Virus record (IMG/VR): IMGVR_UViG_3300022777_000128 | Reading direction: 5' to 3' (one strand) | Source of the DNA: a virus | Length of the DNA stretch: 64,000 nt | Shown here: in pieces, positions 1 through 64,000 of the stretch | Layout: each line of letters starts with the position of its first letter | How positions within the stretch are numbered: position 1 is the stretch's first letter | The notes under the pieces: model-generated | Databases searched by the model: none | What the model saw: only the letters and a program-made list of their open reading frames with translations | What the model was told of the DNA's origin: nothing | Position numbers and translations under genes: made by a program

Positions 1-1590
1 CCTGGCAGCGCAGACAAGCCAGAGGACGTGTCCAGGGGTCGCTTGGAAGGCGCCTTGGAGAAGACCGATAGTAGCGCCGGTGGGCACGCTATCGTCGACG
101 ACGAGGAAGACTATATCGCCTGGGCGGAAAGTGGCCCGGGAATGGGAGTGGAGGTCGACCCGAGCGTGCTCTTCGAGGAGGGACGTGAGGTGCCGAGTTT
201 CGATAGCCCGGCCCTCTCGGATCGGTTGCGGCTCGTGGTGGCAGACAACGACGGGCAAATTTACTCTCACTTCGGGTCCGGCTTCGCCAAACGACTTCCC
301 GAGCCGGTGCCCTACATCATGAGTGAGGAAAACCGGATGCGCGCTATCGTGGGGCAGGGGCTCCAGGGAGGGTACGTCGACGAGATGGTTGTCGTCGCGG
401 ACCCGGTGGGGGAGGATGCCTTCGAACAGTGGCTCTTCGGCTACGCCCAGCGCCAGATGGCCCTCGGAAACGGCGGGTCTGTGGCCGAGGTGCGGTCTCG
501 ACTCAAGAGCGAGTACGGCGACTTTGAGCCGCCACGCACCCCGTCGGAGATTATGCCCTCGACGGTCGGGTTGGACCACAGCCCCATCGGTCTGGTCGTG
601 CCCAGTGGCGCACGCCTACGGGCGCCGGGCGACATGGCCCGTAACCTCCCGGCCTTTTCGCTGATGGACGCCTACGTTGCGCTTGCGCCGAGTGTCGGGG
701 CAAGCTCCTACCAGGACGTGCATTACATCTACGCCGATCACTGGCAGTTTGTGATGCAGACGCTCACGACGGGCAACACCGACACCGTTGCCGCCGGGAA
801 TGTCCAGATTGGCGTTCTGCCGGAAGGGGAGCGGCAAACCAGCCCGCCAGCCGTGTACTTCTCGACGCCCAGTGGAGTGCAGGCGTTCGTCAAGATTGCC
901 GGGAGCGGAGACCCCTCTATCGACACGTTCGACGCCGAGTCGGCGGTCGACACGCTTTCGGAGTCGTCCTTCCCGCAGACCTTCGGTGCGCGAACGAATC
1001 CCGACACGGCGCAAAATGGCGCTTCCTCGGACCGGAGAGACATCTTCCCGGCGACGCCCATTGGGAGCGGGCGCGTGCGGACCAACCCCGGCCAGGACCC
1101 GACCGACGTGGCGAGCGTCGACACGGACCACGCCTTGAGCTATCTTGCCCGCACGGAGCCGGGCAGCTTCAAGGTCAATGCCGGGGAGAAGCAGGTCCGT
1201 GCCAATGAGGAAGAGGTCCACCACATCTTTACCGACCCGGAGGGCTCGCTACTTCTCATCGTGCCGGATAGCCGCGTCGAGGTCGTAGAGGTGCCGGAAG
1301 GCACCGCCTCCGACGCCGAGGAGATGCACGAGGAGTTTACGCACTACGACGCCGATTCCGAATCGATGGTGATGGACCTCCCGGACTCGGACCCGGACGA
1401 TGCTCCGGTCGTTGGCCATGCCGACGAGATTATTTACGAGTCCGACAAAGTGATGCGACCCGGCGACGAGAAAGGGGAAATTCACACCTACGTCCATGAG
1501 TTCGACGAGGGACAGCGACCGGTTCGCCAGTGGGACGATGTGGCAGTTGTCGACGACGTGGCCGTAGACGGACGTGGGATCCTCAACTAA
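1..1590 (+). CDS. Acidic hypothetical protein, 5' end probably outside the window
   Basis: Frame is open from base 1 (track start GTG 28). D/E-rich with GC3-biased codons. No family recognised. Confidence 0.7.
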   Translation, partial: PGSADKPEDVSRGRLEGALEKTDSSAGGHAIVDDEEDYIAWAESGPGMGVEVDPSVLFEEGREVPSFDSPALSDRLRLVVADNDGQIYSHFGSGFAKRLPEPVPYIMSEENRMRAIVGQGLQGGYVDEMVVVADPVGEDAFEQWLFGYAQRQMALGNGGSVAEVRSRLKSEYGDFEPPRTPSEIMPSTVGLDHSPIGLVVPSGARLRAPGDMARNLPAFSLMDAYVALAPSVGASSYQDVHYIYADHWQFVMQTLTTGNTDTVAAGNVQIGVLPEGERQTSPPAVYFSTPSGVQAFVKIAGSGDPSIDTFDAESAVDTLSESSFPQTFGARTNPDTAQNGASSDRRDIFPATPIGSGRVRTNPGQDPTDVASVDTDHALSYLARTEPGSFKVNAGEKQVRANEEEVHHIFTDPEGSLLLIVPDSRVEVVEVPEGTASDAEEMHEEFTHYDADSESMVMDLPDSDPDDAPVVGHADEIIYESDKVMRPGDEKGEIHTYVHEFDEGQRPVRQWDDVAVVDDVAVDGRGILN

Positions 1591-1614
1591 CCCTCCTAAA
1601 TTACAGGTCTCTCA

Positions 1615-1908
1615 ATGGCGACACGAACGGTCGAAGTTCCGGTCGAAGTTCTTAACGAGGCCCGCGCAGCGGCAGGAAAAGAGCCGCTCGACGCGACGGG
1701 TACGGTCACCCTGGAGGTCCAGCAAACCCAACCCACGAACCCGGCGGCCCCAGGCGCCCCGAGCCCGTCGATCTCGTCGAGCTTTCCGAAGGCTCGCACC
1801 CTTGCGTCGACGGTTCTTACATACTCTGCCGTTGGGGCAGGCGTAGCACTCGGCTCGGTGCTCGTGTCCTACTTTAGCGGAACTACTTCGGCCAGCCCAG
1901 TGTCGTGA
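1615..1908 (+). CDS. Small protein with C-terminal transmembrane anchor
   Basis: Hydrophobic segment VLTYSAVGAGVALGSVLVSYF near the C-terminus. Confidence 0.7.
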   Translation: MATRTVEVPVEVLNEARAAAGKEPLDATGTVTLEVQQTQPTNPAAPGAPSPSISSSFPKARTLASTVLTYSAVGAGVALGSVLVSYFSGTTSASPVS

Positions 1909-2013
1909 TACACCACGCGACCTTTCCCCGAGGAACGCTTTTCGAGAGCGGGTGGCCACGTCCCGGCGGCCCGCCGACTCGGGGACGCTACGAGCCAAAG
2001 GTGTGCCCGGACT

Positions 2014-2646
2014 GTGTTCTTTGATTCCTACGAGGAGGCGCTACAATACCTCAAGGACCACTACGGCGGTTTCCATGAGGTTGCCAACGCTACCGAGGTT
2101 GACGTTGGGGGGCGGTGGCTTCATCAAACCCTTATGTCCTCCGGTAAAAACCCCTCGGAGAAAGTCCGGCGTGCGATCATGGACCACGCCGAAGAGGTCC
2201 GTGAGGAAAGTATTGCGGAGTCCCGTGGCGCTGACATGCAGATGGTCGAGAAGATTAAGGACCTTCACGATGAGTACGGAAGCTGGGACCGCGTAGGGCG
2301 ACGAATTGGCGCCGAACCGAATGCACTTCGGCTTGCCGTGACCGAGGGGGCTCGCGTTCCGGCTCAAGTGCGGCAAAAAGTAAACGACGCGACGCGGCGA
2401 AGCGAACTGGAAGAGCTAATCGGATTCATCTGCGTCGGGATCGGCCTCCAGATCATCGACGCCTTGGAGCATACCGACCTCTCTCATGACCAGCAGAAAA
2501 TTGTTGACAAAGGGGCCGAACAACTACAAGACTATAACCGCCTCCTCCAGACCGGCAACATGCAGGAGCTTCGGGACGCGATCCGAGACAGCATCGGCAC
2601 TTTAGGTGAACCAAGCACAAATGGGTATGACTCCACGAACGAGTAG
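2014..2646 (+). CDS. Protein with two HTH-like repeats (possible regulator)
   Basis: LKDHYGGFHEVAN and LHDEYGSWDRVGR repeats. Paralogous to 37050-37361. Confidence 0.55.
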   Translation: MFFDSYEEALQYLKDHYGGFHEVANATEVDVGGRWLHQTLMSSGKNPSEKVRRAIMDHAEEVREESIAESRGADMQMVEKIKDLHDEYGSWDRVGRRIGAEPNALRLAVTEGARVPAQVRQKVNDATRRSELEELIGFICVGIGLQIIDALEHTDLSHDQQKIVDKGAEQLQDYNRLLQTGNMQELRDAIRDSIGTLGEPSTNGYDSTNE

Positions 2647-3109
2647 ACGTAGACCACGAACCGGCCACTCACTCTCGACACGCCCCGCCGCCGGTCGGCG
2701 AATGGGCCTCGGTGTACCGCAGGACCCCAATATCGCCACGTTCGCCCGGGAAGGGGACCACACGCTTACTGCCGCTCGGTCTCTCGCCTCTCAAATCGAA
2801 AATATGAATCTGCCGGAGGTTGTGGCGGCCTCGCCACTGAAAGCAGTGAAGCCCGACGGGTCCCAGGGGTGGATGGTTCGGGTTGTCTACACCTCCGACG
2901 CAGTGCCAGTACCGATTACAGAACTGGCGAATACACGCCGCGTTGATTGGGAAGAGAAAACCACGTCGAACAACGATGCAGGACGAGCATTCGTTCGTCT
3001 TGGGATTGTATCCGCTCTTATGTGGACAGGCATCGCCATAGCGGGAGGCACTGCAATCTGGTGGGCGGTGTCCGCGGCAACTGACGACTCTTCAACAACT
3101 TCCGAATAG
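2606..3109 (+). CDS. Membrane-anchored putative virion protein
   Basis: C-terminal hydrophobic stretch LGIVSALMWTGIAIAGGTAIWWAV and an RRMGLG motif near the N-terminus. Start uncertain. Confidence 0.65.
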   Translation: MNQAQMGMTPRTSRRRPRTGHSLSTRPAAGRRMGLGVPQDPNIATFAREGDHTLTAARSLASQIENMNLPEVVAASPLKAVKPDGSQGWMVRVVYTSDAVPVPITELANTRRVDWEEKTTSNNDAGRAFVRLGIVSALMWTGIAIAGGTAIWWAVSAATDDSSTTSE

Positions 3110-3123
3110 CACTGCCTCGGCCC

Positions 3124-3726
3124 ATGCCCTCGCATCCGGAGAAGCAAGACAGCGGATCCTCGAAAAATATCGAGCGGCTCTTTCTCGGCTTACCCAAGAA
3201 CGCGCAACTTCCCCAGGTTGTAGGGGCCAAGCAGCAGTGGGCCAAAGAAATGGTCCAGAAGGTCCGTCGCGCCTCGGGAGACGAAACCGTAGGTGTTGCC
3301 ATCGCTCGCATCGGTGCCCCGGTGCTCGATATGCGGGATGATGTGGTTATGCACGGTGCGGATCCCCTCGGGGACGGGTCGTCGACAGGAGGTGGCAGTG
3401 GCGCCACGTCCACAGTTCCCTATCCGGGCGTAAACTATGCCGACACCGAGCCCGTGATCGTCGTCACGCTCGACACCTCGAAGCTCAGTGACGTGCCCGC
3501 ATGGGTTCGCAATCTCAATGTGCGAGTGGTCGACCGTCCCGGCGCGCAGGTGATCCCCTCCTCCTACGGCCTGACCGACACCCCGCCGGACGCCCCCCAG
3601 ATTGAAGGAAACGGCGGGCAGAATGGGCAGTCCACGTTCGAAGCGTCGATGGGTTCGGCAGCGACCTTTGCGCTTGTCGCCGGTGGCTTTGGCGCGGCGT
3701 ACTGGTGGTTCGGGCCGGAGTCTTGA
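3124..3726 (+). CDS. Membrane-anchored putative virion protein
   Basis: Gly-rich linkers and C-terminal TM AATFALVAGGFGAAYWWF. Confidence 0.7.
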   Translation: MPSHPEKQDSGSSKNIERLFLGLPKNAQLPQVVGAKQQWAKEMVQKVRRASGDETVGVAIARIGAPVLDMRDDVVMHGADPLGDGSSTGGGSGATSTVPYPGVNYADTEPVIVVTLDTSKLSDVPAWVRNLNVRVVDRPGAQVIPSSYGLTDTPPDAPQIEGNGGQNGQSTFEASMGSAATFALVAGGFGAAYWWFGPES

Positions 3727-3741
3727 TCCTCGTCATAGCGC

Positions 3742-4131
3742 TTGACTGCAAATTACCCCATCCGAAAGCCCGTGAACCTCTACGACACGATCAAGTGGAT
3801 GCTGGGGAAGATCCCGCCGAAGCTATGGCCTTGGAATAAGGACGCTTCGGCGAAGCACCTTGTCTGGACGTGTCACGTTTTGATCGTTGCGTTTGCCGTT
3901 GGGTTTGCGGGGTGGCTTCTCTACGCAATCACGATTGAGCCCAGCACGGCAAACGCACCAACCCCGGGAGAGCCGACCCCGCAGTCTGCACCAGGAGGCC
4001 CGACAAGCGCCGCCGAGCCTCCGCCGCTTCCGATGTGGGTTCGGGTCCTCAAGTCGCTCTCTCCGCTTCTCGCTCCGCTTGTAAGCTACGGAGTTTGGCG
4101 CTATCTTCCGGAACCGAACGGGGAGGAGTAG
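3742..4131 (+). CDS. Two-TM membrane protein with Pro-rich loop
   Basis: Two hydrophobic segments flanking PTPGEPTP/PPPLP. Confidence 0.6.
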   Translation: MTANYPIRKPVNLYDTIKWMLGKIPPKLWPWNKDASAKHLVWTCHVLIVAFAVGFAGWLLYAITIEPSTANAPTPGEPTPQSAPGGPTSAAEPPPLPMWVRVLKSLSPLLAPLVSYGVWRYLPEPNGEE

Positions 4132-4280
4132 CTTTCCCCCGTTGTGAGCAGGTGGCGTTCGTCGCATGGGGCACCTCGGGCCGATCTGGCCCACATCTCG
4201 CCCCCGCCACTCTGCGCGAGACCTCCTCGGCCCCTGGCTCAGGCAGAGGGGGTTTGCTGGTGCCCTCTCCACCAGCGCCC

Positions 4281-4320
4281 GGCCCCGCGCCGTCTGGTCC
4301 ACGGCAGGGGCCTTTTTTTT
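4281..4320 (+). terminator. Intrinsic terminator
   Basis: GGCCCC/GGGGCC stem with inner GCCGT/ACGGC, followed by T8. Confidence 0.7.
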
Positions 4321-4655
4321 GCCCCCAACCGTGTAGAGGTATTTTGGGGATCGTCGATTTTGCCCCCGTTTGCAGGCGATAGAGCTTGTCTTCATGAAGT
4401 CGCGTATTACGCGATCTGCGGGAGGAATCAACACGCGCCGGCTGGTCAATACACCTCCCCAGATTTTGCGCCCAGAGAGACTCGCCCGTCCTTCCGAAAC
4501 AGCGGCCTACCGCGATGCGCGTTCTTGGCCGAAACCCGGCACCGGAGCAGCTTCGACGTGTCGAGGTTGAGCCGGAAGCGCTCGACGGGGCCGAAATCCA
4601 ACCACCGGACGGCGGGCAAGGCCCGACTCGGCAGAACCCAGAAGAGCAGGAAGGA

Positions 4656-5414
4656 ATGTCCGGCGGCTCTCTCAAGCGGCGCATACTCGGATCCGAACAA
4701 GCGACACCGAACCCTGGATCCGAACACGGGTCCTCCCAGAACGGCATGAGCGATTCTTCTCAAAAACGCAGGTCGAATCCGACCTCCCTTTCGGAGGTGG
4801 CGGACGAGACCACAGGTACACAGATGTCTGACACCCCCCGCGAAAACCCCGACGCCGTAACCGACGTGGATGCCCAGATCCAGAATGCCGCGCAGGTTTT
4901 CCTGCCTGCGCTGGCGGTGGAGACCGGCTCCCGCGCCTCAACCCTAATCACTGGTGGCGTCGCGACCTCCAATATGGTCGGATCCGGCACCTTCCAGAAA
5001 GTCGTGGAGGTCGGCCTTCCGGTCATTCTCGGAATCGCGACGTTCATGATCGGTGAGCGTATGGACAACGTGTACGTCAAACAGTCCGCCGTCGGTATGG
5101 CGATCCCCGCCGCCGACGCGCTGCTCAACCCGATCCTCAACCCCGTCGAGTCCGCCTTGACTGGCCAGCCCGCCGGTGGTGGCGGAGGTGGCAACGGTGG
5201 AGGCAACGGCCAGCAGGGCATGGCCCGCGCTGGCATGGGCTACGGGGAGTTCCTCACCGAACAGCGAGGTGGCATGGGCGCAAGCCCCGGCGTCCCCGCC
5301 AACCGACAGCTTTCCGGTGGCGCCGAGGACGGCATGGGCATCGACAAGTCCACCGATCTCGTCAAGGAGTCCGAAGAGGGCTCCCGCTTCGCGAAGGTCG
5401 CGATGGACGAGTAA
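4656..5414 (+). CDS. Gly-rich membrane protein, putative virion component
   Basis: Hydrophobic helices and a GGGGGGNGGGNG linker, strong codon bias. ATG at 4656 or 4746. Confidence 0.7.
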   Translation: MSGGSLKRRILGSEQATPNPGSEHGSSQNGMSDSSQKRRSNPTSLSEVADETTGTQMSDTPRENPDAVTDVDAQIQNAAQVFLPALAVETGSRASTLITGGVATSNMVGSGTFQKVVEVGLPVILGIATFMIGERMDNVYVKQSAVGMAIPAADALLNPILNPVESALTGQPAGGGGGGNGGGNGQQGMARAGMGYGEFLTEQRGGMGASPGVPANRQLSGGAEDGMGIDKSTDLVKESEEGSRFAKVAMDE

Positions 5415-5529
5415 CTCCGTAGGCGACCCTCCGGCCTGACTACTCGCCCCGGCCCCTCGCAGGCTCTCGCCACGGAGGTCCTGGGCATCGAACCGACCGC
5501 AAAATTCCCAAAGATCGACCTCCCCTGCT

Positions 5530-6114
5530 ATGCCTCTCGTAAAAGAGATCAGCGAAGAAGAGCTTGAGAGCATCGCCGAGCTTTACGACGTTCGCCAGTT
5601 TTACTCCGGGACGACGACCATCCGGTTCTTCGCTCCCAACCCGAGCGGGACCATCCTGGACAGTAACTACAACTCCAACCCGCTTCCGGGCCAGACCCCC
5701 TACGACCTCTTGTCGCTGGGGATCGAACTCGGACCGACCCCGCTGGTGGAGGAGACTGGGCAGAACATCGACCCACTCGCCATCGCGAACACGTTCCTGT
5801 CCGGGATCGTCGAGTTGCAGGTGGATGGTGGGAAGGAGCAGGCGTTCGTCCACCCGATTGCCGATTACGTCGACACCGAGAACCTGGACTGGGACGAGAC
5901 CTCAAACACCCTGTCCATCGGGTCGAAGCAGCTTTTCAAGATCATGGACCCCTTCCTGGTGCGGCGCAACCGCCAGTTCGATCTGACGCTCCGGTGGCAG
6001 GACACCTCGGCCCTTCCGTCGCAGTCCGATTGGAACGGGGCGAGCAACCAGCACGGCTCGGACCTCAAGATCACCGCGACGATGCAGGTCAACGACTACG
6101 GCGACAACTTCTAA
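5530..6114 (+). CDS. Putative single-jelly-roll capsid protein A
   Basis: 194 aa, beta-rich, highly biased codons. Shares YD.R.F, F.PNP, SNYN.NPLPG, E.TG.N.DP.AI and QFD motifs with the next gene. Confidence 0.55.
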   Translation: MPLVKEISEEELESIAELYDVRQFYSGTTTIRFFAPNPSGTILDSNYNSNPLPGQTPYDLLSLGIELGPTPLVEETGQNIDPLAIANTFLSGIVELQVDGGKEQAFVHPIADYVDTENLDWDETSNTLSIGSKQLFKIMDPFLVRRNRQFDLTLRWQDTSALPSQSDWNGASNQHGSDLKITATMQVNDYGDNF

Positions 6115-6256
6115 GCCGTAGCGGGGACCTCCCCGCACTGCTCTCAAGTCCTCGACGGGCGCCCGGCGGCCCGATAGCACCAGCTTCCGGCCACCGGCGC
6201 CCAAAGGGGCAGACAACTTCCTTGCTCGACATTCCAAAAGACGCTCGCATAGAATC

Positions 6257-6886
6257 ATGGCTCGCCTCAAAAAGTCTCCCGCGCTGGAAGGCGTAAACCT
6301 CGACGCGGAACTGGACCTCTACTACGACCGCCGCCCCTTCGAGGACGCCAACGCGGACGATGAGCTTACGCTCTTCCCGCCGAATCCGCAGAACTCCGAT
6401 CTGGTGAGCAACTACAACCAGAACCCCCTCCCCGGGACCGAGGAGTACCGGATTATCGCGGCCCGCGTGCGCCCGACGTTCGCGCTGCTTCGGGAGGACA
6501 CTGGAAACAACGTCGATCCCGAAGCCATCGGCTCGCAACTCAAGGACGCGGTGCTGACGATCCGCGACCGCGGTGGCCAGAACCGCGTGGTCCAGAACCG
6601 CCTCCCGTCGCACTTCGACGCGAACGACTTCGTGGTCAAGCGCTTCCGGGACAACCGCGGCACCGGCGACGAGTCGGACACCTCGTACCTCTTCTACGGA
6701 GGCTTCGAGATTGCCAGTCTCCCGGAGTGGTTCACGCTCTCGGCGACGCAGCAGTTCGACTTCACGGTCAAGTTCCCCGACTCCTCGGTCTTCCCGACGC
6801 AGAGCGAGATCGAGTCCTCGGGGCAGGGAATCCAGACCCACCCGTTCGGCCTCGAAGCGGTCTTCCAGTACGCGACGCTCAATTAA
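6257..6886 (+). CDS. Putative single-jelly-roll capsid protein B (paralog of A)
   Basis: 209 aa. SNYNQNPLPG vs SNYNSNPLPG and QQFDFTVKFPDSSVFPTQSE vs RQFDLTLRWQDTSALPSQSD. Confidence 0.55.
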   Translation: MARLKKSPALEGVNLDAELDLYYDRRPFEDANADDELTLFPPNPQNSDLVSNYNQNPLPGTEEYRIIAARVRPTFALLREDTGNNVDPEAIGSQLKDAVLTIRDRGGQNRVVQNRLPSHFDANDFVVKRFRDNRGTGDESDTSYLFYGGFEIASLPEWFTLSATQQFDFTVKFPDSSVFPTQSEIESSGQGIQTHPFGLEAVFQYATLN

Positions 6887-7106
6887 GGTGCCCTGTGAAG
6901 CGGGGCTTACTCGCGGGGCCTCTGGCCCGCCCTCACCATAGGAGTGGGGCCGACGCTGCGCCGTCTGGGAGCGGCGCAGACTGGGCATGTTCGCCCAAGG
7001 CCCCGCCGAAAGCGGGAAGGAGGTCTCGCAGCGAATCCGCTTCGCGCCTCCGGTCTGGTAGACCTTTCGTTCTGCCCGTCCGCACGTATTTGGCGCGCGA
7101 CCTGCA

Positions 7107-7145
7107 AGCAGCCTCCTACCGACCCGTGTAGGAGGCTGCTTTTTT
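7107..7145 (+). terminator. Strong intrinsic terminator after the capsid-like pair
   Basis: 13-bp perfect stem AGCAGCCTCCTAC/GTAGGAGGCTGCT followed by a T-run. Confidence 0.8.
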
Positions 7146-7248
7146 ACTGTGCCCTCCGAGCCGCGGTCTCCGCCAGAGCCGCTCCCGAACTCACGTTGGC
7201 CCCGCCCGTTCGGCCCACGACACTCTTTCAAGCCAGTCTCGACTGCCC

Positions 7249-8028
7249 ATGCCCCGAGTTTTCGACCAGTTTCCGCCGACCGAGGAGTTCTTCCAGCCGA
7301 GTCAGACGGTCACCGTCGCGTCCAACGACAGTGAGACGGTCCAGCTTACCGGTCGTGGTGACCGCCCGCTGGGCTTCGACCGGATTTTCGTTCACTCCGA
7401 TGGGGACCCGACCGACATTTTGCTTACGGCCCAGCCCTCCGCCGGTGGCTTCACGTTCTTCGAGAACGTGCAGGCGGGCGCGATCCAGGATCTCTTTCGG
7501 CACCGACAACTCCAGGCGCCCCTCGTGCTCGACGAGAGCCGGAACCTGGACGTGACCATTGAAAACCTCGACGGTGCAAACAACCGTGAGGTCACCATTG
7601 AGCTTTCTGCGCTCCCGCAGGCGGTCCTGGAGAAGCGGCTCTCGGCTGTTCGGGAAGAGTTTGGCGCGCGCCTCGTGCCGGTTTTCCTTTACGTGACCGG
7701 CACCGTCGGGGCAGGCGCCACCGACCGGCAGGATCTCCTGTCCTACCGCACCGAGACGGAGCTTCTTCGCTTCGTGGTTGAGGCGGACAACTCCGTCGTC
7801 AACGACCTCAAGTTCGACATCCGACTCCCGCGAGAAACTCCGATCCGGGACAAGCGGAAGGGCACCGTACTCGACCAGTTCATTAGCGGAGAGCTTCCGG
7901 TGCCTCTGGAAGTCAACACGCGCAAAGAGGCGAAGCTGGTGGCCGACAACACCGGTGGCACGCAGCAGGCCCAGTACACCTTCTTCGGGGAGTGCTATTC
8001 GCTGCCCGGTGGACCGCTCATCGGGTAA
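7249..8028 (+). CDS. Tandem beta-sandwich protein, double-jelly-roll-like
   Basis: Two alignable halves of about 110 aa (TVTVASNDSETVQL/TGTVGAGATDRQDL; QAPLVL/PVPLEV; IENLDG/ADNTGG) joined by a helix. 259 aa. Confidence 0.5.
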   Translation: MPRVFDQFPPTEEFFQPSQTVTVASNDSETVQLTGRGDRPLGFDRIFVHSDGDPTDILLTAQPSAGGFTFFENVQAGAIQDLFRHRQLQAPLVLDESRNLDVTIENLDGANNREVTIELSALPQAVLEKRLSAVREEFGARLVPVFLYVTGTVGAGATDRQDLLSYRTETELLRFVVEADNSVVNDLKFDIRLPRETPIRDKRKGTVLDQFISGELPVPLEVNTRKEAKLVADNTGGTQQAQYTFFGECYSLPGGPLIG

Positions 8029-8077
8029 CCGGAGGCCACGCGGGGGACCTCGACACGACTTGCACTGACCCGACACT

Positions 8078-8506
8078 GTGCCAATGGAAACTCGTTCACT
8101 CACGCGACGCCAGCGACGCCAGCGCCGTTCGGAGTGCCCCGACGATTCGGAGCTTGACTTCCTCCGCCGCATCGCGAAGGCACTGGAGGACGGCCCGTCG
8201 CCCATTCAAACCACACGGGTCTCGGTATTCGACCTCGACGACGACAACCCGGACACGATCCTTTCCCGGAACGACCGGCGGATCGGATTCATGGTCCACA
8301 ACGACTCGGAGGACTCCGAACTCCTCCTCCGCTTCGACGACAAATTCCCCACCAACGCGAAGTTTACCGACCGGCTCGCCCCGGGGGAGACGCGACGGTA
8401 CTTCACGGAGGGCGTCGGGCGATGGCACGGAGACGTGACGGCTCGCTGGCGAAAAGGCCCGACAAACAACAACGGCAAGGCCGTCTTCACGGAGTTCATC
8501 GCGTAG
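8078..8506 (+). CDS. Small beta-rich protein, possible penton/minor capsid protein
   Basis: Pattern NDRRIGFMVHNDS..LLLRF..LAPGE..GDVTARW..GKAVFTE resembles small viral jelly-roll proteins. Confidence 0.4.
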   Translation: MPMETRSLTRRQRRQRRSECPDDSELDFLRRIAKALEDGPSPIQTTRVSVFDLDDDNPDTILSRNDRRIGFMVHNDSEDSELLLRFDDKFPTNAKFTDRLAPGETRRYFTEGVGRWHGDVTARWRKGPTNNNGKAVFTEFIA

Positions 8507-8530
8507 CCCCTTCACGAACGGACCGACACG

Positions 8531-9202
8531 ATGCCCAGCTTGCAACAAATACAGCGGCAGGTCAACTTGGCGAAGGGTCGGAAGGTCGGGAGTGACCCGA
8601 TCCTACAGACCGTGAAGGCCCGCGCCTCGCAAAGCCTCATCCCGAATGCGTTTAGCTTCGGCGTGTCCATCTTGAGCGTCGAGGGCCGTATCGCGGACCC
8701 CGCGGCGTTTCGGAACGGATGGTTGGCGGCAAATGGCCCGGAGAAGTCGCCCTGGCAGATTCACCCTCAGTGGCACCAGTTCGCGCAGAACACGCCGGTC
8801 AGCGACTTCGCCGCCTATACGGACTACGCCTACGGACTTTTGGAGGACGCCTTCCTGGAGACCGGCACGCTTTTTGGCACCGCCCGCCGGTACAACTCGT
8901 TCAACGCCTGCGAGGCGGGTCGCGACCAAGCGTGCCGCAACGGGCGTGACTATGCCCGAGCGGTGATGTCCCGCCTCCCGAAGATCCAGGAAGCGCTCAA
9001 ACAGGCCGGGTTCCAGGTCGGCCCGGATGTGACCGGTCGGCCCGTCGCCGGTGGCGGCGGCGGTGGCGTAACTGGCGCAGGATTCGACGTTTTTCCTGCC
9101 CTGCTCGTCGCCGGGGCGCTCGGCGGCACTGTCCTGTTCGTCTCGATGCAGGGAGGCGACACCGCTCGCACTCGACAAAGTACACAGCCTCAAAACTCCT
9201 AA
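8531..9202 (+). CDS. Membrane-anchored putative virion protein
   Basis: GGGGGG linker followed by TM VFPALLVAGALGGTVLFV. Confidence 0.7.
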   Translation: MPSLQQIQRQVNLAKGRKVGSDPILQTVKARASQSLIPNAFSFGVSILSVEGRIADPAAFRNGWLAANGPEKSPWQIHPQWHQFAQNTPVSDFAAYTDYAYGLLEDAFLETGTLFGTARRYNSFNACEAGRDQACRNGRDYARAVMSRLPKIQEALKQAGFQVGPDVTGRPVAGGGGGGVTGAGFDVFPALLVAGALGGTVLFVSMQGGDTARTRQSTQPQNS

Positions 9203-9211
9203 CCTTCACCC

Positions 9212-9973
9212 ATGAGCGTTTTTGTCCCCCCCGACGACCGCGTTCGAGCGATCCATTTTCTCAAGAAGATCCAGCCCGCCGACGGGAAGGTGGTGCGTGT
9301 TGAAGAATACAAGTCGGACATCTATGGGGTTGGGCCGGAGTCCTTTATTTGGGATCCGGAGCTTTCCGCTCCACGTAGCGACCAGGACAACCGCATCGCA
9401 TCGACTGTGGATGGGTTTATGGCAGGTCAGGCCAATGAGGGCGCCTGGGATCTACTCGCTCCAATTAGCCCGATTGATGGGGGGTCCGTGATTGCCAATC
9501 CGGACGACAACCAGCCCCGCGGCCTATTCCCATCCGACTATGCGAGCACCGATGAATGCGTTGAGGCTGCGGTTAGCTACGTCGGGCGGTTCGGGAACGG
9601 CATTGTGCGACTCCCGATTAGCGTGACGCCGCTGGATTACGACGTAGTGTCGACGCCGCCCAATATCGATTTGGTGATTGCCCACCCCGACATCCTCGTC
9701 AAGTTCGACGATACGTTCAATTCGAAGTCCACGGAAGGTCCAGGGGCGTATATCGGGGACACTTCCAGTGGGGCCGCAAACCTGGAAATCCAGGAGGATC
9801 TCGAAGTTCACGGCACCGAGATTACCGTCAAGCGGAACGGGGCCAATGCCCTTACAGTCTCCACGGCGACCGATGCGACGGTCCGCGGAAGCAATTCGGA
9901 TGATATTCCGAACGATGGGGACGTGTGGCGCCTTGTGTACGACCAGCCCAATGACAACTGGGAGCAAATTTAG
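9212..9973 (+). CDS. Acidic hypothetical protein
   Basis: 253-aa ORF tiling the operon, beta-rich C-terminus. Confidence 0.65.
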   Translation: MSVFVPPDDRVRAIHFLKKIQPADGKVVRVEEYKSDIYGVGPESFIWDPELSAPRSDQDNRIASTVDGFMAGQANEGAWDLLAPISPIDGGSVIANPDDNQPRGLFPSDYASTDECVEAAVSYVGRFGNGIVRLPISVTPLDYDVVSTPPNIDLVIAHPDILVKFDDTFNSKSTEGPGAYIGDTSSGAANLEIQEDLEVHGTEITVKRNGANALTVSTATDATVRGSNSDDIPNDGDVWRLVYDQPNDNWEQI

Positions 9974-10032
9974 GAGATCGGGGTTCGGCTCTTTACGCTC
10001 CTCTCCCCCAATCCAATTACAACCACGACCCA

Positions 10033-10473
10033 ATGCCTCGAACCGTCAACGCTCCCGCTTCTGACTGGCAAACCAATGGCCGCTCCCACGGGGGATTCCG
10101 CGGCCTTGGCCAGACCCTCCGTGACCGGATTCGCCAGGGCAACGTCCCCGATTCGATCCAGGAGATCATCGGTCCCATCGAGGAGAAAGACATCGACCTC
10201 GTGATCGACATCCTGGAGACGCTCAAGGGCGAGGGCACTCGCTTCGAGGACCTCACCCCGCAGGAGAAGCGCGCCTTCGCGCAGGCGTACTTGAACCGGA
10301 CCGGCGGGCGACGCGAGCGTCTTGGCGGAGGCGTGTTCGTTCTCGGCGCCCTTGCGGTGGTCGGCGGGCTCGTGTGGTGGCAGTCTACACAGGGGCGCAG
10401 GATGCAAGAGCCCCCAACGCCTCCTGGTCGGGAAAACCCCGATGGGGAGGACGCCGAGTCCGACGACACGTAA
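10033..10473 (+). CDS. Membrane-anchored protein with GLGQ motif
   Basis: RGLGQT near the N-terminus and TM GVFVLGALAVVGGLVWW. Confidence 0.7.
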   Translation: MPRTVNAPASDWQTNGRSHGGFRGLGQTLRDRIRQGNVPDSIQEIIGPIEEKDIDLVIDILETLKGEGTRFEDLTPQEKRAFAQAYLNRTGGRRERLGGGVFVLGALAVVGGLVWWQSTQGRRMQEPPTPPGRENPDGEDAESDDT

Positions 10474-10497
10474 GACCCGAACCAACCAACCGATCCG

Positions 10498-10782
10498 ATG
10501 GCACAGAGATGTGGATGCGGCTGTAACGGCCAGAAGAAACCCGCGCTTTCGAAAACTACGCGTGGGCTCGGTCGCGTGCGTCCTGGACTTTCCCGCGGCG
10601 GACTCTCCCAGTTCAACCGACAGGAGCCGTGGCTTACGATTGGCCCCCGGGGCGTTCAGCTTGCCGGGCGCAACTTCTCGTGGCAGACCGTCGGCGGTTT
10701 TGTGATGCAGGGTGCGCTCCTCTATCTTCTCTGGACGACGATCCGCAACGGGCAGATGGAGCCCCGAGCACATTCATCATAA
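10498..10782 (+). CDS. Small basic membrane protein
   Basis: CGCGC N-terminus, RGLG motif and C-terminal hydrophobic segment. Confidence 0.6.
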   Translation: MAQRCGCGCNGQKKPALSKTTRGLGRVRPGLSRGGLSQFNRQEPWLTIGPRGVQLAGRNFSWQTVGGFVMQGALLYLLWTTIRNGQMEPRAHSS

Positions 10783-10783
10783 C

Positions 10784-11152
10784 ATGAAAGAAAATGGCCC
10801 CACTTCGGCTATGAGTCTCTGGGATAAGTTCACTGGTTCGCGACCTCGACGGATTGCTTTCGTCCTCGCAGTCGGAGGGGCCATCTCTACGCTGCTTCTC
10901 GTCTTCTTTCTCCTCTACAGCGTAGAGCTTTCCGCGCTGGCCACGGTGTCTTGGCTTTCGTTTCTCTCGTTTGGTCTCTGGGCCGTCTTTGACTGGGCAA
11001 TCAAGGACATCAATACGATTGCGGCTCTCCAGCATCGGATCGTTGAGGTGGACGGGGAGAAGGTCGAGAAGCCCCCGAACGTCGCCTGGGCGATGGTCTT
11101 GGCCGGGTTTCTCATCATGCTGGGGCTCGCGATGATAGCCGGACACTCTTAA
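10784..11152 (+). CDS. Three-TM protein, holin candidate
   Basis: Three hydrophobic segments directly upstream of the endolysin. Confidence 0.45.
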   Translation: MKENGPTSAMSLWDKFTGSRPRRIAFVLAVGGAISTLLLVFFLLYSVELSALATVSWLSFLSFGLWAVFDWAIKDINTIAALQHRIVEVDGEKVEKPPNVAWAMVLAGFLIMLGLAMIAGHS

Positions 11153-11158
11153 TCCCCA

Positions 11159-12226
11159 GTGCCCATGAAGACTTTCTACGTAGGGTTTCTTTCTGCTTGC
11201 GTTGCTGCGATTCTCGGCGGGTTTGTTGGATACCTCTACGCTACCGGTAGCTTTTCCGGCGGAGAGCGGACGGCGAGTCCCGAGGCGCTCAAGCACACCT
11301 CCGATGAGTTTCGACTGGCGGCGCTCGCCGGTGGAGGGAAGGGCACGGAGTCGGACTTTCGCCCGACCCGACAGATCGGGCTCGTCGACGCGCAGTGGGC
11401 AGAGGGCCGCACCGGCATCTCTTCCCGGTCGGACACCACTGGCGCGGCGCTGGATACACTCCTGTCTTACGTTGGGACGACCGAGCGCGGCGATAACAGA
11501 GGCCCCGCCGTGGAGCGGTTTTTGGCTCACGTCGGACTCGGCCCCGGGTACGCATACTGCGCCGCAGCGGTCTCGTACTGCCTGGACGCGCCCCCGGACT
11601 CACTGTCTCCGATCATGACGCGGGTGCGCTCGGCAACGGCCCAGGACTTTGATACCGATATTTCGGTAGACGCCTCCGTGGCGATGAAGATGGGCCTCGT
11701 TCCGCAAGGGTGGATCCACGTTTACGTCAAAGGGCAAGGGCCTTACGGGCACAACGGCTTCGTGCGGCACTGGCGCGGAAAGTGCGGTCGCACCGTCGAG
11801 GCCAACACCTCGAAAGGGGCTTATGGCAACCAGCGCGACGGGCAAGGCATCTGGGAGCGCCGACGTTGCTACGACCCGCAGTCATACTTCCGCCTCGACG
11901 CATTCACCCCCGTGATCTACCCGCGGTACGATTTTTCACGAGGGGGCGGACAGGAGAAGGCCGATCATCTCCAGGTGGAGGCCATTCAATCCGCCGACGG
12001 TCTCCGGCGCACTTCCTTGGCACAACCTGTTGAATTGCCCTTTATGGCAGCGCCACAATGGAGATATGGGCCTTCGTTCAGCAAAACACAATCGCAATCA
12101 TCACGGCCATCGTCACGGCTGTGGGGGCGTACTTCGGGGCGCGGAGCTACTTCCTTGCCGAGCGGAAGAAGCAAGAAGAGGAAATCGGTCGTATCAAGCA
12201 GCTTCTCGTCGGGTCCAGTGAGGTAA
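11159..12226 (+). CDS. CHAP-family endolysin with N-terminal membrane anchor
   Basis: VGTTERGDNRGPAVERFL..YCAAAVSYC and GHNGFV..TVEANT give the CHAP Cys-His pair. N-terminal hydrophobic helix. Confidence 0.75.
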   Translation: MPMKTFYVGFLSACVAAILGGFVGYLYATGSFSGGERTASPEALKHTSDEFRLAALAGGGKGTESDFRPTRQIGLVDAQWAEGRTGISSRSDTTGAALDTLLSYVGTTERGDNRGPAVERFLAHVGLGPGYAYCAAAVSYCLDAPPDSLSPIMTRVRSATAQDFDTDISVDASVAMKMGLVPQGWIHVYVKGQGPYGHNGFVRHWRGKCGRTVEANTSKGAYGNQRDGQGIWERRRCYDPQSYFRLDAFTPVIYPRYDFSRGGGQEKADHLQVEAIQSADGLRRTSLAQPVELPFMAAPQWRYGPSFSKTQSQSSRPSSRLWGRTSGRGATSLPSGRSKKRKSVVSSSFSSGPVR

Positions 12227-12552
12227 GCGTCCAGAACCTCACCAATGTAATTGAGGCGCTTCGAAGCCGGGTCGATAGGTTAGAGGAGGACCGCACGCGG
12301 ATACAGAACCTCTTAGATGAGGAGCGAGAGCGTGCCCGCAACCTTGAGGAGGAAAAGTCGAAGCTCGTCGAGGAGGTCGCCGAGGGGCGGAACCGGATCG
12401 AGCGAATGCAGGAGGAGATTCGCAAACTCAAGCGCGACCTCAATGGTGCGCGGGAGGAGGTAGAGAACATGAAGGCGGGCGGGAAGACGGCCCTCTATGT
12501 GACCGAGGGGTATGACTGGGCAAGCCCGCCCTACCGAAAAGACAACTCGTAG
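12058..12552 (+). CDS. N-terminal TM plus coiled-coil protein (lysis accessory candidate)
   Basis: IAIITAIVTAVGAYF followed by a long E/R/K heptad region. Confidence 0.65.
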   Translation: MEIWAFVQQNTIAIITAIVTAVGAYFGARSYFLAERKKQEEEIGRIKQLLVGSSEVSVQNLTNVIEALRSRVDRLEEDRTRIQNLLDEERERARNLEEEKSKLVEEVAEGRNRIERMQEEIRKLKRDLNGAREEVENMKAGGKTALYVTEGYDWASPPYRKDNS

Positions 12553-12554
12553 CC

Positions 12555-13304
12555 ATGTCGTTCTTTGATTCATTTTTCGGGGCGGTGGGATCCGGTCTCG
12601 GGCGAGCCGTGGCCTATGTGCTTATCGGCGCGATTCTCATAGGCAGCGGATACGCTCTGTACCGGTACTGGGCGCCGGGGCCAGAGACCGACCCGCAGGA
12701 TGTGACCGAGGTGGAGCCCGGGTTGCCCCCGATCTTCGACGAGTCGAGTGTCGTGCGACCGGACTCGACTGGAGAGTGGATCATCGAGACCGTGCCGGGG
12801 GACTTTGACGCGACGCTAACCATCGACCTTCCGGATTCGGACTCTACGGAAAACGAACAGGAATATGTGTCCATCGGTCTTCGGGAGGGTGCCGAGCAGT
12901 TCTTCCCCGAGCTTCCCGGCCAACGGAAGCTCCCCCTCGACGCGGTAGTGATTGGCGGCTATGGAAAAGAGAACGTGCGGATCAAGGCGCAGCCCCAGCC
13001 GATTATTGCCTTTGACCTCCAGGCCGAGGTTGGGCTTTCGCTCTTTGCATCCGACGCCAGAACCGGCGCCGCCGTTGGCGTGACTGGCGCCCGATTCTTT
13101 GGGGTCCGTCTTGGCGGATTCCTTGCCGCGGATCCGCGAGGCGAGGCCGACCGGATCAACATCCAAGTTGGCGCCGGTCCTTACGCGAGTCTTCGCGTGT
13201 ACGGCCCGTTCGGGATTGGGGTCGGAAAGGACTTAACGAGCGCCCCGCTGACCAACTTGGAGGGGGTCACGTTCACGATCACCGCGGATCTGCCGCTTCC
13301 GTAA
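12555..13304 (+). CDS. TM protein with C-terminal amphipathic beta-strands (spanin-like candidate)
   Basis: N-terminal TM, acidic linker, Gly/aromatic alternating strands at the C-terminus. Confidence 0.5.
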   Translation: MSFFDSFFGAVGSGLGRAVAYVLIGAILIGSGYALYRYWAPGPETDPQDVTEVEPGLPPIFDESSVVRPDSTGEWIIETVPGDFDATLTIDLPDSDSTENEQEYVSIGLREGAEQFFPELPGQRKLPLDAVVIGGYGKENVRIKAQPQPIIAFDLQAEVGLSLFASDARTGAAVGVTGARFFGVRLGGFLAADPRGEADRINIQVGAGPYASLRVYGPFGIGVGKDLTSAPLTNLEGVTFTITADLPLP

Positions 13305-13343
13305 CACCTCACACGCGAGACGCTCACTACTGACAACAACGCC

Positions 13344-14060
13344 GTGGCCCAGCCGACCGAGCGCGAAATCGACTCTACTGCCTTTTCTGCCCTCGTCGAA
13401 ATGACCGGAGGGGTGACCTGGACAGAGATTCCAGCCGACATACGTGAACAGTACAAGTTTCGTCGGCGGACCAATCTGCCCGGAGCCGAGAAATTCGGCA
13501 CGCCCGTACAGGTAAAGGTTTCTGCCACGCCCCCCGACGGCGGACCCCGCTTCACGAATTGGATCTGGAGCCCGGAGTTTCCGGCGGCACGCAAACAGCA
13601 AAACGGTCTGCTCATTCCTTGGGGCGCCCAGGAAGAGCGCCCGCCTTCCTACGCCGAGGCGCTCCCGGCGGCCCCTCCGCTCACGCTCCCAACCGGGGAG
13701 ATCAACATTCCCGACGGCGGGTCGGTACAGCCGCCCCCACCGCCAGACGAGCCGACTTCCGGAAGTGGCACCAGCGACGGCGGCTCCGACGACGGCTTCG
13801 AAGTCGGGGAGGCCATCGCGGCCTTCGCCAACGGGATCTTCGAGCAGCGCCGCCGCAGCGGCTCTCGATTGCCCACGAGACCGCAGACGCCAGTTCGCTC
13901 CGCAGGAATCGGGTCGACGCTCGGGATCATCGCGCTTGTCGGCGGCGTGGGCCTTGCGGCCTACCTCCTCACGTCGAGCGCTACCAGACCGGCCCCGCCG
14001 CCCCGCCGGGCGCTCCCACGGGAGAACGAGAAGAGCGAAGACGAGGAGGAAGACTACTAA
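13344..14060 (+). CDS. Pro-rich membrane-anchored protein
   Basis: PPPPP linker and TM IGSTLGIIALVGGVGLAAYLL. Confidence 0.7.
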   Translation: MAQPTEREIDSTAFSALVEMTGGVTWTEIPADIREQYKFRRRTNLPGAEKFGTPVQVKVSATPPDGGPRFTNWIWSPEFPAARKQQNGLLIPWGAQEERPPSYAEALPAAPPLTLPTGEINIPDGGSVQPPPPPDEPTSGSGTSDGGSDDGFEVGEAIAAFANGIFEQRRRSGSRLPTRPQTPVRSAGIGSTLGIIALVGGVGLAAYLLTSSATRPAPPPRRALPRENEKSEDEEEDY

Positions 14061-14084
14061 CCCCCATCCACTCCAACCACTGAC

Positions 14085-14978
14085 ATGAACCGATACTCAA
14101 GCGCTCGTTCTAACCCTCAAGTGCTTGCCCGCGGACGCCCGCCAAGGAGTCTCCAGAACGGGATGTCCGGCCCGACCGCTCCAGTTGGGGGCCAAGGCAC
14201 CGGGCGTGCCAACCCCGCGCCGACATCGGGATTGGGCTCTACCAGCGGGCTTGGGGCGCCGATCAAGCAAACCGGCTCCATGACGCTCATGGCGACCGGG
14301 GCGTCATTCCCCTCCTCGGGGCGCGTCCTGGTAGACATGGAGGCGGACGTGTCCCCGACAATTACGACGGCGTGCTGGTCGTTCTACGCCGCGCTGGTGG
14401 GGTATCCCGGCGAGCAGCTTATCGACACGCACTTAGAGCCGATTACCTACGGGACCTGCTACCACCGGTGGCAGTTCGCAGGGGACCTTCCCTCCAATGT
14501 CGAGGAGGCGGAGGTGTGGATCTGGTGGGCCGACGATATTCGAGGCTGGTTCCAGGCGCCGCCCGCCTTCGAGCAAGGAGTTGGCACGGAAAACCTCAAC
14601 GAACCGCCCCCAGCGTTCCGTTCAGACCGGTTCCCACTTCTCACGACCGAGGAAGGCCGGGAACGAGGCGTCTTTGAGGAGGAAACCGAGCCGACGGTTG
14701 GTGCAGTGGCAGACTTCGGGGTGGAGTTCGGCAGCGCGCTCAAGGATACGCTCATCACCGCAGCAATCATCGCGGGCGGCGGGGCGCTTCTTTGGTACGG
14801 AGCGCCGATCATTACCGCCTCCGCAGAAGAGGCCGCCGAGTCGATTCGGGCGGAGGACGACCAGGACGCGCTCCCCGAGCCCGAGGAAGAGGCCGCCGAC
14901 GAAGAAGAGGGCCGCTCGAACCCGCCAGAGAAGAAACCCCCCTCCGCAGAGAAGATTCTGGCAGAGAACAGGTCCTAA
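14085..14978 (+). CDS. Membrane-anchored putative virion protein
   Basis: GLG motifs in the N-terminal region, TM near the C-terminus, acidic tail. Confidence 0.7.
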   Translation: MNRYSSARSNPQVLARGRPPRSLQNGMSGPTAPVGGQGTGRANPAPTSGLGSTSGLGAPIKQTGSMTLMATGASFPSSGRVLVDMEADVSPTITTACWSFYAALVGYPGEQLIDTHLEPITYGTCYHRWQFAGDLPSNVEEAEVWIWWADDIRGWFQAPPAFEQGVGTENLNEPPPAFRSDRFPLLTTEEGRERGVFEEETEPTVGAVADFGVEFGSALKDTLITAAIIAGGGALLWYGAPIITASAEEAAESIRAEDDQDALPEPEEEAADEEEGRSNPPEKKPPSAEKILAENRS

Positions 14979-15046
14979 TACGCTGCCCAGAGCGCCACGC
15001 TCGCCCCTCACAGACGTTTCTTCCGAACACACCCCAACGTACCGCT

Positions 15047-15307
15047 ATGCCCCGTATTCGCACAGAGAAGCCCCAAGGCGCTCTCACGAGCGAGGATGAG
15101 AAAGAGCCGAACAACCTCATTCCGGCCAATGCAGGGCTCGGTCGCGGGACTCCCGCCCGCCGACGGAGCGGCGGGCTGGCGCAGGAAAATGGATCCGCAA
15201 GTGTATTCTCACAGATCCAGTCCCACTACCAAGCCAACAGCCGCGTCTACAATCTTACCGGCGCAGCCGTCGCCGGATTTGTGCTCGGGATGCTCGTAAG
15301 CAACTAA
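15047..15307 (+). CDS. Small membrane protein
   Basis: ATG 15047, AGLG motif and C-terminal TM. Confidence 0.6.
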   Translation: MPRIRTEKPQGALTSEDEKEPNNLIPANAGLGRGTPARRRSGGLAQENGSASVFSQIQSHYQANSRVYNLTGAAVAGFVLGMLVSN

Positions 15308-15322
15308 CAGCACGGAGGTGCT

Positions 15323-15778
15323 ATGTCCAGGACCGAGATCCAGAAGCACGCCGCCTTCATCTTTCTGCTCGTGCTGTTTCTGTTGTGCGCCTGCTCGCCA
15401 GCGGCGAGCGGGCAACCTCGGAGCCTGGAGGGGACGTGGGTAGCGGTCGACTCTACGGAAGCGCCGACGCTCTTCGTCGTTGACCGACTTGTCTACCGCG
15501 TTGAAAAGGGCGGGGGCAGTTGTGTGATGCGGCCCACCAAGGTTCGGTGGCAAAGCCGAGCGGCGCTATCGGTCGAGGGCGACACGTCTCGGGGACGACG
15601 AGAGAAGTGGCGGTTCCAGCTAACGACCGACGGGGATACGGCCATCGTTCGACACAATTTTGATCCGATCCTCTACCGCCGCGACCGCTCGCAGAACCCG
15701 ACCGAGCGGTGCATGATCGACCGCGCCGAGCCGGAAGAGCGGTTCTCTGACAGTATTCCCACTGACAGCATCCCTTGA
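15323..15778 (+). CDS. Putative lipoprotein
   Basis: Signal peptide with lipobox-like LLCA-C. Confidence 0.55.
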   Translation: MSRTEIQKHAAFIFLLVLFLLCACSPAASGQPRSLEGTWVAVDSTEAPTLFVVDRLVYRVEKGGGSCVMRPTKVRWQSRAALSVEGDTSRGRREKWRFQLTTDGDTAIVRHNFDPILYRRDRSQNPTERCMIDRAEPEERFSDSIPTDSIP

Positions 15779-15783
15779 GTCGC

Positions 15784-16683
15784 CTACTCCGGTTGCTTCG
15801 TGACCGGAATTGTCGACCGAGAACGGAGGTCGCCGAGGTGCTTTTCGGCAGTCTCGTCTGGAGAGTCAATCACAGAGATGGCCGTGATCGGAAGCGAGAA
15901 GACGATCCCGGACTCGAACGCCGCGTCGACTGGCCCGTGCTCCTCATCCGTCTTTGACAGCGGGCCGCCGTGAGTTCGGAAGCCAGTATCCCCAATGGTG
16001 CGCGTGCCTTGTCGAATAAATCGCGTGCCTCCCTGGTTCACTCCATAGGGGAAGTTGAGTCCGCCAACATGCTCCGGGGACTGTAGGTCGGCGTTTTCGC
16101 GCTCCCGCTCTTTCTCCGGGGAAGACCGGTCCACCGGTCGCTCCCACCCTGCATCGATCCACCAGAAGCGCGTGCAGGCCGGATGCTTCTCCAGGCCGCA
16201 GTCGAAGTGGCTCGTGTCGGTCCCTCGGGACTTTCGGTAGAGCATACACCGCTGCCGGTAAGACGGCATTCCCTGTAGTCCAAGGCGGCTCTCGACTTTC
16301 GCGAGCGAGCCAGCGGCCCACGGATAGGCCCGCGGGTGGACGAGAATCATCCGAGAGTCTGGGCCGAGTAGCTCGAACTCCTGGTTGGGGCTCGCCCGCC
16401 GGGAGGCCCCGTGACGGCGAACCTCCTCAAAGATGTCGGCGGCGGTGGGATAGTGGTTCGCGCCAACGTGATCGAAGAGATGATACGTCCCGTTCCGTTG
16501 GCGAACCTCTTGCCCTCGGTGCGTGTCAAGCTCGAACGCGGTCACCGGGTCGACCATGAAGTTAGAGATGTCGATCCCCTTGTCCGAGAGGCCGCATTCA
16601 ACGTAGATGCCCCCGGACTCTCGGGATCCACAGCCTCTTTCGACGCCTCCGGTTGCAGTTGCAGGCATAGGTCCTCGGCTCAT
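15784..16683 (-). CDS. Hypothetical protein
   Basis: 299 aa with a globular-looking core FDHVGANHYP..FEEVRRHGASRR..SRMILVHPRA. Confidence 0.65.
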   Translation of the reverse strand: MSRGPMPATATGGVERGCGSRESGGIYVECGLSDKGIDISNFMVDPVTAFELDTHRGQEVRQRNGTYHLFDHVGANHYPTAADIFEEVRRHGASRRASPNQEFELLGPDSRMILVHPRAYPWAAGSLAKVESRLGLQGMPSYRQRCMLYRKSRGTDTSHFDCGLEKHPACTRFWWIDAGWERPVDRSSPEKERERENADLQSPEHVGGLNFPYGVNQGGTRFIRQGTRTIGDTGFRTHGGPLSKTDEEHGPVDAAFESGIVFSLPITAISVIDSPDETAEKHLGDLRSRSTIPVTKQPE

Positions 16684-16923
16684 TTATGATTGGTCTTTTG
16701 AGGCCCCATTTTCCAGGGCAGATGTCCAGTCTTTCTCTGCGAGATTGATACTCGCAATCTCCTCCCTCACTCCAAAACCGACGCCCACCCAGAGAACGGT
16801 GAGGCCAATCTTCCCGAGCCACAACGGCTCGCAGTGCTCAATGTGGAGCGTCACGGCGATAGCCAGAAAAAGCCCGACCATCAGTAGTATGCGGTCCAGG
16901 GTCCAGCGCTCTTCGGGTCGCAT
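16684..16923 (-). CDS. Small two-TM protein
   Basis: Two hydrophobic segments. Abuts the next ORF. Confidence 0.5.
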   Translation of the reverse strand: MRPEERWTLDRILLMVGLFLAIAVTLHIEHCEPLWLGKIGLTVLWVGVGFGVREEIASINLAEKDWTSALENGASKDQS

Positions 16924-16948
16924 GGGCCGTTCGGGTCAGTCCTTGCGG

Positions 16949-17179
16949 TTACTCAATCTGGTCAATCTGGCGGAGCTTGGCCCAGTCTGTCTTCGCGGCA
17001 GAGCGAGCATCTCTTTTCGGCCCTCTCGTTCCACAGCCGCGGCACCGGCACTGGTATCGAGCCGGATTGTTGTTCGGCAGCTTCACCAAAGTCGATGCGT
17101 GGAGCTTCGGGTGCGGGTCTTCGATAAAACTGGCTCCACAAGTCGGGCAGGCGAGGTCGTCCTCATCATAATTGGCCAT
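16949..17179 (-). CDS. Lar-like (restriction alleviation family) zinc-finger protein
   Basis: CPTCG..CRGCGTRGP..AKTDW pattern. Confidence 0.45.
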   Translation of the reverse strand: MANYDEDDLACPTCGASFIEDPHPKLHASTLVKLPNNNPARYQCRCRGCGTRGPKRDARSAAKTDWAKLRQIDQIE

Positions 17180-17206
17180 GACAGCGCTTAAATTAAGTGG
17201 GGTGAA

Positions 17207-18148
17207 CTATTCGCGGTGCTCCTCAAGGGTATCGTGAGCTTTACGGAGGATGGCCGCCTCGGAGAAACCTTCATCTCGTGCAGCGGAGACTGCGGCCCCG
17301 ACGGCAGAGAGCGGGTTGGTGGTTTCCCCGACCTCCCCAGTGTCAAGCTCGAAATCGGTGTGCTCGACGGTCGACCCCTCCGAGATGGACCCGTCTCCGC
17401 CGGAGTTTCCAGCAAGCTCTTCTGCGCCGGGAGCGTCCTCAAAAAGCTGGGTGTCCAGGTCCTCCGCCTCGGCCTGTTTGTACTCTTGGCGAATGCGGGT
17501 AATGTCCTTGTGGCGGAGCTTCCCGTGCTCGCGGTAGTGCTCTGCGCAGCGGCTTTGCATAGCGGCCTCCATGTTGCCCACCTTGCGGGCGGCCCCGACG
17601 GAGATGTCCCCCTCTCGAACACCGTCGATGATGTTATCTGGGGCGAAGGCAAGCCGCAGGGCTTTCTTCTGGCGCTGTTTTGGAATGCCGTAGGCGACCA
17701 GATCCTCCTCGGAGTGTCCGTTCTCCCGCAGGGTGTAGATTTCAATCGCCTCTCGCAAGGGGTTCGGGTCGCGGGCGATGTTTTCCGCCAATGCGATAAT
17801 CGGGGCGTATCTCTTCGCATCCTCCGGAAGAATAATTGCGGGGATTGCCTCGATGCTGCTCTCTTTTGCGCGGCTTACGCGCCTTTCTCCCGCGACGACC
17901 TTGTACTGAGCCCCGTCCTCTTCTGCCGCTTCCGGCCCAAGGACTCGAAGGGTGACCGATGTGAAGAACGGTAGCTTTTCCAGAGACTTGCGCAGCCGGG
18001 AGTCCGGGCCGCTGGCCTCCGGGACCCGAATCGCGTCTACTGGCACGCGCTCCAGGGCCAGTTCTTCATCTCCGGGATCGATGTCGAGGGTAAGCTGGGG
18101 CCGTTCCTGGCCAGAGCCCTCGCTTTGGGTAGCGTGAGTCTCGGTCAT
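17207..18148 (-). CDS. parB: ParB/Srx-like protein
   Basis: YKVVAGERRVSRAK..IPAII..ALAENIARDPNP is the ParB N-terminal signature, followed by a helical domain. Confidence 0.8.
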   Translation of the reverse strand: MTETHATQSEGSGQERPQLTLDIDPGDEELALERVPVDAIRVPEASGPDSRLRKSLEKLPFFTSVTLRVLGPEAAEEDGAQYKVVAGERRVSRAKESSIEAIPAIILPEDAKRYAPIIALAENIARDPNPLREAIEIYTLRENGHSEEDLVAYGIPKQRQKKALRLAFAPDNIIDGVREGDISVGAARKVGNMEAAMQSRCAEHYREHGKLRHKDITRIRQEYKQAEAEDLDTQLFEDAPGAEELAGNSGGDGSISEGSTVEHTDFELDTGEVGETTNPLSAVGAAVSAARDEGFSEAAILRKAHDTLEEHRE

Positions 18149-18181
18149 AACGGAGGGGGTGTTTGGTCAAATAGTGTAAGT

Positions 18182-18200
18182 ATTATAACGCTTACAATAC
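18182..18200 (-). promoter_or_regulatory. Promoter motif GTATTGTAAGCGTTATAAT
   Basis: TATAAT about 35 nt upstream of the parB start. Overlaps a TGTAAG/CTTACA inverted repeat. Confidence 0.55.
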
Positions 18201-18236
18201 CGGACGTTTCGAGTTCGGGTAAAAAAAGGGGAAGCG

Positions 18237-19028
18237 CTACAGTTGGCCACGCTCTTTCTGGGCCTTTTTCGCCAGCTTGAAGAGCTTCTTTTGGCGGTTT
18301 TTGGTTTCCCTCTCGTCGAGTGGTGGTGCTTTCGTGAGCCCCTCGATCACGCCCCTCCGGAAGGCCCGGTAAAGCTCCTCGACATGCTCGAACCGAGAGG
18401 GTTGGTTGAGGATCTCCATCGGGGTTTCTCGGGGCATAAGACAGTTCCCGATTCCTTCGCACTCGGGCTCTGCATGAAGGGTAACGAACCGCGCGACGGC
18501 TCTGTGCATCTTCCGTGTCCGCCGGTACACCTTCACCTCCGAGAGAAGCCAGCGCTCTTGGGCGTTCATGTTTTCCTTCACTTTCTCGCGGCGCTCACGC
18601 TTCTTTTTGCGCCGGAGCATCGCCTTTCGGCGCTTGCGCTCGGCCTTGATGGCGGCAATACGCTCGCGGACGATATTCCACTGCTTGACCCGGAGGGCCG
18701 CGTCTGGCGCACGTTGCTCCTGCTCGATGTGCCTCTGCTCGGGGGATTTCCCGTCCAGTTTCTCTTCTTCGAGCCCCAGCGCCTTAACGGCCTCGGGGAA
18801 GCTCATGTCGTGGTACTCCCGCAGAAACTCTATCGCGTCGCCGGTCTTACCGCACCCGTTCCCGGGGTTTTGGAAGCAGTGGTATCCCCCTCTGTTATAC
18901 TTCCCGTCGTCGACGAAAACGACGAACCGGTCCTCCCCCCCGCACCAGGGGCAAGGTCCAGAGACCCGCTTGTTGTGACTCGTAGACGGGAATCCCGGTA
19001 CGTAATCGAGGAGATGGTCCTTAGCCAC
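18237..19028 (-). CDS. Primase-type zinc-binding domain fused to a helical domain
   Basis: GPCPWCGGEDRF..YHCF..GCGKTGDAIEFL..MSFPEAVKALG. No TOPRIM domain. Likely GTG start at 19028. Confidence 0.7.
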   Translation of the reverse strand: MAKDHLLDYVPGFPSTSHNKRVSGPCPWCGGEDRFVVFVDDGKYNRGGYHCFQNPGNGCGKTGDAIEFLREYHDMSFPEAVKALGLEEEKLDGKSPEQRHIEQEQRAPDAALRVKQWNIVRERIAAIKAERKRRKAMLRRKKKRERREKVKENMNAQERWLLSEVKVYRRTRKMHRAVARFVTLHAEPECEGIGNCLMPRETPMEILNQPSRFEHVEELYRAFRRGVIEGLTKAPPLDERETKNRQKKLFKLAKKAQKERGQL

Positions 19029-19074
19029 GAGAGAGATGCTGCCATTCGAGAGGGCCGAGTGCTTCGAGGGCTGC

Positions 19075-19440
19075 CTACCCGAACAGCGTGCGCTGCGGCT
19101 TGGACGAGGGATCGTACTCCGCCTCAAAAGCCTCCTTGAGCGTCCGCGCTTTCTTCTCGATGCCTCGGATGCGAGCGTTGTAGTCGTCGAGGCAGTTCTG
19201 TAGCTCCTCTCGCGTAGTGATGAAGAAAAACCCGTCGTTGCAAGAGCCGATGGGCTTTTCCCACTCCCCGATGAGGGTCCGTTTGATTGTCTTCCGGACA
19301 CCTGGGAAGGTGGAGTCGGTTGAGTTGATCCCTGCACGGCGGGCGATTTCCGCCGCCGTTCGGGCATTCTCTCGGCCTTTCGGGATGTGGTTTAGAATCT
19401 CTCGGGCTTCTGGATTGGATTCATCGTCGGGGTAGCTCAT
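19075..19440 (-). CDS. Winged-HTH protein with C-terminal QRTLF motif
   Basis: EIARRAG..VRKTIK..PIGSCNDGFFFI. Paralog of 35316-35702. Confidence 0.65.
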   Translation of the reverse strand: MSYPDDESNPEAREILNHIPKGRENARTAAEIARRAGINSTDSTFPGVRKTIKRTLIGEWEKPIGSCNDGFFFITTREELQNCLDDYNARIRGIEKKARTLKEAFEAEYDPSSKPQRTLFG

Positions 19441-19510
19441 GGCTCTGGGCTCGAAGTACGAAAGAATCGGAACGGTGGCGGCGCCCTTCCTGGGGCGCCG
19501 CTCTCTTCGC

Positions 19511-19720
19511 TCACCCGACCTGGAGGTACTCCCGCAGGTCGACGGTCTCGTGGTAGCTACACGCCGGGCAGTCGATGGAGACGTTCCCCCTCCATTGGTC
19601 CTGGTCCACCCACCCGGCGTGCCCACATCGGCAACGGACATAGGCCGTCTGCGTCTCGCTGTCTGGAAACAGGTAGCTCTCTGCTACCAGCGTTGGATGC
19701 TCGGGCTTCTGGTCAGTCAT
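19511..19720 (-). CDS. Small zinc-ribbon protein
   Basis: CRCG and CPACS pairs. Confidence 0.55.
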   Translation of the reverse strand: MTDQKPEHPTLVAESYLFPDSETQTAYVRCRCGHAGWVDQDQWRGNVSIDCPACSYHETVDLREYLQVG

Positions 19721-20328
19721 TCCTCTTCGGTTGGTTCTTCGGTTTTGGGCATCTTGCGGATCTCCCCCTCGGGGCCGACGTGCTCGTAGAGCGTCGAATC
19801 ACTGACGCCAAACTGGCCAGCGATCTGGGCAACCGTCAAGTCGTGGTCGTCTCTGTTGGCCATGAGGGTAGAGATTTGCTGGACCTCCCCCTCGGAGAGC
19901 TTCGACGGTCGACCGCCCTTCCGGCCCCGCTCTCGGGCGCTCTCCAGCCCCTCCTGGACACGTTCGTTGATGCGTTCCCGCTCGAATTGGGCCAGGGCGC
20001 CGGAGACGTGAAACCAGAACCGGCCCTGCGGGCTTTCCAGATCGATCATCTCCTTCACGACGTAGAGGTCCGCGCCGATGTCGTGGGTAATCCGTTCGGC
20101 CTTGAGGATGAGGTCCTTGAGGTCTCGGCCCATGCGCTTGAGCCGAGTAATGACGAACGTGTCCTGTTCCCGCAGCGCGTCAAGCGCGGACTGTAGCTCG
20201 GGCTTCTCTTTGGCGGCTCCGGAGATTTCCTCGGAGTAGATCCGTTCACACCCCTCCTCTTCAAGGGCGTCGATTTGCCGGTCGAGGTTCTGGTTCGAGG
20301 TCGATACGCGGGCGTATCCAATCTTCAT
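19717..20328 (-). CDS. Serine recombinase, resolvase/invertase family
   Basis: MKIGYARVSTSNQNLDRQ catalytic motif, LAQFERERINERVQEGL helix and C-terminal HTH. Confidence 0.92.
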   Translation of the reverse strand: MKIGYARVSTSNQNLDRQIDALEEEGCERIYSEEISGAAKEKPELQSALDALREQDTFVITRLKRMGRDLKDLILKAERITHDIGADLYVVKEMIDLESPQGRFWFHVSGALAQFERERINERVQEGLESARERGRKGGRPSKLSEGEVQQISTLMANRDDHDLTVAQIAGQFGVSDSTLYEHVGPEGEIRKMPKTEEPTEEE

Positions 20329-20357
20329 GGCTCATCTCCGGTCGGTGAATGTGCTGC

Positions 20358-20666
20358 TTACGGGTAGGCTTCCAGGTCGTGCTCGCCGTTGAGGAGCTTG
20401 AGGACGCCGAAGAGACGCTCGAAAGCAGACTCCTCTGCCTGGAGGGCCGCGTGCTCGTGTACGTCATAGGGTTGGAGCACCTCGTTGCAAAAGGCAAGCT
20501 GGGGCTCGTAGGTGTTCTCTTCGGTCTGGACGACCAGCAGGGTCACGCCACGGATTTCGCGCTTCCAAATGAAGGGGCGCTCGTCGCGGGCGACGATCCA
20601 CCCGTCGGGAAGCGCGGGATCTTGTTCGCCCTCTTCGAGGTGAGGAAAGTTGGTCAGTTCTGGCAT
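20358..20666 (-). CDS. Hypothetical protein
   Basis: Acidic ORF from ATG 20666. Confidence 0.55.
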   Translation of the reverse strand: MPELTNFPHLEEGEQDPALPDGWIVARDERPFIWKREIRGVTLLVVQTEENTYEPQLAFCNEVLQPYDVHEHAALQAEESAFERLFGVLKLLNGEHDLEAYP

Positions 20667-20677
20667 AGCAGTAGTGG

Positions 20678-21034
20678 TTATTCGCGGGAAGGGTTCGAGT
20701 CTTTGAGGTCGAGGCCCCGGCGGGCAAGGTAGCCCTGGAGGGTCGAAGTCAGGTTTTTGAGCATGAGGTCCGTCGTCTCCCACGCCCCATCGATGTGGTC
20801 AGGGCAGACGTGGAAAAACGTTCCCTCGCCCGAATCCTCGTCGGTGGGAGAGGCTACGACCTGCACCGCTACCCATCCGGTGAGGTCCGGGACAGCCTCT
20901 TCGAAGGGTTCCCCGGCCCGGTCCGGATAGGCAGACTGTGGTGGACGAGCGGTTCTGCCGCACCCCTCAACGTCGCACTCGACCTCGATGGCGTCGGCAT
21001 AGACTTCGATTACTTCGGTTTCGTTTCGGATCAT
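20678..21034 (-). CDS. Zn-finger hypothetical protein
   Basis: CDVEGC and HVCPDH. Confidence 0.55.
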   Translation of the reverse strand: MIRNETEVIEVYADAIEVECDVEGCGRTARPPQSAYPDRAGEPFEEAVPDLTGWVAVQVVASPTDEDSGEGTFFHVCPDHIDGAWETTDLMLKNLTSTLQGYLARRGLDLKDSNPSRE

Positions 21035-21052
21035 GACAATAGTGGCTTAGTG

Positions 21053-21304
21053 CTAAAATGGAAGCTCGGGATCGTCGGTTGAATCTCGGTAATCCTTATG
21101 GAATCCAAGATTCTCGACCTCGATAAACTGGCGACGCTCGCGCTCTTCCATATCCTCTACCGGCTGGACGCAGGTAATCTTGTGGCCGCGCTCTTCTGTC
21201 AGCGAGCGGATTGTACTCTCCTCCTCGGGCGTTCGGGCAACAGCGTGCATCTGGTCCCCCCAGTGACCGCCCATGCGGTAACAAATGTGCTTCGGGTAGC
21301 TCAT
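21053..21304 (-). CDS. Hypothetical protein ending in DDPELPF
   Basis: Acidic tail resembles an SSB C-terminal tip. Confidence 0.55.
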   Translation of the reverse strand: MSYPKHICYRMGGHWGDQMHAVARTPEEESTIRSLTEERGHKITCVQPVEDMEERERRQFIEVENLGFHKDYRDSTDDPELPF

Positions 21305-21654
21305 GCGTTCGGGGTCATGTCATTGATACGTTTGTCTCTACCGGACTTTACTTCGCCTTTCTCGGGCATTTCCTCGACCCGCTCCGGTAGGGTTGGCATA
21401 GGTGCCCAGTGTGTGACGCGGTGATAGATGTTTGCCTCTCCTGGATCGGTAGAGATCGGCCATTCAACGCCGTCGGAGTGGAAGTATCCGTCCCCCACGT
21501 ACTCGGCCCGGAGAATTGTCCGTTTCTCACTGTTTGGGCCGTACCGGTGCGTCGTGGCCACCAGGATGTCTTCATTCTCGGGGGGAAGCTCCTCGCTGGC
21601 CACCCTCCACCCGTTTGGAATGAGCGGCTCTTGTTCGGTCGTTTCCTCACTCAT
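21301..21654 (-). CDS. DUF551-like phage protein
   Basis: GWRVASEELP..ILV..VTHWAPMPTLP. Confidence 0.65.
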   Translation of the reverse strand: MSEETTEQEPLIPNGWRVASEELPPENEDILVATTHRYGPNSEKRTILRAEYVGDGYFHSDGVEWPISTDPGEANIYHRVTHWAPMPTLPERVEEMPEKGEVKSGRDKRINDMTPNA

Positions 21655-22088
21655 CGTTTTTGGCTCGGATCGTTGGTTCGTAGAATACCGAAGGGCAGAG
21701 CACCCCAGCGCGCCTCCTTCATGAACTCCTCCCGTGTAAAGGTTTCCGTCTCCCTCCAGAGGGTGCAAATGTCGATGTCCTCTGGCAGATGCTCATACCA
21801 GTGAACTGGGAAAAGCCACAGCACGGCCCCGTCGTCGTAGCTACGAAAAACCTGCATTCCGACCGCTTCGAGAAAGTCGTCTGGGGCGTATCGGAGGGCT
21901 TGAACGTCCTCCTCTTCCGTTGGCACCCATTCGGGGTCTTCGATCTCATCCGGGCGCGTCGGCGGCGCGTGATTGAAGGCAATCTGGTCCGGTTCTACGT
22001 CCTCATCGAAGACGCCCCGTTCGGCGAGTAGTTCTTTGAGCTTCTCCATGAACTCCTCGCTCGGCGGCAACTCTTCGTCGTATTCCAT
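21651..22088 (-). CDS. Acidic hypothetical protein
   Basis: Tiles the operon. Confidence 0.55.
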   Translation of the reverse strand: MEYDEELPPSEEFMEKLKELLAERGVFDEDVEPDQIAFNHAPPTRPDEIEDPEWVPTEEEDVQALRYAPDDFLEAVGMQVFRSYDDGAVLWLFPVHWYEHLPEDIDICTLWRETETFTREEFMKEARWGALPFGILRTNDPSQKR

Positions 22089-22091
22089 CGG

Positions 22092-22325
22092 TCAATTCTG
22101 GCTCTTTGGTGAGTAAAGGTCCATGCTCGATTCAATGTACGCCTCCTCCATGCGCTCGGAAATCCCGACAAACGGGACCTCGAACGTGTCCTCTCTGGAG
22201 GTATCCCAGATCGGCTCCTCCGCGCCTTTGCGGACGATTAGCTCTTTGTCGGTCAGATCGTAGTGGGCGTACCCTTCATCTCCGTCGGGGAAGATGATCT
22301 TCTGTACGATGCGTGGCTTCTCCAT
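22092..22325 (-). CDS. Hypothetical protein
   Basis: Tiles the operon. Confidence 0.5.
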   Translation of the reverse strand: MEKPRIVQKIIFPDGDEGYAHYDLTDKELIVRKGAEEPIWDTSREDTFEVPFVGISERMEEAYIESSMDLYSPKSQN

Positions 22326-22328
22326 CAG

Positions 22329-23270
22329 TTATTCCAAGATTAGGGCAGAGAGTTGCTCAACAGTAAATGTGGCGCCAACGCGGCGAAGGTTGTCACCCGG
22401 CCCCATCCCCCAGCCAGGGTCGGACAGGTGGTCGCTTGCGGTTAGCCCCAAGCGCAAAAAGTCCATTGGCGGAATGTCAACTTCCAGACCGACGAGCGGG
22501 ACGGTAAACTCCGCGCCTGGAAGCGACCGAGAGACCTCCAGGTCGTACCCAAAGCCCGCCGGGCCGAGTGCCTCCCCTTCGGTCTCAATTCGCCACTTGC
22601 CTGGGCGGACCGTCACAAAATACTGCATTCGTGGGTACGGGAGCGTGAGGCTTTTCCAGTCCTGCATCGGCGCCTCGACGCGGACCTCAAGCCACTGGCT
22701 CTCAACAATGATAAGCGGAGCGGCAGTGTCCCAGTACCCGATGGACGGGCATTGTGGAGCGCCCGGGGGCCAGTTCGGTGACTGCCTGCCGTTGCACCCG
22801 GAGACACCAGCACGCCAACCACCAGGAAAGTAGTCGTGCCGACCCTCTTGGGACTTGAACTGCCAGATGTGGTGGACGCCGCGACGTTGGACGACACCAC
22901 CCAACCGGAGAACCCACTGCGGGGCCACCTTGAGTGTAAGGGCAAGGGCAAACGCCCGCCGGTACTCCAGCACCTTACCGGCCTCTACGTTCCAGAGAGA
23001 ACCGGAGATTTTTGCCCTGTCGGACCCCCACCACTTTCCACCAATGCTGCCCTCTGCCCAGAGCACGCCCCACTGCGCCTCCACAGCGGCCTCTACCTCC
23101 ATTCGGTTCATGTATTTCTTGTCCCCACCGGCCCACTGCTCGATACCAAACTCCAGGCTCGGCTCAACGGTCTGTGCGCTCACGTCCGAGAGGAAGAACC
23201 AAAGCAGGAAAAGCCCCGCGAGCACAACGATGGCCCGCCACAGATTCTTGTAGGTCAGAAGATCCCTCAT
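22329..23270 (-). CDS. Exported Trp/Gly-rich protein, outer-membrane beta-barrel candidate
   Basis: Signal peptide ending VSA-Q and many amphipathic strands. Confidence 0.5.
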   Translation of the reverse strand: MRDLLTYKNLWRAIVVLAGLFLLWFFLSDVSAQTVEPSLEFGIEQWAGGDKKYMNRMEVEAAVEAQWGVLWAEGSIGGKWWGSDRAKISGSLWNVEAGKVLEYRRAFALALTLKVAPQWVLRLGGVVQRRGVHHIWQFKSQEGRHDYFPGGWRAGVSGCNGRQSPNWPPGAPQCPSIGYWDTAAPLIIVESQWLEVRVEAPMQDWKSLTLPYPRMQYFVTVRPGKWRIETEGEALGPAGFGYDLEVSRSLPGAEFTVPLVGLEVDIPPMDFLRLGLTASDHLSDPGWGMGPGDNLRRVGATFTVEQLSALILE

Positions 23271-23560
23271 GGGCCGGTGATGTTTGTCGGGAGGTGCCGG
23301 AAATCATCGGGAGACGACCGTGTGCCGTGCCAGGACTTTCTCGGGCAGATCACGTAGTCGTAGGGGTCGCGGAGGAGCCGGGCAAGCGCGAGGATGGCTT
23401 CCTCTTCGGTCTGGAAGTACCGCGGGCGCTTGTCGGCGTGCTCTGGGACAACCCACGGGTCCTGGAGGCGCAGTTCCCAGGGCCACCGATCCATCAATTC
23501 TTGGATGGCCTCTGGAGCCTCTCGTAGCGCCCGCGGGTCCGGAGCGGGCGGGTCGTACAT
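23267..23560 (-). CDS. Hypothetical protein
   Basis: Start and stop overlap neighbouring ORFs. Confidence 0.5.
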   Translation of the reverse strand: MYDPPAPDPRALREAPEAIQELMDRWPWELRLQDPWVVPEHADKRPRYFQTEEEAILALARLLRDPYDYVICPRKSWHGTRSSPDDFRHLPTNITGP

Positions 23561-23564
23561 GGCT

Positions 23565-23891
23565 CTATTCGTCTGGTTGTTGGGGGGTTTGGCGCGGGCT
23601 CCCCTTTCTCCTCTCCGTGCCCTGCATCATGCCCGTTGGCCCTTTCTCGGGGTCCGAGGGGAAGAATGCCCCTTCGATGTATTTCTGGACAGCCTTCGGC
23701 GCGAAGGCCCCCACGATCCAAACGAGAATGAGGTTGAACAGGAAGTCAATGTTGGCGGGGTCCTGACCCTGGTACACGATGAGCCCAATCAATGCCGTGA
23801 GGCCCACCCCGGCAAAGAGGGAGACAAACGACATGAACCTCATCGATGAGGGCTTGCCATTGTGGTCCGTGAGGTAGCTCTGCTTACTCAT
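23565..23891 (-). CDS. Two-TM small membrane protein
   Basis: SSMRFMSFVSLFAGV.. and LILVWIVGAFAPKAVQK. Confidence 0.65.
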   Translation of the reverse strand: MSKQSYLTDHNGKPSSMRFMSFVSLFAGVGLTALIGLIVYQGQDPANIDFLFNLILVWIVGAFAPKAVQKYIEGAFFPSDPEKGPTGMMQGTERRKGSPRQTPQQPDE

Positions 23892-24331
23892 TCTGTTGGA
23901 GAGGTGTCGATAAAGAGGGTGACGGGGAGGTATCCGGGCGGCTCCTGGAGGAGGTCGTCTTCGAGCAAGAGGTCTGCAATCTCAAAGGCGGTTTGCTCGC
24001 CCACGTTCGGCTTCCGCATGATGGTGCCATCTTGCACCGCCCTCGCAAGCTCGCCGGGAGTTTCAAAGTCGATGGCCGCGCTCACGACACGCTCGCTCAC
24101 TGGGATATGGGAGTCGATCCAGGTATCGATGTCCTCCTCGCCCGAGGGGCGGACGTGGGGGGTCATGACCTTTTCGAAGCATTCCTTATGGAAAATGCCC
24201 TTGTGCCCAGTGACCGAGAAGAGAGGTCCATCACCGTAGTTGGTAATTTCCCCTTTGCGAGAGGCAATTGCTTTCATGCCCTCTTCTATAGGCAGTCGGC
24301 AGATGGCGCATGTGGGCGGTTCAGTATCCAT
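23888..24331 (-). CDS. Zn-finger plus helix-hairpin-like hypothetical protein
   Basis: CAIC..HKEC and KPNVGEQTAFEI. Confidence 0.55.
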   Translation of the reverse strand: MDTEPPTCAICRLPIEEGMKAIASRKGEITNYGDGPLFSVTGHKGIFHKECFEKVMTPHVRPSGEEDIDTWIDSHIPVSERVVSAAIDFETPGELARAVQDGTIMRKPNVGEQTAFEIADLLLEDDLLQEPPGYLPVTLFIDTSPTE

Positions 24332-24505
24332 AGAGGGTCTGCTTCACTTCTCGGTAGAGAGCCACATTGATGGCCGTGAGCGTGGCGATAAAGAGCGTGG
24401 CGTGGTGGAAGATCCCCTCCATCCGAGCGGACGAGTAGGTCAGTCCCGCCAAGGCGAAGATGAGGCCCAGCAGGAGCGCGTGTGCTTTCGTTTCGGGCAT
24501 GAAAG

Positions 24506-24772
24506 TCAGTTTTGGGCAGCGGGCCGATCTGCATCTTCCGGTTCCCCGTCAGTGGTGTAGTAGATGGTCACCTCAATGTCCTCTGGGTAGATCATCGAGG
24601 CTTCCGCATCGAGCTTGTTCTTGTCGACGGCGATGTCGAACTGGAGCGATGCCCGTCTCGGGTCGAGCTTCAAAAACCCGATTGCCGCGGCCACGAATGC
24701 GGAGAGCGCGCTTTCTGCGGCTGCCTTCGCTTGGTTGAAGAGGACTTGACTAATCCGGTTGCGCTGGCTCAT
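24506..24772 (-). CDS. Hypothetical protein
   Basis: ORF with typical codon use. Confidence 0.45.
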   Translation of the reverse strand: MSQRNRISQVLFNQAKAAAESALSAFVAAAIGFLKLDPRRASLQFDIAVDKNKLDAEASMIYPEDIEVTIYYTTDGEPEDADRPAAQN

Positions 24773-24886
24773 AGAATCGGGGAGTTGAATATGATAAGGG
24801 CAATCATTGAAACCACGAACAGGAAGACCAGCGCGAACTCCACCGGGTCCTCGATTCGTTTGCGACTGTCAATTCCTTTGGGACGG

Positions 24887-25084
24887 TCAACCGGCATTGT
24901 CCTCCACTTTTGCTCGGTCGAGAGAGCTACGGGAAACGCTAATCTCCCACTCTTTCTTACTATCGATTGGGAATACCCAGGCACTTTCGGGGTCGTCCTC
25001 CGGTAACTCGACGAGCCGAACGCGACCGTGTTCGGGGTGCTCGTAGACTTCGCCGGGCTCAAGTGTAGTAGATGTGTCACTCAT
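24887..25084 (-). CDS. Small protein, paralog of 27224-27454
   Basis: LEPGEVYEHPEHGRVRLVELP vs LEVGEVYNHEDFGRVRLEELP. Confidence 0.6.
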   Translation of the reverse strand: MSDTSTTLEPGEVYEHPEHGRVRLVELPEDDPESAWVFPIDSKKEWEISVSRSSLDRAKVEDNAG

Positions 25085-25496
25085 TGGAATGGTTGTCTTC
25101 GGTGATTGCGTCGATGCCGAGGCGCTGGGCGACCTCGTTTTGCACTTGCTGGGAGTACCAGCTTCGAGGCTTCTGGTCGGAGCGAAAGTCCTCGGCAACC
25201 TCTTCGAAGGTCTCCAGCACGTCGGAGACTGTGAGGTCCGAGTCCTCCAGGCGCCGATGCTTGAGTAAGAACCGGACGAACAGCGAGGTGGCCCCCACTG
25301 CATGATGGAATCCACGCCGGAAGGCTTTCTCCTCCTCAACGAGGTTGCCATCTTCGTCGGTTTGGTTCTCCGGTAGTTGTGTCATGCCGTTTCGGATGTT
25401 CTGTGAGATAGAGTCGAGGGCCTCGCGGACTTCTTCGGGAACTGGCATTAGGTGTAGGAGGAGGTGTGCCGTTCGAATTGACTCGACCAGTTCCAT
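25077..25496 (-). CDS. Hypothetical protein
   Basis: Helical acidic ORF. Confidence 0.55.
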   Translation of the reverse strand: MELVESIRTAHLLLHLMPVPEEVREALDSISQNIRNGMTQLPENQTDEDGNLVEEEKAFRRGFHHAVGATSLFVRFLLKHRRLEDSDLTVSDVLETFEEVAEDFRSDQKPRSWYSQQVQNEVAQRLGIDAITEDNHSNE

Positions 25497-25792
25497 TCGT
25501 CGAGAACGAGCTTTTGGAACTCACTCTCGGTAAGCTCGATCTGGTCGTTTTGCTCCATCTCCAGCATCCGGATGGCTTGGTCGTACTCGTCGAGAAACTC
25601 AATCGGCTTGTCCAGGTCGATGCTCGTGCTCGTCGGGTGCCCGGCCTCGGCGGCCTCGACCTTCTCTCGAAACCGGCGAGCGGCTTCCTTGCAGTAGTTC
25701 TCGACGGCTTCCTCGTATTCGGCTTTGTGCTTCTGCCGGTTTTCTTTGACCTCGGCAAGAAGCTCTTCTTTGTCGACGGTGACTTTTCGCAT
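25448..25792 (-). CDS. Hypothetical coiled-coil protein
   Basis: ORF with typical codon use. Confidence 0.6.
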   Translation of the reverse strand: MRKVTVDKEELLAEVKENRQKHKAEYEEAVENYCKEAARRFREKVEAAEAGHPTSTSIDLDKPIEFLDEYDQAIRMLEMEQNDQIELTESEFQKLVLDEWNWSSQFERHTSSYT

Positions 25793-25814
25793 CGGATTGG
25801 CGTGATCGATGAGA

Positions 25815-26450
25815 TTACTCGGCGATTGCGTAATCGTAGGCGCTCGGGTCCGCGTCCCGGCCCAGGACGAGCGCTTGATTGTCGACCGGAATGAAGCAGG
25901 ACTTCCCTAACGACCCGATCCACCGGTAGATTTCCTCGGCGTGATCTCCGAGACGGTCGACCGGCGCGTTGGCGAGCCAGTTGAGTTGGGCAGTCGTGAT
26001 GATTTGGCGGTCAGACTCCAGTATTACTTTCGCCCGCCGCTGGGCGGACCCGCTTAGAGCGGATAAATCATGCTCCGCCCGTCCCTCTGCCCATGAAGGC
26101 GCGCTCTGAGCGGCCCGGAGTTTGCGGCGAAGGCCCTGCCCACCGGGATCGTACTGATCGAAGCGGGTGCCGACCAAAATCGCCGGATCGTAGGGCTGCG
26201 TGAGAGTCCAGCGTGTCGGATCCACGATTAAGCTCTCCTGACGGATCCACCCGTGAGAGATAAGCGGTCGGTTCTCGAACCGAGACTCCGGATGTACCGG
26301 CCCGCAGTACGTCCCGTATCGGGCCGCCCCCTCGACGACGCCCTCCCGGAGCATGTTCGCGGCGATGGCAAAGCAGTTGCCCGGCCAGTTCCGCACGCGA
26401 AGGTCGATCTGCTTGGCTACGTCTCGGGGGTCGAGCGCTGTTGGCTTCAT
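25815..26450 (-). CDS. Possible transglutaminase/papain-like protein
   Basis: GNCF..SHGW..IVDPT could be a Cys-His-Asp triad. Confidence 0.4.
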   Translation of the reverse strand: MKPTALDPRDVAKQIDLRVRNWPGNCFAIAANMLREGVVEGAARYGTYCGPVHPESRFENRPLISHGWIRQESLIVDPTRWTLTQPYDPAILVGTRFDQYDPGGQGLRRKLRAAQSAPSWAEGRAEHDLSALSGSAQRRAKVILESDRQIITTAQLNWLANAPVDRLGDHAEEIYRWIGSLGKSCFIPVDNQALVLGRDADPSAYDYAIAE

Positions 26451-26459
26451 CGGACTGGG

Positions 26460-26720
26460 CTAATCAACGAGATCGACGACTTCAACGTCATTGGCCGACA
26501 CGTCGGCCATGCCCTTTGGCACCGGGCCACCGAACACGAAGTCCATCTCCGACCCTCGAACCTTATCGAGGGCGCGATGGCGCATAAGCTCTTCGCGACC
26601 GAGCATGTGCCTCTTGTGATTCCAGTCGTCGACTGGGACTTGTACCTGGGCAGTGAGTCGGATGTGTACGATGGCAGTCTTCTCCTCTACCCCACCGTCT
26701 TGGTCGTGGTCCTGGCTCAT
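26460..26720 (-). CDS. Hypothetical protein
   Basis: ATG 26720, just downstream of the tRNA-like gene. Confidence 0.5.
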   Translation of the reverse strand: MSQDHDQDGGVEEKTAIVHIRLTAQVQVPVDDWNHKRHMLGREELMRHRALDKVRGSEMDFVFGGPVPKGMADVSANDVEVVDLVD

Positions 26721-26750
26721 TGGCTCATGTGGTCGTGAGAAAGAAAGCAG

Positions 26751-26881
26751 TGCCCCAGGTCGGACTCGAACCGACAATGTGGGTGGGAATATCATCCCGA
26801 AGCCAACCGACCGTCTCCCCGGCCCTTGACAACTCTACCACAGGACAGCATCCCGCGTATAACCGTTTCCGCCACTGGGGC
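26751..26881 (-). ncRNA. tRNA-like RNA with a 57-nt loop in place of the anticodon loop
   Basis: Acceptor stem GCCCCAG/CTGGGGC, D-arm TGGCGGAAACGGTTATACGC, T-arm GTCGG-TTCGAGT-CCGAC, anticodon stem GGATG/TATTC. No CCA. Confidence 0.75.
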
Positions 26882-26938
26882 GATACTCGATTAAGGTCCG
26901 TCCACCTCAATGCCTCTGCTCGGTCCGTGGTTGAAAGG

Positions 26939-27208
26939 TTAATCGATCATCTCCGCCAAGTCCGGAGACTTCTGCTGGATGAATCGCTTGAGGCCGTCTG
27001 GGGAAAGCTCTCGGTGTCGACTGGCAACCTCTCTCCACATCTCGTCGACCTCCTGGACGACATCTTTCGGAAGCGTCGCTCCGCTGGCCTGCTCCATTCG
27101 GCTCTGTAGCTCCCGAAGGAATCCGCCGAGCAGATCCACCATCGCGGACTTCATTCCGTCCTCCTCCTTCGTCCGGTCGTAGAGGTCGCTCCACTTGTCT
27201 GCGTCCAT
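26939..27208 (-). CDS. Hypothetical protein
   Basis: Helical acidic ORF. Confidence 0.55.
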   Translation of the reverse strand: MDADKWSDLYDRTKEEDGMKSAMVDLLGGFLRELQSRMEQASGATLPKDVVQEVDEMWREVASRHRELSPDGLKRFIQQKSPDLAEMID

Positions 27209-27223
27209 GATCCGAGGTGTCAG

Positions 27224-27454
27224 TCAGAGAATATCTTGGCTTGGGGATGCACCGTAATTCGGATTCCAGTCAAGGTCGACCATCGAAAGGCTCTCACGGT
27301 CGACGGTCACAGTGCGGTCCTCATTCGCGTCTTTCCCGCCGAGTATCACTACCCGGGCAGCGTTCGGCTCCTCACGAGGAAGCTCCTCCAATCGGACGCG
27401 CCCGAAGTCCTCATGATTGTAGACCTCCCCCACCTCCAACATGCTGGTGTCCAT
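27224..27454 (-). CDS. Small protein, paralog of 24887-25084
   Basis: Shared GEVY.H..GRVRL.ELP motif. Confidence 0.6.
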   Translation of the reverse strand: MDTSMLEVGEVYNHEDFGRVRLEELPREEPNAARVVILGGKDANEDRTVTVDRESLSMVDLDWNPNYGASPSQDIL

Positions 27455-27619
27455 TGAAGGGTTCGTTATTCTACCAGGAAACCCTCCCCCTGTTGGGGTT
27501 TTCCGTACAGTAGCTTTTCGGAAGGGTTTCTTGACACTATGCGACCCGAAAATGGTCTCCGCAGGGCGGAATCTCAAATGCCCTGGAAACTATAGTTTCT
27601 CGGTGGGTGGTTCGGGGGG

Positions 27620-28042
27620 CTACTGGTGGGGGTTCTGCTCGTTCATGTCGAACAATCCAAGTTGAGTTTCTTCCTCCAACTCACCTCGCTCTTCATCTTC
27701 GTTCGACTCGTCGCCCTCCGGTTCAGTTGTAGATTCCGCGTCCGACTTCGGTTGTTCGAGATTTAGCTGCCAGAGATGATTCGGCTCGCCGAACTCCCCG
27801 TCACGCTTGTTGTCCAACTTCTCCAGCACACCTTCATCGGTGAGGTTCGTGATAGCACGTCGAACCGAAGTAATGGGAACGCCCTCGAATACCGCATCCT
27901 TCACCTCGAATGGCGTGAATCGCTTTTCCGGGTGCGCCTCAAAGAAACGTCTGACCTTGTTCTCTTGACTGGCAGCATTGGCAATCCGCTCTGCCAAGTC
28001 GTCGCCGACCAGATCAGTCGTGTTATAGTAGTGATGGCCCAT
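27620..28042 (-). CDS. Winged-HTH phage protein with QLGLF tail
   Basis: YYNTT..FTPFEV..VPITSVRRAITNLTDEGVLEK..GEFGEPNHLW. ATG 28042. Confidence 0.7.
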   Translation of the reverse strand: MGHHYYNTTDLVGDDLAERIANAASQENKVRRFFEAHPEKRFTPFEVKDAVFEGVPITSVRRAITNLTDEGVLEKLDNKRDGEFGEPNHLWQLNLEQPKSDAESTTEPEGDESNEDEERGELEEETQLGLFDMNEQNPHQ

Positions 28043-28050
28043 CGCTCTCG

Positions 28051-28157
28051 TCGTTGTCCCTGCAAAAAGCACTACCGGGTGCCTCCGCCGTCCCTGCGAA
28101 GGGAGAGGTCACCGCCATCCCTGCGAAACCCTTGACCATGTGACCGCCATCCCTGCG
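28051..28157 (-). repeat. Mini-array of four repeat-core motifs directly after the tnpB stop codon
   Basis: Cores start at 28051, 28085, 28112 and 28144 (+ strand YCGYYRTCCCTGC), spaced 34/27/32 nt with unique sequence between. Confidence 0.8.
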
Positions 28158-29372
28158 TCAACCTTCGTAGTCTTCGACCGGCATGGTCCGATCTTCCTCG
28201 TGCTCCAGGTAGTAATTGTTCAGTGCGTTGATCTCCCGGTCGACCTCGAAGGGGCACTCCGGGCAATCGAACGTCGATTGGCCGCCAAGTTCTTCGTAGA
28301 CGTGCCCACAAGCGGAGCACCGCATCGACGCCTCGACCTCCGGGTCGACCACATGCACGTCGACGCCCGCCCACTCGGACTTGTACTTTAGCTGCCGGTA
28401 GATTTCGCCCATATTCGCATTGGCCATCCGGCGGTTGATCTTCCGCTCAATCTTCCGGGGCATGTCTTCGAATCCCTGCTCGAAGAGATCCGCGACATTC
28501 CAGTCCTGGATGATGAGGGTCTGGGGACGAATGTCGTAGGCGACCTTTGCGGTCAGCTTATGCGTCTGGTCCGAACGGAGGTGACGAAGCTGCTGGTAGG
28601 TCCGGGCAAGGTTCGTGCGTGCGCGTTCCCACCCGCCAGAGCCATTCGAGCGGCGGGATAGCTGCCGGTGCTGCCGGTCTGCCCGAGACATGAGGTCAAA
28701 CACGCGGTCCATCGGAAGGTCCTCTGTTCGAGCCGCGCGGGCGGCCTCTCGCATCGCTACCCACACGCGAACGCCCGGATGTACCGCAAGCGTGTCGGGC
28801 CGCTCCTCTTCTGGGGCGAGCCGATCTTCATCGATGGGATTTCCGACGACCGCCGAGGAGGAGATTACCCAGTGGCTCGCGTCTTTCTTGATCGTGACTC
28901 GCTTGTGGGAGACCTCTTCGCCGGTAGGGATGTAGTCGGGCTCGACGAGCTTGAGTCCCGGGCTCCGCATCTTCGGAAACTCGACGTGGGATCCGGAGAA
29001 GTCACAAGTGTATCCCTGGACCGAGAGCGTCGGGCCGTGGCGCTCGTAGCGCCGCTTCGGGTGGCCGGGACTCTCTCCGGCGGAGACGCGGCGGAAAAAC
29101 CCCTGGTACGCCTCGAAGAGGTCTTTGAGTGCGTAGTCGCCGACCTTCCGCGGAGCATCTGCCCAATGCGAAAAGCCGCCGTCCCCCCGCCTCTCCGTAA
29201 ACATGCGGCTCACTTCCGTCTTGGAAAGGTTCTTCCCCTCTTCCTCGTAGGCGCGCTCTTTTATCGAACGCGCCCAGTTGTAGATGCCCCGACGGATCCT
29301 CCCCCAGTGACGGAGGCGCTCGGCTTGCTCCTCGGTCGGTTCGATTCGGGTTTTGAATGCTTTTCGGCTCAT
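28158..29372 (-). CDS. tnpB: Nuclease-inactivated TnpB/Cas12f-like RNA-guided protein
   Basis: IS605 OrfB HTH (AFKTRIEPTEEQ..YNWA), REC/WED region and CSACG..CPEC zinc ribbon. RuvC motifs read LAVHPG (D>H), IIQDW (E>Q) and DREINA (D>E). Confidence 0.9.
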   Translation of the reverse strand: MSRKAFKTRIEPTEEQAERLRHWGRIRRGIYNWARSIKERAYEEEGKNLSKTEVSRMFTERRGDGGFSHWADAPRKVGDYALKDLFEAYQGFFRRVSAGESPGHPKRRYERHGPTLSVQGYTCDFSGSHVEFPKMRSPGLKLVEPDYIPTGEEVSHKRVTIKKDASHWVISSSAVVGNPIDEDRLAPEEERPDTLAVHPGVRVWVAMREAARAARTEDLPMDRVFDLMSRADRQHRQLSRRSNGSGGWERARTNLARTYQQLRHLRSDQTHKLTAKVAYDIRPQTLIIQDWNVADLFEQGFEDMPRKIERKINRRMANANMGEIYRQLKYKSEWAGVDVHVVDPEVEASMRCSACGHVYEELGGQSTFDCPECPFEVDREINALNNYYLEHEEDRTMPVEDYEG

Positions 29373-29411
29373 GGTCCTGTTTGCAGCCAATTAGAGAGTG
29401 AGCGAGTCCAG

Positions 29412-30284
29412 CCGTTGTCCCTGCGTGTGTAGCGAAACCCCCACCCTTCAAGCCGTCCGCTCGTTGTCCCTGTGCGCGTTGGAAAACCCTCAAGCTCTCC
29501 GTAAAACGGGGTCGGGTTCTGCCGCTGACCCTGCGTGCTTCAAGTAAACAGAAACCCACCCGACACCGCTGTCCCTGCGGGCGTGGAAAAGCCTTCTTCC
29601 ACGAGTCCCGTTGTCCCTGCGTGCAACACTGTCCTCCTGGGACCACCACCGTTGTCCCTGCGGCGTGGAGAAACCCTGCACACGCATCCAAGGGCGATCT
29701 TGACCGTTGTCCCTGCGCGTGTGGGGCGTCCCGGCTCCGCAGTGTGCACGTCCTTTTCTCCCTCCCGTTGTCCCTGCGCGTGTGGGGCGTCCCTTGGTTC
29801 TCCCTCTCTCTGCCGTCATCCCTGCGGTGATCTTCGCTACTGGCCGTCTCGTCGCCATCCCTGCGTGGGTGGAGAGGCCCGTGAGCCGGTCGGGTTTGTC
29901 CTGGTCGGAGGCCCGTTGTCCCTGCGCGTGTGGAGAAACCCACAATACCCTACCCTCGACGCTCACAGTCAGACCGTTGTCCCTGCGGGCGTGGAGGAAC
30001 CACCGACATGCAGCAGGGAGAGATTCCACGAGACCCGTTGTCCCTGCGCGAGTAGAGAAAACCAAGTCGAGTCGCTTGTGTGAACCGGCGCCGTTGTCCC
30101 TACGTGCGTGGGAAAACCGAATAATTCCGAACCTTCCGCCTGGGTCTTTCTTCCGTTGTCCCTGCGCGCGTGCAGAAACCCTAAGTCCTTCTGTGAGAGC
30201 CTCACTCTCCGAACCGTTGTCCCTGCGCGCGTAGAGAAGCCCAACAATCTCGGCGACGACCCCGAACTGCGCCCGTTATCCCTG
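29412..30284. CRISPR. Degenerate type I-E-like CRISPR array, 17 repeat cores, no cas genes
   Basis: Repeat about CCGTTGTCCCTGCGCGTGTGGAGAAACCC (29 nt) starting at 29412, 29461, 29522, 29566, 29608, 29649, 29704, 29765, 29813, 29852, 29913, 29974, 30035, 30091, 30153, 30214 and 30273. Six periods are exactly 61 nt and the spacers are unique. Confidence 0.88.
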
Positions 30285-30299
30285 GAAAGGAAAGAACAA

Positions 30300-30530
30300 A
30301 AAAGTGCCCCTCCCCGCGCAGGGTTCGACCATCAACCCGCTTGCACCGGGTCCGGCGACGCCCCGCAGGGAAGAGAAGCGGCGCGTTTCCCGGCGTCTTA
30401 TGTGCGGTCAAGTCGCTTTACGCGGGGATCTGTGTCCCGCTGGTTCCGGCCCAACGCTCCGTACCGTCCGGGGAGAGGCACATCTTAATGTCTCTTTCTT
30501 CGATACCTCGAAGTAAAGCAGCTTTAATAG
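30300..30530 (-). promoter_or_regulatory. Leader-like region with inverted partial repeats and a TAAAGC-A-GCTTTA palindrome
   Basis: Inverted repeat fragments at 30315-30323 and 30357-30371. Palindrome within 30512-30530 resembles the shared promoter motif. Confidence 0.45.
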
Positions 30531-30576
30531 GTTTCTATAAGGGAGGCTTCTTCACAGTTTCTAAACGATACCAGCC

Positions 30577-31044
30577 TCAAAATAGGCTCTCAAGCTCGGG
30601 CTCTTCCTTTATCTCTTGCAGGAGGGCCGTTTTGTCGAGCGTGCGGTTGTGCTCCAGCTTCAATGCGGCAATCTGGGCAGTTCGGTCGCCTCCATCCTCC
30701 ATGAAGGCAGAAACAAGCAGCATGAGCTTCTCCAGGTCCTTATCGTCGACGGTCTCGACCAACTCCCCGTCCTCGTTGAGACGGGCCGCGTAGCCCCACT
30801 CGTCCCCGGTCGGAATCTCATCGGCTTCAACCATCTCATTTGTGATCGGCTTGATGTCGAGCAAGTCCCAGGCATCGATGTCACAGCCGTAGAATACCTC
30901 TCGCCCGTCCTGGTCCAGGATGCGCCCGATGTCCGCCGCAAGATCGTCGAGCGTGCGGTGGATTCGGGTCGCGCCGTCGGGCTCTACGACCTGGAAGACA
31001 GTATCGTCGGTGAACGGAAGCTCATCGGTGGCCATGTCGCTCAT
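30577..31044 (-). CDS. Acidic hypothetical protein
   Basis: Tiles the operon. Confidence 0.6.
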   Translation of the reverse strand: MSDMATDELPFTDDTVFQVVEPDGATRIHRTLDDLAADIGRILDQDGREVFYGCDIDAWDLLDIKPITNEMVEADEIPTGDEWGYAARLNEDGELVETVDDKDLEKLMLLVSAFMEDGGDRTAQIAALKLEHNRTLDKTALLQEIKEEPELESLF

Positions 31045-31085
31045 CGGGCTGGCTCGGTGTTGTCGTCGGTGCCCCTCCTTGACTC

Positions 31086-31811
31086 CTACACGTCTCCGTC
31101 GGGATCAAATCCGTCCTCGCGGACCTTTCGGGCAATCTTTCTCACGCGCCCCTCCGAAAGGTGGCGCCCCTCCAGGACGGCTCCGAGAGAAGAAAACACC
31201 TTGAGCCCTGGCTTCCGGAGCGCGATCACGAACGGCGGGCGCCCGTCGGTTTCGAAGTGGAGACAGTACGGCTCGTCGAGCCCTTCGGTCACCTGTCCAA
31301 TCCAGAGCACGTCGCCGGTCGGGAGCATGTCGGAGTAGTCCGCGACTTTCTCGCACTCGTGCTCCGGTCTGGTGAAGCGTTCGATCTCGGGAGTATAGTC
31401 GTCGAGAGGATTATCCAGGCCCTCGCTGTCGAGGATCTCCTGGAGCTTTCCCTCGTCGAGTACGCCGTCACGCCACCGGTAGGCGACGTTATCCTGGTTG
31501 GATCTGTTGATAAGACTGTGCCTTTTCTCGTACTCCTCAATGAGAGGGCACTCCTTGTAGGCATCGTGACTCTCAAACCATTCCGCCCCTTCAATTTCTC
31601 GGCGGCGGAGGTTGACCGAACGAATCGGCATCTCTGTAATGTGAGAGACCTCATGGTCGGTCAATGCCCGCACCGTTACCCCTCCAATCTCAACACCGGA
31701 CCTCCACACCTCGAAATACAGGCAGATGAGGCGTGCCCGCTGCGTGTTGGACTTGGCAGTGCTGCGGATTGCGTGGAGCGCCTGGGCTCTGGTTTCGTCG
31801 GATAGGCTCAT
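31086..31811 (-). CDS. Hypothetical protein with HTH-like N-terminal half
   Basis: LTDHEVSHITEMPIRSVNLRRREI. Confidence 0.6.
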   Translation of the reverse strand: MSLSDETRAQALHAIRSTAKSNTQRARLICLYFEVWRSGVEIGGVTVRALTDHEVSHITEMPIRSVNLRRREIEGAEWFESHDAYKECPLIEEYEKRHSLINRSNQDNVAYRWRDGVLDEGKLQEILDSEGLDNPLDDYTPEIERFTRPEHECEKVADYSDMLPTGDVLWIGQVTEGLDEPYCLHFETDGRPPFVIALRKPGLKVFSSLGAVLEGRHLSEGRVRKIARKVREDGFDPDGDV

Positions 31812-31817
31812 GGTCCT

Positions 31818-32786
31818 TTAGGAATTTGGCTCATTGACGCGGTAGTCTTTCTTGACCTCCCCATTCTCTGCGCTCCCGCGGGTGTGCATTGGCCACCAGT
31901 AGGTTCCGGTGTGCTCCCCGAAGAGTGGTGCCTCCTCGGTGTAGGTCTTGAAGTGGCCGCGGCAGATATGCAGAGCACGGGAAACGCTGGGACCCCCTCC
32001 ACTGGACGAAGAGGCAGACTCTTCCTTCATTGGCTCGATTTCCAGAGTCTTGAAGGTCTGCCCTGGGTTCTGGCCCTTCGACTTCCGGTTTTCACGAACC
32101 GTCTGGTGCGGCCCGTCCTCCCCTACTTCCACGTTGTCGCAGTGGCAAAGACTAATGGCAAAGAAGAACGGGAAGGAAAACGAGTTTATGATGTGTGCCG
32201 CTTTGCTTCTTGATACGATGCCTCTCTTTATTGCCTTATATGATTCCTTCCCGGGCAGCACGACGCGACTGTCTGCGCCCATGATTTTGCCGTCCTCGTC
32301 CAGGAAGTCGATGGCTCCGCCAACATGCTTTACGAAGTTATTGCCACCGACGTAGAACCTACAGGACATCCACCATCGGGCATCTTCATTAGCTCGGACT
32401 TTCTCCATTTGCCCTTCCGTGATTTCGACATCACGGTTCGACGCACAGAGTAAGCTAAATACCGGATGGTCTTTTCCCTCCAACTCTTCGCCAACCTCTG
32501 CACCGACGATGTAGGCCCCGATGCGCTTCATTCCCTGGAAGACATTTTCTTTGACCTCCCCATTATTATTCACGGTGTTCGGAGGGACAAACTCTATCCA
32601 GGTAGCAGGCCACGGAGGAGCAACCCGTGGGAAGTCCTCATGAACGTGGTAGTTCTCTTGCTCATTGTCTCGATAGAACCACTTGGCTACTGGGGTGATG
32701 TCCACCGGCGTAAGCCAGTCGCGAAACCCTTCGTCCTCCCAGGCTGGTCCAAAAATCTCTTGCGCATGTCGAGTCAGCATTCGCAT
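31818..32786 (-). CDS. Phage protein with C-terminal H.RGH..W..H.RG motif, paralog of 50568-51467
   Basis: Both start MRMLT.H and end RGHFK.YTE.APLFG..TG..W.P.H.RG. Confidence 0.7.
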   Translation of the reverse strand: MRMLTRHAQEIFGPAWEDEGFRDWLTPVDITPVAKWFYRDNEQENYHVHEDFPRVAPPWPATWIEFVPPNTVNNNGEVKENVFQGMKRIGAYIVGAEVGEELEGKDHPVFSLLCASNRDVEITEGQMEKVRANEDARWWMSCRFYVGGNNFVKHVGGAIDFLDEDGKIMGADSRVVLPGKESYKAIKRGIVSRSKAAHIINSFSFPFFFAISLCHCDNVEVGEDGPHQTVRENRKSKGQNPGQTFKTLEIEPMKEESASSSSGGGPSVSRALHICRGHFKTYTEEAPLFGEHTGTYWWPMHTRGSAENGEVKKDYRVNEPNS

Positions 32787-32983
32787 AGGCTCTCGGTCCG
32801 TTGATTCTTGGTTTTGCGCGAAGTTAAGTAAATCGTCGTCCACCCGCCGACGACGAGCCCAAAAAGCAGGCTTCCGTTGAAGAAATGGGTGCGGAAAGCG
32901 GCATCGACGACAAGCACCCCGAGCGCCACGAGGCACGCCCCCAGCGTGAAAGACATTCCAGTGCGAATCATCTCGGCAGTCAT
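32774..32983 (-). CDS. Small two-TM protein
   Basis: Two hydrophobic segments. Confidence 0.5.
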   Translation of the reverse strand: MTAEMIRTGMSFTLGACLVALGVLVVDAAFRTHFFNGSLLFGLVVGGWTTIYLTSRKTKNQRTESLCEC

Positions 32984-32995
32984 GGCAGGTTGGAC

Positions 32996-34168
32996 CTATT
33001 CGATAGACATTGACTCCGGGCGGTCCTCGGGCTCGGGAATCGCTCGGTGCTCTCGGCCACGGAGCTTGTTTTCACCGCGGTCCTTCCCGACGAAGTACAT
33101 CTTCGAGACTGTCTTCGTCCCCTTCCGGATCGGCGCTTCTACCGTGGTGGAGCGTGCCTCTTGTGCTGCCTCCGCTTTCGGGTCCGGAAGGCTACTGATC
33201 GGCTTCCAGGCGCCCCACTGCTTGAAGAAGTACGGCACCCCCGCGCGGCTGCACTGGTCGCGAAGGTTGCGAAACCACTCGGGGTGCGGGGCGCGGGCGT
33301 TCTCGCCGCTCTCTCCGCCTGCAATTATCCAGTCGAGGGCGCGAACCTCTCCGTCAATCCCCGCGCCGGGGAAGTACAGCCCGTCGTCCTTCGAGCCGGA
33401 CAAGGCGTTGAAGTGCCACTCCTCGCCGGTCGCGGAGTCGATGGTCTCGACGTTGGTAAGGTCGACCGGCCCGATGATCGGCTCGACGCTCACGAACCGA
33501 ACAGCCGCGGGCGTGGAAAGGAGCGTCGGAATCCGGTCATTGGCCGCGCTCTGGTCCTCGGCGCTTACGCCGAGCCATGCGTTCTGGGGTGGCCACGCCT
33601 TGTCGTAGGTTGCAACCTCTCTCGCGCGGGTCTCGGCCCAGCCCTCATTGATCTGGTGCTCATTCTTGATGAGTCGGAGCATTCGCTTGCCAACGCGGGC
33701 GGGCGTGCCCGCAGCGGTAATGTAGCTCCGCATCTCCTCCGGTCTCTTCGTGAGAATGAGGAACCGGTGCGTTGGCGATAGAGCGATGGCCGCATACGTC
33801 TGGTCGATGATGTCGCGCGGGACCTCCTCGTGGTGGAGGTCGGTCATGGAGTTGACGAATGCGCAGCGCGGCTTCTCCCAGCGGATCGGCTGGTCGGCAT
33901 TCCGAATCTCGAACTCAATCTCCGAGAGGTTCTGGTGCTTGTACTCGTGGCCGGTCCCGAACTTGCCGAACGCGCCCTCCACGTTGAGCTTCTCGGCATA
34001 GCAATTTCGGCACCCCTCCGAGACATGCGTGCAGAACCATCCTCGCTTCCCGGATTCCTTATCGATGGCCGCGAGGGGATTCCAGGTCGCGCCCCGATAG
34101 CCGGGATGGTGCGTCCACTCGATGCCTGTGTCGTGGGAGCTTTCGGTGTCGATAGAAGTCGTCTTCAT
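32996..34168 (-). CDS. DUF5131 (phage Gp37/Gp68-like) protein
   Basis: TGIEWT..TWNP..CTHVSEGCRNCYA, FVNSMTDL, LILTKRPE, RFVSVEPIIGP, WIIAGGESG, FFKQWG. Confidence 0.88.
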   Translation of the reverse strand: MKTTSIDTESSHDTGIEWTHHPGYRGATWNPLAAIDKESGKRGWFCTHVSEGCRNCYAEKLNVEGAFGKFGTGHEYKHQNLSEIEFEIRNADQPIRWEKPRCAFVNSMTDLHHEEVPRDIIDQTYAAIALSPTHRFLILTKRPEEMRSYITAAGTPARVGKRMLRLIKNEHQINEGWAETRAREVATYDKAWPPQNAWLGVSAEDQSAANDRIPTLLSTPAAVRFVSVEPIIGPVDLTNVETIDSATGEEWHFNALSGSKDDGLYFPGAGIDGEVRALDWIIAGGESGENARAPHPEWFRNLRDQCSRAGVPYFFKQWGAWKPISSLPDPKAEAAQEARSTTVEAPIRKGTKTVSKMYFVGKDRGENKLRGREHRAIPEPEDRPESMSIE

Positions 34169-34172
34169 CGGC

Positions 34173-35120
34173 TCAAGAGTCGTTCGGGTCAAAAAATCGC
34201 TCCTGCTCGTGCTCGTACTCGGCAATCATTCGTTCGATAACCTGCGGGTCGGGTGCCTCTTCTACATCGTCGACGTAAGGCCAGAGCGGCAAATGCTTCC
34301 AGGTTTCCCCGATCAGCATGTCGTGAACCGTCTGGAAGGCATCGACCGGCGCCTCCGCCGTGAGATCCTTCAATGTCATATTCTCCCTGTTCTTAGACCA
34401 ACGCCTGCGGTGACGGAGGACAAGTGCCGGGGTGTACTTCTCCTCTCCTCCCTGGTCGGTCGAGCGCTCTTTACGCGACATATCTTGCATGTTCTGTTTG
34501 GGAGTCCCGAGAAAGAGGTGGTCTGGATTCACGCAGGCGCGGTTGTCGCAAGTATGAAGGATCTGGAGCCCAAACTGCGGGACCCCGTAATGCTGCCAAA
34601 AGCTGTAGTGGTGCGCCCGGTTCGCCTCGTTGCCCGTAGCTGTACCGTACCCGTTTTCCGTTTTGCCCTCCCACTCCCAACATTCGTCGTTGAACATCGG
34701 GCCGACCTTCTCCCAGAACTGCGTGCTGTAATCGGTACGAAACGAGTTCCAGGTCAACTCATGCCCGCGGCGCAGGAAGTGTGCGCGGAGAAAAATGATG
34801 TTGGTCGGGTGCCTGGAGGCTATCGAGCGCGGGGTTTCGCCGGACAGATCGTCCATATTTCTGCACCACCGGAGCGAATGGTCCATGTCGTTTGATCCGG
34901 GCACCTCGAAGCCCTGGGCCAAAAGCTCGGCGACGACCTCATCGTAGGGGACACGGAGCGCTCGTGCGATGCCGATTGGGGTTTTCGGGGCGCCCTCGCG
35001 CATTCCCTCAAATGCCTCGACGATCTCTGGACGGCGATGCTCCAGAGGCGTCGGGGCGAGGTCGATTTCGTAGGGAAAGCCTTCTGCGGTGTCTCGCATG
35101 ACAGTTCTTGGGGCGTTCAC
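34173..35120 (-). CDS. HNH endonuclease domain protein
   Basis: [42 protein letters not shown]. Confidence 0.85.
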
Positions 35121-35315
35121 TTGCTTGCGGGCAATCTCTTAAACGCCTTTTAAGTAATGGTTTCACGCGGGAGCGTGCCCGTGGGCGAATCTCTCGGCGG
35201 TTCAGCGCGTGAGGCTCAATCGAGGCCCAGTAAGGCGGATCTCTTCACAGTTTTGCAGCCTATTGCAAGGCTTTTCTACTGTGTGCAACACTCACTCTGG
35301 ATTATGTAGCCTGTG

Positions 35316-35702
35316 TTAAGACGCCCCTCCATCTCCGAAGAGCTTGCGCTGCGGGTCGATTTCCTCCTCCTCAAGGATCTCTTCTCGCCAGTCGGAAGAG
35401 GACTCCCAGGCGTCCTTGAGGTCGCTAAGTCTGTCGAGAATCTTGTGGGCTCGGCCCCAAAGCGAGTCTTTCTCACTGGATAGCTCCCCCTTGGTCCGCA
35501 CGATGAAGTACCCACTCTGACCAGAGGCGATGGGAACACCGAGAGCAATTAGGTCTCGGATCTTTTTGCGGACCGCCGGGGCCGTGGCGTGAGACGGGTT
35601 ATAGTTGAGCTTCGCGGCGATCTCCGTCGAAGAAATCGGCTCGCTGTCCCCCTCCGGAAGCAAGGTAAGGATCCGCCGGTGCGTGTGGGTAAATTCGGGC
35701 AC
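35316..35702 (-). CDS. Winged-HTH protein with QRKLF tail
   Basis: ISSTEIAAKL..VRKKIRDLIALGVPIASGQSGYFI. Paralog of 19075-19440. Confidence 0.7.
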   Translation of the reverse strand: MPEFTHTHRRILTLLPEGDSEPISSTEIAAKLNYNPSHATAPAVRKKIRDLIALGVPIASGQSGYFIVRTKGELSSEKDSLWGRAHKILDRLSDLKDAWESSSDWREEILEEEEIDPQRKLFGDGGAS

Positions 35703-35789
35703 GGTCCGTATTAGCTCGGTTGCAGATCAATGCCGTAGGCTGTCTATTAAAGGTCGGTAGCGCCTCCTCTCACAACTACCTCCACTACG

Positions 35790-36446
35790 ATGAGTAGAAA
35801 AGCCCCTGTTAGCAGCCGCGCTCCTTCCAATCCTCGTGGTCTCGGTCGCCCCTCCACGAACGGGCTCGCCCGTACCGGACTCGGGGAGCCCGCCGCCGGA
35901 AATGTCGAGCGCTGGAAGGCCCCGTTCAAGAAGTCCGGCTCGGTCAACATCTCGTCAGACCGAGTGGGCTTCCTTACCGACCCGGAGGGTCCGGGGCGAA
36001 CGAACTTCCAGGTCGACCCCGGCGACGTGATTCGCGCCCGGGTCAACGTCTCTACGTCCGGCAACATCAAAACTCGGCTCATGCTGACGCCCTCGAAGGG
36101 AGACGGGCCGATCTATGATAAAGGGGTCGTGACAAAGTGGGTGCAGGGCCAGAACATCCCGCTCCAGGCGTCGATCACTGTCCCGGATGGGATGAGTTGG
36201 ATGAGCGTCGCGCTCGACCAACCGAACTGGACTCCAGAGCAGATCCCAGAAGACTCGAACTACCCGTTCGAGTTCACCGGCGAGCAAATGACCGGGACAA
36301 TCTCCTGGCAGAACGCAAAAATTACGGTCAACCGCCCGCTTGACGGTGGCGGCACGCTTCTCGGCGGGTTCTCGGCTACCGACGCCCTGATCGGCGGCGG
36401 CGCGCTGGTTGGGGCCACGGTCCTGTTTGTGAGCTTGAGCAATTAG
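35790..36446 (+). CDS. Membrane-anchored beta-rich putative virion protein
   Basis: Basic N-terminus with RGLG and RTGLGEP, beta-sandwich-like core, C-terminal TM. Confidence 0.7.
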   Translation: MSRKAPVSSRAPSNPRGLGRPSTNGLARTGLGEPAAGNVERWKAPFKKSGSVNISSDRVGFLTDPEGPGRTNFQVDPGDVIRARVNVSTSGNIKTRLMLTPSKGDGPIYDKGVVTKWVQGQNIPLQASITVPDGMSWMSVALDQPNWTPEQIPEDSNYPFEFTGEQMTGTISWQNAKITVNRPLDGGGTLLGGFSATDALIGGGALVGATVLFVSLSN

Positions 36447-36452
36447 GGTCTG

Positions 36453-36977
36453 CTACAATCGGCGAAGCCCCTCGGGAACGACACGTTCGGCACGTTCCCC
36501 TGCGGCTCGGGCGATTTCCATGTACGTCTCTTTGTCGAGGCGGTCCTTCGCCTCCTCGACAAAAAATTGCTTCCAGGTCAGACCGTCGATCTTGCGAAGC
36601 GCCTCTTTGAACGACCCCTCGGGCACTTTTCCGGGATCGGCGCTCGGCTGCTCCGGGCTCGGCCTGCGGGACTGGAGCATCTGGATGTACTGGATCGTCC
36701 GCCCCATCGCTTTTTTCGCGTACTGGGCAGAATTAAACCAGTCCTGGTCCGCGTACTCTCCATCTTTGGCTGCTCGTTGACGAGCCTCCTGGAGTTGCGC
36801 CTCGATGTCGTCGATCCGCTCCTGGAGATGGAGCTTCATCTCCTGGAGTTGGTTCGCATTCATCTTCTGGAGCCGCCGCCGCTGCTCATTTTTGTCCATC
36901 TCCTTGAAGCGGTCGACGAAGGCGTCGGTAATCTCCTCGTTGATCCCGGAAGGACTCTCTGCTGGATTCGCTGTCAC
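36453..36977 (-). CDS. Coiled-coil hypothetical protein
   Basis: Helical ORF downstream of the promoter motif. Confidence 0.65.
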   Translation of the reverse strand: MTANPAESPSGINEEITDAFVDRFKEMDKNEQRRRLQKMNANQLQEMKLHLQERIDDIEAQLQEARQRAAKDGEYADQDWFNSAQYAKKAMGRTIQYIQMLQSRRPSPEQPSADPGKVPEGSFKEALRKIDGLTWKQFFVEEAKDRLDKETYMEIARAAGERAERVVPEGLRRL

Positions 36978-36997
36978 TGCGTTCGTGGAATCTGTTG

Positions 36998-37015
36998 CCG
37001 TTGCCCCTGCGCACG
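36998..37015. repeat. Solitary copy of the array repeat core
   Basis: CCGTTGCCCCTGCGCACG is 16/18 identical to the repeats at 30153 and 30214. Confidence 0.55.
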
Positions 37016-37016
37016 A

Positions 37017-37035
37017 ATTATAACACGTTCAATAC
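37017..37035 (-). promoter_or_regulatory. Promoter motif GTATTGAACGTGTTATAAT
   Basis: TG-extended TATAAT with the same layout as 18182-18200. Confidence 0.55.
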
Positions 37036-37049
37036 AGGGGTGTTTCGTC

Positions 37050-37361
37050 ATGGGTTGGGAGTCGGACCTCGACATTCTCCACGACTACTACGGGGACTTT
37101 GGCACGGTAGCCAATAAGATCCAGGTCTCGGTAAGTGCGGATTGGATTCAAAAGGCCGCCCGGGAAGACGACATCGTGCCGAGCAAAAAAATCCGCGAAG
37201 CTATCACTGCACATGCAAATGGCACCGACGGCACTCGACCATTAGAAGTGACCAGCACTGGGGGCGAGTCCGAAAGCGAGCCCGAAAAAGAGACCCTATC
37301 GAAGCAGCACGACACGCGGCTGGCCGAGGACATCGACGAGACGCCCCGAGACAGCATGTAG
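37050..37361 (+). CDS. HTH-like protein, paralog of 2014-2646
   Basis: LHDYYGDFGTVAN..PSKKIREAITAHA vs LKDHYGGFHEVAN..PSEKVRRAIMDHA. Confidence 0.6.
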   Translation: MGWESDLDILHDYYGDFGTVANKIQVSVSADWIQKAAREDDIVPSKKIREAITAHANGTDGTRPLEVTSTGGESESEPEKETLSKQHDTRLAEDIDETPRDSM

Positions 37362-37385
37362 CTTCCCACCCGGGTTCCGGACCAG

Positions 37386-38360
37386 ATGAGCGCGAGGGCC
37401 ATTATAGACCCGACTGCACACTCAACAGCGACCTCTCACGCAGACCCTTCCGGAGATATGTCCAGTCCTACCCGCCGCCTCTCTCGCTCGGAGCGAAAAG
37501 ACGGACTTGGCCAGTCCTTCCTCAACGGAGATAGCGGGCCGCCCCACGAACCTGTCCTCGCGCAGGTCTGGAAGCACGCGAATTTCCAGGGCAATACGCT
37601 CAAGATGAGCGCCCCGGAGACTGGAAAGGCCACGTTCAACTACGACGACTTGAGCGGGAAGGGTCTCCACGACGAGATTTCTTCGATCCGCGTCCAGCCC
37701 GGCGTAAAGGTTTCCCTCTTCAAGCACGTCGAGGGCGGAGAGCCACAGCCTGCCAAGTGGGACGTGATTGCCGAGGGCGGCATCAAGGAAATCGCCAACT
37801 TTAAAAACAGCCGGATCCCGAACGATGAGATTTCGGCGATCACTGTCGAGCGCCTATCCCCAACCGCGGGCGGCGGCAACGGGGACGGCTCAAATGGAGG
37901 TGGGGGCAACGGATCTGGCGGAAACGGGTCCGGCGGCAACGGGTCCGGCGGCTCGGGCAACGGCACGAGCGCCCCGCAGTCCCCTTCCCAGGGGCTCGTG
38001 GTAACGGGCCTAAACCAGCAAGGCATCCTCGTCCGCACCCCGGGAGCCTTCGCGGTCGGTACGGCCTTCCCGAGCGGGTCGAATGTCGCGCTCGCCACGC
38101 CCCAAGGCGGCGTCGCGCAGTTTACAGTCCAATCGGTCCAGCCCGCCGGGAGCGGGAAGACGCTTATCGCCACGCAACCCCCACCGGGACAAGCGGCCAA
38201 CAGCGCCATCCAATCCAACGCCGCCGTGCGGCTTTTCCCGAACCAGCAAGGTGGCGGCGGGGGTGGAGGCCAGATCATCCGGGGCGTGCCGAACACGGCC
38301 CTGGCCGTTGGGGGCGTCGCTGTGGTCGGATCGATGCTCTTCGTGGTCGCCAGTCAGTAA
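37386..38360 (+). CDS. Membrane-anchored protein with beta/gamma-crystallin domain
   Basis: WKHANFQG..HDEISSIRV and FKH..NDEISAITV Greek-key motifs, GGNGS linker, C-terminal TM. Confidence 0.75.
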   Translation: MSARAIIDPTAHSTATSHADPSGDMSSPTRRLSRSERKDGLGQSFLNGDSGPPHEPVLAQVWKHANFQGNTLKMSAPETGKATFNYDDLSGKGLHDEISSIRVQPGVKVSLFKHVEGGEPQPAKWDVIAEGGIKEIANFKNSRIPNDEISAITVERLSPTAGGGNGDGSNGGGGNGSGGNGSGGNGSGGSGNGTSAPQSPSQGLVVTGLNQQGILVRTPGAFAVGTAFPSGSNVALATPQGGVAQFTVQSVQPAGSGKTLIATQPPPGQAANSAIQSNAAVRLFPNQQGGGGGGGQIIRGVPNTALAVGGVAVVGSMLFVVASQ

Positions 38361-38381
38361 AGACAACCTGTACCTCCTCCC

Positions 38382-39089
38382 GTGCGCCGGTTTGTCCAGT
38401 TCTCGTTCCAGACCAAGCAGCGGAAGGATACCTACAGTGGTGTCCGTGAGGCGACCCGCCTGCGGAGCCTGCCGGGGATCCACCCGGTGTCGAACCTTTG
38501 GAGTGAGGCGGTCCGAGAGTACGTGAAGGGTGCAGGGCAACAGGCCGGGAGCGACTCCCGGTTCTTCAATAACATCACGAAGGATCAATTCGGCAACATC
38601 GTCAACAAGGGAACGACCGACGAGTGGGTAATCGTCCCGGAACTATCGCAGGCCGACCTCACGCCTATTGCCGAAGCGGTCCGGGAGAAAATGCCATTCC
38701 TCCTGGCCGAAAACGACGTGGAGATTAGTGAGCCGATTCCCGAGCTTGGAATCCAAGACACGAAGACCCTTGCCGACTGGATGGTTGACTTCTTCCAGTC
38801 CGGGATTGAAGTGGTCTCCGAGCGGAAGCCTGCGGTGAAAGATCCGAAGCAAATAAGCCCAGAGGTGGCCCCGAACGGAGAGCCTTGGAGAGCCCTTATC
38901 GCCGAGGTCCAGATGTGGGGACAAAGCCCGAGGGGTCTTACCAGCGGCGGGCAAAACGGAGGTGGGTTTGGCCCCCTTCCTGGAGGGCGTGACGTGGGCG
39001 CACGAGCAGCAGGAATCGGCAACAGCACCTTCATCATCGGCAGCGCGGCGCTTGCCGCGTCCATTATCATCATCGGCGCGTCCACCTAA
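38382..39089 (+). CDS. Membrane-anchored putative virion protein
   Basis: C-terminal AGIGNSTFIIGSAALAASIIIIGAST resembles the cassette anchors. Confidence 0.7.
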   Translation: MRRFVQFSFQTKQRKDTYSGVREATRLRSLPGIHPVSNLWSEAVREYVKGAGQQAGSDSRFFNNITKDQFGNIVNKGTTDEWVIVPELSQADLTPIAEAVREKMPFLLAENDVEISEPIPELGIQDTKTLADWMVDFFQSGIEVVSERKPAVKDPKQISPEVAPNGEPWRALIAEVQMWGQSPRGLTSGGQNGGGFGPLPGGRDVGARAAGIGNSTFIIGSAALAASIIIIGAST

Positions 39090-39104
39090 CGACCCCCTTG
39101 AGCC

Positions 39105-39314
39105 ATGCTCGCACCGATCTTCAAGGGCCTCCGCGGCCTTTTCGTCATTATCGCCTGGGGCGGGATTCTCATCGCCATCAACGAATACAACCCCGAGATC
39201 CTGTCGGGGTGGAAGGTGAGCTTCCCGCTCTACGGCATGTTCTTGGTCCTGGCGCTCACGTGGGTGTACTACGGGACCGGCCAGCACCTCAAACCAGACG
39301 CTTCCGAAGGCTGA
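39105..39314 (+). CDS. Small two-TM protein
   Basis: Two hydrophobic segments. Confidence 0.55.
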   Translation: MLAPIFKGLRGLFVIIAWGGILIAINEYNPEILSGWKVSFPLYGMFLVLALTWVYYGTGQHLKPDASEG

Positions 39315-39342
39315 CCTACTCCGGGGAGTACATATCGCTGGT

Positions 39343-40305
39343 TTAATCGTAGAGCGGCTTCCCCACCGAGAGGGAGTCGACCTCGAAGAACGCCCCATCC
39401 TCGAAGCCTACTTCCCGGCAGATCGGCACGTCGACTTCTGCGCAGGGCCTAAATACGGGCCAGACCGAATACGCGAGCGAGTCGCTCTGGTCGTAGATTT
39501 CGAAGGAAAAGTCCTCACCCGACCAAAGCCCGGCGCCGCCGTCGGGAAAGTCCGTCGTGTCGAGCTTCGCCGCCGCCGCAAGCGTAAACCCGCTCTCCTG
39601 GACGACGCCTTGGCCTGCACAGTCCCCGCGAGGAGTGACAACTGCTACCGTGTCGCCGGGCGCCGTTGACTGGCCGTTCGGAAGCATGAGGCTGTCTGGA
39701 CTGTGGACCGTCGCGTTGTCTACGTTCGTCTCACACTCCTGTGCGTAGACAAAGGACGGGGCCGTGCCGCCCCCTCCACCGCCGCCATCATCCCCGTCGC
39801 CAGTGGTGTCGTCTTCCGGCGGGGGTGGGGGCTCGGGGATCGGAAGTCCGTCGAGCAAGAGACCGAGATTGCGGAGGCAGTCCACTTGCGAGCGAAGCGT
39901 GGCGTAGGCGGTCGAGTCCTCCATCACCTCCGTCGGTAGCTCCCGGATGTCGCCCATCACGTCGTCGACGTTCATCGGCTCGGAGAGGGCCGGACACTTG
40001 GCCTCGTCAACCTTTTCGACGGTCTCGTACCAGAACCCGGTCGTGTCGACCGGCGCGACCCGGCGCACCACGTCTTTGCTCGCGCAGGCAATTCCGTCCC
40101 CGTCTGCGTCGAGGCCAAAGGGGTCGGCAGTCGAGTCCTGGACGAGCACTTGCATCGCAACATAGGTGCCCTGGGCTTCCAGGATTGAGCCGAAGTCCGA
40201 GCAGTTCTTATCGGCGATGGTCGTGTCGATATTCACGGTAATCTGCCCGTGGGCGGCCAGCGGGGCCACCAGCAAAACCGCGATGGTAGCGAGAAGACGT
40301 TTCAT
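39343..40305 (-). CDS. Exported protein with Excalibur Ca-binding domain
   Basis: Signal peptide, NCSDF..AQ..DPFGLDADGDGIAC, Pro/Gly linker. Confidence 0.75.
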   Translation of the reverse strand: MKRLLATIAVLLVAPLAAHGQITVNIDTTIADKNCSDFGSILEAQGTYVAMQVLVQDSTADPFGLDADGDGIACASKDVVRRVAPVDTTGFWYETVEKVDEAKCPALSEPMNVDDVMGDIRELPTEVMEDSTAYATLRSQVDCLRNLGLLLDGLPIPEPPPPPEDDTTGDGDDGGGGGGGTAPSFVYAQECETNVDNATVHSPDSLMLPNGQSTAPGDTVAVVTPRGDCAGQGVVQESGFTLAAAAKLDTTDFPDGGAGLWSGEDFSFEIYDQSDSLAYSVWPVFRPCAEVDVPICREVGFEDGAFFEVDSLSVGKPLYD

Positions 40306-40359
40306 GGCATTGAGGGAAGGCAGCTAAGAGTTGCGACGGAGGAAAACCCTCCGTAAAAC

Positions 40360-40390
40360 AAAAAAAACCCGAGACCAATATGGCCTCGGG
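40360..40390 (-). terminator. Intrinsic terminator downstream of the primase core
   Basis: CCCGAG/CTCGGG stem followed by a T-run on the - strand. Confidence 0.55.
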
Positions 40391-40467
40391 ACGGCGCGTT
40401 CGCCCGGTGCGCCGCGGCCCGGCTGGCTTCTGGTTAGCCAGGGACCGCGTGTACCGCCCGCGCCGTC

Positions 40468-41457
40468 CTACGTTGCAAGCCCGAGAGAGTCGGTTTGTGA
40501 TCCCCCCGTAAAAAGCTCTCGGTCACCAACCTCCAGGTGCCGTGCTGCGTCGAGCAAAACCATCTGCCGGAGAGCCTCGGTCGTGGCCTTGCTCGCAGCG
40601 TTTATTACCTCCACCGGAGCCGAGGGGTCCGGCTCGTAATGTCCCTCCTGCTCGGCCTTGAGCAGAAACTCTCCGAAGCCCATGTACTCTTTTTCAAGCC
40701 ACCACCGAACGCCATCCAACCCCCGGTTCCTCATGAACTCATGTGGATCAAGTCCATCGGGCAGAATACAGGCGTCCGGGATTAGCCCTGCGGCCAGAGC
40801 ACGCTTCATTCCTCGAATCGTCGAGACGATGCCTGCCTCATCCGGGTCGTAGGCAAAAACTACGCGAGTAGCCGTTTCCGAGAGCCGTTCAAGCTGGGAG
40901 CGCGTCAGCGCTGTGCCAGAGGACGCGACCACATTGATGAGTCCTTCGGTCTGGAGGGTAATCACGTCGGTGTAGCCCTCCGTCACCAGTACCGTGCCTG
41001 TGGCTTCAATGCCGCGCGCCGCGCGCCACATCCCGTACAAATACCGGTCTTTATCGTAGCGCTCGGTTGTCGGGGAATTGATGTACTTCGGGGCCTCATC
41101 GTCTTCGCCCAGGAGCCGACCGGCAAACCCCAAGGGCTTGCCCGCCTCGTCATAGAGAGGGAAGATGAGTCGGCTTCGAAACCGGTCGTAGTGCCCGGAG
41201 GTCCGCCGGGCCTTTACCAGTCCGGCTTCTACAAGTGTCTCCGGGGAGAACCCCTGCCCCTTGGCGGCGGAGAGAAGCGCGTCCCATGAGTCCGGCGCCC
41301 ACCCGAGACCATATTTTTCGGCCACTTCGCGCCCATATCCTCGCTGACCGAGATACTGGAATGCCTTTTGGCCCACCTTTCGCTCCAGGAGGTAGTCCTG
41401 GAAGAAGTGCTCGGCGAAAGAAAGCGCGCCGTCGATGGTGTCGGTCGTGTCTGGCAC
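40468..41457 (-). CDS. dnaG: DnaG-type primase catalytic core lacking the zinc-binding domain
   Basis: YL..RG, DRFRSRLIFP, GFAGR, KYINSP, LVTEGYTDV, AYDPDEAG and DPHE. No CHC2 motif. Likely GTG start at 41457. Confidence 0.88.
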   Translation of the reverse strand: MPDTTDTIDGALSFAEHFFQDYLLERKVGQKAFQYLGQRGYGREVAEKYGLGWAPDSWDALLSAAKGQGFSPETLVEAGLVKARRTSGHYDRFRSRLIFPLYDEAGKPLGFAGRLLGEDDEAPKYINSPTTERYDKDRYLYGMWRAARGIEATGTVLVTEGYTDVITLQTEGLINVVASSGTALTRSQLERLSETATRVVFAYDPDEAGIVSTIRGMKRALAAGLIPDACILPDGLDPHEFMRNRGLDGVRWWLEKEYMGFGEFLLKAEQEGHYEPDPSAPVEVINAASKATTEALRQMVLLDAARHLEVGDRELFTGGSQTDSLGLAT

Positions 41458-41461
41458 GTCA

Positions 41462-42145
41462 CTACTGGTTGGTTGCTGGAGCCTCGAACTCCCCGGCGTA
41501 TCGCTTCTCAAAAAGCTCCTCCATGCCCCGGGCGGTGGAAAAGCCAATGCCATTCGCCCCGCGGTGATGGCCGCTCTCAATAGCGCTCGCGACGGCTTTT
41601 ACCGTCGGGCAGTGAGATTGAACCACCCACCTCGACGCAGGGACCCCGCGAGAGACCTTCCCAGAGCGCATCGCGTATGCGGCCACCGAGGACGGGTCCT
41701 GTGGGTCGAAGCTCCCGACGACCGGGACCTCCAGCGGCGGATCTTGGATGGGAGCCTCCTGTCCGCAGATTGGGCAGGCCCGCACCAGTACCAGATCCTC
41801 GCAGATGTCGAGCCAAAACCGACCGTCCCCGGCCTCGACACAGGTGAAGTGCGAGATCGACTGCTTGCCGAAGATTACAGGCACCTCCCGCTCCTCTTGC
41901 CTTTCCCACTTGCAGTAATGCCGGTCGCCTATCGAGCCGTGGGTTACCGTTTGCGGCGCCTCCTCCCCTGCGTCGTTTACGGAGAGGTCGCTGTGGGCCG
42001 GGCACAAAAGCGCGGTACCTTCCGTCGAGGCTTTTCCAGTCCAGGGCGTCTCGCCGAGGAGAAACTGCGCAGCGTCGTGCTGGGACTCTGCCGGTACGAT
42101 AATGGTCTCCAGGCATTTGGAGCACGTAAAGACAAACCGGTCCAT
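41462..42145 (-). CDS. Multi-zinc-ribbon hypothetical protein
   Basis: CSKC, CPAH and CPICG motifs. Confidence 0.55.
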   Translation of the reverse strand: MDRFVFTCSKCLETIIVPAESQHDAAQFLLGETPWTGKASTEGTALLCPAHSDLSVNDAGEEAPQTVTHGSIGDRHYCKWERQEEREVPVIFGKQSISHFTCVEAGDGRFWLDICEDLVLVRACPICGQEAPIQDPPLEVPVVGSFDPQDPSSVAAYAMRSGKVSRGVPASRWVVQSHCPTVKAVASAIESGHHRGANGIGFSTARGMEELFEKRYAGEFEAPATNQ

Positions 42146-42170
42146 AAGCTCAAGGGCTCTATGCGAAAGG

Positions 42171-42398
42171 CTACTGGTCCCAGGCCACCTCGCAAAAGTC
42201 CAGTTTTCGAATCACAGGGATGCGCCTGCGCTCGACGTAGGTGTTATCCATCTCAAGCCACCCTTTGACCGTTTCCGGCACGTCCGGGGCCGTCGCCGAA
42301 ATCATCCCGACAACACCGCTGCACTTACGGCAGTGACAGACGTAGCCGAAATCTTCCTTCAAAGGGGCGTGGTTCTCGGCATGAGAATCGTTAGGCAT
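42171..42398 (-). CDS. Small Cys-containing protein
   Basis: Tiles the operon. Confidence 0.5.
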   Translation of the reverse strand: MPNDSHAENHAPLKEDFGYVCHCRKCSGVVGMISATAPDVPETVKGWLEMDNTYVERRRIPVIRKLDFCEVAWDQ

Positions 42399-42741
42399 CG
42401 GGCGCTCCGTTTTCTATGCCAGAGGGACGAATGGAGTATTCGAGGTGAGTCAGAAGAAGTCCGCCGGGAATATCCCCGTCGCGGATCCGCTCCATATCTT
42501 CTTCCGGGATTGGCCACTGGACCGGGCCGTACCCAAGGTCCTGGAGGATTTCGGAGGCGGTGTCTCGAAGGTCCTGCATTGACTGGGGAGAATCGGTGAT
42601 CCGCCGGTTCATCTCTCGGATCTCTTCATCGGTGATCTCGCCGACGGCACCCTCTGGAATTTTCCCATAGGAGCACAGCCCATCTTCGTTGAGGAGGACC
42701 GCGGAATTTGGATCGTCGGTTGTCGTTTGATGGACGTTCAT
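42391..42741 (-). CDS. Hypothetical protein
   Basis: Tiles the operon. Confidence 0.55.
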   Translation of the reverse strand: MNVHQTTTDDPNSAVLLNEDGLCSYGKIPEGAVGEITDEEIREMNRRITDSPQSMQDLRDTASEILQDLGYGPVQWPIPEEDMERIRDGDIPGGLLLTHLEYSIRPSGIENGAPDA

Positions 42742-42764
42742 AGGTGAAATACAGCCGTGTGCTA

Positions 42765-43217
42765 CTATGGTGACTTGATCTGTGGGCGCTCTTCGAGCGT
42801 TACGAGCGCGATCCCGACGTTGCCGCCGGACCCAACGGTGCAGACTGGGATCTCCTCGCCCATCTCATAGCTCATGAGGATCTTGCGGAGCCGCTTGTAG
42901 AGCTTCGCCGAGTGGGGCTTGATTCGTTCCTTCACGTCGGAGCGACCGGTCCATACGGCCCACACAATTTCCCCATCGTCGTTTCGTCCGACGTGAAGCA
43001 TCTCCGGAGTGCCGCTTTTGTTGAACCGATCCCGGCGCACCTGGAAGGCCGGGGACTCCTTCCAGTCGTCCCGAAGAGCATCGGCGGCGTAGGAGAGAAG
43101 ACGCATCGCGTCGGACTCGAACTCGTGGGAAGCGCTCTCCGGCTCCTCGGTGGTGTTCGGTTCCGGGCTGGAATTGGCGGGAATCTGGTCGGGCTCCGGC
43201 GGGTCGGTATCGCTCAT
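42765..43217 (-). CDS. Hypothetical protein
   Basis: ATG 43217, acidic. Confidence 0.55.
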   Translation of the reverse strand: MSDTDPPEPDQIPANSSPEPNTTEEPESASHEFESDAMRLLSYAADALRDDWKESPAFQVRRDRFNKSGTPEMLHVGRNDDGEIVWAVWTGRSDVKERIKPHSAKLYKRLRKILMSYEMGEEIPVCTVGSGGNVGIALVTLEERPQIKSP

Positions 43218-43367
43218 CTGGGGGACTAAGCTGTTCGGCTCTATCGGACGTAGTTGTAAGTGCTTTAAGAGCCGGATGTTTCCTCTTCTCGAACCATCGC
43301 CGGGCTTCCCCATTAGCGTAGACGAACCGATACCTCACGCGCCCACGCAAACCTGCCTCGCAGCCCC

Positions 43368-44144
43368 ATGCGCCGATCTACGCACCTGCTCCAGAAGAAC
43401 GCTCACAAACTCCAACCCACCGATGTCCCCGACGGCATGAGCCAGACCTTCGGAGGTGGTAGCTTCAACTTTGGCGGTGGCCCCGGGGGCGGCTTCAACT
43501 TTGGATCTGGAGGATTCAACTTCGGTTCCGGAGGTGGTTTCGATTTCGGCACCGGCGGCGGAGGGTTTGAATTTGGCACTGGTGGCGGCGGATTCAATTT
43601 CGGACAGGGAGGTGGGTTCAACTTCGGTGGGGGAGGCGGATTCAACTTCCAGCAACAACAGCAGCAGTTCGGCTTCAACCCCGGCGGGTTGTTTGACCAA
43701 TCCGGCCAGTTCTCGTTCAACCCGAGCTTCCAGGTCGAGTCTCTCAACCAGAGCGCCTTCGGTGCGCAGAGCCCCTTTGGCGCGGGGGCGCCCCTCGCCT
43801 CCAGCGATAGTCCCGACCAGGGCTCCGTGCCGGAGTTTGGGGACTGGAAAGAGTTTGTGGCTTTCCTTTTTCGGAACGGCCCTGCCTGGGTAAAAGCCTT
43901 CAAGGAGGGGCGCATCTCCCCGCGTGGTGGGGCGGCACAAAACGCCCCCTCCTCCAACCGGCGAGAGATTATCCAGCGCTACATGGCCCAGCGCTCCCAG
44001 CAGATGAACCAGGGCGGCGTCGGGGGCTTCCTTACCTCCTCGACCGGGATGCTCCTCATCGGCGGCGTGCTCATTGGCGGCATTGCGCTGGCCGCCGCTA
44101 CGAGCGGCCCCCAGCGGCGCGCAGTCCCTCGTCGTCGACGGTAA
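43368..44144 (+). CDS. FG/FNFG-repeat low-complexity membrane protein
   Basis: About ten G-F-x-F-G units, a poly-Q run, TM and a basic RRAVPRRRR tail. Confidence 0.7.
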   Translation: MRRSTHLLQKNAHKLQPTDVPDGMSQTFGGGSFNFGGGPGGGFNFGSGGFNFGSGGGFDFGTGGGGFEFGTGGGGFNFGQGGGFNFGGGGGFNFQQQQQQFGFNPGGLFDQSGQFSFNPSFQVESLNQSAFGAQSPFGAGAPLASSDSPDQGSVPEFGDWKEFVAFLFRNGPAWVKAFKEGRISPRGGAAQNAPSSNRREIIQRYMAQRSQQMNQGGVGGFLTSSTGMLLIGGVLIGGIALAAATSGPQRRAVPRRRR

Positions 44145-44174
44145 CAACCACTCAACTGACAGACCGGGACTCTC

Positions 44175-45254
44175 ATGAAGCCGACCGCACGCCTCGACCG
44201 CATCTCCTCGACAAAACCGCGCCCGACCGGGCTCGGGCAATCGACCTACGAGCTTTGGCACTACGTCGACATCGAAAAAGCGAGGCAGCGGGTTCTCAAT
44301 GAGACGCCCGTAACCCTCGCGATGGAGTATGTGTTTGCCGGGGCCAGCTTCGGGGATGCCATCGCCGAAAACGCGGCCAACGTCGTGAATCAAAACGGCG
44401 GCAACGCAAGCGTCGTCGAAAAGGGGTACGACCCGCAAAGCCCCGCCCTCGGGAAGTACAAGTTGTGTGTGGTCGAGTCCGAATCTCCGCGGCCCGACAT
44501 CGATGGGCTCATGCAACAGTTCATCGAGAAAGCCAAAAAGAAACCCTACTCCGGGGCTACGAAGGAAGAAGCTCTGGAAATTGTCTTCGAGGAACTGACC
44601 TCATCGAGGTCAAAACCGAACGTAGAGCTAAAGTCCCAGAACCAGTTCAACCCACTGCCCTCCTACTTCTACGGGACAACGCACCCAGTCGTCCACTGGA
44701 AGAAAGTCCGCGAGGGATCCGGCTCTGGAGACGGCAACGGCTCGAACGGAAACGGTTCAAACGGAGGCGGCTCGGGGCAAACCTATCGCGTGAAACGCCT
44801 GGAGGGGTCCCCGCCGAAGACAGTGGTGCTTGAGGCCGAAGGTGGGTTCAGTAGCATCCAGCCGATCATGGATGAGCTTCGAAGCGGCTCCCACAAAATG
44901 ACACTCGGATTCCAGGCGCAAGGGGGCGGAGGTGGGGCCGCGTTCTTCGATTTTACGGGAGCGAGTGGGCCAACCGGCGGAGAGGTATTCATCGACTTGG
45001 AGACGCCCGTTCCGAAGCTCCTCCAGAACGCAGCCCAACAGGGGTCGCTGGTGGCAAAAGTCGGAAGGTCCGAGGCTGCGATCCCGCCCTCTCAAGTCCC
45101 TACGCCGGGCGGTAACGGCGGAAGTGGAGGGCCAATTACTGTAGATGGTGGCCGAAGAAAGCAAGCGCAGATCATTTCCGGCGCATCGAACGCGACCGTC
45201 GTGATCGGGGCTGCCAGCCTCATGTCCGTGACGCTCATCGCGGCGGCCAGTTAG
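44175..45254 (+). CDS. Cassette protein 1: KPTARL leader, Gly linkers, C-terminal TM
   Basis: MKPTARL..PTGLGQS at the start, IISGASNATVVIGAASL..AAAS at the end. Confidence 0.8.
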   Translation: MKPTARLDRISSTKPRPTGLGQSTYELWHYVDIEKARQRVLNETPVTLAMEYVFAGASFGDAIAENAANVVNQNGGNASVVEKGYDPQSPALGKYKLCVVESESPRPDIDGLMQQFIEKAKKKPYSGATKEEALEIVFEELTSSRSKPNVELKSQNQFNPLPSYFYGTTHPVVHWKKVREGSGSGDGNGSNGNGSNGGGSGQTYRVKRLEGSPPKTVVLEAEGGFSSIQPIMDELRSGSHKMTLGFQAQGGGGGAAFFDFTGASGPTGGEVFIDLETPVPKLLQNAAQQGSLVAKVGRSEAAIPPSQVPTPGGNGGSGGPITVDGGRRKQAQIISGASNATVVIGAASLMSVTLIAAAS

Positions 45255-45306
45255 AGGTCTACCCGCTGCCTCCACCGTTACTACTGTAACACAGCCATTC
45301 TCTAAA

Positions 45307-46704
45307 ATGCCGAAACCTACCGCTCGTCTCGACCAGTTGTCGCAAACCCGAAACCGGTCAAGGCGTGGGCTGTCCTCGCTCCGGGGTACTGGGGAACTGT
45401 GGATGTACCTGGACCTCGACGCTGCATGGGACGCGATCAGTCAAAACGTCGACGATTACTGGAATGACGCGGACGCCCTCAACTCGGAGGTGGCCGAGTG
45501 GATAGCCGACACGCTAAACAACAGCGGCTTCAACGCAAGCGTCGAAGAGAGGAATGCGAACAACGATTTCAATTCTCTCTACGACATCGCCGTTTTGGAG
45601 GGGGACATCTCACAGGCGGAGGTTGACGCTCTTCTCTCCGACGTAAAGTCGTTCATGAGAGACAATGCCTCAAGCCTTGTTTTTAACCCGACAAGCAGCG
45701 ATTCCTCCAGCGTGGAAGGAGTCCGGAAGCTCATCGACAACATCAAGATCAAGGACTCTTTCCCGGACACCTCGGGCATTCGGTTGAGCCCGTTTCGGAC
45801 CCGAATGAGGGAGCACCCGTGCGTCCACTTCAAGAGTGTCACTGGTGGCGGGGGATCGAACGGCGACGGCTCCAATGGAGGGGACAATGGTTCGGGGAGC
45901 GGAACGACCGGTTCCTTCTCGGTCACGGGCGTACAGAACGGAAGGCTCATCGCCCCCCAAAGCACACAGGTGTCCTTCGAGTTCAAACAGCAGGGAGGGA
46001 CCATTCGGGTTACGGTCATTCCGAACAACATCGACCCGATAGACGACCCTATCGACGACCCGATAGACGACCCCGTAGACGATCCGGTGGACGACCCCGT
46101 AGACGGCCCCACCAGAGAACGTGACACCGGGATTCGGGGCCTCGCCCGTCGGGCGTCACAGAAGCCAACGATGCGGCTCCCTTCGGGCGGCTCTCGCCGC
46201 AAGGCTGGAGGACTCGGCCAAACAGATGTCCAGAGTTTCACCCTTACCGTACCGGCGGGTGGTGTGGTGACTCGGCCCGATGGGCTCGTGGAGGTTTCAA
46301 TCAACGAGACCATCCCCCAGGCAATAAAAGATGCCGTCGAATCCCAATCAATTGTGTCGGCGGTCGTCCAATCCGTCGGCTCTGGCGGTGGAAACGGCGA
46401 CGACGGCGGAAACGGAGGCAACGGGGGAAACGGAGGCAACGGGGGAAACGGAGGCAACGGCGGGAATGGGGGCAACGGCGGGAATGGGGGCAACGGCGGG
46501 AATGGGGGCAACGGCGGGAATGGGGGCAACGGCGGGAACGGAGGCAACGGCGGGAATGGGAACGGAGGTGGTGGCACCGTTGTCGGTGGCGGTCGCCAGC
46601 CGACCGGCGAGCAGGCCGGAATCGTCCCGGGCGTCTCCAACGCCACGCTCGTTCTGGGCGCGGCGGGCCTCGTCTCACTCACAGTAATTGCCGCGGCAAA
46701 CTAA
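45307..46704 (+). CDS. Cassette protein 2 with DP and GGN repeats
   Basis: MPKPTARL, internal KPTMRL..GLGQ, and IVPGVSNATLVLGAAGL..AAAN. Confidence 0.8.
   Translation: MPKPTARLDQLSQTRNRSRRGLSSLRGTGELWMYLDLDAAWDAISQNVDDYWNDADALNSEVAEWIADTLNNSGFNASVEERNANNDFNSLYDIAVLEGDISQAEVDALLSDVKSFMRDNASSLVFNPTSSDSSSVEGVRKLIDNIKIKDSFPDTSGIRLSPFRTRMREHPCVHFKSVTGGGGSNGDGSNGGDNGSGSGTTGSFSVTGVQNGRLIAPQSTQVSFEFKQQGGTIRVTVIPNNIDPIDDPIDDPIDDPVDDPVDDPVDGPTRERDTGIRGLARRASQKPTMRLPSGGSRRKAGGLGQTDVQSFTLTVPAGGVVTRPDGLVEVSINETIPQAIKDAVESQSIVSAVVQSVGSGGGNGDDGGNGGNGGNGGNGGNGGNGGNGGNGGNGGNGGNGGNGGNGGNGGNGGNGGNGNGGGGTVVGGGRQPTGEQAGIVPGVSNATLVLGAAGLVSLTVIAAAN
46030..46110 (+). repeat. 12-bp coding tandem repeat (DP[IV]D)n
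   Basis: IDPIDDPIDDPIDDPVDDPVDDPVD. Confidence 0.85.
46405..46572 (+). repeat. 9-bp coding tandem repeat (GGN)n
   Basis: Long GGNGGN run with synonymous variation. Confidence 0.9.
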
Positions 46705-46725
46705 CTGCGCATCTCCAGATCAATC

Positions 46726-47706
46726 ATGAAGCCTACAGCACGCCTTCAATCCCCAGCAACGTCTACCCCCAGGGGCACCTCTTCGGGGCTTGCCGCAGCG
46801 GTCGACAAGTGGATCCACTGGGACTTTACCCAGGTCGACCAGGACGCCTACAATATCATGAAGGATGCCACCATTCCGGATGGTCAGTTTTCGAGTTCGC
46901 TCCCCACCCCCGACAAAGTGACGGGCGTGGTAGCCGATGCAACCGCGGCCTACATGCGGCAGAACCAGATTAACCACACGGTCAAGAGTCGGACGCTCCA
47001 GTGGTCCGCCCTCGGCGAAACCGTAACCTTCGAGGATAAGTGGATCAAAGTTCCGCAAATGAGCCAGCAGGTCTTCGATAGGGTGCTACAAGCGGTCGAG
47101 CCGAAGGTCAAGCAGGCGATCAAGGACCAAACGGAGATCGGCACGATCCCGTCGGACCAGACAATCATCGGCCTCCAGAACCCCCTCCAGGATGTCGCCG
47201 ACTTCTTCTGGGAGTGGTGGCTTGTCGGGATCAACAAAAGCAACAGGAAGCTCCCGGCAAAGGCCGATAGCTTCGACCGCGGGATCCAACGCTACCTTAT
47301 GATTGAGGTCGACAACTGGGGCGCATCCAGTGGCGGCGGAGGGTCTAATGGCGGCTCTGGGGGGCAGGGAAGCGAATCGATGGTTCGCGTCCGCATACAG
47401 GCTGCAAGCCGCTCTGCGGTTCAAGGGCTCAAGACGCAGTTCATCCGGTCTGCCGGTGGGGACATCGTGCGCTCGGAGGGGCCTCTTACTATCATCGCCG
47501 ACGTGCCCGCGGACTCGATCCGGGACTTCAAGAGCTTTGGTGGCGTCCAGTCGATCACGCCTCTAAGCCAAGGCAACGGCGGCGGGGATGGCGACTCCAC
47601 CGGAGGCGGGCAGCAAGCCGGGATCATCCCCGGGGTCTCTAACAGTACCCTTGTAATCGGGGCCGCAAGCCTCGCGTCTATAACTATCGTTGCCGCTTCT
47701 GCCTAA
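46726..47706 (+). CDS. Cassette protein 3
   Basis: MKPTARL and IIPGVSNSTLVIGAASL..AASA. Confidence 0.8.
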   Translation: MKPTARLQSPATSTPRGTSSGLAAAVDKWIHWDFTQVDQDAYNIMKDATIPDGQFSSSLPTPDKVTGVVADATAAYMRQNQINHTVKSRTLQWSALGETVTFEDKWIKVPQMSQQVFDRVLQAVEPKVKQAIKDQTEIGTIPSDQTIIGLQNPLQDVADFFWEWWLVGINKSNRKLPAKADSFDRGIQRYLMIEVDNWGASSGGGGSNGGSGGQGSESMVRVRIQAASRSAVQGLKTQFIRSAGGDIVRSEGPLTIIADVPADSIRDFKSFGGVQSITPLSQGNGGGDGDSTGGGQQAGIIPGVSNSTLVIGAASLASITIVAASA

Positions 47707-47719
47707 GTCACCCTCCACC

Positions 47720-48313
47720 ATGAAGCCGACCCGAAAGATCAACGGCACGCAGAACTCCCCAGCCCGAACCGGCATGGGACAGTCGAACACCTCGAAGTAC
47801 CCGGTGATGGAGGTCACGCCATCCGGAGGTGGGGCAAAGCTCACTCTGGAGACCTTTGAGTTCGTCGACCCACTGTTCTCAGTGTGGAGCCCGTCAAGTG
47901 GCGGTCAACTTTCCCTCCGCGTAGACGGTGGCCCCGCCGTCGTTCTTCCTATCGAGGCGTCGTCTGGGGCGATCACTGGACCACTGGGCACCGGCATGAC
48001 CGAGGTTATCGTCACGAAGCCGGTCCCGCAGTCGATTAAGGGCGCCGTGGGGTCGAAGAACGTCGTGGCGATGCCTGGGAAGGTCGAAGGCGCCGTGCCC
48101 CCGTCGCAATTCGGGTCGAATGGAGGCGGAAACGAGTCTGGGGATAACGGTGGGAATGGGGGCGGCGGAGGTGGTAGTGGAGGTGGAGGCTTCCCCCCTG
48201 GTGGGTCCACCGGAACACAGCAGTCGCAAATTATCTCTGGGGTGCCAAACAGCGCGCTCCTCATCGCTGCTGGCACGCTGGTAACTGCAACCGTCGTTGC
48301 CGCGGCCAGCTAA
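47720..48313 (+). CDS. Cassette protein 4
   Basis: MKPTRKI..RTGMGQS and IISGVPNSALLIAAGTL..AAAS. Confidence 0.8.
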   Translation: MKPTRKINGTQNSPARTGMGQSNTSKYPVMEVTPSGGGAKLTLETFEFVDPLFSVWSPSSGGQLSLRVDGGPAVVLPIEASSGAITGPLGTGMTEVIVTKPVPQSIKGAVGSKNVVAMPGKVEGAVPPSQFGSNGGGNESGDNGGNGGGGGGSGGGGFPPGGSTGTQQSQIISGVPNSALLIAAGTLVTATVVAAAS

Positions 48314-48714
48314 GGCTTGTACCCTCCCTCACGCTCGAAGGAGAGATTGTACCGACTTCCATTTTCCTCGGTAGGACCTACCGATCCGGTCACCGAGCCG
48401 TCTTCGTTGACCTCATAGAGGAACTTGCGCGCTTGGTGAATCGTCTTCGGCGGCCCCTCCCGCCGGAGTGCTCGGTCGCGTTGCTTGCTTGAAAGCTCGC
48501 CCCACCCCTTTACCTCGCGGCTGCCAAAGTCCGGCACCTTCGAGTCGTGACGGACGATCCAGAACCGCTCCTGCTCGCCAATCCCGACGAGGTGGAGCCC
48601 CTTTCCGGGCATCCATAGATTTCGCTCGTAGGCCCGGCCAATCCAGAATGCCAGGATGGCCCCACCGGTGAACACTGCAAGGGAAAGAAGGGAGGTCTGG
48701 GAGATCAATTCCAT
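48310..48714 (-). CDS. N-terminally anchored membrane protein
   Basis: LLSLAVFTGGAILAFWIG. Confidence 0.55.
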   Translation of the reverse strand: MELISQTSLLSLAVFTGGAILAFWIGRAYERNLWMPGKGLHLVGIGEQERFWIVRHDSKVPDFGSREVKGWGELSSKQRDRALRREGPPKTIHQARKFLYEVNEDGSVTGSVGPTEENGSRYNLSFEREGGYKP

Positions 48715-48822
48715 TTCGAAACGTGCTCTTAGTAGTTGGTCCAGTGTGCCTACGGGTAATGCTCTTGCGGGTGCCCAATCCAAAAGAGCACGCAAAAAAC
48801 TCGCCAGCAGTTGACCCGGAGT

Positions 48823-49434
48823 TTACGATTCCTTCGGCTGACCGGCGCTGGGAAGGTCCTCGAAGCTGTCGAACTCGGTCGGATCAATCGCAAGCGAACG
48901 ATGGTCACTTGCAGGTTCGCCCCGAAAGGTCTCTGCATGAAGAAACCCAATCTCCGCATTCTTCGCGCACCCGAAGTCGTCGCCAGAGTCCCCGACCATA
49001 ATTGACCGGTCCCAATCTACACGCAACGAGTGGTTTTCCCAGAGTCGGCGGGACAGAACTGCCAGTCCTCCGTACCTGGGCTTGCGGTTCAGCGAGCGCG
49101 CGCTGTAGGGGCCTACGCTCCCTCCCTCCATTAGAAAACAGCCGTACCACTCATGGAACGGCCACCGCTGTCCGCGGTCCTCGCCGATCTGTCTCATCCG
49201 GTGGACCTCGCGAAGAAAGTCGTCGGGGGTTTTGTGTCCAAAGGCCACCCCACCCTGGTTTGTGAGACCGAGGATCACGTGCCCGTTGTTGCGGTGGTGC
49301 CAGAGCTTCTCGAACACGCCGGGATAGAGCCGGACGTGCTCGGGGTGGTTGATAAACTCTTTGCCTTCGGGCGCGTGGCGAATTGTCCCGTCAAAGTCTG
49401 CTACGATAGCAGGAAAGAAAAGGGAGTCATTCAT
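48823..49434 (-). CDS. HAD-IIIA phosphatase (PNK 3'-phosphatase/GmhB-like)
   Basis: DFDGT, LTNQGGV, RKP and MVGD motifs. Confidence 0.85.
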   Translation of the reverse strand: MNDSLFFPAIVADFDGTIRHAPEGKEFINHPEHVRLYPGVFEKLWHHRNNGHVILGLTNQGGVAFGHKTPDDFLREVHRMRQIGEDRGQRWPFHEWYGCFLMEGGSVGPYSARSLNRKPRYGGLAVLSRRLWENHSLRVDWDRSIMVGDSGDDFGCAKNAEIGFLHAETFRGEPASDHRSLAIDPTEFDSFEDLPSAGQPKES

Positions 49435-49930
49435 CAGTGTCTCGAAACTCGTGAGGGAAAATGTTTATGGGGCGCTGCTCCTCTCGCTCGCCGTTTTCGA
49501 TCCGCTCAAGATCGGCCTCGCGTACCTCATCGACATGCTCTCGGTCCGAGCCCATCTCCAAGAGTTTGAGGTACTCCGGGGCAAGCTCGTCGGCGAGCCC
49601 CTGTCGGATATTATCCGCGCGGCGGTCCAAGCCCTCCGCCTGTTTCCGGCGGCGCTCGGCCTTCGAATAAAGGCGCGAGGCGTATTCGATCCATGCGTGC
49701 TTTTCCGACTCGAAGAGGTAGTCAGAGGGGTCCTCCGCGGGGCCGAACGTGGTCGTGGCATTTGTGTCACGGTCCGGCTCTCCGCCGGTGAATTTGGACA
49801 CCTTCACGTTCGATCCCACCTCCACGACCATGACAGGAAAAGGCGTTCGAGTCCCCACATTCGGGGACCGGTAGTTCGACTCGTCGTCGCTGGCAATAGA
49901 CCAAAACACGTCGCCGACTTCAATATCCAT
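49427..49930 (-). CDS. Hypothetical protein
   Basis: Tiles the operon. Confidence 0.6.
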   Translation of the reverse strand: MDIEVGDVFWSIASDDESNYRSPNVGTRTPFPVMVVEVGSNVKVSKFTGGEPDRDTNATTTFGPAEDPSDYLFESEKHAWIEYASRLYSKAERRRKQAEGLDRRADNIRQGLADELAPEYLKLLEMGSDREHVDEVREADLERIENGEREEQRPINIFPHEFRDTDE

Positions 49931-49948
49931 AAGTTTGGGGTTGTGTAC

Positions 49949-50509
49949 CTATTTCATCGCGTCAATTTTGCCCCGCGGGTTCCACCGACAATTGGCCAGC
50001 ACGCGGCTCCCGTCCTCTCTGTAGTCGCACACCTGGACATAGTTGTGTGCCAGGACAATCCAGGAGTAGTGCGCCGGGGGCGGGAGCACCCGGTCGGTGC
50101 CGTTCAGGTCGTAGCCTGCGTAGCGAGACAGGATGTCTCCCGCCGTAAGCTCCCCGAAGGTCTCGACCTCGATGTCCGGATAGGCGCTTCCCACATTGAG
50201 GTCTTCGCGCCCCGGTTGGAGAATCTTCGTGTCGAGAGAGTCCGGCCCCAGCGGCGTGATCTTCGATCCGCGAAGTCCCTTTACCTCCAGGGCAAGCTCG
50301 TAGGGCTCGTGGCGGGTATTCTCTGGACCTTTCGCGAAGATGAGCACCGCGTCGAACATTCCGCCCTCCACCGTCGAACGACCGGTGGGGACAATTCGAA
50401 GCCGTAGGTTCTTCGGGCGGAGCGCGCCGCGGTATTCGTAGACGTGATCCTCGGGCTCTGTGGCGGCCATAGAGCGGCTCTGTGAGTGTAGGAGGGGAGG
50501 GAGTGTCAT
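49949..50509 (-). CDS. Hypothetical protein
   Basis: ATG 50509. Confidence 0.55.
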   Translation of the reverse strand: MTLPPLLHSQSRSMAATEPEDHVYEYRGALRPKNLRLRIVPTGRSTVEGGMFDAVLIFAKGPENTRHEPYELALEVKGLRGSKITPLGPDSLDTKILQPGREDLNVGSAYPDIEVETFGELTAGDILSRYAGYDLNGTDRVLPPPAHYSWIVLAHNYVQVCDYREDGSRVLANCRWNPRGKIDAMK

Positions 50510-50567
50510 GGGGCCTGTTTGGGGTTTCGGCGTGAGAGGGCGCGCAGGAGGCGCGTAAGCAAGGCGA

Positions 50568-51467
50568 TTAGTCTCCTCCTGGGGGTTTGGATCTGTACTC
50601 TTTATCGACATGCCCCTCGTCTTCGTCTCCGCGTTCGTGGGGCGGGCACCAGATGTTGCCGGTCGTATGCCCGAAGAGCGGGGCGTCCTCGGTGTAGTGC
50701 TTGAAGTGTCCCCGGACCTTGTGCCGGGCGCGCTCGGCTTCGGACTCGCCGGTCTCGCTCGACTCCCGGCGGATCTCTTCCTTGAGCGGCTCGATGTCGA
50801 GCACCTTGAACGTCTGCCCCGGATTCTTCCCGGACTTGATGCGCTTCTTCCGAACCGCCTCGGGCTTCTGGTCCTCCGAGATCACCACGTTCGGGCAGTG
50901 GGCAAATGCAAATCCGAGAAGCACAGGCATCGCCTGGATCACCATCGTCGTCTGGAGACGCGCCGGGTCCGGGTTCTTCGCGAACCGCTTATACCGGTCG
51001 CTATACATCGGATAGATGCGCTTCCCTTCCTCCGACACGAGGCGCCCGTCTTCATCGAGAAACAGGTACAGGATCCCGGCGTACTCCCAGGTCCTTTTTC
51101 CGAGGCTGTTGAAGATGAGCATCGAGACTGCGTGCTCGACCTCTTCGTTGCCGAGTAGGGATTCGATCTGCTTCTGGTTGAGGCGGTCAACGAGCACCTC
51201 TTTCTCCTCCTCCGCCATCGGTGCAACGTGGCACCCGACCCGCTTTACGTTGCCGGTGTCCTCGTAATACTCTACCCACGCCCGCTGCCAGGGAAGTCGC
51301 ACGCATCCGAGGTCCTCACGCAAGTTGGCAAGATCGTACCCCATCTCCGTGAGGAATTTTTGGCAGGGCGTCACGTCCACCGGAGTGATGCTTTCACGGA
51401 AACTGTCCCAGTCGCCAGTAAAGAACTCGTCGACGATCTCATCGCCGTGTTGGGTAAGCATTCGCAT
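50568..51467 (-). CDS. Paralog of 31818-32786
   Basis: Shared N- and C-terminal motifs. Confidence 0.7.
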   Translation of the reverse strand: MRMLTQHGDEIVDEFFTGDWDSFRESITPVDVTPCQKFLTEMGYDLANLREDLGCVRLPWQRAWVEYYEDTGNVKRVGCHVAPMAEEEKEVLVDRLNQKQIESLLGNEEVEHAVSMLIFNSLGKRTWEYAGILYLFLDEDGRLVSEEGKRIYPMYSDRYKRFAKNPDPARLQTTMVIQAMPVLLGFAFAHCPNVVISEDQKPEAVRKKRIKSGKNPGQTFKVLDIEPLKEEIRRESSETGESEAERARHKVRGHFKHYTEDAPLFGHTTGNIWCPPHERGDEDEGHVDKEYRSKPPGGD

Positions 51468-51478
51468 AGCAGGTGTGG

Positions 51479-51925
51479 CTATTTGGAGTCAATATGTGCC
51501 ATTTCTTGCACGCTCTTCTGGCGCTCAAAGGCCGTTCGGATGTAGGTGGCGCGGTCCGTGCCCGTGCGGCTTTCTCGCCAGTCTATTGGGGCAAAGTCAC
51601 CCGTAAAGACCGGGAGCGGGTCCGACGCACGGATCGGCCTCAAGGCAAACGTGAGGCGCGTCCACACCCATTTGTCGGGGTCGCTATCGCCCACGTCGAT
51701 CTCGTAGTAGTGGCCGGTGGCACGGTCGAGGAGTGTGGCCTTGTGCCCATCGCGGCGCACTTTCGGATGGTCGGCCACGATCCGCTCGATGCGTGATGCC
51801 AGCATCGACGGGTTCTGGGGCTCGTCTCCCTCAAGGTCCGCCGCGATCTTGCACGTCGGTAGCTCCAGTTCAAGGTGAAAGCGCTCCTCGGAGGTCTTCG
51901 ATTCGCGTTCGGGCTGGGAAAGCAT
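51479..51925 (-). CDS. Hypothetical protein
   Basis: Tiles the operon. Confidence 0.5.
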   Translation of the reverse strand: MLSQPERESKTSEERFHLELELPTCKIAADLEGDEPQNPSMLASRIERIVADHPKVRRDGHKATLLDRATGHYYEIDVGDSDPDKWVWTRLTFALRPIRASDPLPVFTGDFAPIDWRESRTGTDRATYIRTAFERQKSVQEMAHIDSK

Positions 51926-51949
51926 CGGCTCGGCGATTCAATTCAAAGG

Positions 51950-52579
51950 CTATCGGTCCATGTGCCCCTCTCGGAGCAGGTAAGAGACGGCGTGATTGAG
52001 GTCCCCCTCCCGGGACCCGACGAGCCCAAGCCGAAAGAGCGCGCCCATAATCGGCGGGTCCATGCCGGTGGCGCCGGTCTGGTGTAGCGTCTGGATGGCA
52101 TCTGCAAGCCCGGGCGTTCGGTCCAGTTCTTTCTCCAGGCGCTCCTCGAAGGACATGCGCTCGTGGAAGCCGTAGTCTATCTCTACCTCGGATCCTGCGC
52201 GGGTCCCGTCGACGGTTTCGCGGGCACCCATCTTCATGTCGTTCCCAACCTCGGCGTCGTACCCGATGTCGTCCATCCACTCCTCCGGCCACTCGATTGC
52301 AAAGTCCCGGAGCCGCCGCTTGATTGAGGAGAGCGATTCGGCGCCGGTTGCCGCATCCTCGCTGGCCGGGCCGTAGCCGCTCGCATCGAGGTTGGAGTAG
52401 AGCGTCTCCACATCTCGCCCGCCTCGCCCGTCGAGTCGGTAAATTACGAGGAAGAGTCGCCCCATCGGCGGATCCCATCCAGAGACGACCTCAACGGTTG
52501 TGCCCTCCTCCACAGGGCTCTCGTCCATTCGGGATTCGGTGTCCGGTCCGGTGTAGGTCTCAAAACGTCGCTTGCTCAT
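51950..52579 (-). CDS. Acidic hypothetical protein
   Basis: VVSGWDPPMGRLFLVI core. Confidence 0.6.
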   Translation of the reverse strand: MSKRRFETYTGPDTESRMDESPVEEGTTVEVVSGWDPPMGRLFLVIYRLDGRGGRDVETLYSNLDASGYGPASEDAATGAESLSSIKRRLRDFAIEWPEEWMDDIGYDAEVGNDMKMGARETVDGTRAGSEVEIDYGFHERMSFEERLEKELDRTPGLADAIQTLHQTGATGMDPPIMGALFRLGLVGSREGDLNHAVSYLLREGHMDR

Positions 52580-52809
52580 GACTTGCTGGGAGTGTCAGTT
52601 TGGTCGGAGTGCTCTTCGATAATGTCATTAGGGACCTCATAGTGCAAAATCATATTTCCCTTCGGATGCCAGACAGCCCAATCGTACACAAAGTAACCCT
52701 GGCAGATGAACTTGTTGTGTGCAGCATTCGAGACTGTATTGGGCTTGACCCCGAGGAGGTCTGCGACCTCGTTTCGGTCAAGCTGCGTAGTTTCTTGGCT
52801 CTGTTCCAT
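52576..52809 (-). CDS. Small HTH protein
   Basis: LDRNEVADLLGVKPNTVSNA. Confidence 0.65.
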   Translation of the reverse strand: MEQSQETTQLDRNEVADLLGVKPNTVSNAAHNKFICQGYFVYDWAVWHPKGNMILHYEVPNDIIEEHSDQTDTPSKS

Positions 52810-52834
52810 AATATCTTGAGGACTTTTCCGAGCG

Positions 52835-53050
52835 TTACGGATTGGTTATCGGCCCCTCGCCCGGGCGGCCCACGCCCGGGTCTCGTCCGCGCTCCTGGGC
52901 AAGTTGTGAGCCGGTGTTGTGGTCGTCCTTGAGCCGCTGGCCGGTCCCGGAGTGCGGGGCGCCGCAGTTCGGGCATTCGTTGACCAGCGAGTCGTAAAGC
53001 GGAAACTCTTCTCCGCAGTCGGAGCATTCGGTCGTAGGAGTGTCAGGCAT
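52835..53050 (-). CDS. Small zinc-ribbon protein
   Basis: CSDCG..CPNCG. Confidence 0.5.
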   Translation of the reverse strand: MPDTPTTECSDCGEEFPLYDSLVNECPNCGAPHSGTGQRLKDDHNTGSQLAQERGRDPGVGRPGEGPITNP

Positions 53051-53057
53051 GGGGTAG

Positions 53058-53291
53058 TCAGTTGACGTTGCGAGTAAGCTCGACTGTGCCCTCTCGGATC
53101 TCCATCACGAGCCCGTCGTCCGACTCGTAGCGCCCGCCCGAGAGACGGGCGGCAAGCAGAAAGCAGAGGTTTGCGTCCGCGCTCATTCCCTCGCGCATCG
53201 AGCCGACGCCCTCGGCCACAAGCCACTCGGCGACCGCGTGCGATTGCTCCTCGGAGAGGGTCGACTGGACGTGCTGTAGGTCACTGCTCAT
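53058..53291 (-). CDS. Hypothetical protein
   Basis: Tiles the operon. Confidence 0.5.
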   Translation of the reverse strand: MSSDLQHVQSTLSEEQSHAVAEWLVAEGVGSMREGMSADANLCFLLAARLSGGRYESDDGLVMEIREGTVELTRNVN

Positions 53292-53956
53292 CGGCTTTCG
53301 CGGGCGTTGTATTCGCTTGGTAGATACGGGTCGTATCCCTCCAGATCATAGATGAGGCGGTTCGCCCGAAGAGACTCCGGTTGGGATAGCCAGTCCGGCT
53401 TCCCCGGGACCTCTGGGATGAACATCACGCCTCGCCCCACCGGCGTAAAGGCTTTGGGCACACGACGGATCACCTCTCCATCGGAAAGCGGGCCGCCCCA
53501 AAGGTACGCCTCACGCTCTTCCTCCCGCATCTGCCGAACCTCCCGACGCGTCGCGTGGCGGGAGACAAACCCCCAGAACATCTCTCCGGCATGAACCAGA
53601 GCGGCCTCGTACAGCGTGTCCTGCATTTTCGTCACGTAGGGGACAGCCTCCAACTGCTCCGGATCGTAGATTGACACGTCGTAGCAGCGCGCAAGGTACT
53701 CCTCGTGCCAGTCCTCCCCGTAGCTCAAAAGCTCATCCTGGAGAATCGCCATCACCTCTTCGGGGGAGTTGTAATTTGGACTCACCCCCTCGGAGGTCAT
53801 GGAGTTGAGCATCATCCCCTGGATGGTCAGAGCGAGGTCGTAGATCGTAATCTCGTGGCCGGTGCTCGTCTCGTGAGTGACGTGATTCATCCCTGGATTC
53901 GGGTCCGGGCGGATCGGGGGCTCTGCCGGAATCTCGAAGCTGGGATCGTAGGTCAT
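53288..53956 (-). CDS. Hypothetical protein
   Basis: 222 aa, directly downstream of the tRNA-like gene. Confidence 0.65.
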   Translation of the reverse strand: MTYDPSFEIPAEPPIRPDPNPGMNHVTHETSTGHEITIYDLALTIQGMMLNSMTSEGVSPNYNSPEEVMAILQDELLSYGEDWHEEYLARCYDVSIYDPEQLEAVPYVTKMQDTLYEAALVHAGEMFWGFVSRHATRREVRQMREEEREAYLWGGPLSDGEVIRRVPKAFTPVGRGVMFIPEVPGKPDWLSQPESLRANRLIYDLEGYDPYLPSEYNARESR

Positions 53957-53986
53957 GGCACTTTAGCTTTGCAGGTGAAGGAATTG

Positions 53987-54127
53987 CAGCCGGGGGCGGA
54001 GTCGAACCGCCAACGCCTTGCCCGTTGCCGCCTGTTGGGGCGGGAGAAGCCCGTTGTCCCTGCGGTGTTGCGCTTTGGGGTCGGCAGGCAATACCAGTGG
54101 GCACAGTACCCGTTCTGCCACCCGGCC
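53987..54127 (-). ncRNA. tRNA-like RNA with a ~75-nt insert containing the CRISPR-like repeat core
   Basis: Acceptor stem GGCCGGG/CCCGGCT, D-stem GCAG/CTGT, T-arm GGCGG-TTCGACT-CCGCC. A GCCC/GGGC stem closes an insert holding CCGCAGGGACAACGG (54051-54065). Confidence 0.75.
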
Positions 54128-54135
54128 TACTCGCC

Positions 54136-54834
54136 TTATGAGCCGAGGTTTTCGTACTCTTCGTCGGTCATGCTGCGGCCCGCGATGGTCTTGCAGAGGT
54201 CTTTCTTTGCGCGGTCGAAGCTCTCGGAAAGGCTCTCCGGAAGCCCGTCCCCCGGCGACCACTCCCCCTTCGTTGCCCAAAGGTCTCCCATCGCAAGCAT
54301 CCACCCACCCTCCGGGCTCTCATTCTCTCGATCTATCGTCAATTGCCAACCGGCAACCCCCATCCAGACAATCTCCCCGTAGCCATGCTCGCGCCTAAGC
54401 CGAGACATTTCTGCCTCACGAATAGACACAAACGGCCCGGACTCCCGGCGCCACTCGCTCCACTGGTGCCAGTAGCCCACCGAGTCGAACCCGTAGTAGT
54501 ATCGGTCTCGCCCAAGATCGTCAGTCTTGCATTTACCGGAGCAGGTGTCCCCCTCTTCGCAGAGGCGAGCCTTCACCTCCGTCGGCGCGTAGATCGAGTA
54601 GGTCGGCGGGCTAAACGGCCCTTCCCAACCGGACTCGCGGACGACGCTAATGTCGCGGGTCGGGACGAACGCCTCGACAAACTCCGCGGGATTCCCTCGC
54701 CCAAGGGCGAGGCAGACGACCGCTTCGCACGGGTAAAGCGCGCCGTGAGCATCGATCTTCTTGTGAGAGGGCGGGACGCCCCCGGGCGGGATGGCTGCCT
54801 CGTCGAGGGCCTTGTATCGTTCGAGATCATTCAT
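54136..54834 (-). CDS. Hypothetical protein
   Basis: ATG 54834. Confidence 0.55.
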   Translation of the reverse strand: MNDLERYKALDEAAIPPGGVPPSHKKIDAHGALYPCEAVVCLALGRGNPAEFVEAFVPTRDISVVRESGWEGPFSPPTYSIYAPTEVKARLCEEGDTCSGKCKTDDLGRDRYYYGFDSVGYWHQWSEWRRESGPFVSIREAEMSRLRREHGYGEIVWMGVAGWQLTIDRENESPEGGWMLAMGDLWATKGEWSPGDGLPESLSESFDRAKKDLCKTIAGRSMTDEEYENLGS

Positions 54835-54883
54835 GGCTCTTGGAGTCAGTCGTCGGCTCAACGAAAGTTCAGTTTCGCCATAC

Positions 54884-55297
54884 CTACACGCGGCGGCCCC
54901 TCGCCATGCGGCGCTCCTGGCGTTGGATCTCGCGGGTGCGCCCCGCCTGTCGCTTCGCCTCCAAGAACTCCTCGTAGGCGTTTTGCTCTTTGTCCCCGCG
55001 GGGCGTTGGGCTTGGCACCACGCGCCGCCCACTGCACTGCGAGCAGGTCTGGTCGTAGCTCCCGGAGAAATACTGCTCCGCGAACTCCGGGTCCCTTCGA
55101 AACTTGGCCGGGTCGATGCCCTGTCGGTCGATGTTGGGGTTGACGTGCGACCCGCCCCCACGACACGTGGGACAAACCTCCCACTCGAAGGAGACCTCTC
55201 CAATCTCTCGTCCTCCGTAGCACAACATGACGGTCATAGAGTCCTCGTTTACGTTCATGTCGTCGGTCCTGTGGGGTCCGTCTCTACGGTCTGTCAT
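54884..55297 (-). CDS. CxxCxGxG zinc-finger protein
   Basis: CPTCRGGG and CSQCSGRR. Confidence 0.65.
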   Translation of the reverse strand: MTDRRDGPHRTDDMNVNEDSMTVMLCYGGREIGEVSFEWEVCPTCRGGGSHVNPNIDRQGIDPAKFRRDPEFAEQYFSGSYDQTCSQCSGRRVVPSPTPRGDKEQNAYEEFLEAKRQAGRTREIQRQERRMARGRRV

Positions 55298-55340
55298 AGC
55301 ACAATCCTACTGAGTTGAGTTGACTGTTTTAGTGCGGCCT

Positions 55341-55359
55341 GTTATATGAGCTTTAATAT
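55341..55359 (-). promoter_or_regulatory. Promoter motif ATATTAAAGCTCATATAAC
   Basis: Same ATT-N8-TATAA layout, 44 nt upstream of the start at 55297. Confidence 0.5.
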
Positions 55360-55395
55360 GAGGCTGTTCCGAGCAACAAGAAACCACCTTCCCCG

Positions 55396-55614
55396 CTATC
55401 GGGGGAGCCCGTTCCATAGGGAAATTGCCTCAATCCGCACCCGCTCATTCGATCCGGGTCCCTCGTCCTCTTGGAGGTAGGCGCGCGGCCCACGCATTCC
55501 GCACGACGGGCATAGAACGTGGAAGGCGTAGCGCATCTTGTCTCCGGCCCGAATGGCAGGGGTAATGTCCTTCTCGCATTGTGGGTTTGGGCAGTCGCGA
55601 ACTGGCAAGCTCAT
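55396..55614 (-). CDS. Lar-like zinc-finger protein
   Basis: DCPNPQC..HVLCPSCGMRGP..EAISLWN. Confidence 0.55.
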   Translation of the reverse strand: MSLPVRDCPNPQCEKDITPAIRAGDKMRYAFHVLCPSCGMRGPRAYLQEDEGPGSNERVRIEAISLWNGLPR

Positions 55615-55645
55615 AGGAAAATCCTCGGTTGGGAGTCTGGTAACG

Positions 55646-55693
55646 AAAAAGCGCCCCTCCAGTCCCGGAGAAGCCCGAGGCATGGAGGGGCGC
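55646..55693 (-). terminator. Intrinsic terminator
   Basis: GCGCCCCTCCA/TGGAGGGGCGC 11-bp stem followed by T5 on the - strand. Confidence 0.7.
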
Positions 55694-55707
55694 GTGAGAT
55701 TCAACGC

Positions 55708-56415
55708 CTAAGCAACGACCACGAGGGGACGGACCCCTTTGGCGGCCCGTACTTTCTTCGGGTCGGCCCAATCGGGGTAACCTCCCTCCCTCATCTTCCG
55801 CTTCGCGCCCGCCGACATGTGATCGGCGTGCAGCTTCCGCCGTGGGTGCCACCGGACGTTTTCTTCTCGGTAGCCCTCCCGGAGCCTATCGCCTGCATCG
55901 GGGCCGAGCCACCAGGAGACCGCCTCCAGGTATCGGCTTGCGTATAGGCGGCCATGTCCTGCATGAGGCTTCGGTACGGTCAGGTGGATGAGTTCGTGGA
56001 GGATCGTTCGCTCGCAGCGCCCGAATTTCGGCAGATTGAGGTTTCCGTTTGCCGCATTTCCTTTGGCGTTCGCGCGGCGCGCGCCGCTCCCAGGACGGAG
56101 GACGATGGGACCGCTCCCGTAGCGGCGCTGCCACCACGCCTTCCGTAGGATTTCGACCACCGCGTTGGCGACCTCTTCCATTTCGGAAAAACAACGACCG
56201 TCGGTGACTCGTCGCTGCGCGTCGTAGAGCTTCTGCCGCTGGGAGTCGGTCTCCTTGTTGTCTTTCGTGAGGCGATTGCCCTCCAGGAACCGCGGAAGCT
56301 CCTCAAGCCGATGGCGAGGGTGTGAGTTGTAACTAACCGACCATCCTCGGTCCACGTCCACGCGCCACTTTCCGCGCCCGATTTTTTCGATGGTATGTTC
56401 GACCTGTCTACTCAT
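55708..56415 (-). CDS. SprT-like HExxH zinc metalloprotease
   Basis: TILHELIH..HAGHG. Confidence 0.65.
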   Translation of the reverse strand: MSRQVEHTIEKIGRGKWRVDVDRGWSVSYNSHPRHRLEELPRFLEGNRLTKDNKETDSQRQKLYDAQRRVTDGRCFSEMEEVANAVVEILRKAWWQRRYGSGPIVLRPGSGARRANAKGNAANGNLNLPKFGRCERTILHELIHLTVPKPHAGHGRLYASRYLEAVSWWLGPDAGDRLREGYREENVRWHPRRKLHADHMSAGAKRKMREGGYPDWADPKKVRAAKGVRPLVVVA

Positions 56416-56451
56416 TTGATTGAGGGGTTTTTCCTTGGTATCGATGCACTT

Positions 56452-56470
56452 ATTATACGTGCTTTAATGT
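56452..56470 (-). promoter_or_regulatory. Promoter motif ACATTAAAGCACGTATAAT
   Basis: TATAAT 37 nt upstream of the start at 56415. Confidence 0.5.
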
Positions 56471-56630
56471 CATGTGTTCCGACACCTTGTCACGTGCATT
56501 GATGTGCTATCGATGTGCATTCCCTCAACAGGCGCCTACAAACACAGAAAGCCCCCTCCCTGGAGGCCGGGACAGGAAGGGGGCGCAAAGCGGCCAGGAG
56601 CCGCCTTGGGTCAAAATGACGGATTCTGGC

Positions 56631-58187
56631 CTACAGGAGGTTTGCGCTGTCGATGATGTTGTTGGCCACCTTTTTCGAGACGCCGATGCTCTCGGTAAGC
56701 TCGTCGGCGGTAGCATGGGCCACGTGGGAGGCCATTTCATACCCGGCTTCACGGAGGGACTCGGCCCGCGCGGGGCCGACGCCGGAGATCGCCTCCAGGT
56801 CGACGTTCTCTGTGTCTTCCTCGGTTTTCGCATCGTCAACCTCGACGCTCGGAAACTCGTCGATGAGCGCCTCGGCGAGGGTTTTCTCCGCGCCGACGCG
56901 CCGAATGTCCCCGTGCCAGACGCCGTACTCCGAGGCCCGCCGGGTCGTCTTCACCAGCAGGGTCGGGGAGTCGCCCTTGCGGAGGTACTCTTCGGCAAAC
57001 TGCTTGTGCGCCTGTCCTTCCTGGAACTCCTCGCTCTCCTCCTCGACGAAGAAGATTTCGGCGGTGTCTACCCCCGCAACTTGGACGCGCACCTGCTGTT
57101 GCGTATGGAATCCGAGATCGGCAATCACGTCGACGGTATCCCCGTCGATTACCTCTTCGAGAGTCGCTTCGTAAACGTAGAGGTCGGCGTTATCCATTGT
57201 GGGGGGTTTGGAAGATTCGCGGTCTGGTTGGTCGTTGAAGTCCTGGTTAGGGGTGTCCGTGTCGGGCGGCTCTTCCTGCACTGGGGGCTCTTCTTCGGGC
57301 GGCTCGGCGAAGAGGTCCTTTGGGAGCTTGAGCACGCCTGCGCCGTCTCTGGGCGTGCCCTCAATGTCTTCGGCCCCATCGATGAGGCGCTGGTCCCAGT
57401 CGGAGCGCTCGACGGCAAGGACGGTCGCGTAGGCTGCCGTAGCGACGGGCGCGGCAAACGAAGTCCCGCTTCCCTTTACAAACTGCTGGTCGACCGGTTG
57501 CCCAAAGTCGGTTCGCGGGGTGCGGGCCATTTTTACATTCACACCCACCGTTGCCACGTCTGGATTGCCCTGTTCGGGGTCAAAGCTCGAAAACCGGGCA
57601 GGCGTGCCGTCTTCGGTAAGCGCCCCCGCGCTGAACGCGACGCCGGAGGTGGCCGGAGAGCCGCCGTCAGTCCCGGTGTTGCCCGCGGCCACTACGTCGT
57701 GTACGCCCGGGCCGGTGAGCCGCTCGTGTAGCTGGTTGATCTGCATCACATTGCGGCGAGCGCCCCACGACATATTTACGATGTCGATCTCGCCTGCCCG
57801 GTCGATCACCCATTCGTATGCGCGGCGAATCACGTTGAATCCTGTCCGGGCATCGGACCCGAAAATCCGCACGTCGACAAACTCAACCGTGGGAGCCAAA
57901 CGAGCGATGATGCTTGCAACGCCGGTGCCGTGCCCCACCTTATCGCGGGGCTCCCCTCCTCCGGCTGCGTCGTAGCGCCCAACGATTTCGGCCCCTTCGA
58001 ACCACGGGTGGTTTGACACCACGCTCGGGTGGATCCCCGAATCCATCACCGCCACAGTGACAGGTTCTGTGTCAGGAAGACGGTCCGGCCAACTGTGAAG
58101 GGCGGCCACCTCTTCTGGCAGAGCCACGTCCTCTGCGTTGGCAGAAATAAGCTCCGGGTCTGTGCGGTCCCGAACGTCGATTTGCAT
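56631..58187 (-). CDS. S8 subtilase fused to an SNase-like domain and a helix-hairpin-helix domain
   Basis: VMDSGI, GHGTGVAS, VAAGN and GTSFAAP; then VIDGDT..GVDTAE; then LEAISGVGPARAESLREAG. ATG 58187. Confidence 0.85.
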   Translation of the reverse strand: MQIDVRDRTDPELISANAEDVALPEEVAALHSWPDRLPDTEPVTVAVMDSGIHPSVVSNHPWFEGAEIVGRYDAAGGGEPRDKVGHGTGVASIIARLAPTVEFVDVRIFGSDARTGFNVIRRAYEWVIDRAGEIDIVNMSWGARRNVMQINQLHERLTGPGVHDVVAAGNTGTDGGSPATSGVAFSAGALTEDGTPARFSSFDPEQGNPDVATVGVNVKMARTPRTDFGQPVDQQFVKGSGTSFAAPVATAAYATVLAVERSDWDQRLIDGAEDIEGTPRDGAGVLKLPKDLFAEPPEEEPPVQEEPPDTDTPNQDFNDQPDRESSKPPTMDNADLYVYEATLEEVIDGDTVDVIADLGFHTQQQVRVQVAGVDTAEIFFVEEESEEFQEGQAHKQFAEEYLRKGDSPTLLVKTTRRASEYGVWHGDIRRVGAEKTLAEALIDEFPSVEVDDAKTEEDTENVDLEAISGVGPARAESLREAGYEMASHVAHATADELTESIGVSKKVANNIIDSANLL

Positions 58188-58234
58188 AACTAAAGTGGTT
58201 GGTAATTTAATTGAAGGGCGGGGCGGCAAAGAAG

Positions 58235-59578
58235 TTACCCGAGCGCTCTGGGTACACCAATATCGATATTCTGGTCTTCGGGGTCACCAGACGCTCCCGT
58301 ACTATAAAGGTGACGCCACTGCAAAGCCCCAGTTTTGTCATGCTTCATAACGCTCGCCGCTGACTCTCTATCGAAGCTTTCATTTTCGAATGTTATGAAA
58401 AAGTCTGAATAGAAGTTCCCTTTTTCATCAAAGTCAATGCCGAATTGAAAGCCTTCCACATCACTCTCTCTTGGTACAATACTAACTGGAGGATCTTCTT
58501 GTATATTTGCGATTACATTACCATCAAAATCAAGCCAGTAAACCAAAGCGTTTGCATCTTGATCTGTGTTATAAACATCAAACTCATCAAGACGATAATT
58601 GTGGCTTACTGCAATAATTTCATGATTCGGCGCAACTGCTACCCTGGATAAGTTAAGGTCCGCTTCGTTCCCCGGGATTACTGACCATAGTTGGTTCCCT
58701 TCAGAATCGTAAGCAATTACATTCCCAGGAAAAGAGTTACTTTCAGCAACTACAATCAGACTGCCGCCATTCCTCCCCCCAACCGCTTCTACCTGAGTAC
58801 CAGCCGTAAACCGTGTTGAGCCGTCCGGCTCAATAACTCGAAGATTTTTAAGTTTTCGGCCAAGAGCAACCCCTCCATCCTCCAGTGGAATGATTTTCTG
58901 AACTGCTTCATCGAGACCGCTTGCAATCGTGTTTACTAATTCGCCGTCCTGCGACAGCTTTTCAACCTTGCCGCTTTGGTCAGCATAGTATATAAAATTG
59001 TCCGTCCCGACGCTAAGTGCTCTCGTATTCCCGCCCGGTCGCGTGCTCTCCCAGAGTTGGTTCTGGAACGAATCAAACGCTCGGATGCGATTCTCCATCC
59101 CGACCACAACCATATTGTTGTCAAGCGCCGAAAGGGCACCGAACCCCGCATCAGTTAGGCTCTGTGTGAATTGCGGGGTGTCCCCTTCCGCGCGGTATTT
59201 TCGCAGTTCGTTGTTTCTTCGGTGCCAGATGTGAGGAGCCGCAGCCTCGGAAGGGCGCACGTTCAGCGTCGTGAGCACAGTCTGAGAGGCCGCTGACGGG
59301 TCAGACACTTTCACCTCAAACTCGTACACAGTTCTGTTGGTGAGTCCAGACGTATCTGCCTCGACTGTGACTATAAGCTCAGACGCACCGCTTGAAAGCG
59401 TCTGGGAACTCGTCGAGAATGAAAGCCAGGAGGGCGCTCGGTCTGCGCCTGACTGGTCAGCGCCGTCGACTGCGTTGAGTTCAACGAAGTCTACGGTGAG
59501 AGTGTCTCCATCGCCGTCAACAAACCTCTCGTCGAACTCCAGTACGTCATTTGCAGTCGGGCTGAGCGTGCGAGCCAT
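58235..59578 (-). CDS. Ig-like plus beta-propeller protein (spike/receptor-binding candidate)
   Basis: N-terminal D.DGDTLT..PSWLSF Ig-like unit, then repeated blades ending ..G..LW. The central part is lower in GC. Confidence 0.65.
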   Translation of the reverse strand: MARTLSPTANDVLEFDERFVDGDGDTLTVDFVELNAVDGADQSGADRAPSWLSFSTSSQTLSSGASELIVTVEADTSGLTNRTVYEFEVKVSDPSAASQTVLTTLNVRPSEAAAPHIWHRRNNELRKYRAEGDTPQFTQSLTDAGFGALSALDNNMVVVGMENRIRAFDSFQNQLWESTRPGGNTRALSVGTDNFIYYADQSGKVEKLSQDGELVNTIASGLDEAVQKIIPLEDGGVALGRKLKNLRVIEPDGSTRFTAGTQVEAVGGRNGGSLIVVAESNSFPGNVIAYDSEGNQLWSVIPGNEADLNLSRVAVAPNHEIIAVSHNYRLDEFDVYNTDQDANALVYWLDFDGNVIANIQEDPPVSIVPRESDVEGFQFGIDFDEKGNFYSDFFITFENESFDRESAASVMKHDKTGALQWRHLYSTGASGDPEDQNIDIGVPRALG

Positions 59579-59606
59579 ATCTAAAGAGGGCCTATTTGAA
59601 AGCTAC

Positions 59607-61634
59607 TTACGTGCGAAGCTCAACGAGTTCAAGGGTGGCGGGATCAATTCCAAACACGACGCTGCCGTCAGTTTTCCCAGTAGAAACGAGTGATGGGATC
59701 GCCGAGTCAACTGTGAGCCCCGAAACCCCTGACCCCAACTTCCCAAGAACTTCGCTATCGTCGGTCGAATCGTCCCCCAAAAATGCCCCACGATCTGCCC
59801 AGTGAATTGTGGCGACCTCGTTTAGGGACGAGAAACTCCTTGAGTCCGTCTGTGAGGCAGACTGTAGGTCGTCGGTAGTGGAGAGGGCAAACTCACGAAC
59901 AGTTGTCGCAGACGGGTCGGCCATGTACGCCTTGTCTCCCGTCTCTCCCCACGAAAGAACGGCATCGGTTGGTTGGTTGGTAAGCGTAAAGGTCGCGTTC
60001 TGAGACGCCGTGTCAACTTCGTAGGGCGTGCTCAGCGTAAATTCGACAAACTGCTGGTTGTCAGAGTCGAAGACCCACAGGGTAGACCCGTTGCTCGACA
60101 TAAGCATTCCCGACGGGGTAAACCCAGGAGAGAACGTCTTCGTTTGGGAGGCAGAGGAAGCATCGAAGGCAGTCGACAGGTCCCATTGGTAGATCGTCGG
60201 GCCGTTCGTATCTGCAACGTAGTACCGGCTCCCCCCGTCGGCAAGCACAGCGGAGCTAAAGCCACCGATAGTTCCGCTAATATCGAGGCGCTGTATTTCA
60301 GAAAACGCGCCTGCCGAAAGAGTGTCGACCCGCCACTCTGTGATTTCCTTCTGGTCGGCTAACGGGGCAGCATTCGTCGTGATAACCTCCGACGCCGTAG
60401 GCCAGACAAGACGCCCAGAGGCTACTAATGTATGGTTTGAAATGTCAGAATACGGCGCGTAGAAAAGCTGCTTTTCCCGATGAAAGTAAATCCGACTCGC
60501 CTGTGGTACGACCGTAATGCCATACACATCGTTGGAGGTCGCGCCGAAATCATGCGTCTGGTCTACCGACATGTCCGAGAGGTTCCGCTTCACAAGCTCT
60601 TTGCCAGCAGTTTCGGTCGCAAACACCCAGCCGTTGCCTGCATCAACGTCGACGGCATGAACCGTTCCAGTCTCAATTCTCTCTGATACGCCTGCATCCG
60701 GACTGGTCAGTGTAGTTTTGATAAGGCTGTAGTTAGAGAGAAGTGTGTCTGCAAGCCCCCCAACGATCAAAGTATCAGACGGCTCGTCAATAGCAATATC
60801 GAGGCCACGAATATGAGGCTGACCGCTGTCTTCTCCTCCGTAATTGTCGGACAGCTTCGAGACGCCGCCGCCCTGATAGTCCATCACATACAACCCACCG
60901 TCCCCAAACTGTTCGTCAACGTCACCTCCCCCACCTCCCCCCTCTAAGAAATAGATTTGTTTGTTTACCTCGTCAATATCTTGAGCCACTACACCGGTTC
61001 GCAAGGTCGACTCCCCCCCGCCAACCTCACGCCTCACCAGCTTCGGTGCATAATACCGCTCTCCTGAAAAAAGACCCTCTTGGGGCCGCCGAGTAAAAGC
61101 AATCGCTTGCTCGGCATCAACGCTCAGTGCGGCGGTAAACTGCTCCCAAAACTCTTGGTCCGAAAACGGTTTGAGGTCCCTCTCATCTTGAAAGTAGTTG
61201 TACCCCGTCAGCTTATAGGGGTCGGTTCCCGCCGGAACGTCTCGCGCAATCGAGACCTGAGCATCAAAGTCCAGGTAATGAAGACGCCACGTCCCGCCGG
61301 AGGTAAGATCGTCTACAGTAAAGTTGAACTCGTGTGTGGCCTGAACAGTCCCATCCGTTGCGGTAATCTCCAACTGGAAGGACTGGATGCCTCCAAGGCG
61401 GAGGGCAGTAATGTCCAGTGTAATGTCGACTGGCTTTTGGACGCGCCCATTCACGACCTTTTGCGAGACAGGGGTAAAGCTGACCCACGAAGGCTGACTT
61501 CCCGGCACGGACCCGTCCACAAGAGACACCCTCGTATCCGTGATGGATACGGTATCGGTCGGGTCCGAGTCGAATATATTTCGGCGAACCGTTTTCTTGG
61601 TGTTCGACGGGTTGGCCGACTCTAAAATAGCCAT
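59607..61634 (-). CDS. Ig-like plus beta-propeller protein (spike candidate)
   Basis: PSWVSF unit related to the neighbour, and YQWDLSTAFD/VEFTLSTPYE/REFALSTTDD blade repeats. Confidence 0.7.
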   Translation of the reverse strand: MAILESANPSNTKKTVRRNIFDSDPTDTVSITDTRVSLVDGSVPGSQPSWVSFTPVSQKVVNGRVQKPVDITLDITALRLGGIQSFQLEITATDGTVQATHEFNFTVDDLTSGGTWRLHYLDFDAQVSIARDVPAGTDPYKLTGYNYFQDERDLKPFSDQEFWEQFTAALSVDAEQAIAFTRRPQEGLFSGERYYAPKLVRREVGGGESTLRTGVVAQDIDEVNKQIYFLEGGGGGGDVDEQFGDGGLYVMDYQGGGVSKLSDNYGGEDSGQPHIRGLDIAIDEPSDTLIVGGLADTLLSNYSLIKTTLTSPDAGVSERIETGTVHAVDVDAGNGWVFATETAGKELVKRNLSDMSVDQTHDFGATSNDVYGITVVPQASRIYFHREKQLFYAPYSDISNHTLVASGRLVWPTASEVITTNAAPLADQKEITEWRVDTLSAGAFSEIQRLDISGTIGGFSSAVLADGGSRYYVADTNGPTIYQWDLSTAFDASSASQTKTFSPGFTPSGMLMSSNGSTLWVFDSDNQQFVEFTLSTPYEVDTASQNATFTLTNQPTDAVLSWGETGDKAYMADPSATTVREFALSTTDDLQSASQTDSRSFSSLNEVATIHWADRGAFLGDDSTDDSEVLGKLGSGVSGLTVDSAIPSLVSTGKTDGSVVFGIDPATLELVELRT

Positions 61635-61646
61635 ATCACAACTGAT

Positions 61647-61910
61647 TTATTGGACCTGTAGAACCGTGCTCTTCTCAGTGCCAGAGGTAAAAGTGGGCGT
61701 ACCTACTTGCCCAACCTGGAAAGAGGTTTTTACTTCTGCGGTATCCCTTGTGGGAGCGGTCCCCACACGACGAATCGACGTGATGGAGAGACCTGCGTTC
61801 GGCGAAATATAAGGGACCCTCTGCCACCTCAGAAGCAGCCGCCGGACCACGGATTGCACCCCGGACTTGGGCGGAATCGTAATAATTCGCTGTACTGCCC
61901 ACCTTGGCAT
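61647..61910 (-). CDS. Small basic protein
   Basis: ATG 8 nt after the upstream stop. Fills the gap exactly. Confidence 0.45.
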   Translation of the reverse strand: MPRWAVQRIITIPPKSGVQSVVRRLLLRWQRVPYISPNAGLSITSIRRVGTAPTRDTAEVKTSFQVGQVGTPTFTSGTEKSTVLQVQ

Positions 61911-61918
61911 GAAAGCAG

Positions 61919-62485
61919 TTAAAATATCTCAAAGTTATCGAACCACATTTCGACCCTTGCGTCGCTTAACCCACCTGCATAAGACTTTACTTCAAAATGG
62001 TCGACACCATTTGATCTCGTAAGATTGCCAGAGCCAGTTTTTATAAATCCATCTGATGTTCGCTCCCATTCATAAGTGTATGTGCCCGCCTGCCAGTCGA
62101 AGCTGACTAATACACGATGCCAAACGTCGTACACTCCGTCCCCATCGAAAATTTCACGTCGTCCATTTCCGTCCTCAAAAACCCATTGAGGATTATCTGT
62201 TGCTGTAATTAGTTGCTCGTTAAAGTTTGAGTCTTCAAATAAAATAGCCCCACCATTACTACTACTTGTTTCTTGGTAGTAGAACTCAAATGAAGCCAGT
62301 TTTTTGTTTTCATTAAAATTGACCCTCCCGTATGCATTATCTTCAAAATCATCGTCAGCATGTGCGGAGAATTGACCCTCAAACGACCTTGCATCGTCAG
62401 CGAAAAATGAAACTCTAAATCCTGGCTCGAATGGGTCTATAGATTCATCCTCAAATCCCTCAATGAGAAGTGCCTTTTTTTGTAT
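61919..62485 (-). CDS. Start-less low-GC lectin-like module, +1 frame continuation of the upstream gene
   Basis: Read codon by codon with no stop from 62485 to 61919 (KKALLIEGFEDES..WFDNFEIF). No ATG/GTG/TTG before 62134. Confidence 0.7.
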   Translation of the reverse strand: MQKKALLIEGFEDESIDPFEPGFRVSFFADDARSFEGQFSAHADDDFEDNAYGRVNFNENKKLASFEFYYQETSSSNGGAILFEDSNFNEQLITATDNPQWVFEDGNGRREIFDGDGVYDVWHRVLVSFDWQAGTYTYEWERTSDGFIKTGSGNLTRSNGVDHFEVKSYAGGLSDARVEMWFDNFEIF

Positions 62486-64000
62486 TTAGCGGTGTGGGTG
62501 CCGAGGTTAGAATTTTATCTCCGTCCCCGTCTTTCAACCGAGCCTTATAAAAGTATGTCGTGTCGGAGGAAAGCGACCCGTCGGTGAACTGGTTTTGCTG
62601 TGAGGCCGGGCTGAACGTATGCGTTTTAGAGTACCCGGACCTCTCGTATTGGGACCTCAGAATGTCAACCTCTGAAATGCCGTTCGCCGATGCAAGGGCG
62701 AGACTAACGTCAATTGAGGTCTTTGTTTCTGCTGTCTGGGAGAGGTGCAGTCCGACGGTTTCAAGCTCCGGCGTGGTGAAGTTTAGTTGTTGACCGGTCC
62801 CATCCAGCAAGGAGGTTCTGTAGTACAAGTTCTGCGGGGAGTCAAATGGGCCGTCAGTAATTGTTTTCTGGTCCGCGTCTGCGGGGATAATTCCTACTTC
62901 CGAAAAAGGGCCGTTCGGATTATCGGCGGACTCAAGTTTTATCGTGGAGTAGTCTCCGCTGTTTGCCAAAGTAAGGGTCACTTCAACATTTTCTGCGTTG
63001 GGGGTCGTGACCACAGACTGTAACACAGGGGACACATTCACGTCTTCGGTCGCCTCTCCTTCCATCACCTTTGCGTAATAGACCTCTCCGTCGAACCCGT
63101 CCGCCCGGACATTGCCGGGGACCTCTCGCAACGAGCTATGCGTCCCGGCAATGCCTCCGGTATTCCCTCCGGCAATCTGGCCTTCTGTGAAGGTATCGTA
63201 CCCGACCGCCTCGCCGTTTATATAGAGAACCGCGAAGTCAGTATCGGCAGAGGCGCTCCACTCAATTGCTATAAGGTCTGCGACGGGAATTGGGACCGCA
63301 ATCCAGGCAGTCGCCCCCGAAGAACTGGTTCCCGATCCGTCACCGAGCCCGAGGTAAAGCCTCTCTCCATCGGTGAAGAGTGCCATGCCATCGCCGGAAG
63401 CACCCGACTCCATTATGATCCCCGAGTCTCCAGCACTGATCTTGACAAAAACCTGAGCGCTTGCAACCGTAACTGACGAAAGGTCTGAATAATCAATCGC
63501 CGGATCAGACCACAGGTTGTCAGTTGTCAGGGCACCGGTCACGTCGTCATATATTTTCACCGGGAATGGGCCTTGTTCATCTCGGTTTGGGAACGGAATT
63601 TCCTCCAGGATGATCTTGAAAAAGAAATCCCCCCTGGGCAGATTCTCTACTGAGAATGTCGGCGAAAGCCCTGCGCTTTTTCCTTTGCGGTCTACCTCCG
63701 CAAAGTTGCCCTCAGCGGACTGCGCTTGGTCCAGCACAAAGGCAGTTAGACCCGACACGTCGAAAACCGTGAGATCGAAGGTGATAGAAGTGCCGGACTG
63801 CGAAATACCAATCTCCAGTTGCGGGTCAAGTCCAGGCTTCGAGTCCTCAATCACAACCGGGTACCGAACATCACCCGACACGACCTGGGTAAAGTCGCCT
63901 CCAAGGGCGTAGCTTGTTTTCTGGATTCCATTGAGCGAAGAATGAGCGAGGTAAATCTGTTTTTCGCCAGGAGCAAAGTCCAACCCATATATCGAACCGG
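62460..64000 (-). CDS. Large modular spike-like protein (FN3/LamG-like), 5' end outside the window
   Basis: Repeated beta-sandwich units ending ..YFYK/YYR and a LamG-like AVLYINGE..G segment. Frame is open at the window end. Confidence 0.7.
   Translation of the reverse strand, partial: GSIYGLDFAPGEKQIYLAHSSLNGIQKTSYALGGDFTQVVSGDVRYPVVIEDSKPGLDPQLEIGISQSGTSITFDLTVFDVSGLTAFVLDQAQSAEGNFAEVDRKGKSAGLSPTFSVENLPRGDFFFKIILEEIPFPNRDEQGPFPVKIYDDVTGALTTDNLWSDPAIDYSDLSSVTVASAQVFVKISAGDSGIIMESGASGDGMALFTDGERLYLGLGDGSGTSSSGATAWIAVPIPVADLIAIEWSASADTDFAVLYINGEAVGYDTFTEGQIAGGNTGGIAGTHSSLREVPGNVRADGFDGEVYYAKVMEGEATEDVNVSPVLQSVVTTPNAENVEVTLTLANSGDYSTIKLESADNPNGPFSEVGIIPADADQKTITDGPFDSPQNLYYRTSLLDGTGQQLNFTTPELETVGLHLSQTAETKTSIDVSLALASANGISEVDILRSQYERSGYSKTHTFSPASQQNQFTDGSLSSDTTYFYKARLKDGDGDKILTSAPTPLNTKKGTSH

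Follow-up and report, generated by a model that had tools for sequence, protein, structure and literature searches.

What does a TnpB-like protein with replaced catalytic acids do when its gene lies between two CRISPR-like arrays on DNA classed as viral? The whole stretch analyzed here, referred to as the window (64 kb), carries a single copy of the gene. The reading that we consider reasonably probable is a nuclease-dead, type V-like system in which RNA directs the binding of co-occurring DNA. Directly supported are its components, their conservation and linkage, purifying selection, the matching of spacers to foreign DNA, and the complementarity between a structured RNA and the repeats, in which one position covaries. 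The core of the locus comprises the following features.

28051-28156, minus strand: downstream mini-array of 4 repeat cores with 14-21-nt spacers, beginning 1 base past the TGA of the effector gene
28158-29372, minus strand: effector gene, TnpB/Cas12-like and putatively nuclease-dead, 404 aa, with H198/Q289/E380 at RuvC-I/II/III and an intact zinc ribbon
29412-30285, minus strand: upstream CRISPR-like array of 17 units and 1 degenerate unit, with a repeat of about 29 nt (GGGTTTCTCCACRCGC followed by GCAGGGACAACGG) and spacers mostly of 32 nt

Both arrays reported in the first-pass annotation, a 17-unit array 40 nt from the ATG and four repeat cores abutting the stop codon, were recovered, the final upstream core terminating 40 nt before the effector ATG. 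The repeat core GCAGGGACAACGG (up to 2 mismatches) is present in 20 copies in the window against 2.7 expected, a number reached by none of 100 shuffles, and every copy lies on the strand of the effector gene. The upstream array is irregular, with a period of 61 in the gene-distal half and of 41-55 near the gene, and its degenerate gene-proximal repeats may represent a part of the array that is decaying. Direct repeats with unique spacers beside the effector gene, as in type V loci, were found here (17+4 units) and in all related loci examined. A repeat-pattern scan of IMG/VR returned unrelated coding repeats only, and comparison of the locus and array with known phages gave no DNA match even at E 10. 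A copy of the repeat core, 15 nt exact together with 22 further bases, was also observed elsewhere in the window, on the same strand as the gene whose intron contains it.

53986-54127, minus strand: tRNA-Ala(GGC) gene, possibly related, with a 66-nt intron that includes the 15-nt exact copy of the repeat core

Gene content was examined in a non-exhaustive Pfam scan of 60 ORFs of at least 90 aa. Within that scope tnpA (Y1), cas1, cas2 and cas6 were missing, as had been claimed, and no cas4, type I-E cas genes or Tn7-type genes, including the tnsB, tnsC and tniQ of Cas12k (type V-K CAST), were detected. An rpoE gene (ECF sigma factor), by which dCas12f-sigmaE systems are recognized, was not found in the window or among the called genes of related loci. 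The sole resolvase gene in the window is located 8 kb from the effector and is conserved as a viral gene. Neither PHROGs nor Pfam recognized virion genes in the window, which is therefore designated a virus on the basis of its phage-type replication genes, its synteny with a second contig (about 86 kb) and a putative capsid from an earlier reading.

The likely targets are indicated by the spacers, four of which (out of 17) match other contigs of the same metagenomes, in two samples, over 30-34 nt with 0-3 mismatches and with non-repeat flanks.

29733-29764, minus strand: spacer with a 30-nt protospacer, 0 mismatches, within an open reading frame of another contig
29881-29912, minus strand: spacer with a 32-nt protospacer, 2 mismatches, on a contig of depth 23.7
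29942-29973, minus strand: spacer with a 33-nt protospacer, 2 mismatches, in AT-rich and probably intergenic sequence
30003-30034, minus strand: spacer with a 34-nt protospacer, 2-3 mismatches in other contigs, found in run X2 on a 2468-nt contig of depth 56

The four matches coincide exactly with the spacer boundaries, and the chance expectation for such a match is, by a rough estimate, at most about 1e-3 each. Boundary-exact matches of this kind and the lack of a self match agree with the foreign-derived spacers of type V systems. Self-regulation was considered and rejected, as no spacer or spacer prefix matched the window beyond chance (the longest prefix, 12 nt, was reached by 21% of shuffles); cross-targeting of related loci was likewise rejected, with no spacer match to L001-L004 or L154. 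The presence of T at -2 and -6 in all three of three protospacer flanks is a hint of a TAM; the native 5' flanks read ..TAAATA, ..TTCGTT and ..TTCGTA. The flanks of the protospacer for spacer 30003-30034 were absent from the window and all related loci compared; more generally, target flanks were absent from IMG/VR and the related loci compared, and their translations matched no Pfam family.

These targets also bear on a somewhat unlikely alternative, namely that the effector works as proposed and its role is regulatory, tuning host genes during infection in a TldR-like manner. One protospacer, that of spacer 29942-29973, lies in an AT-rich stretch with stop codons in all six frames and is probably intergenic for that reason. 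Furthermore, in sample X2 the virus has a depth of 2-3 and one target contig reaches 56, a difference that would suit a host chromosome, and the remodeling of host flagella by a prophage TldR provides a precedent (PMC10705468). However, two protospacers are located within open reading frames, and at least 17 diverse spacers with signs of turnover are more suggestive of immunity than of a fixed regulon.

Whether matching DNA would be cut or bound depends on the effector. The open reading frame spans 28158-29390 (minus strand), and the actual start codon, an ATG, lies at 29372, so that the protein has 404 aa, in agreement with the length of homologues. Pfam identified HTH_OrfB_IS605, OrfB_IS605 and Cas12f1-like_TNB domains, and the top PDB matches of the AF2 model (pLDDT 90) in Foldseek were ISDra2 TnpB 8h1j (E 2e-22), ISFba1 TnpB and Cas12f. 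The WED/REC/RuvC/zinc-ribbon fold together with the OrfB_IS605 and TNB domains places the protein in the TnpB/Cas12 superfamily. The D-E-D RuvC triad of active TnpBs is absent; LAVHPG, IIQDW and DREINA occupy the aligned positions of D, E and D, leaving H198, Q289 and E380, presumably inactivating substitutions of the type that characterizes TldRs. Values of dN/dS were 0.08 (window versus L004) and 0.10 (L001 versus L003), so the effector is under strong purifying selection, and because the acid replacements are conserved under this selection the protein is not decaying.

The substitutions extend well beyond the window. H/Q/E is common to every close homologue, and His occupies the RuvC-I position in 35 of the 155 sequences in the tree and alignment (150 nearest 50%-cluster representatives plus close homologues); these 35 group together on the tree, and none of 500 shuffles was equally clustered. 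A 30-member family alignment contained no invariant Asp or Glu, while His198 was invariant in all 30. The effector's subclade has Q at RuvC-II, and the RuvC-III position varies in the family (E, D, K, G). Lacking an invariant acidic residue, the family conserves no two-metal site, and the effector is most likely, judging from its sequence, to bind matching DNA without cleavage.

The invariance of His198 could nevertheless indicate altered rather than absent activity. Here the H/Q/E pocket would be live, either as a nuclease that holds its metals through different ligands or as an RNase that needs no metal and matures the long pre-crRNA, and DNA or RNA would be cut; TnpB reportedly processes its own RNA. 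In their treatment of catalytic rearrangements, Altae-Tran et al. (2023, PMC10691335) make the case that activity persists in many TnpB groups whose catalytic residues have been replaced. The presence of Q at position II throughout the subclade, the E/D/K/G variation at position III and the lack of any invariant acid stand against a live pocket, which we regard as rather improbable.

A binding protein of the kind preferred here would be guided by the arrays through an RNA, and a candidate accompanies the gene.

30288-30486, minus strand: structured ncRNA of about 190 nt, candidate tracrRNA (derivative of an omegaRNA scaffold), with a T-run at its end
30307-30323, minus strand: anti-repeat CCCTGCGCGGGGAGGGG in the ncRNA, complementary to the repeat, with the T-run next to it at 30298-30303

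The ncRNA is 70-71% identical to L001:9718-9918, L003:1898-2093 and L002:2544-2744. RNAalifold yielded 53 pairs, of which 10 show compensatory changes; the G-U pairs were consistent with the minus strand only. The covariance model R1 scored 204-218 bits on these loci and also found a match immediately downstream of the effector gene in L155, a 35% homologue (20 bits, E 7e-7), and L160 has a weak scaffold match inside the 3' end of the effector gene; no Rfam family matched the ncRNA. The anti-repeat complements the repeat segment CGCGCAGGG and, if wobble pairs are allowed, the 5' half of the repeat as well, amounting to 9 nt of perfect complementarity plus a wobble extension. A single position covaries, and the repeats of one array are mutually non-independent: C in the window ncRNA faces G in 18 of 20 repeat copies, and U in the L001 and L003 ncRNAs faces A or G (26 A, 16 G; 4 A). 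A cis stem within the ncRNA, predicted between its 3' strand and its 5' end and supported by covariation, may leave no more than about 8-9 nt (CCCUGYGC) available for repeat pairing. Duplex energies did not separate cognate from non-cognate repeat/ncRNA pairs. Since its 3' part complements the repeat and one position covaries between loci, the ncRNA looks like a tracrRNA.

Same-strand arrays, mostly with a period of 61 bp, were present in seven of seven subclade loci examined (35-86% identity), and their repeats end in GGGAYRRCGG or a variant. Such an array adjoins the effector gene in L001, L003, L004, L154, L155 and L156, and same-strand arrays also adjoin the gene in L157 and L160 from neighboring His clades. 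L001, L003 and L004 have full arrays downstream of the gene, where the window has its mini-array, and in L001 and L003 the effector stop codon falls inside the first downstream repeat. Protein-pattern searches of IMG/VR, JGI metagenomes and GTDB genomes returned no close relatives, only ordinary TnpBs that were 21-29% identical. The first-pass description of a full-length TnpB derivative with replaced catalytic acids agrees with the domain, structural, alignment and dN/dS results, and homologues do keep both the substitutions and the array, as it had proposed to check. A functional tie between effector and arrays, also claimed, is upheld because all related loci examined, to identities as low as 35%, keep the link, and it is accompanied by a tracrRNA-like RNA whose anti-repeat covaries. 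Action on competitors or host is consistent with the four spacers that match foreign DNA from the same samples. The proposal of independent recruitment by a virus is not supported, as the His clade, with its array association, predates this virus and is more widely distributed, with members on soil metagenome contigs too.

That the arrays are ordinary host-type class 1 arrays, through which the virus exploits host Cascade, with the dead TnpB a mere neighbor or serving another role, is very doubtful. Their 61-bp period and repeat ending (29-nt repeat, 32-nt spacer, ...GGGAUGNCGG) resemble what we take to be type I-E repeats, regular arrays with ...GCGCAGGGACGACGG repeats are present in soil metagenomes, and no adaptation or processing genes were recognized in the window; virus-borne mini-arrays that rely on host Cas proteins are known. 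However, the gene-array link is kept to 35% protein identity and across environments, and a dedicated anti-repeat ncRNA accompanies the gene. Furthermore, the window repeat does not form the stable stem-loop required by Cas6e (-3.9 kcal/mol), and strict conservation is limited to its 3' 13 nt while the 5' half varies, which fits type V repeat:tracr pairing and not Cas6e recognition. A decayed IS200/IS605 remnant lying by chance beside an unrelated array would account for the absent tnpA, lost catalytic residues and degenerate gene-proximal repeats but is scarcely credible, being in effect refuted by the conserved array and ncRNA linkage in related loci, the full-length intact ORF in all homologues and the dN/dS of 0.08-0.10.

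In the preferred reading, nuclease-dead and RNA-guided, the locus would be a small CRISPR system, type V-like and lacking adaptation genes, that resides on a virus-like element whose host is a halophilic archaeon. Array transcription would probably proceed on the minus strand, from the ncRNA towards the gene. The ncRNA, presumably transcribed and processed, would pair through its 3' anti-repeat with each repeat, and the TnpB-derived protein would bind this ncRNA:repeat RNA pair, with the spacer of about 32 nt after the conserved repeat end (ACAACGG or AUGRCGG) serving as the guide. With H/Q/E at the three RuvC positions and no invariant acid in the family, the complex would then bind matching DNA without cutting it, and may prevent co-occurring DNA (rival viruses, plasmids, host) from being transcribed or replicated. 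Spacers were probably supplied in trans by a host Cas1-Cas2, or exchanged between arrays through recombination. A bolder reading, unlikely as a whole, would make the His clade a distinct, undescribed type V-like subtype with an omegaRNA split into a stand-alone scaffold and type I-E-like repeats, host Cas1-Cas2 borrowed by viruses and other elements to load anti-rival spacers, a His pocket acting as a metal-independent RNase that matures the arrays, and the tRNA-intron core copy serving as an extra guide freed by the archaeal splicing endonuclease.

RNA-guided binding proteins are a fast-growing theme, and here the lineage is new and the concept known (TldR, Cas12m, dCas12f). To our knowledge, the characterized RNA-guided binders that do not cut (TldR, Cas12m, dCas12f, Cas12k) are all bacterial; the present locus points to a separate full-length lineage near TnpB on archaeal virus-like elements. 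TldRs are nuclease-dead TnpB-like repressors (Wiegand et al., PMC10705468; PMC13622181) and share with this effector a TnpB origin, replaced RuvC residues, non-mobility, carriage by viruses (fliC-TldR on prophages) and, presumably, action by binding. In contrast to TldRs, which are bacterial, often C-terminally truncated and guided over 9-16 nt by one fused scaffold-guide RNA, the present system is full length with an intact zinc ribbon, has a probable archaeal host, and instead of a single fused omegaRNA-like guide beside the gene has a separate scaffold and multi-spacer arrays flanking it. CRISPR-associated nuclease-dead Cas12f (dCas12f-sigmaE; Hoffmann et al. 2026, PMC13472631) likewise combines dead miniature type V effectors with arrays and a covarying scaffold RNA. 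These proteins are Cas12f-derived, C-terminally truncated and bacterial, whereas the effector described here has its best fold and sequence matches among TnpBs (8h1j), keeps all domains and has no rpoE nearby. Cas12m (type V-M, PMC11013384) is similar in being array-guided, in interference by binding (predicted here) and in lacking adaptation genes; it differs in its size of about 600 aa, its retained RuvC acids and its self-processed crRNA that does not need a tracrRNA.

Among active relatives, the nearest solved structure is that of the IS200/IS605 TnpB-omegaRNA complex (ISDra2, 8h1j), with the same fold, domain order and zinc ribbon, but this locus has no tnpA or recognized transposon ends, is single-copy, has the triad replaced and carries arrays in place of a single guide. 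TranC and Cas12f-type tracrRNA systems (LaTranC 9jfq) share a TnpB-sized effector and an omegaRNA seemingly split into scaffold and array repeats; TranCs are active nucleases, and the fold similarity of the effector to LaTranC (E 1e-10) is lower than to ISDra2 TnpB. The scaffold at the omegaRNA position in L155, and weakly in L160, offers a concrete intermediate between omegaRNA and a tracrRNA with CRISPR repeats. At 404 aa, the effector is a compact candidate for a programmable DNA binder at high salt. Spacers that match co-resident DNA without acquisition genes provide a test case for spacer acquisition in trans, and add to the evidence for guide arrays as a means by which archaeal viruses contend with other genetic elements. 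The parts of Altae-Tran et al. (2023, PMC10691335) that treat Cas12 V-U24 and other V-U groups with altered RuvC describe no function or RNA component for them; as described there, V-U24 resembles the present system in its array association, non-canonical RuvC-I and HTH neighbor, and in L155 an HTH_3 gene overlaps the start of the effector gene.

The effector is encoded by an open reading frame at 28158-29390 on the minus strand, and its start was set to the ATG at 29372, the position used in homologues, giving a protein of 404 aa. HTH_OrfB_IS605, OrfB_IS605 and Cas12f1-like_TNB domains were identified by Pfam. The AlphaFold2 model (mean pLDDT 90.2) had ISDra2 TnpB as its top solved-structure match (8h1j, E 2e-22), the further best structural matches being ISFba1 TnpB, Cas12f, Fanzor2, LaTranC and dCas12f. 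Alignment with active TnpBs revealed that His replaces Asp at RuvC-I (LAVHPG), Gln replaces Glu at RuvC-II (IIQDW) and Glu replaces Asp at RuvC-III (DREINA), with all four zinc ribbon cysteines retained.

With at most 2 mismatches allowed, the repeat core GCAGGGACAACGG has 20 copies in the window, where 2.7 would be expected, every copy being on the gene strand. Two arrays are built from its units.

Repeat arrays flanking the effector gene
30285 to 29412, minus strand: upstream array, 17 units plus one degenerate unit
28156 to 28051, minus strand: mini-array, four short units, the first one base past the effector stop codon

The full repeat, approximately 29 nt, consists of the conserved core preceded by a 5' half that varies (GGGTTTCTCCACRCGC). 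Upstream-array spacers are 32 nt in the gene-distal half and irregular and shorter near the gene, the final core stopping 40 nt ahead of the effector ATG. The first-pass annotation, which had described a TnpB-type protein with H/Q/E at its RuvC positions, 17 units 40 nt from the ATG, four cores just past the stop codon and no tnpA, cas1, cas2 or cas6, is borne out on each count; among 60 ORFs scanned in the window none was cas1/2/4/6, Y1 tnpA, a Tn7 gene or rpoE.

A putative non-coding RNA (ncRNA) of approximately 190 nt lies at 30288-30486 (minus strand), within the 290 nt separating the array from the upstream gene. In L001, L002 and L003 (loci of effector relatives), the segment just upstream of the homologous gene matches it at 70-71% identity, and a T-run terminates all copies. 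RNAalifold analysis of three sequences predicted 53 pairs, 10 with compensatory changes, several G-U pairs fitting the minus strand only. A covariance model recovered the copies at 204-218 bits and also detected, immediately past the gene of L155 (the 35% homologue), a shortened copy (20 bits, E 7e-7) with a T-run and a repeat after it; a weak 13-bit match fell within the 3' end of the L160 ORF P0018, the classical omegaRNA position. No Rfam family matched the ncRNA. The repeat segment CGCGCAGGG is complementary to the ncRNA's 3' part (CCCUGCGCG GGGAGGGG in the window), and with wobble pairs counted so is the 5' half of the repeat; for this same 3' strand, cis pairing with the 5' end of the ncRNA is predicted as well. 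One position of the window ncRNA is C and faces repeat G in 18 of 20 copies, and in L001 and L003 it is U and faces A or G (26 A + 16 G; 4 A). Such covariation is what a tracrRNA anti-repeat would show, so the 3' part is a putative anti-repeat, although the covariation is confined to a single position and repeats within one array are not mutually independent.

The spacers had no match above chance in the window or related loci. A wider spacer search compared window positions 27900-30600 with the Logan contigs of two samples from one study, the source sample (X1) and another (X2), and four spacers matched other short contigs.

Spacer matches to other short contigs (Logan, X1/X2)
29735-29764: 0 mismatches
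29881-29912: 2 mismatches
29941-29973: 2 mismatches
30001-30034: 2-3 mismatches

The matched stretches are exactly the four spacers, with a chance expectation per match of at most ~1e-3 by our own estimate, and the matching contigs run on into unrelated non-repeat sequence. Protospacer flanks are absent from the window and all 180 fetched loci, and target-contig depths (3 to 56) are unlike that of the virus (9.5 in X1, 2-3 in X2). As judged from these matches, the spacers derive from DNA other than the window. Open reading frames whose translations are acidic and halophile-like contain two of the protospacers, and another lies where the sequence is AT-rich and every one of the six frames has stop codons; the flanks had no match in IMG/VR and their translations no Pfam family. 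Repeat-proximal flanks (..CTGTAAATA, ..CTCTTCGTT, ..CTGTTCGTA) have T at -2 and -6 in 3/3 cases, only a hint of a candidate TAM.

The best-supported reading, and a probable one, is a putative type V-like effector module that depends on a tracrRNA, would bind DNA without cutting it and is aimed at co-occurring DNA. A role in host gene regulation rather than mobile-element conflict would leave this molecular mechanism unchanged, and is considered rather unlikely.

Only four close effector homologues were found among 5.8 billion proteins (100%, 86%, 55% and 54% identity), with a 47% relative among 50%-cluster representatives. The first-pass annotation had suggested placing the protein in a tree and following its triple substitution and array through homologues; H/Q/E proved common to all close homologues, the 47% relative included. 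Across 155 aligned sequences (the 150 nearest representatives plus close homologues), His occupies the RuvC-I position in 35, most of which carry Glu at RuvC-III, either Glu or Gln at RuvC-II, and Trp two residues past the RuvC-II position. His sequences were strongly clustered on the FastTree phylogeny (equal clustering in 0/500 label shuffles), which placed the effector in an all-HQE subclade of 8 representatives (local support 99%). His198 is invariant in a 30-member His-clade alignment; since no Asp or Glu is invariant there, a conserved two-metal site is absent from the clade. That the His pocket retains or has gained catalytic activity appears improbable.

Homologues also keep the array, as every examined locus possessing flanking sequence links it to the gene. 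L001 (55% identity) comes from a contig of 85.9 kb that is syntenic with the window; its ~45 units of GGTAGCTCCGCRCGCRCAGGGATGACGG share the strand of the gene and lie on both sides of it. L003 (54%) and L004 (86%) have arrays immediately past the stop codon, which the first repeat contains in L001 and L003. In L154 (47%) the upstream array fills 1.3 kb ahead of the gene with ~20 units, mostly of 61-bp period, whose repeats end in GGGGATGGCGG. One repeat at the contig end follows the gene in L155 (35%) and six units of 61-bp period in L156 (33%); L157 and L160, from neighbouring His clades, likewise carry arrays. The arrays could instead serve a host class 1 system, as they are similar to type I-E arrays in the lengths of repeat and spacer and in the way the repeat ends; however, the window repeat lacks a stable hairpin and the link with effector gene and ncRNA is conserved, making this reading very improbable.

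A decayed IS remnant was rejected and is scarcely credible, given dN/dS of 0.08 (window vs L004) and 0.10 (L001 vs L003) and the H/Q/E retained by homologues.

RNA-guided binding without cutting is already known from Cas12k. The concept is likewise established for TldR (PMC10705468, PMC13622181), Cas12m (PMC11013384), and dCas12f-sigmaE and a CRISPR-linked dCas12f cluster (PMC13472631), and V-U groups with altered RuvC sites are a further parallel, e.g. V-U24, compared here through its published description of an HTH neighbour and a RuvC-I that is non-canonical (PMC10691335). In contrast to these systems, the window effector is full length and nearest to TnpB, has a conserved His/Gln/Glu signature, has a separate putative scaffold RNA (still at the omegaRNA position in distant relatives) and arrays on both flanks, resides on an archaeal virus-like element, and has spacers matching co-resident DNA although adaptation genes are absent from the 60 ORFs.

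The window is 60% G+C, encodes an acidic proteome (median pI 5.0) and carries genes for a phage-type primase, a DUF5131 protein, HNH endonucleases, ParB and an invertase; the virus label is only likely because no virion protein was recognised in it. Two tRNA genes, detected by ARAGORN only with introns allowed, have archaeal-type anticodon-loop introns: tRNA-Ile(GAT) at 26750-26881 (minus; 55 nt), 1.2 kb downstream of the mini-array, and tRNA-Ala(GGC) at 53986-54127 (minus; 66 nt). The latter intron holds a 15-nt exact repeat-core copy (54051-54065) followed by 22 nt on the array's strand, a candidate guide that could be freed through tRNA splicing; C/D box guide RNAs are encoded in archaeal tRNA introns. 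A solitary core with one mismatch (GCAGGGGCAACGG, 36998-37010, minus; ~0.07 expected by chance), immediately preceded by a TTATAAT motif, is an uncertain candidate for a stand-alone guide unit.

Directly after the mini-array, with its ATG 9 nt past the last core, a gene at 27620-28042 (minus) encodes an acidic 140-aa product with a winged-helix-like segment (..ITSVRRAITNLTDEGVLEKL..) and no Pfam match. HTH genes flank distant effector homologues (HTH_3 in L155, a weak MarR_2 match in L156). A serine recombinase/invertase gene (Resolvase + HTH_7; 19717-20328, minus) is 82% identical to L001:19429-20079, lies ~8 kb from the effector in both, and is probably a viral gene, not IS607 tnpA. At 30554-30600, ~45 nt at the upstream gene's end recur almost unchanged in several further contigs from these samples, one of them 8.6 kb long at depth 53, before the sequences diverge; this may be the insertion junction of the ncRNA-array-effector module relative to related, more abundant viruses.

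L001 has a second TnpB-like gene, P0012 (12349-13641, plus; 430 aa), between two stretches of the same array, with a 78-nt array segment duplicated at 11627 and 12287. P0012 retains Asp at RuvC-I and RuvC-III and has GQL at position II; it has no counterpart in the window and represents an IS that inserted into the array or else a partner nuclease. JGI soil metagenome contigs (L166-L177) have very regular arrays of 61-62-bp period (22 units in L166), with repeats ending in GCGCAGGGACGACGG or ..ATGGCGG. TnpB-like genes lie beside the arrays in L169, L171 and L172, the last encoding D / E-G-W / R at the RuvC positions, suggestive of a broader group of array-associated TnpBs that is still active and has type I-E-like repeats.

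Follow-up and report, generated by a model that had tools for sequence, protein, structure and literature searches.

A virus-borne array of type I-E-like repeats beside a predicted nuclease-dead TnpB homologue as a probable source of multiple guides

The TnpB homologue, its arrays and an upstream structured RNA

The window analysed here, namely the whole 64,000-nucleotide stretch of the viral record IMGVR_UViG_3300022777_000128, encodes on its minus strand a homologue of TnpB that has repeat-derived arrays on either side and a structured RNA further upstream. Related sequence elements are found at two distant positions. The features of interest are as follows:

28051..28157, minus strand: mini-array of four collapsed units, beginning 1 nt past the tnpB stop codon
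28158..29372, minus strand: TnpB homologue of 404 aa, predicted to be nuclease-dead (profile, Pfam and structure-chain alignment)
29412..30285, minus strand: main array of 17 units, each a 13-nt handle, GCAGGGAYRRCGG in the tnpB sense, with a unique spacer
30297..30481, minus strand: conserved structured non-coding RNA of ~185 nt, a candidate omega-RNA scaffold or tracrRNA-like partner
30565..30593, minus strand: weak sigma-70-like promoter match upstream of the scaffold, TTGAGA-17-TATCGT with TG (consensus match only)
36998..37010, minus strand: solitary handle-like copy GCAGGGGCAACGG with 1 mismatch, read from sequence alone
53986..54127, minus strand: intron-containing tRNA-Ala(GGC), found by ARAGORN with introns allowed

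The 404-aa protein scores 121.8 bits against the guided_TnpB profile NF040570 (cutoff 100) and contains the HTH_OrfB_IS605 and Cas12f1-like_TNB domains of Pfam, with a score of 30.1 for OrfB_IS605 that falls slightly below the 30.5 cutoff; hence the domain architecture of TnpB is present. The chains of the ISDra2 TnpB match it with an E-value of 2e-23. The RuvC residues were mapped through residue-level alignment to ISDra2 TnpB (PDB: 8h1j/8exa) and to a designed TnpB-like nuclease (PDB: 9yyg), which places H197 (in AVHPG), a Gln (in IIQDW) and a Glu (in DRE) at the positions of D191, E278 and D361 of ISDra2, such that the intact D-E-D triad is absent. These H/Q/E substitutions are kept in every close relative (P0001-4, P0012-14 and P0016), and the His at RuvC-I is kept across the clade down to 31% identity. 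The protein is predicted, from this constellation of residues, to be nuclease-dead. The carrier contig is virus- or mobile-element-like: genes for DUF5131, for an HNH endonuclease and for two primase-like proteins are present, and most of its ORFs lack a family. Among nine neighbouring ORFs searched against Pfam, seven have no match and the other two are the DUF5131 and HNH genes, neither being a transposase.

Of the 17 units of the main array, 16 were recovered in a plus-strand scan for the core CCGTTGTCCCTGC and the remaining one, at 29852, in a minus-strand scan. The 13-nt core is exact in 10 units and bears 1-3 mismatches in the rest, and no opposite-strand copy with up to 2 mismatches is found across the 64-kb window. 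All copies of the handle lie on the tnpB strand, as expected from an earlier note on this DNA which had described the array as co-oriented with the gene. Successive units start 49, 61, 44, 42, 41, 55, 61, 48, 39, 61, 61, 61, 56, 62, 61 and 59 nt apart. Intervals of 59-62 nt account for 8 of the 16 and cluster mostly in the tnpB-distal part of the array, the others being 39-56 nt long, and this agrees with the previously noticed distribution of 61-nt periods distal to the gene and shorter ones proximal to it.

Conservation within the repeat is strongly uneven, with a mean pairwise identity of 0.87 in the 13-nt core and of 0.39 in the other 16 nucleotides (0.70 for units whose period is 58-63 nt), and an information profile of the repeat displays the same step between the two parts. 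The spacers, at 0.27, are at the random background. The original impression of a near-invariant half and a variable half is thus upheld, as is the observation that the units at 29522, 29608, 29813 and 30273 have lost the second half of the repeat and retain the core alone. In the tnpB sense it is the 5' half of the I-E-like repeat that is degenerate or deleted and just the spacer-proximal 13 nt that are conserved, giving the array the likeness of a trimmed handle that had been attributed to it. No recent acquisition is visible in the main array, its repeats being heterogeneous and its periods irregular.

Handle cores were found beyond the main array, to which the earlier note had confined the feature, both at 28051-28157 and as solitary copies at 54051 and 36998. 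The units of the mini-array are spaced by 32, 27 and 34 nt, and some of its "guides" are just 14-21 nt long. An extended -10-like element, TGTTATAAT, sits 6 nt upstream of the solitary copy at 36998. The 66-nt intron of the tRNA-Ala gene contains an exact handle at 54051-54063, leaving 22 nt before the intron ends, and might possibly represent an additional guide unit.

The TnpB family to which the 404-aa protein belongs is rare in sequence collections, its relatives being encoded on metagenomic contigs, which are mostly short and several of which are phage-like. Every TnpB relative with usable flanking sequence was included in the comparison set (percent identity refers to the window protein):

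L013: 86% identical TnpB homologue, co-oriented array
L011/L012: 55%, from an 86-kb phage-like contig, co-oriented arrays
L014: 54%, co-oriented array
L036: 47%, co-oriented array
L037: 35%, one I-E-like repeat, at the contig end
L043/L044: 34%, co-oriented arrays, that of L043 homogeneous and ordinary-looking
L041: 33%, homogeneous, ordinary-looking array, co-oriented
L045/L046: 31%, from a 67-kb phage-like contig, co-oriented arrays

Arrays with a 61-nt period that are co-oriented with the gene accompany all homologues with usable flanks (31-86% identity), and a conserved array adjoins a TnpB-like effector in at least 8 independent contig families over the same range of identity. In L011 three arrays surround two TnpB-like genes, and an array starts at or over the tnpB stop codon in L011 (11271), L014 (3395) and L013 (1239). 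The spacer-proximal 13 nt show identities of 0.85-0.89 in the window, L011 and L036, versus 0.39-0.46 for the 5' 16 nt and 0.25-0.27 for the spacers. Variation spread evenly across the repeat, which the earlier note had associated with neutral decay, is the opposite of what is seen in these relatives, where one half is kept. L045/L046 also display half-conservation, with a different handle (...GGGTGGTGG). Genes for HTH proteins adjoin the L037 and L041 loci. In IMG/VR neither a TnpB relative nor the scaffold pattern nor the paired-core pattern was found, and the 16-mer matches detected there are single and probably due to chance. A scan of GTDB for two cores 61 nt apart returned 7 matches, all of them unrelated repeats or tRNA genes. 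No homologue of the 404-aa protein is present in the two genomes behind L017 and L015, and blastn against a phage collection matched neither the locus nor the arrays.

The ~185-nt RNA lies upstream of the main array in the direction of transcription of tnpB and is ~70% identical to segments of L011 (9731-9919) and L014 (1910-2094) located just upstream of TnpB homologues. Its fold contains several helices, with a long-range closing helix of 13-15 bp and a U-run at the end, and has a consensus energy of -70.8 kcal/mol in RNAalifold. A covariance model (R1) recovers diverged copies in L038 and L037, where they begin 12-14 nt past the stop codon of a TnpB-like gene. The region immediately 3' of the tnpB stop codon is where omega-RNAs are encoded. 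In a five-sequence alignment, which had been fitted to the model, standard pairs fill 95% of the pair cells and both sides have changed in 19 of the 53 pairs, a result reached by 0 of 500 shuffles; registers slid against this alignment show 32-50% pairing. Derivation of the RNA as a remnant of tnpB coding sequence was ruled out by blastx and blastn. No Rfam family reaches its gathering threshold in the window, matches near the locus being at chance level. The place that corresponds to the weak promoter match of the window is occupied in L011 and L014 by TTGACA-16-TTTAAT.

The candidate scaffold of the window is located upstream, beyond the array, and not at the 3' end of tnpB. The window, L014 and L011 each have a handle within 12-35 nt of the U-run, with about 35 nt after it, and this putative scaffold-handle-guide order, kept in all three, is the order of an omega-RNA; in L037 the gene is followed by the scaffold and then, where the contig ends, by the first I-E-like repeat. 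We read the ~185-nt RNA as the probable omega-RNA scaffold of the clade, which in the lineage of the window would have become separated from the 3' end of tnpB. The apical loop of the scaffold is partly complementary to the handle (window UCCCUGCG, L011 CGUCAUCCC, L014 UUAUCCC), and a second anti-handle segment is found beside the closing helix (CCCUGCGC versus CCCUGUGC), in which C and U alternate in step with the most frequent variants of the repeat, GCGCAGGG and GCACAGGG. The complementarity amounts to 7-9 bp in a register that varies between lineages, and none was seen in L037. A contact between handle and scaffold may be hypothesised from these segments.

Relationship of the repeats to type I-E arrays

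Metagenomes were scanned for pairs of cores at a distance of 61 nt, which yielded regular arrays with repeats ending in GCAGGGATGGCGG or GCAGGGACGACGG. Immediately downstream of the L022 and L032 arrays, and running the same way, come cas1e (TIGR03638, E 6e-106) and cas2, and the 13-mer GCAGGGATGGCGG has an exact occurrence in the mini-array of the window. The kinship with type I-E that had been noted at the outset is therefore borne out by both an identical 13-mer end and a 61-nt period in Cas1e/Cas2e-linked arrays. The degenerate repeats of L022 are at the cas1 end of its array, which places the leader at the far end, and these trailer repeats have their 3' end best kept.

Orientation can be established from the cas-linked arrays. 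The L031 array shares its strand with a CasE-like gene, and the cas-sense repeats of L022, L032 and L031 read ...CAGGGAYGRCGG; in E. coli K-12 the CRISPR-1 repeat ends in the cas sense with ...CGGGGATAAACCG followed by the spacer, at a period of 61 nt. The native I-E direction, thus ending in ...GGGAYRRCGG, corresponds to the minus strand of the window, which is the tnpB strand, and the earlier suggestion of an array read in reverse thus finds no support. Assigning orientation from similarity to the E. coli repeat alone was abandoned, given that the I-E repeat is near-palindromic and both strands look alike; this same near-palindromy explains why the plus strand had looked I-E-like at first reading.

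The stem of the repeat had been reported to survive on the plus strand through G-U pairs. Counts of retained pairs do favour that strand, with 5.0 of 6 stem pairs kept (through G-U) as against 4.1 of 6 on the minus strand. The consensus repeats have minimum free energies of -3.6 (plus) and -3.9 kcal/mol (minus), with z-scores of +0.2 and +0.4 respectively, such that neither strand folds better than shuffled sequences and a stable stem-loop of the Cas6e type is absent. The repeat hairpin is effectively gone, and with no real hairpin signal on either strand the supposed conflict between hairpin and orientation disappears. With the L022 Cas1e and the 8 Cas proteins of E. coli K-12 as tblastn queries, no credible I-E cas gene was found in the window, the best match being to CasB at an E-value of 0.004.

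The association with I-E-type arrays is old for the TnpB clade, given that arrays of 61-nt period accompany even its members with 31% identity. A link ancestral to the whole clade (31-86% identity) is at odds with the array having been captured recently. The homogeneous arrays of some relatives suggest that spacers are, or were, added in trans by a type I-E adaptation module.

Possible functions of the array

On the whole, the array is probably the guide source of a virus-borne, multiplexed, RNA-guided DNA-binding system of a type V-U-like kind, akin to TldR and dCas12. This reading is supported by the association of gene, array and scaffold, their co-orientation, the conservation of one half of the repeat, the replaced catalytic residues, the covarying pairs of the scaffold, and the location of the scaffold in the omega-RNA position in relatives. 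Under the proposed mechanism, the minus strand would be transcribed and processed into RNAs that each carry, per unit, the 13-nt handle GCAGGGAYRRCGG immediately 5' of a guide. The handle and the ~185-nt scaffold (30297-30481), presumably in contact with each other, would dock the guide onto the TnpB homologue, the scaffold perhaps acting in trans in a tracrRNA-like manner, and possibly in cis for the first unit, through read-through of the U-run. The resulting H/Q/E complex would bind matching DNA without cutting it, and might thereby block transcription or replication of targets in the host or in rival elements. Binding without cutting is proposed because D/E/D is replaced by H/Q/E. If the system requires just that half of the repeat which adjoins the guide, the other half would be expected to decay and the units to shrink from 61 to about 27-55 nt. 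A role as guide source would explain the half-conservation, the collapsed units and the strict strand bias, as well as the arrays flanking the gene on both sides and the conserved scaffold.

Certain observations sit less easily with the array being a source of guides. The 3' bias of the L022 trailer repeats indicates that a constraint on I-E repeats, or their mode of decay, may contribute to the pattern; the pairing between handle and scaffold is short, variable in register and lacking in L037; and some mini-array guides are short (14-21 nt). No spacer target was found above background in the window, the related loci, or phage or plasmid collections: in the window and related loci, neither 20-nt guides (4 or fewer mismatches) nor 10-14-nt seeds match more often than shuffled guides do, and the plasmid collection gave only chance-level matches of 28-34 nt.

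The array might instead serve or subvert a type I-E system of the host, either as a mini-array loading crRNAs into Cascade against rivals or, as the earlier note had proposed, as a Racr-like decoy that titrates Cascade, in which case the conserved 5'-handle part of the repeat would capture its subunits. The conserved 13 nt do amount to a 3' stem arm together with the 7 nt of the future crRNA 5' handle (compare E. coli ...CGGGG followed by ATAAACCG), the Cas1e/Cas2e-linked metagenomic arrays have the identical end and the 61-nt period, and the carrier is virus-like. Yet Cas6e requires a stem-loop, and the 5' arm and loop are the very part of the repeat that varies, with a consensus that folds like shuffles; likewise, a Racr would be expected to mimic the repeat inclusive of its Cas6-bound hairpin, and here the hairpin-forming half is the variable half. 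With both stem arms required by Cas6e not being conserved, nothing positively favours a decoy, which moreover has no need for dozens of unique spacers and would leave the linkage of a dead TnpB and a scaffold across 31-86% divergence unexplained. Given that queries from the Cas set of E. coli and the Cas1e of L022 also uncovered no I-E cas homologue in the window, we regard a host I-E role as unlikely. A functionless relic of an I-E array beside a landed tnpB, its uneven conservation being the outcome of decay mode, recombination or gene conversion, would account for the heterogeneous repeats, the irregular periods, the lack of visible recent acquisition and of spacer targets, and the similar retention of the 3' end in the L022 trailer repeats. 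This is rendered quite improbable by the preservation of the same half at 85-89% in three lineages with TnpBs 47-55% identical and unrelated spacers, while the other half falls toward the spacer background. Units without the distal half still hold the core, and arrays are seen on both sides of the gene and also beside two genes in L011.

Another alternative concerns the effector itself, which might be an active nuclease with a rearranged site, the array then providing conventional type V interference against rival elements. Rearranged RuvC sites that are probably active are described for several TnpB clades (PMC10691335), the His, Gln and Glu are strictly conserved and not random, and the more basal relatives P0015 and P0017 retain the E of RuvC-II and a D or E at RuvC-III. 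Against this, all three canonical metal ligands are altered in the window protein, no compensating acidic residue was identified, the Asp neighbouring the Gln in IIQDW is not conserved in P0013, and a triple substitution of this sort is treated as inactivation in the literature (PMC10691335). An active nuclease thus appears unlikely.

Returning to the array as a guide source, a more elaborate version may be put forward tentatively, as a speculation in which all parts are taken jointly. The locus would constitute a split omega-RNA system comprising a dead TnpB, one scaffold acting in trans and dozens of guides with 13-nt handles; its arrays would be built by a hijacked type I-E Cas1-Cas2 of the host, allowing the virus to reprogram many host or rival genes; and further guides would come from tRNA introns, namely that of tRNA-Ala (53986-54127) and perhaps that of tRNA-Ile (26750-26881).

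Nuclease-dead relatives of TnpB and Cas12 represent a new class of natural RNA-guided regulators, and the window locus, together with its relatives, would add to it a multiplexed form carried by viruses. The arrays could be viewed as a natural deletion series, in which an omega-derived effector would need 13 nt beside the guide and the remainder decays. The clade combines scaffolds in the omega-RNA position with detached upstream ones, and homogeneous I-E-like arrays with collapsed viral ones, and might therefore offer a snapshot of the passage from a fixed-guide omega-RNA to a scaffold plus array. The clade further suggests that arrays belonging to a different CRISPR type can sustain a type V-like effector, and points to a compact multiplex guide format for DNA binders of the size of TnpB.

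Comparison with known systems

The action of nuclease-dead TnpB/Cas12f relatives as RNA-guided regulators is established (PMC13622181, PMC13472631 and PMC10691335), and many TnpB branches are described in the last of these as having given rise to array-linked type V-U systems, some with an altered RuvC. The TldR proteins (PMC13622181; bioRxiv 10.1101/2023.11.30.569447) resemble the window protein in being TnpB-sized and inactivated in RuvC, in being carried by phages in one clade, and in an expected RNA-guided DNA binding with the guide 3' of the scaffold. They differ in that the guide described in PMC13622181 (2026), from which the word "array" is absent, is a single one, whereas the window has 17+4 handle-spacer units, a 61-nt I-E-like period and a separate, upstream scaffold; the comparison is one of descriptions.

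The V-U24 systems, as described in PMC10691335, similarly combine a small TnpB-like protein with a conserved array linkage and lack adaptation genes. They have a non-canonical RuvC-I and an HTH-protein neighbour, to which the RuvC-I His of the window clade and the HTH genes at L037 and L041 may be likened. The window clade thus fits the description of V-U24, the two having been compared by description alone, although virus-borne degenerate arrays, a gene flanked by arrays on either side and an upstream scaffold do not figure in the PMC10691335 text consulted.

Nuclease-dead Cas12f (PMC13472631) and Cas12m are likewise inactivated type V effectors that have kept their arrays, with regulation proposed or shown. 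In PMC13472631 the CRISPR repeats are reported to resemble the gRNA scaffold, and chimeric single guides are proposed to have emerged from arrays. Points of difference are a merely weak sequence similarity to the window protein (E 5e-4 or weaker for Cas12f chains, 0.003 for UnCas12m4a), the lack of a sigma-factor partner in the window, and its repeats of the I-E type. TranC (LaTranC, PDB: 9jfo; bioRxiv 10.1101/2025.09.28.678669), described as comprising intermediates from an early stage of the passage from TnpB to type V CRISPR systems, invites comparison through the omega-RNA-like scaffold-handle-guide arrangement that the window locus appears to combine with handle-only array units. Unlike the window protein, which is predicted to be dead, TranC proteins are used as nucleases, and the similarity of LaTranC is marginal (E 0.0095).

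Type I-E arrays (E. coli K-12 CRISPR-1, L022 and L032) have the 29+32-nt period seen in about half the intervals of the window array, and the Cas1e-linked arrays share the 3' end GCAGGGATGGCGG; the window repeat also broadly resembles the E. coli repeat ending in ...CGGGGATAAACCG. The window array is set apart from them by its heterogeneous repeats, its collapsed units, the loss of a stable hairpin, and a window in which no cas genes were found.

Handle and handle-like copies in predicted tRNA introns and at a solitary site

The handle, the conserved 13-nt core directly 5' of each spacer when the main array is read on the tnpB strand, recurs exactly or in handle-like form elsewhere in the window, in two tRNA genes predicted by ARAGORN with introns allowed and at one solitary site:

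53986-54127, minus strand: tRNA-Ala(GGC), intron of 66 nt
26750-26881, minus strand: tRNA-Ile(GAT), intron of 55 nt
36998-37010, minus strand: solitary handle-like copy, 6 nt downstream of TGTTATAAT

The tRNA-Ala intron contains an exact handle at 54051-54063, with the last 22 nt of the intron behind it; the two together would make a guide-like unit set free by tRNA splicing. In the tRNA-Ile intron the handle-like GCCGGGGAGACGG, with 3 mismatches, is followed by 16 nt to the intron end. The TGTTATAAT element preceding the solitary copy reads as an extended -10-like sequence, and the surrounding region looks like a divergent intergenic one.

Hints on the host

These introns are short and interrupt the anticodon loop, which points to a host of archaeal type. 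The proteins flanking the locus (27620-28042 and 30577-31044, both minus strand) are very acidic, with a pI of 4.1-4.4 and a D+E content of 24-26%, and many further ORFs of the window have a pI of 4.1-5.7; these low values hint at a halophilic host. The sole match of the 140-aa protein following the mini-array is a sub-threshold one to a winged-helix (GntR) domain.

The motif beside the scaffold and the L011 locus

The motif CTTTGACAT, whose window form is GAGACAT, occurs near the scaffold, the candidate omega-RNA, at about 30490 in the window and in four related metagenomic loci (L011 9714, L014 1896, L037 3016 and L038 at about 959). In the window lineage it immediately precedes the scaffold, and in L037 and L038 it sits just downstream of it, an arrangement resembling a circular permutation of the region. 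L011 encodes a further protein:

L011 12349-13641: second TnpB/Cas12f-like gene, between the same arrays as the first TnpB-like gene

Its product is unrelated to the first (identity 22-27%), with a Gly aligned to the RuvC-II Glu and the Asp kept at RuvC-I and RuvC-III. Within one L011 array the same spacer is present in two identical copies (11634 and 12294), which indicates a segmental duplication.

Arrays of the I-E type

In the Cas1e-linked array of L022 (1400-1660), degenerate trailer repeats retain ...GGGATGACGG while their 5' parts decay. The array directly adjoins cas1-cas2, upstream of them; this arrangement is unusual, and L032 has it too. Another TnpB family is found immediately upstream of arrays:

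L027 2-1819, L024 and L028 2-1144: TnpB family of IS607-like type, 605 aa or longer

This family differs from that of the window TnpB and has an Arg in place of the RuvC-III Asp. A single 83.5-kb contig carries both L024 and L031, the latter encoding a CasE-like protein. The arrays at L027, L024 and L028 are homogeneous and of the I-E type, and their repeat end is the same as that of the window.
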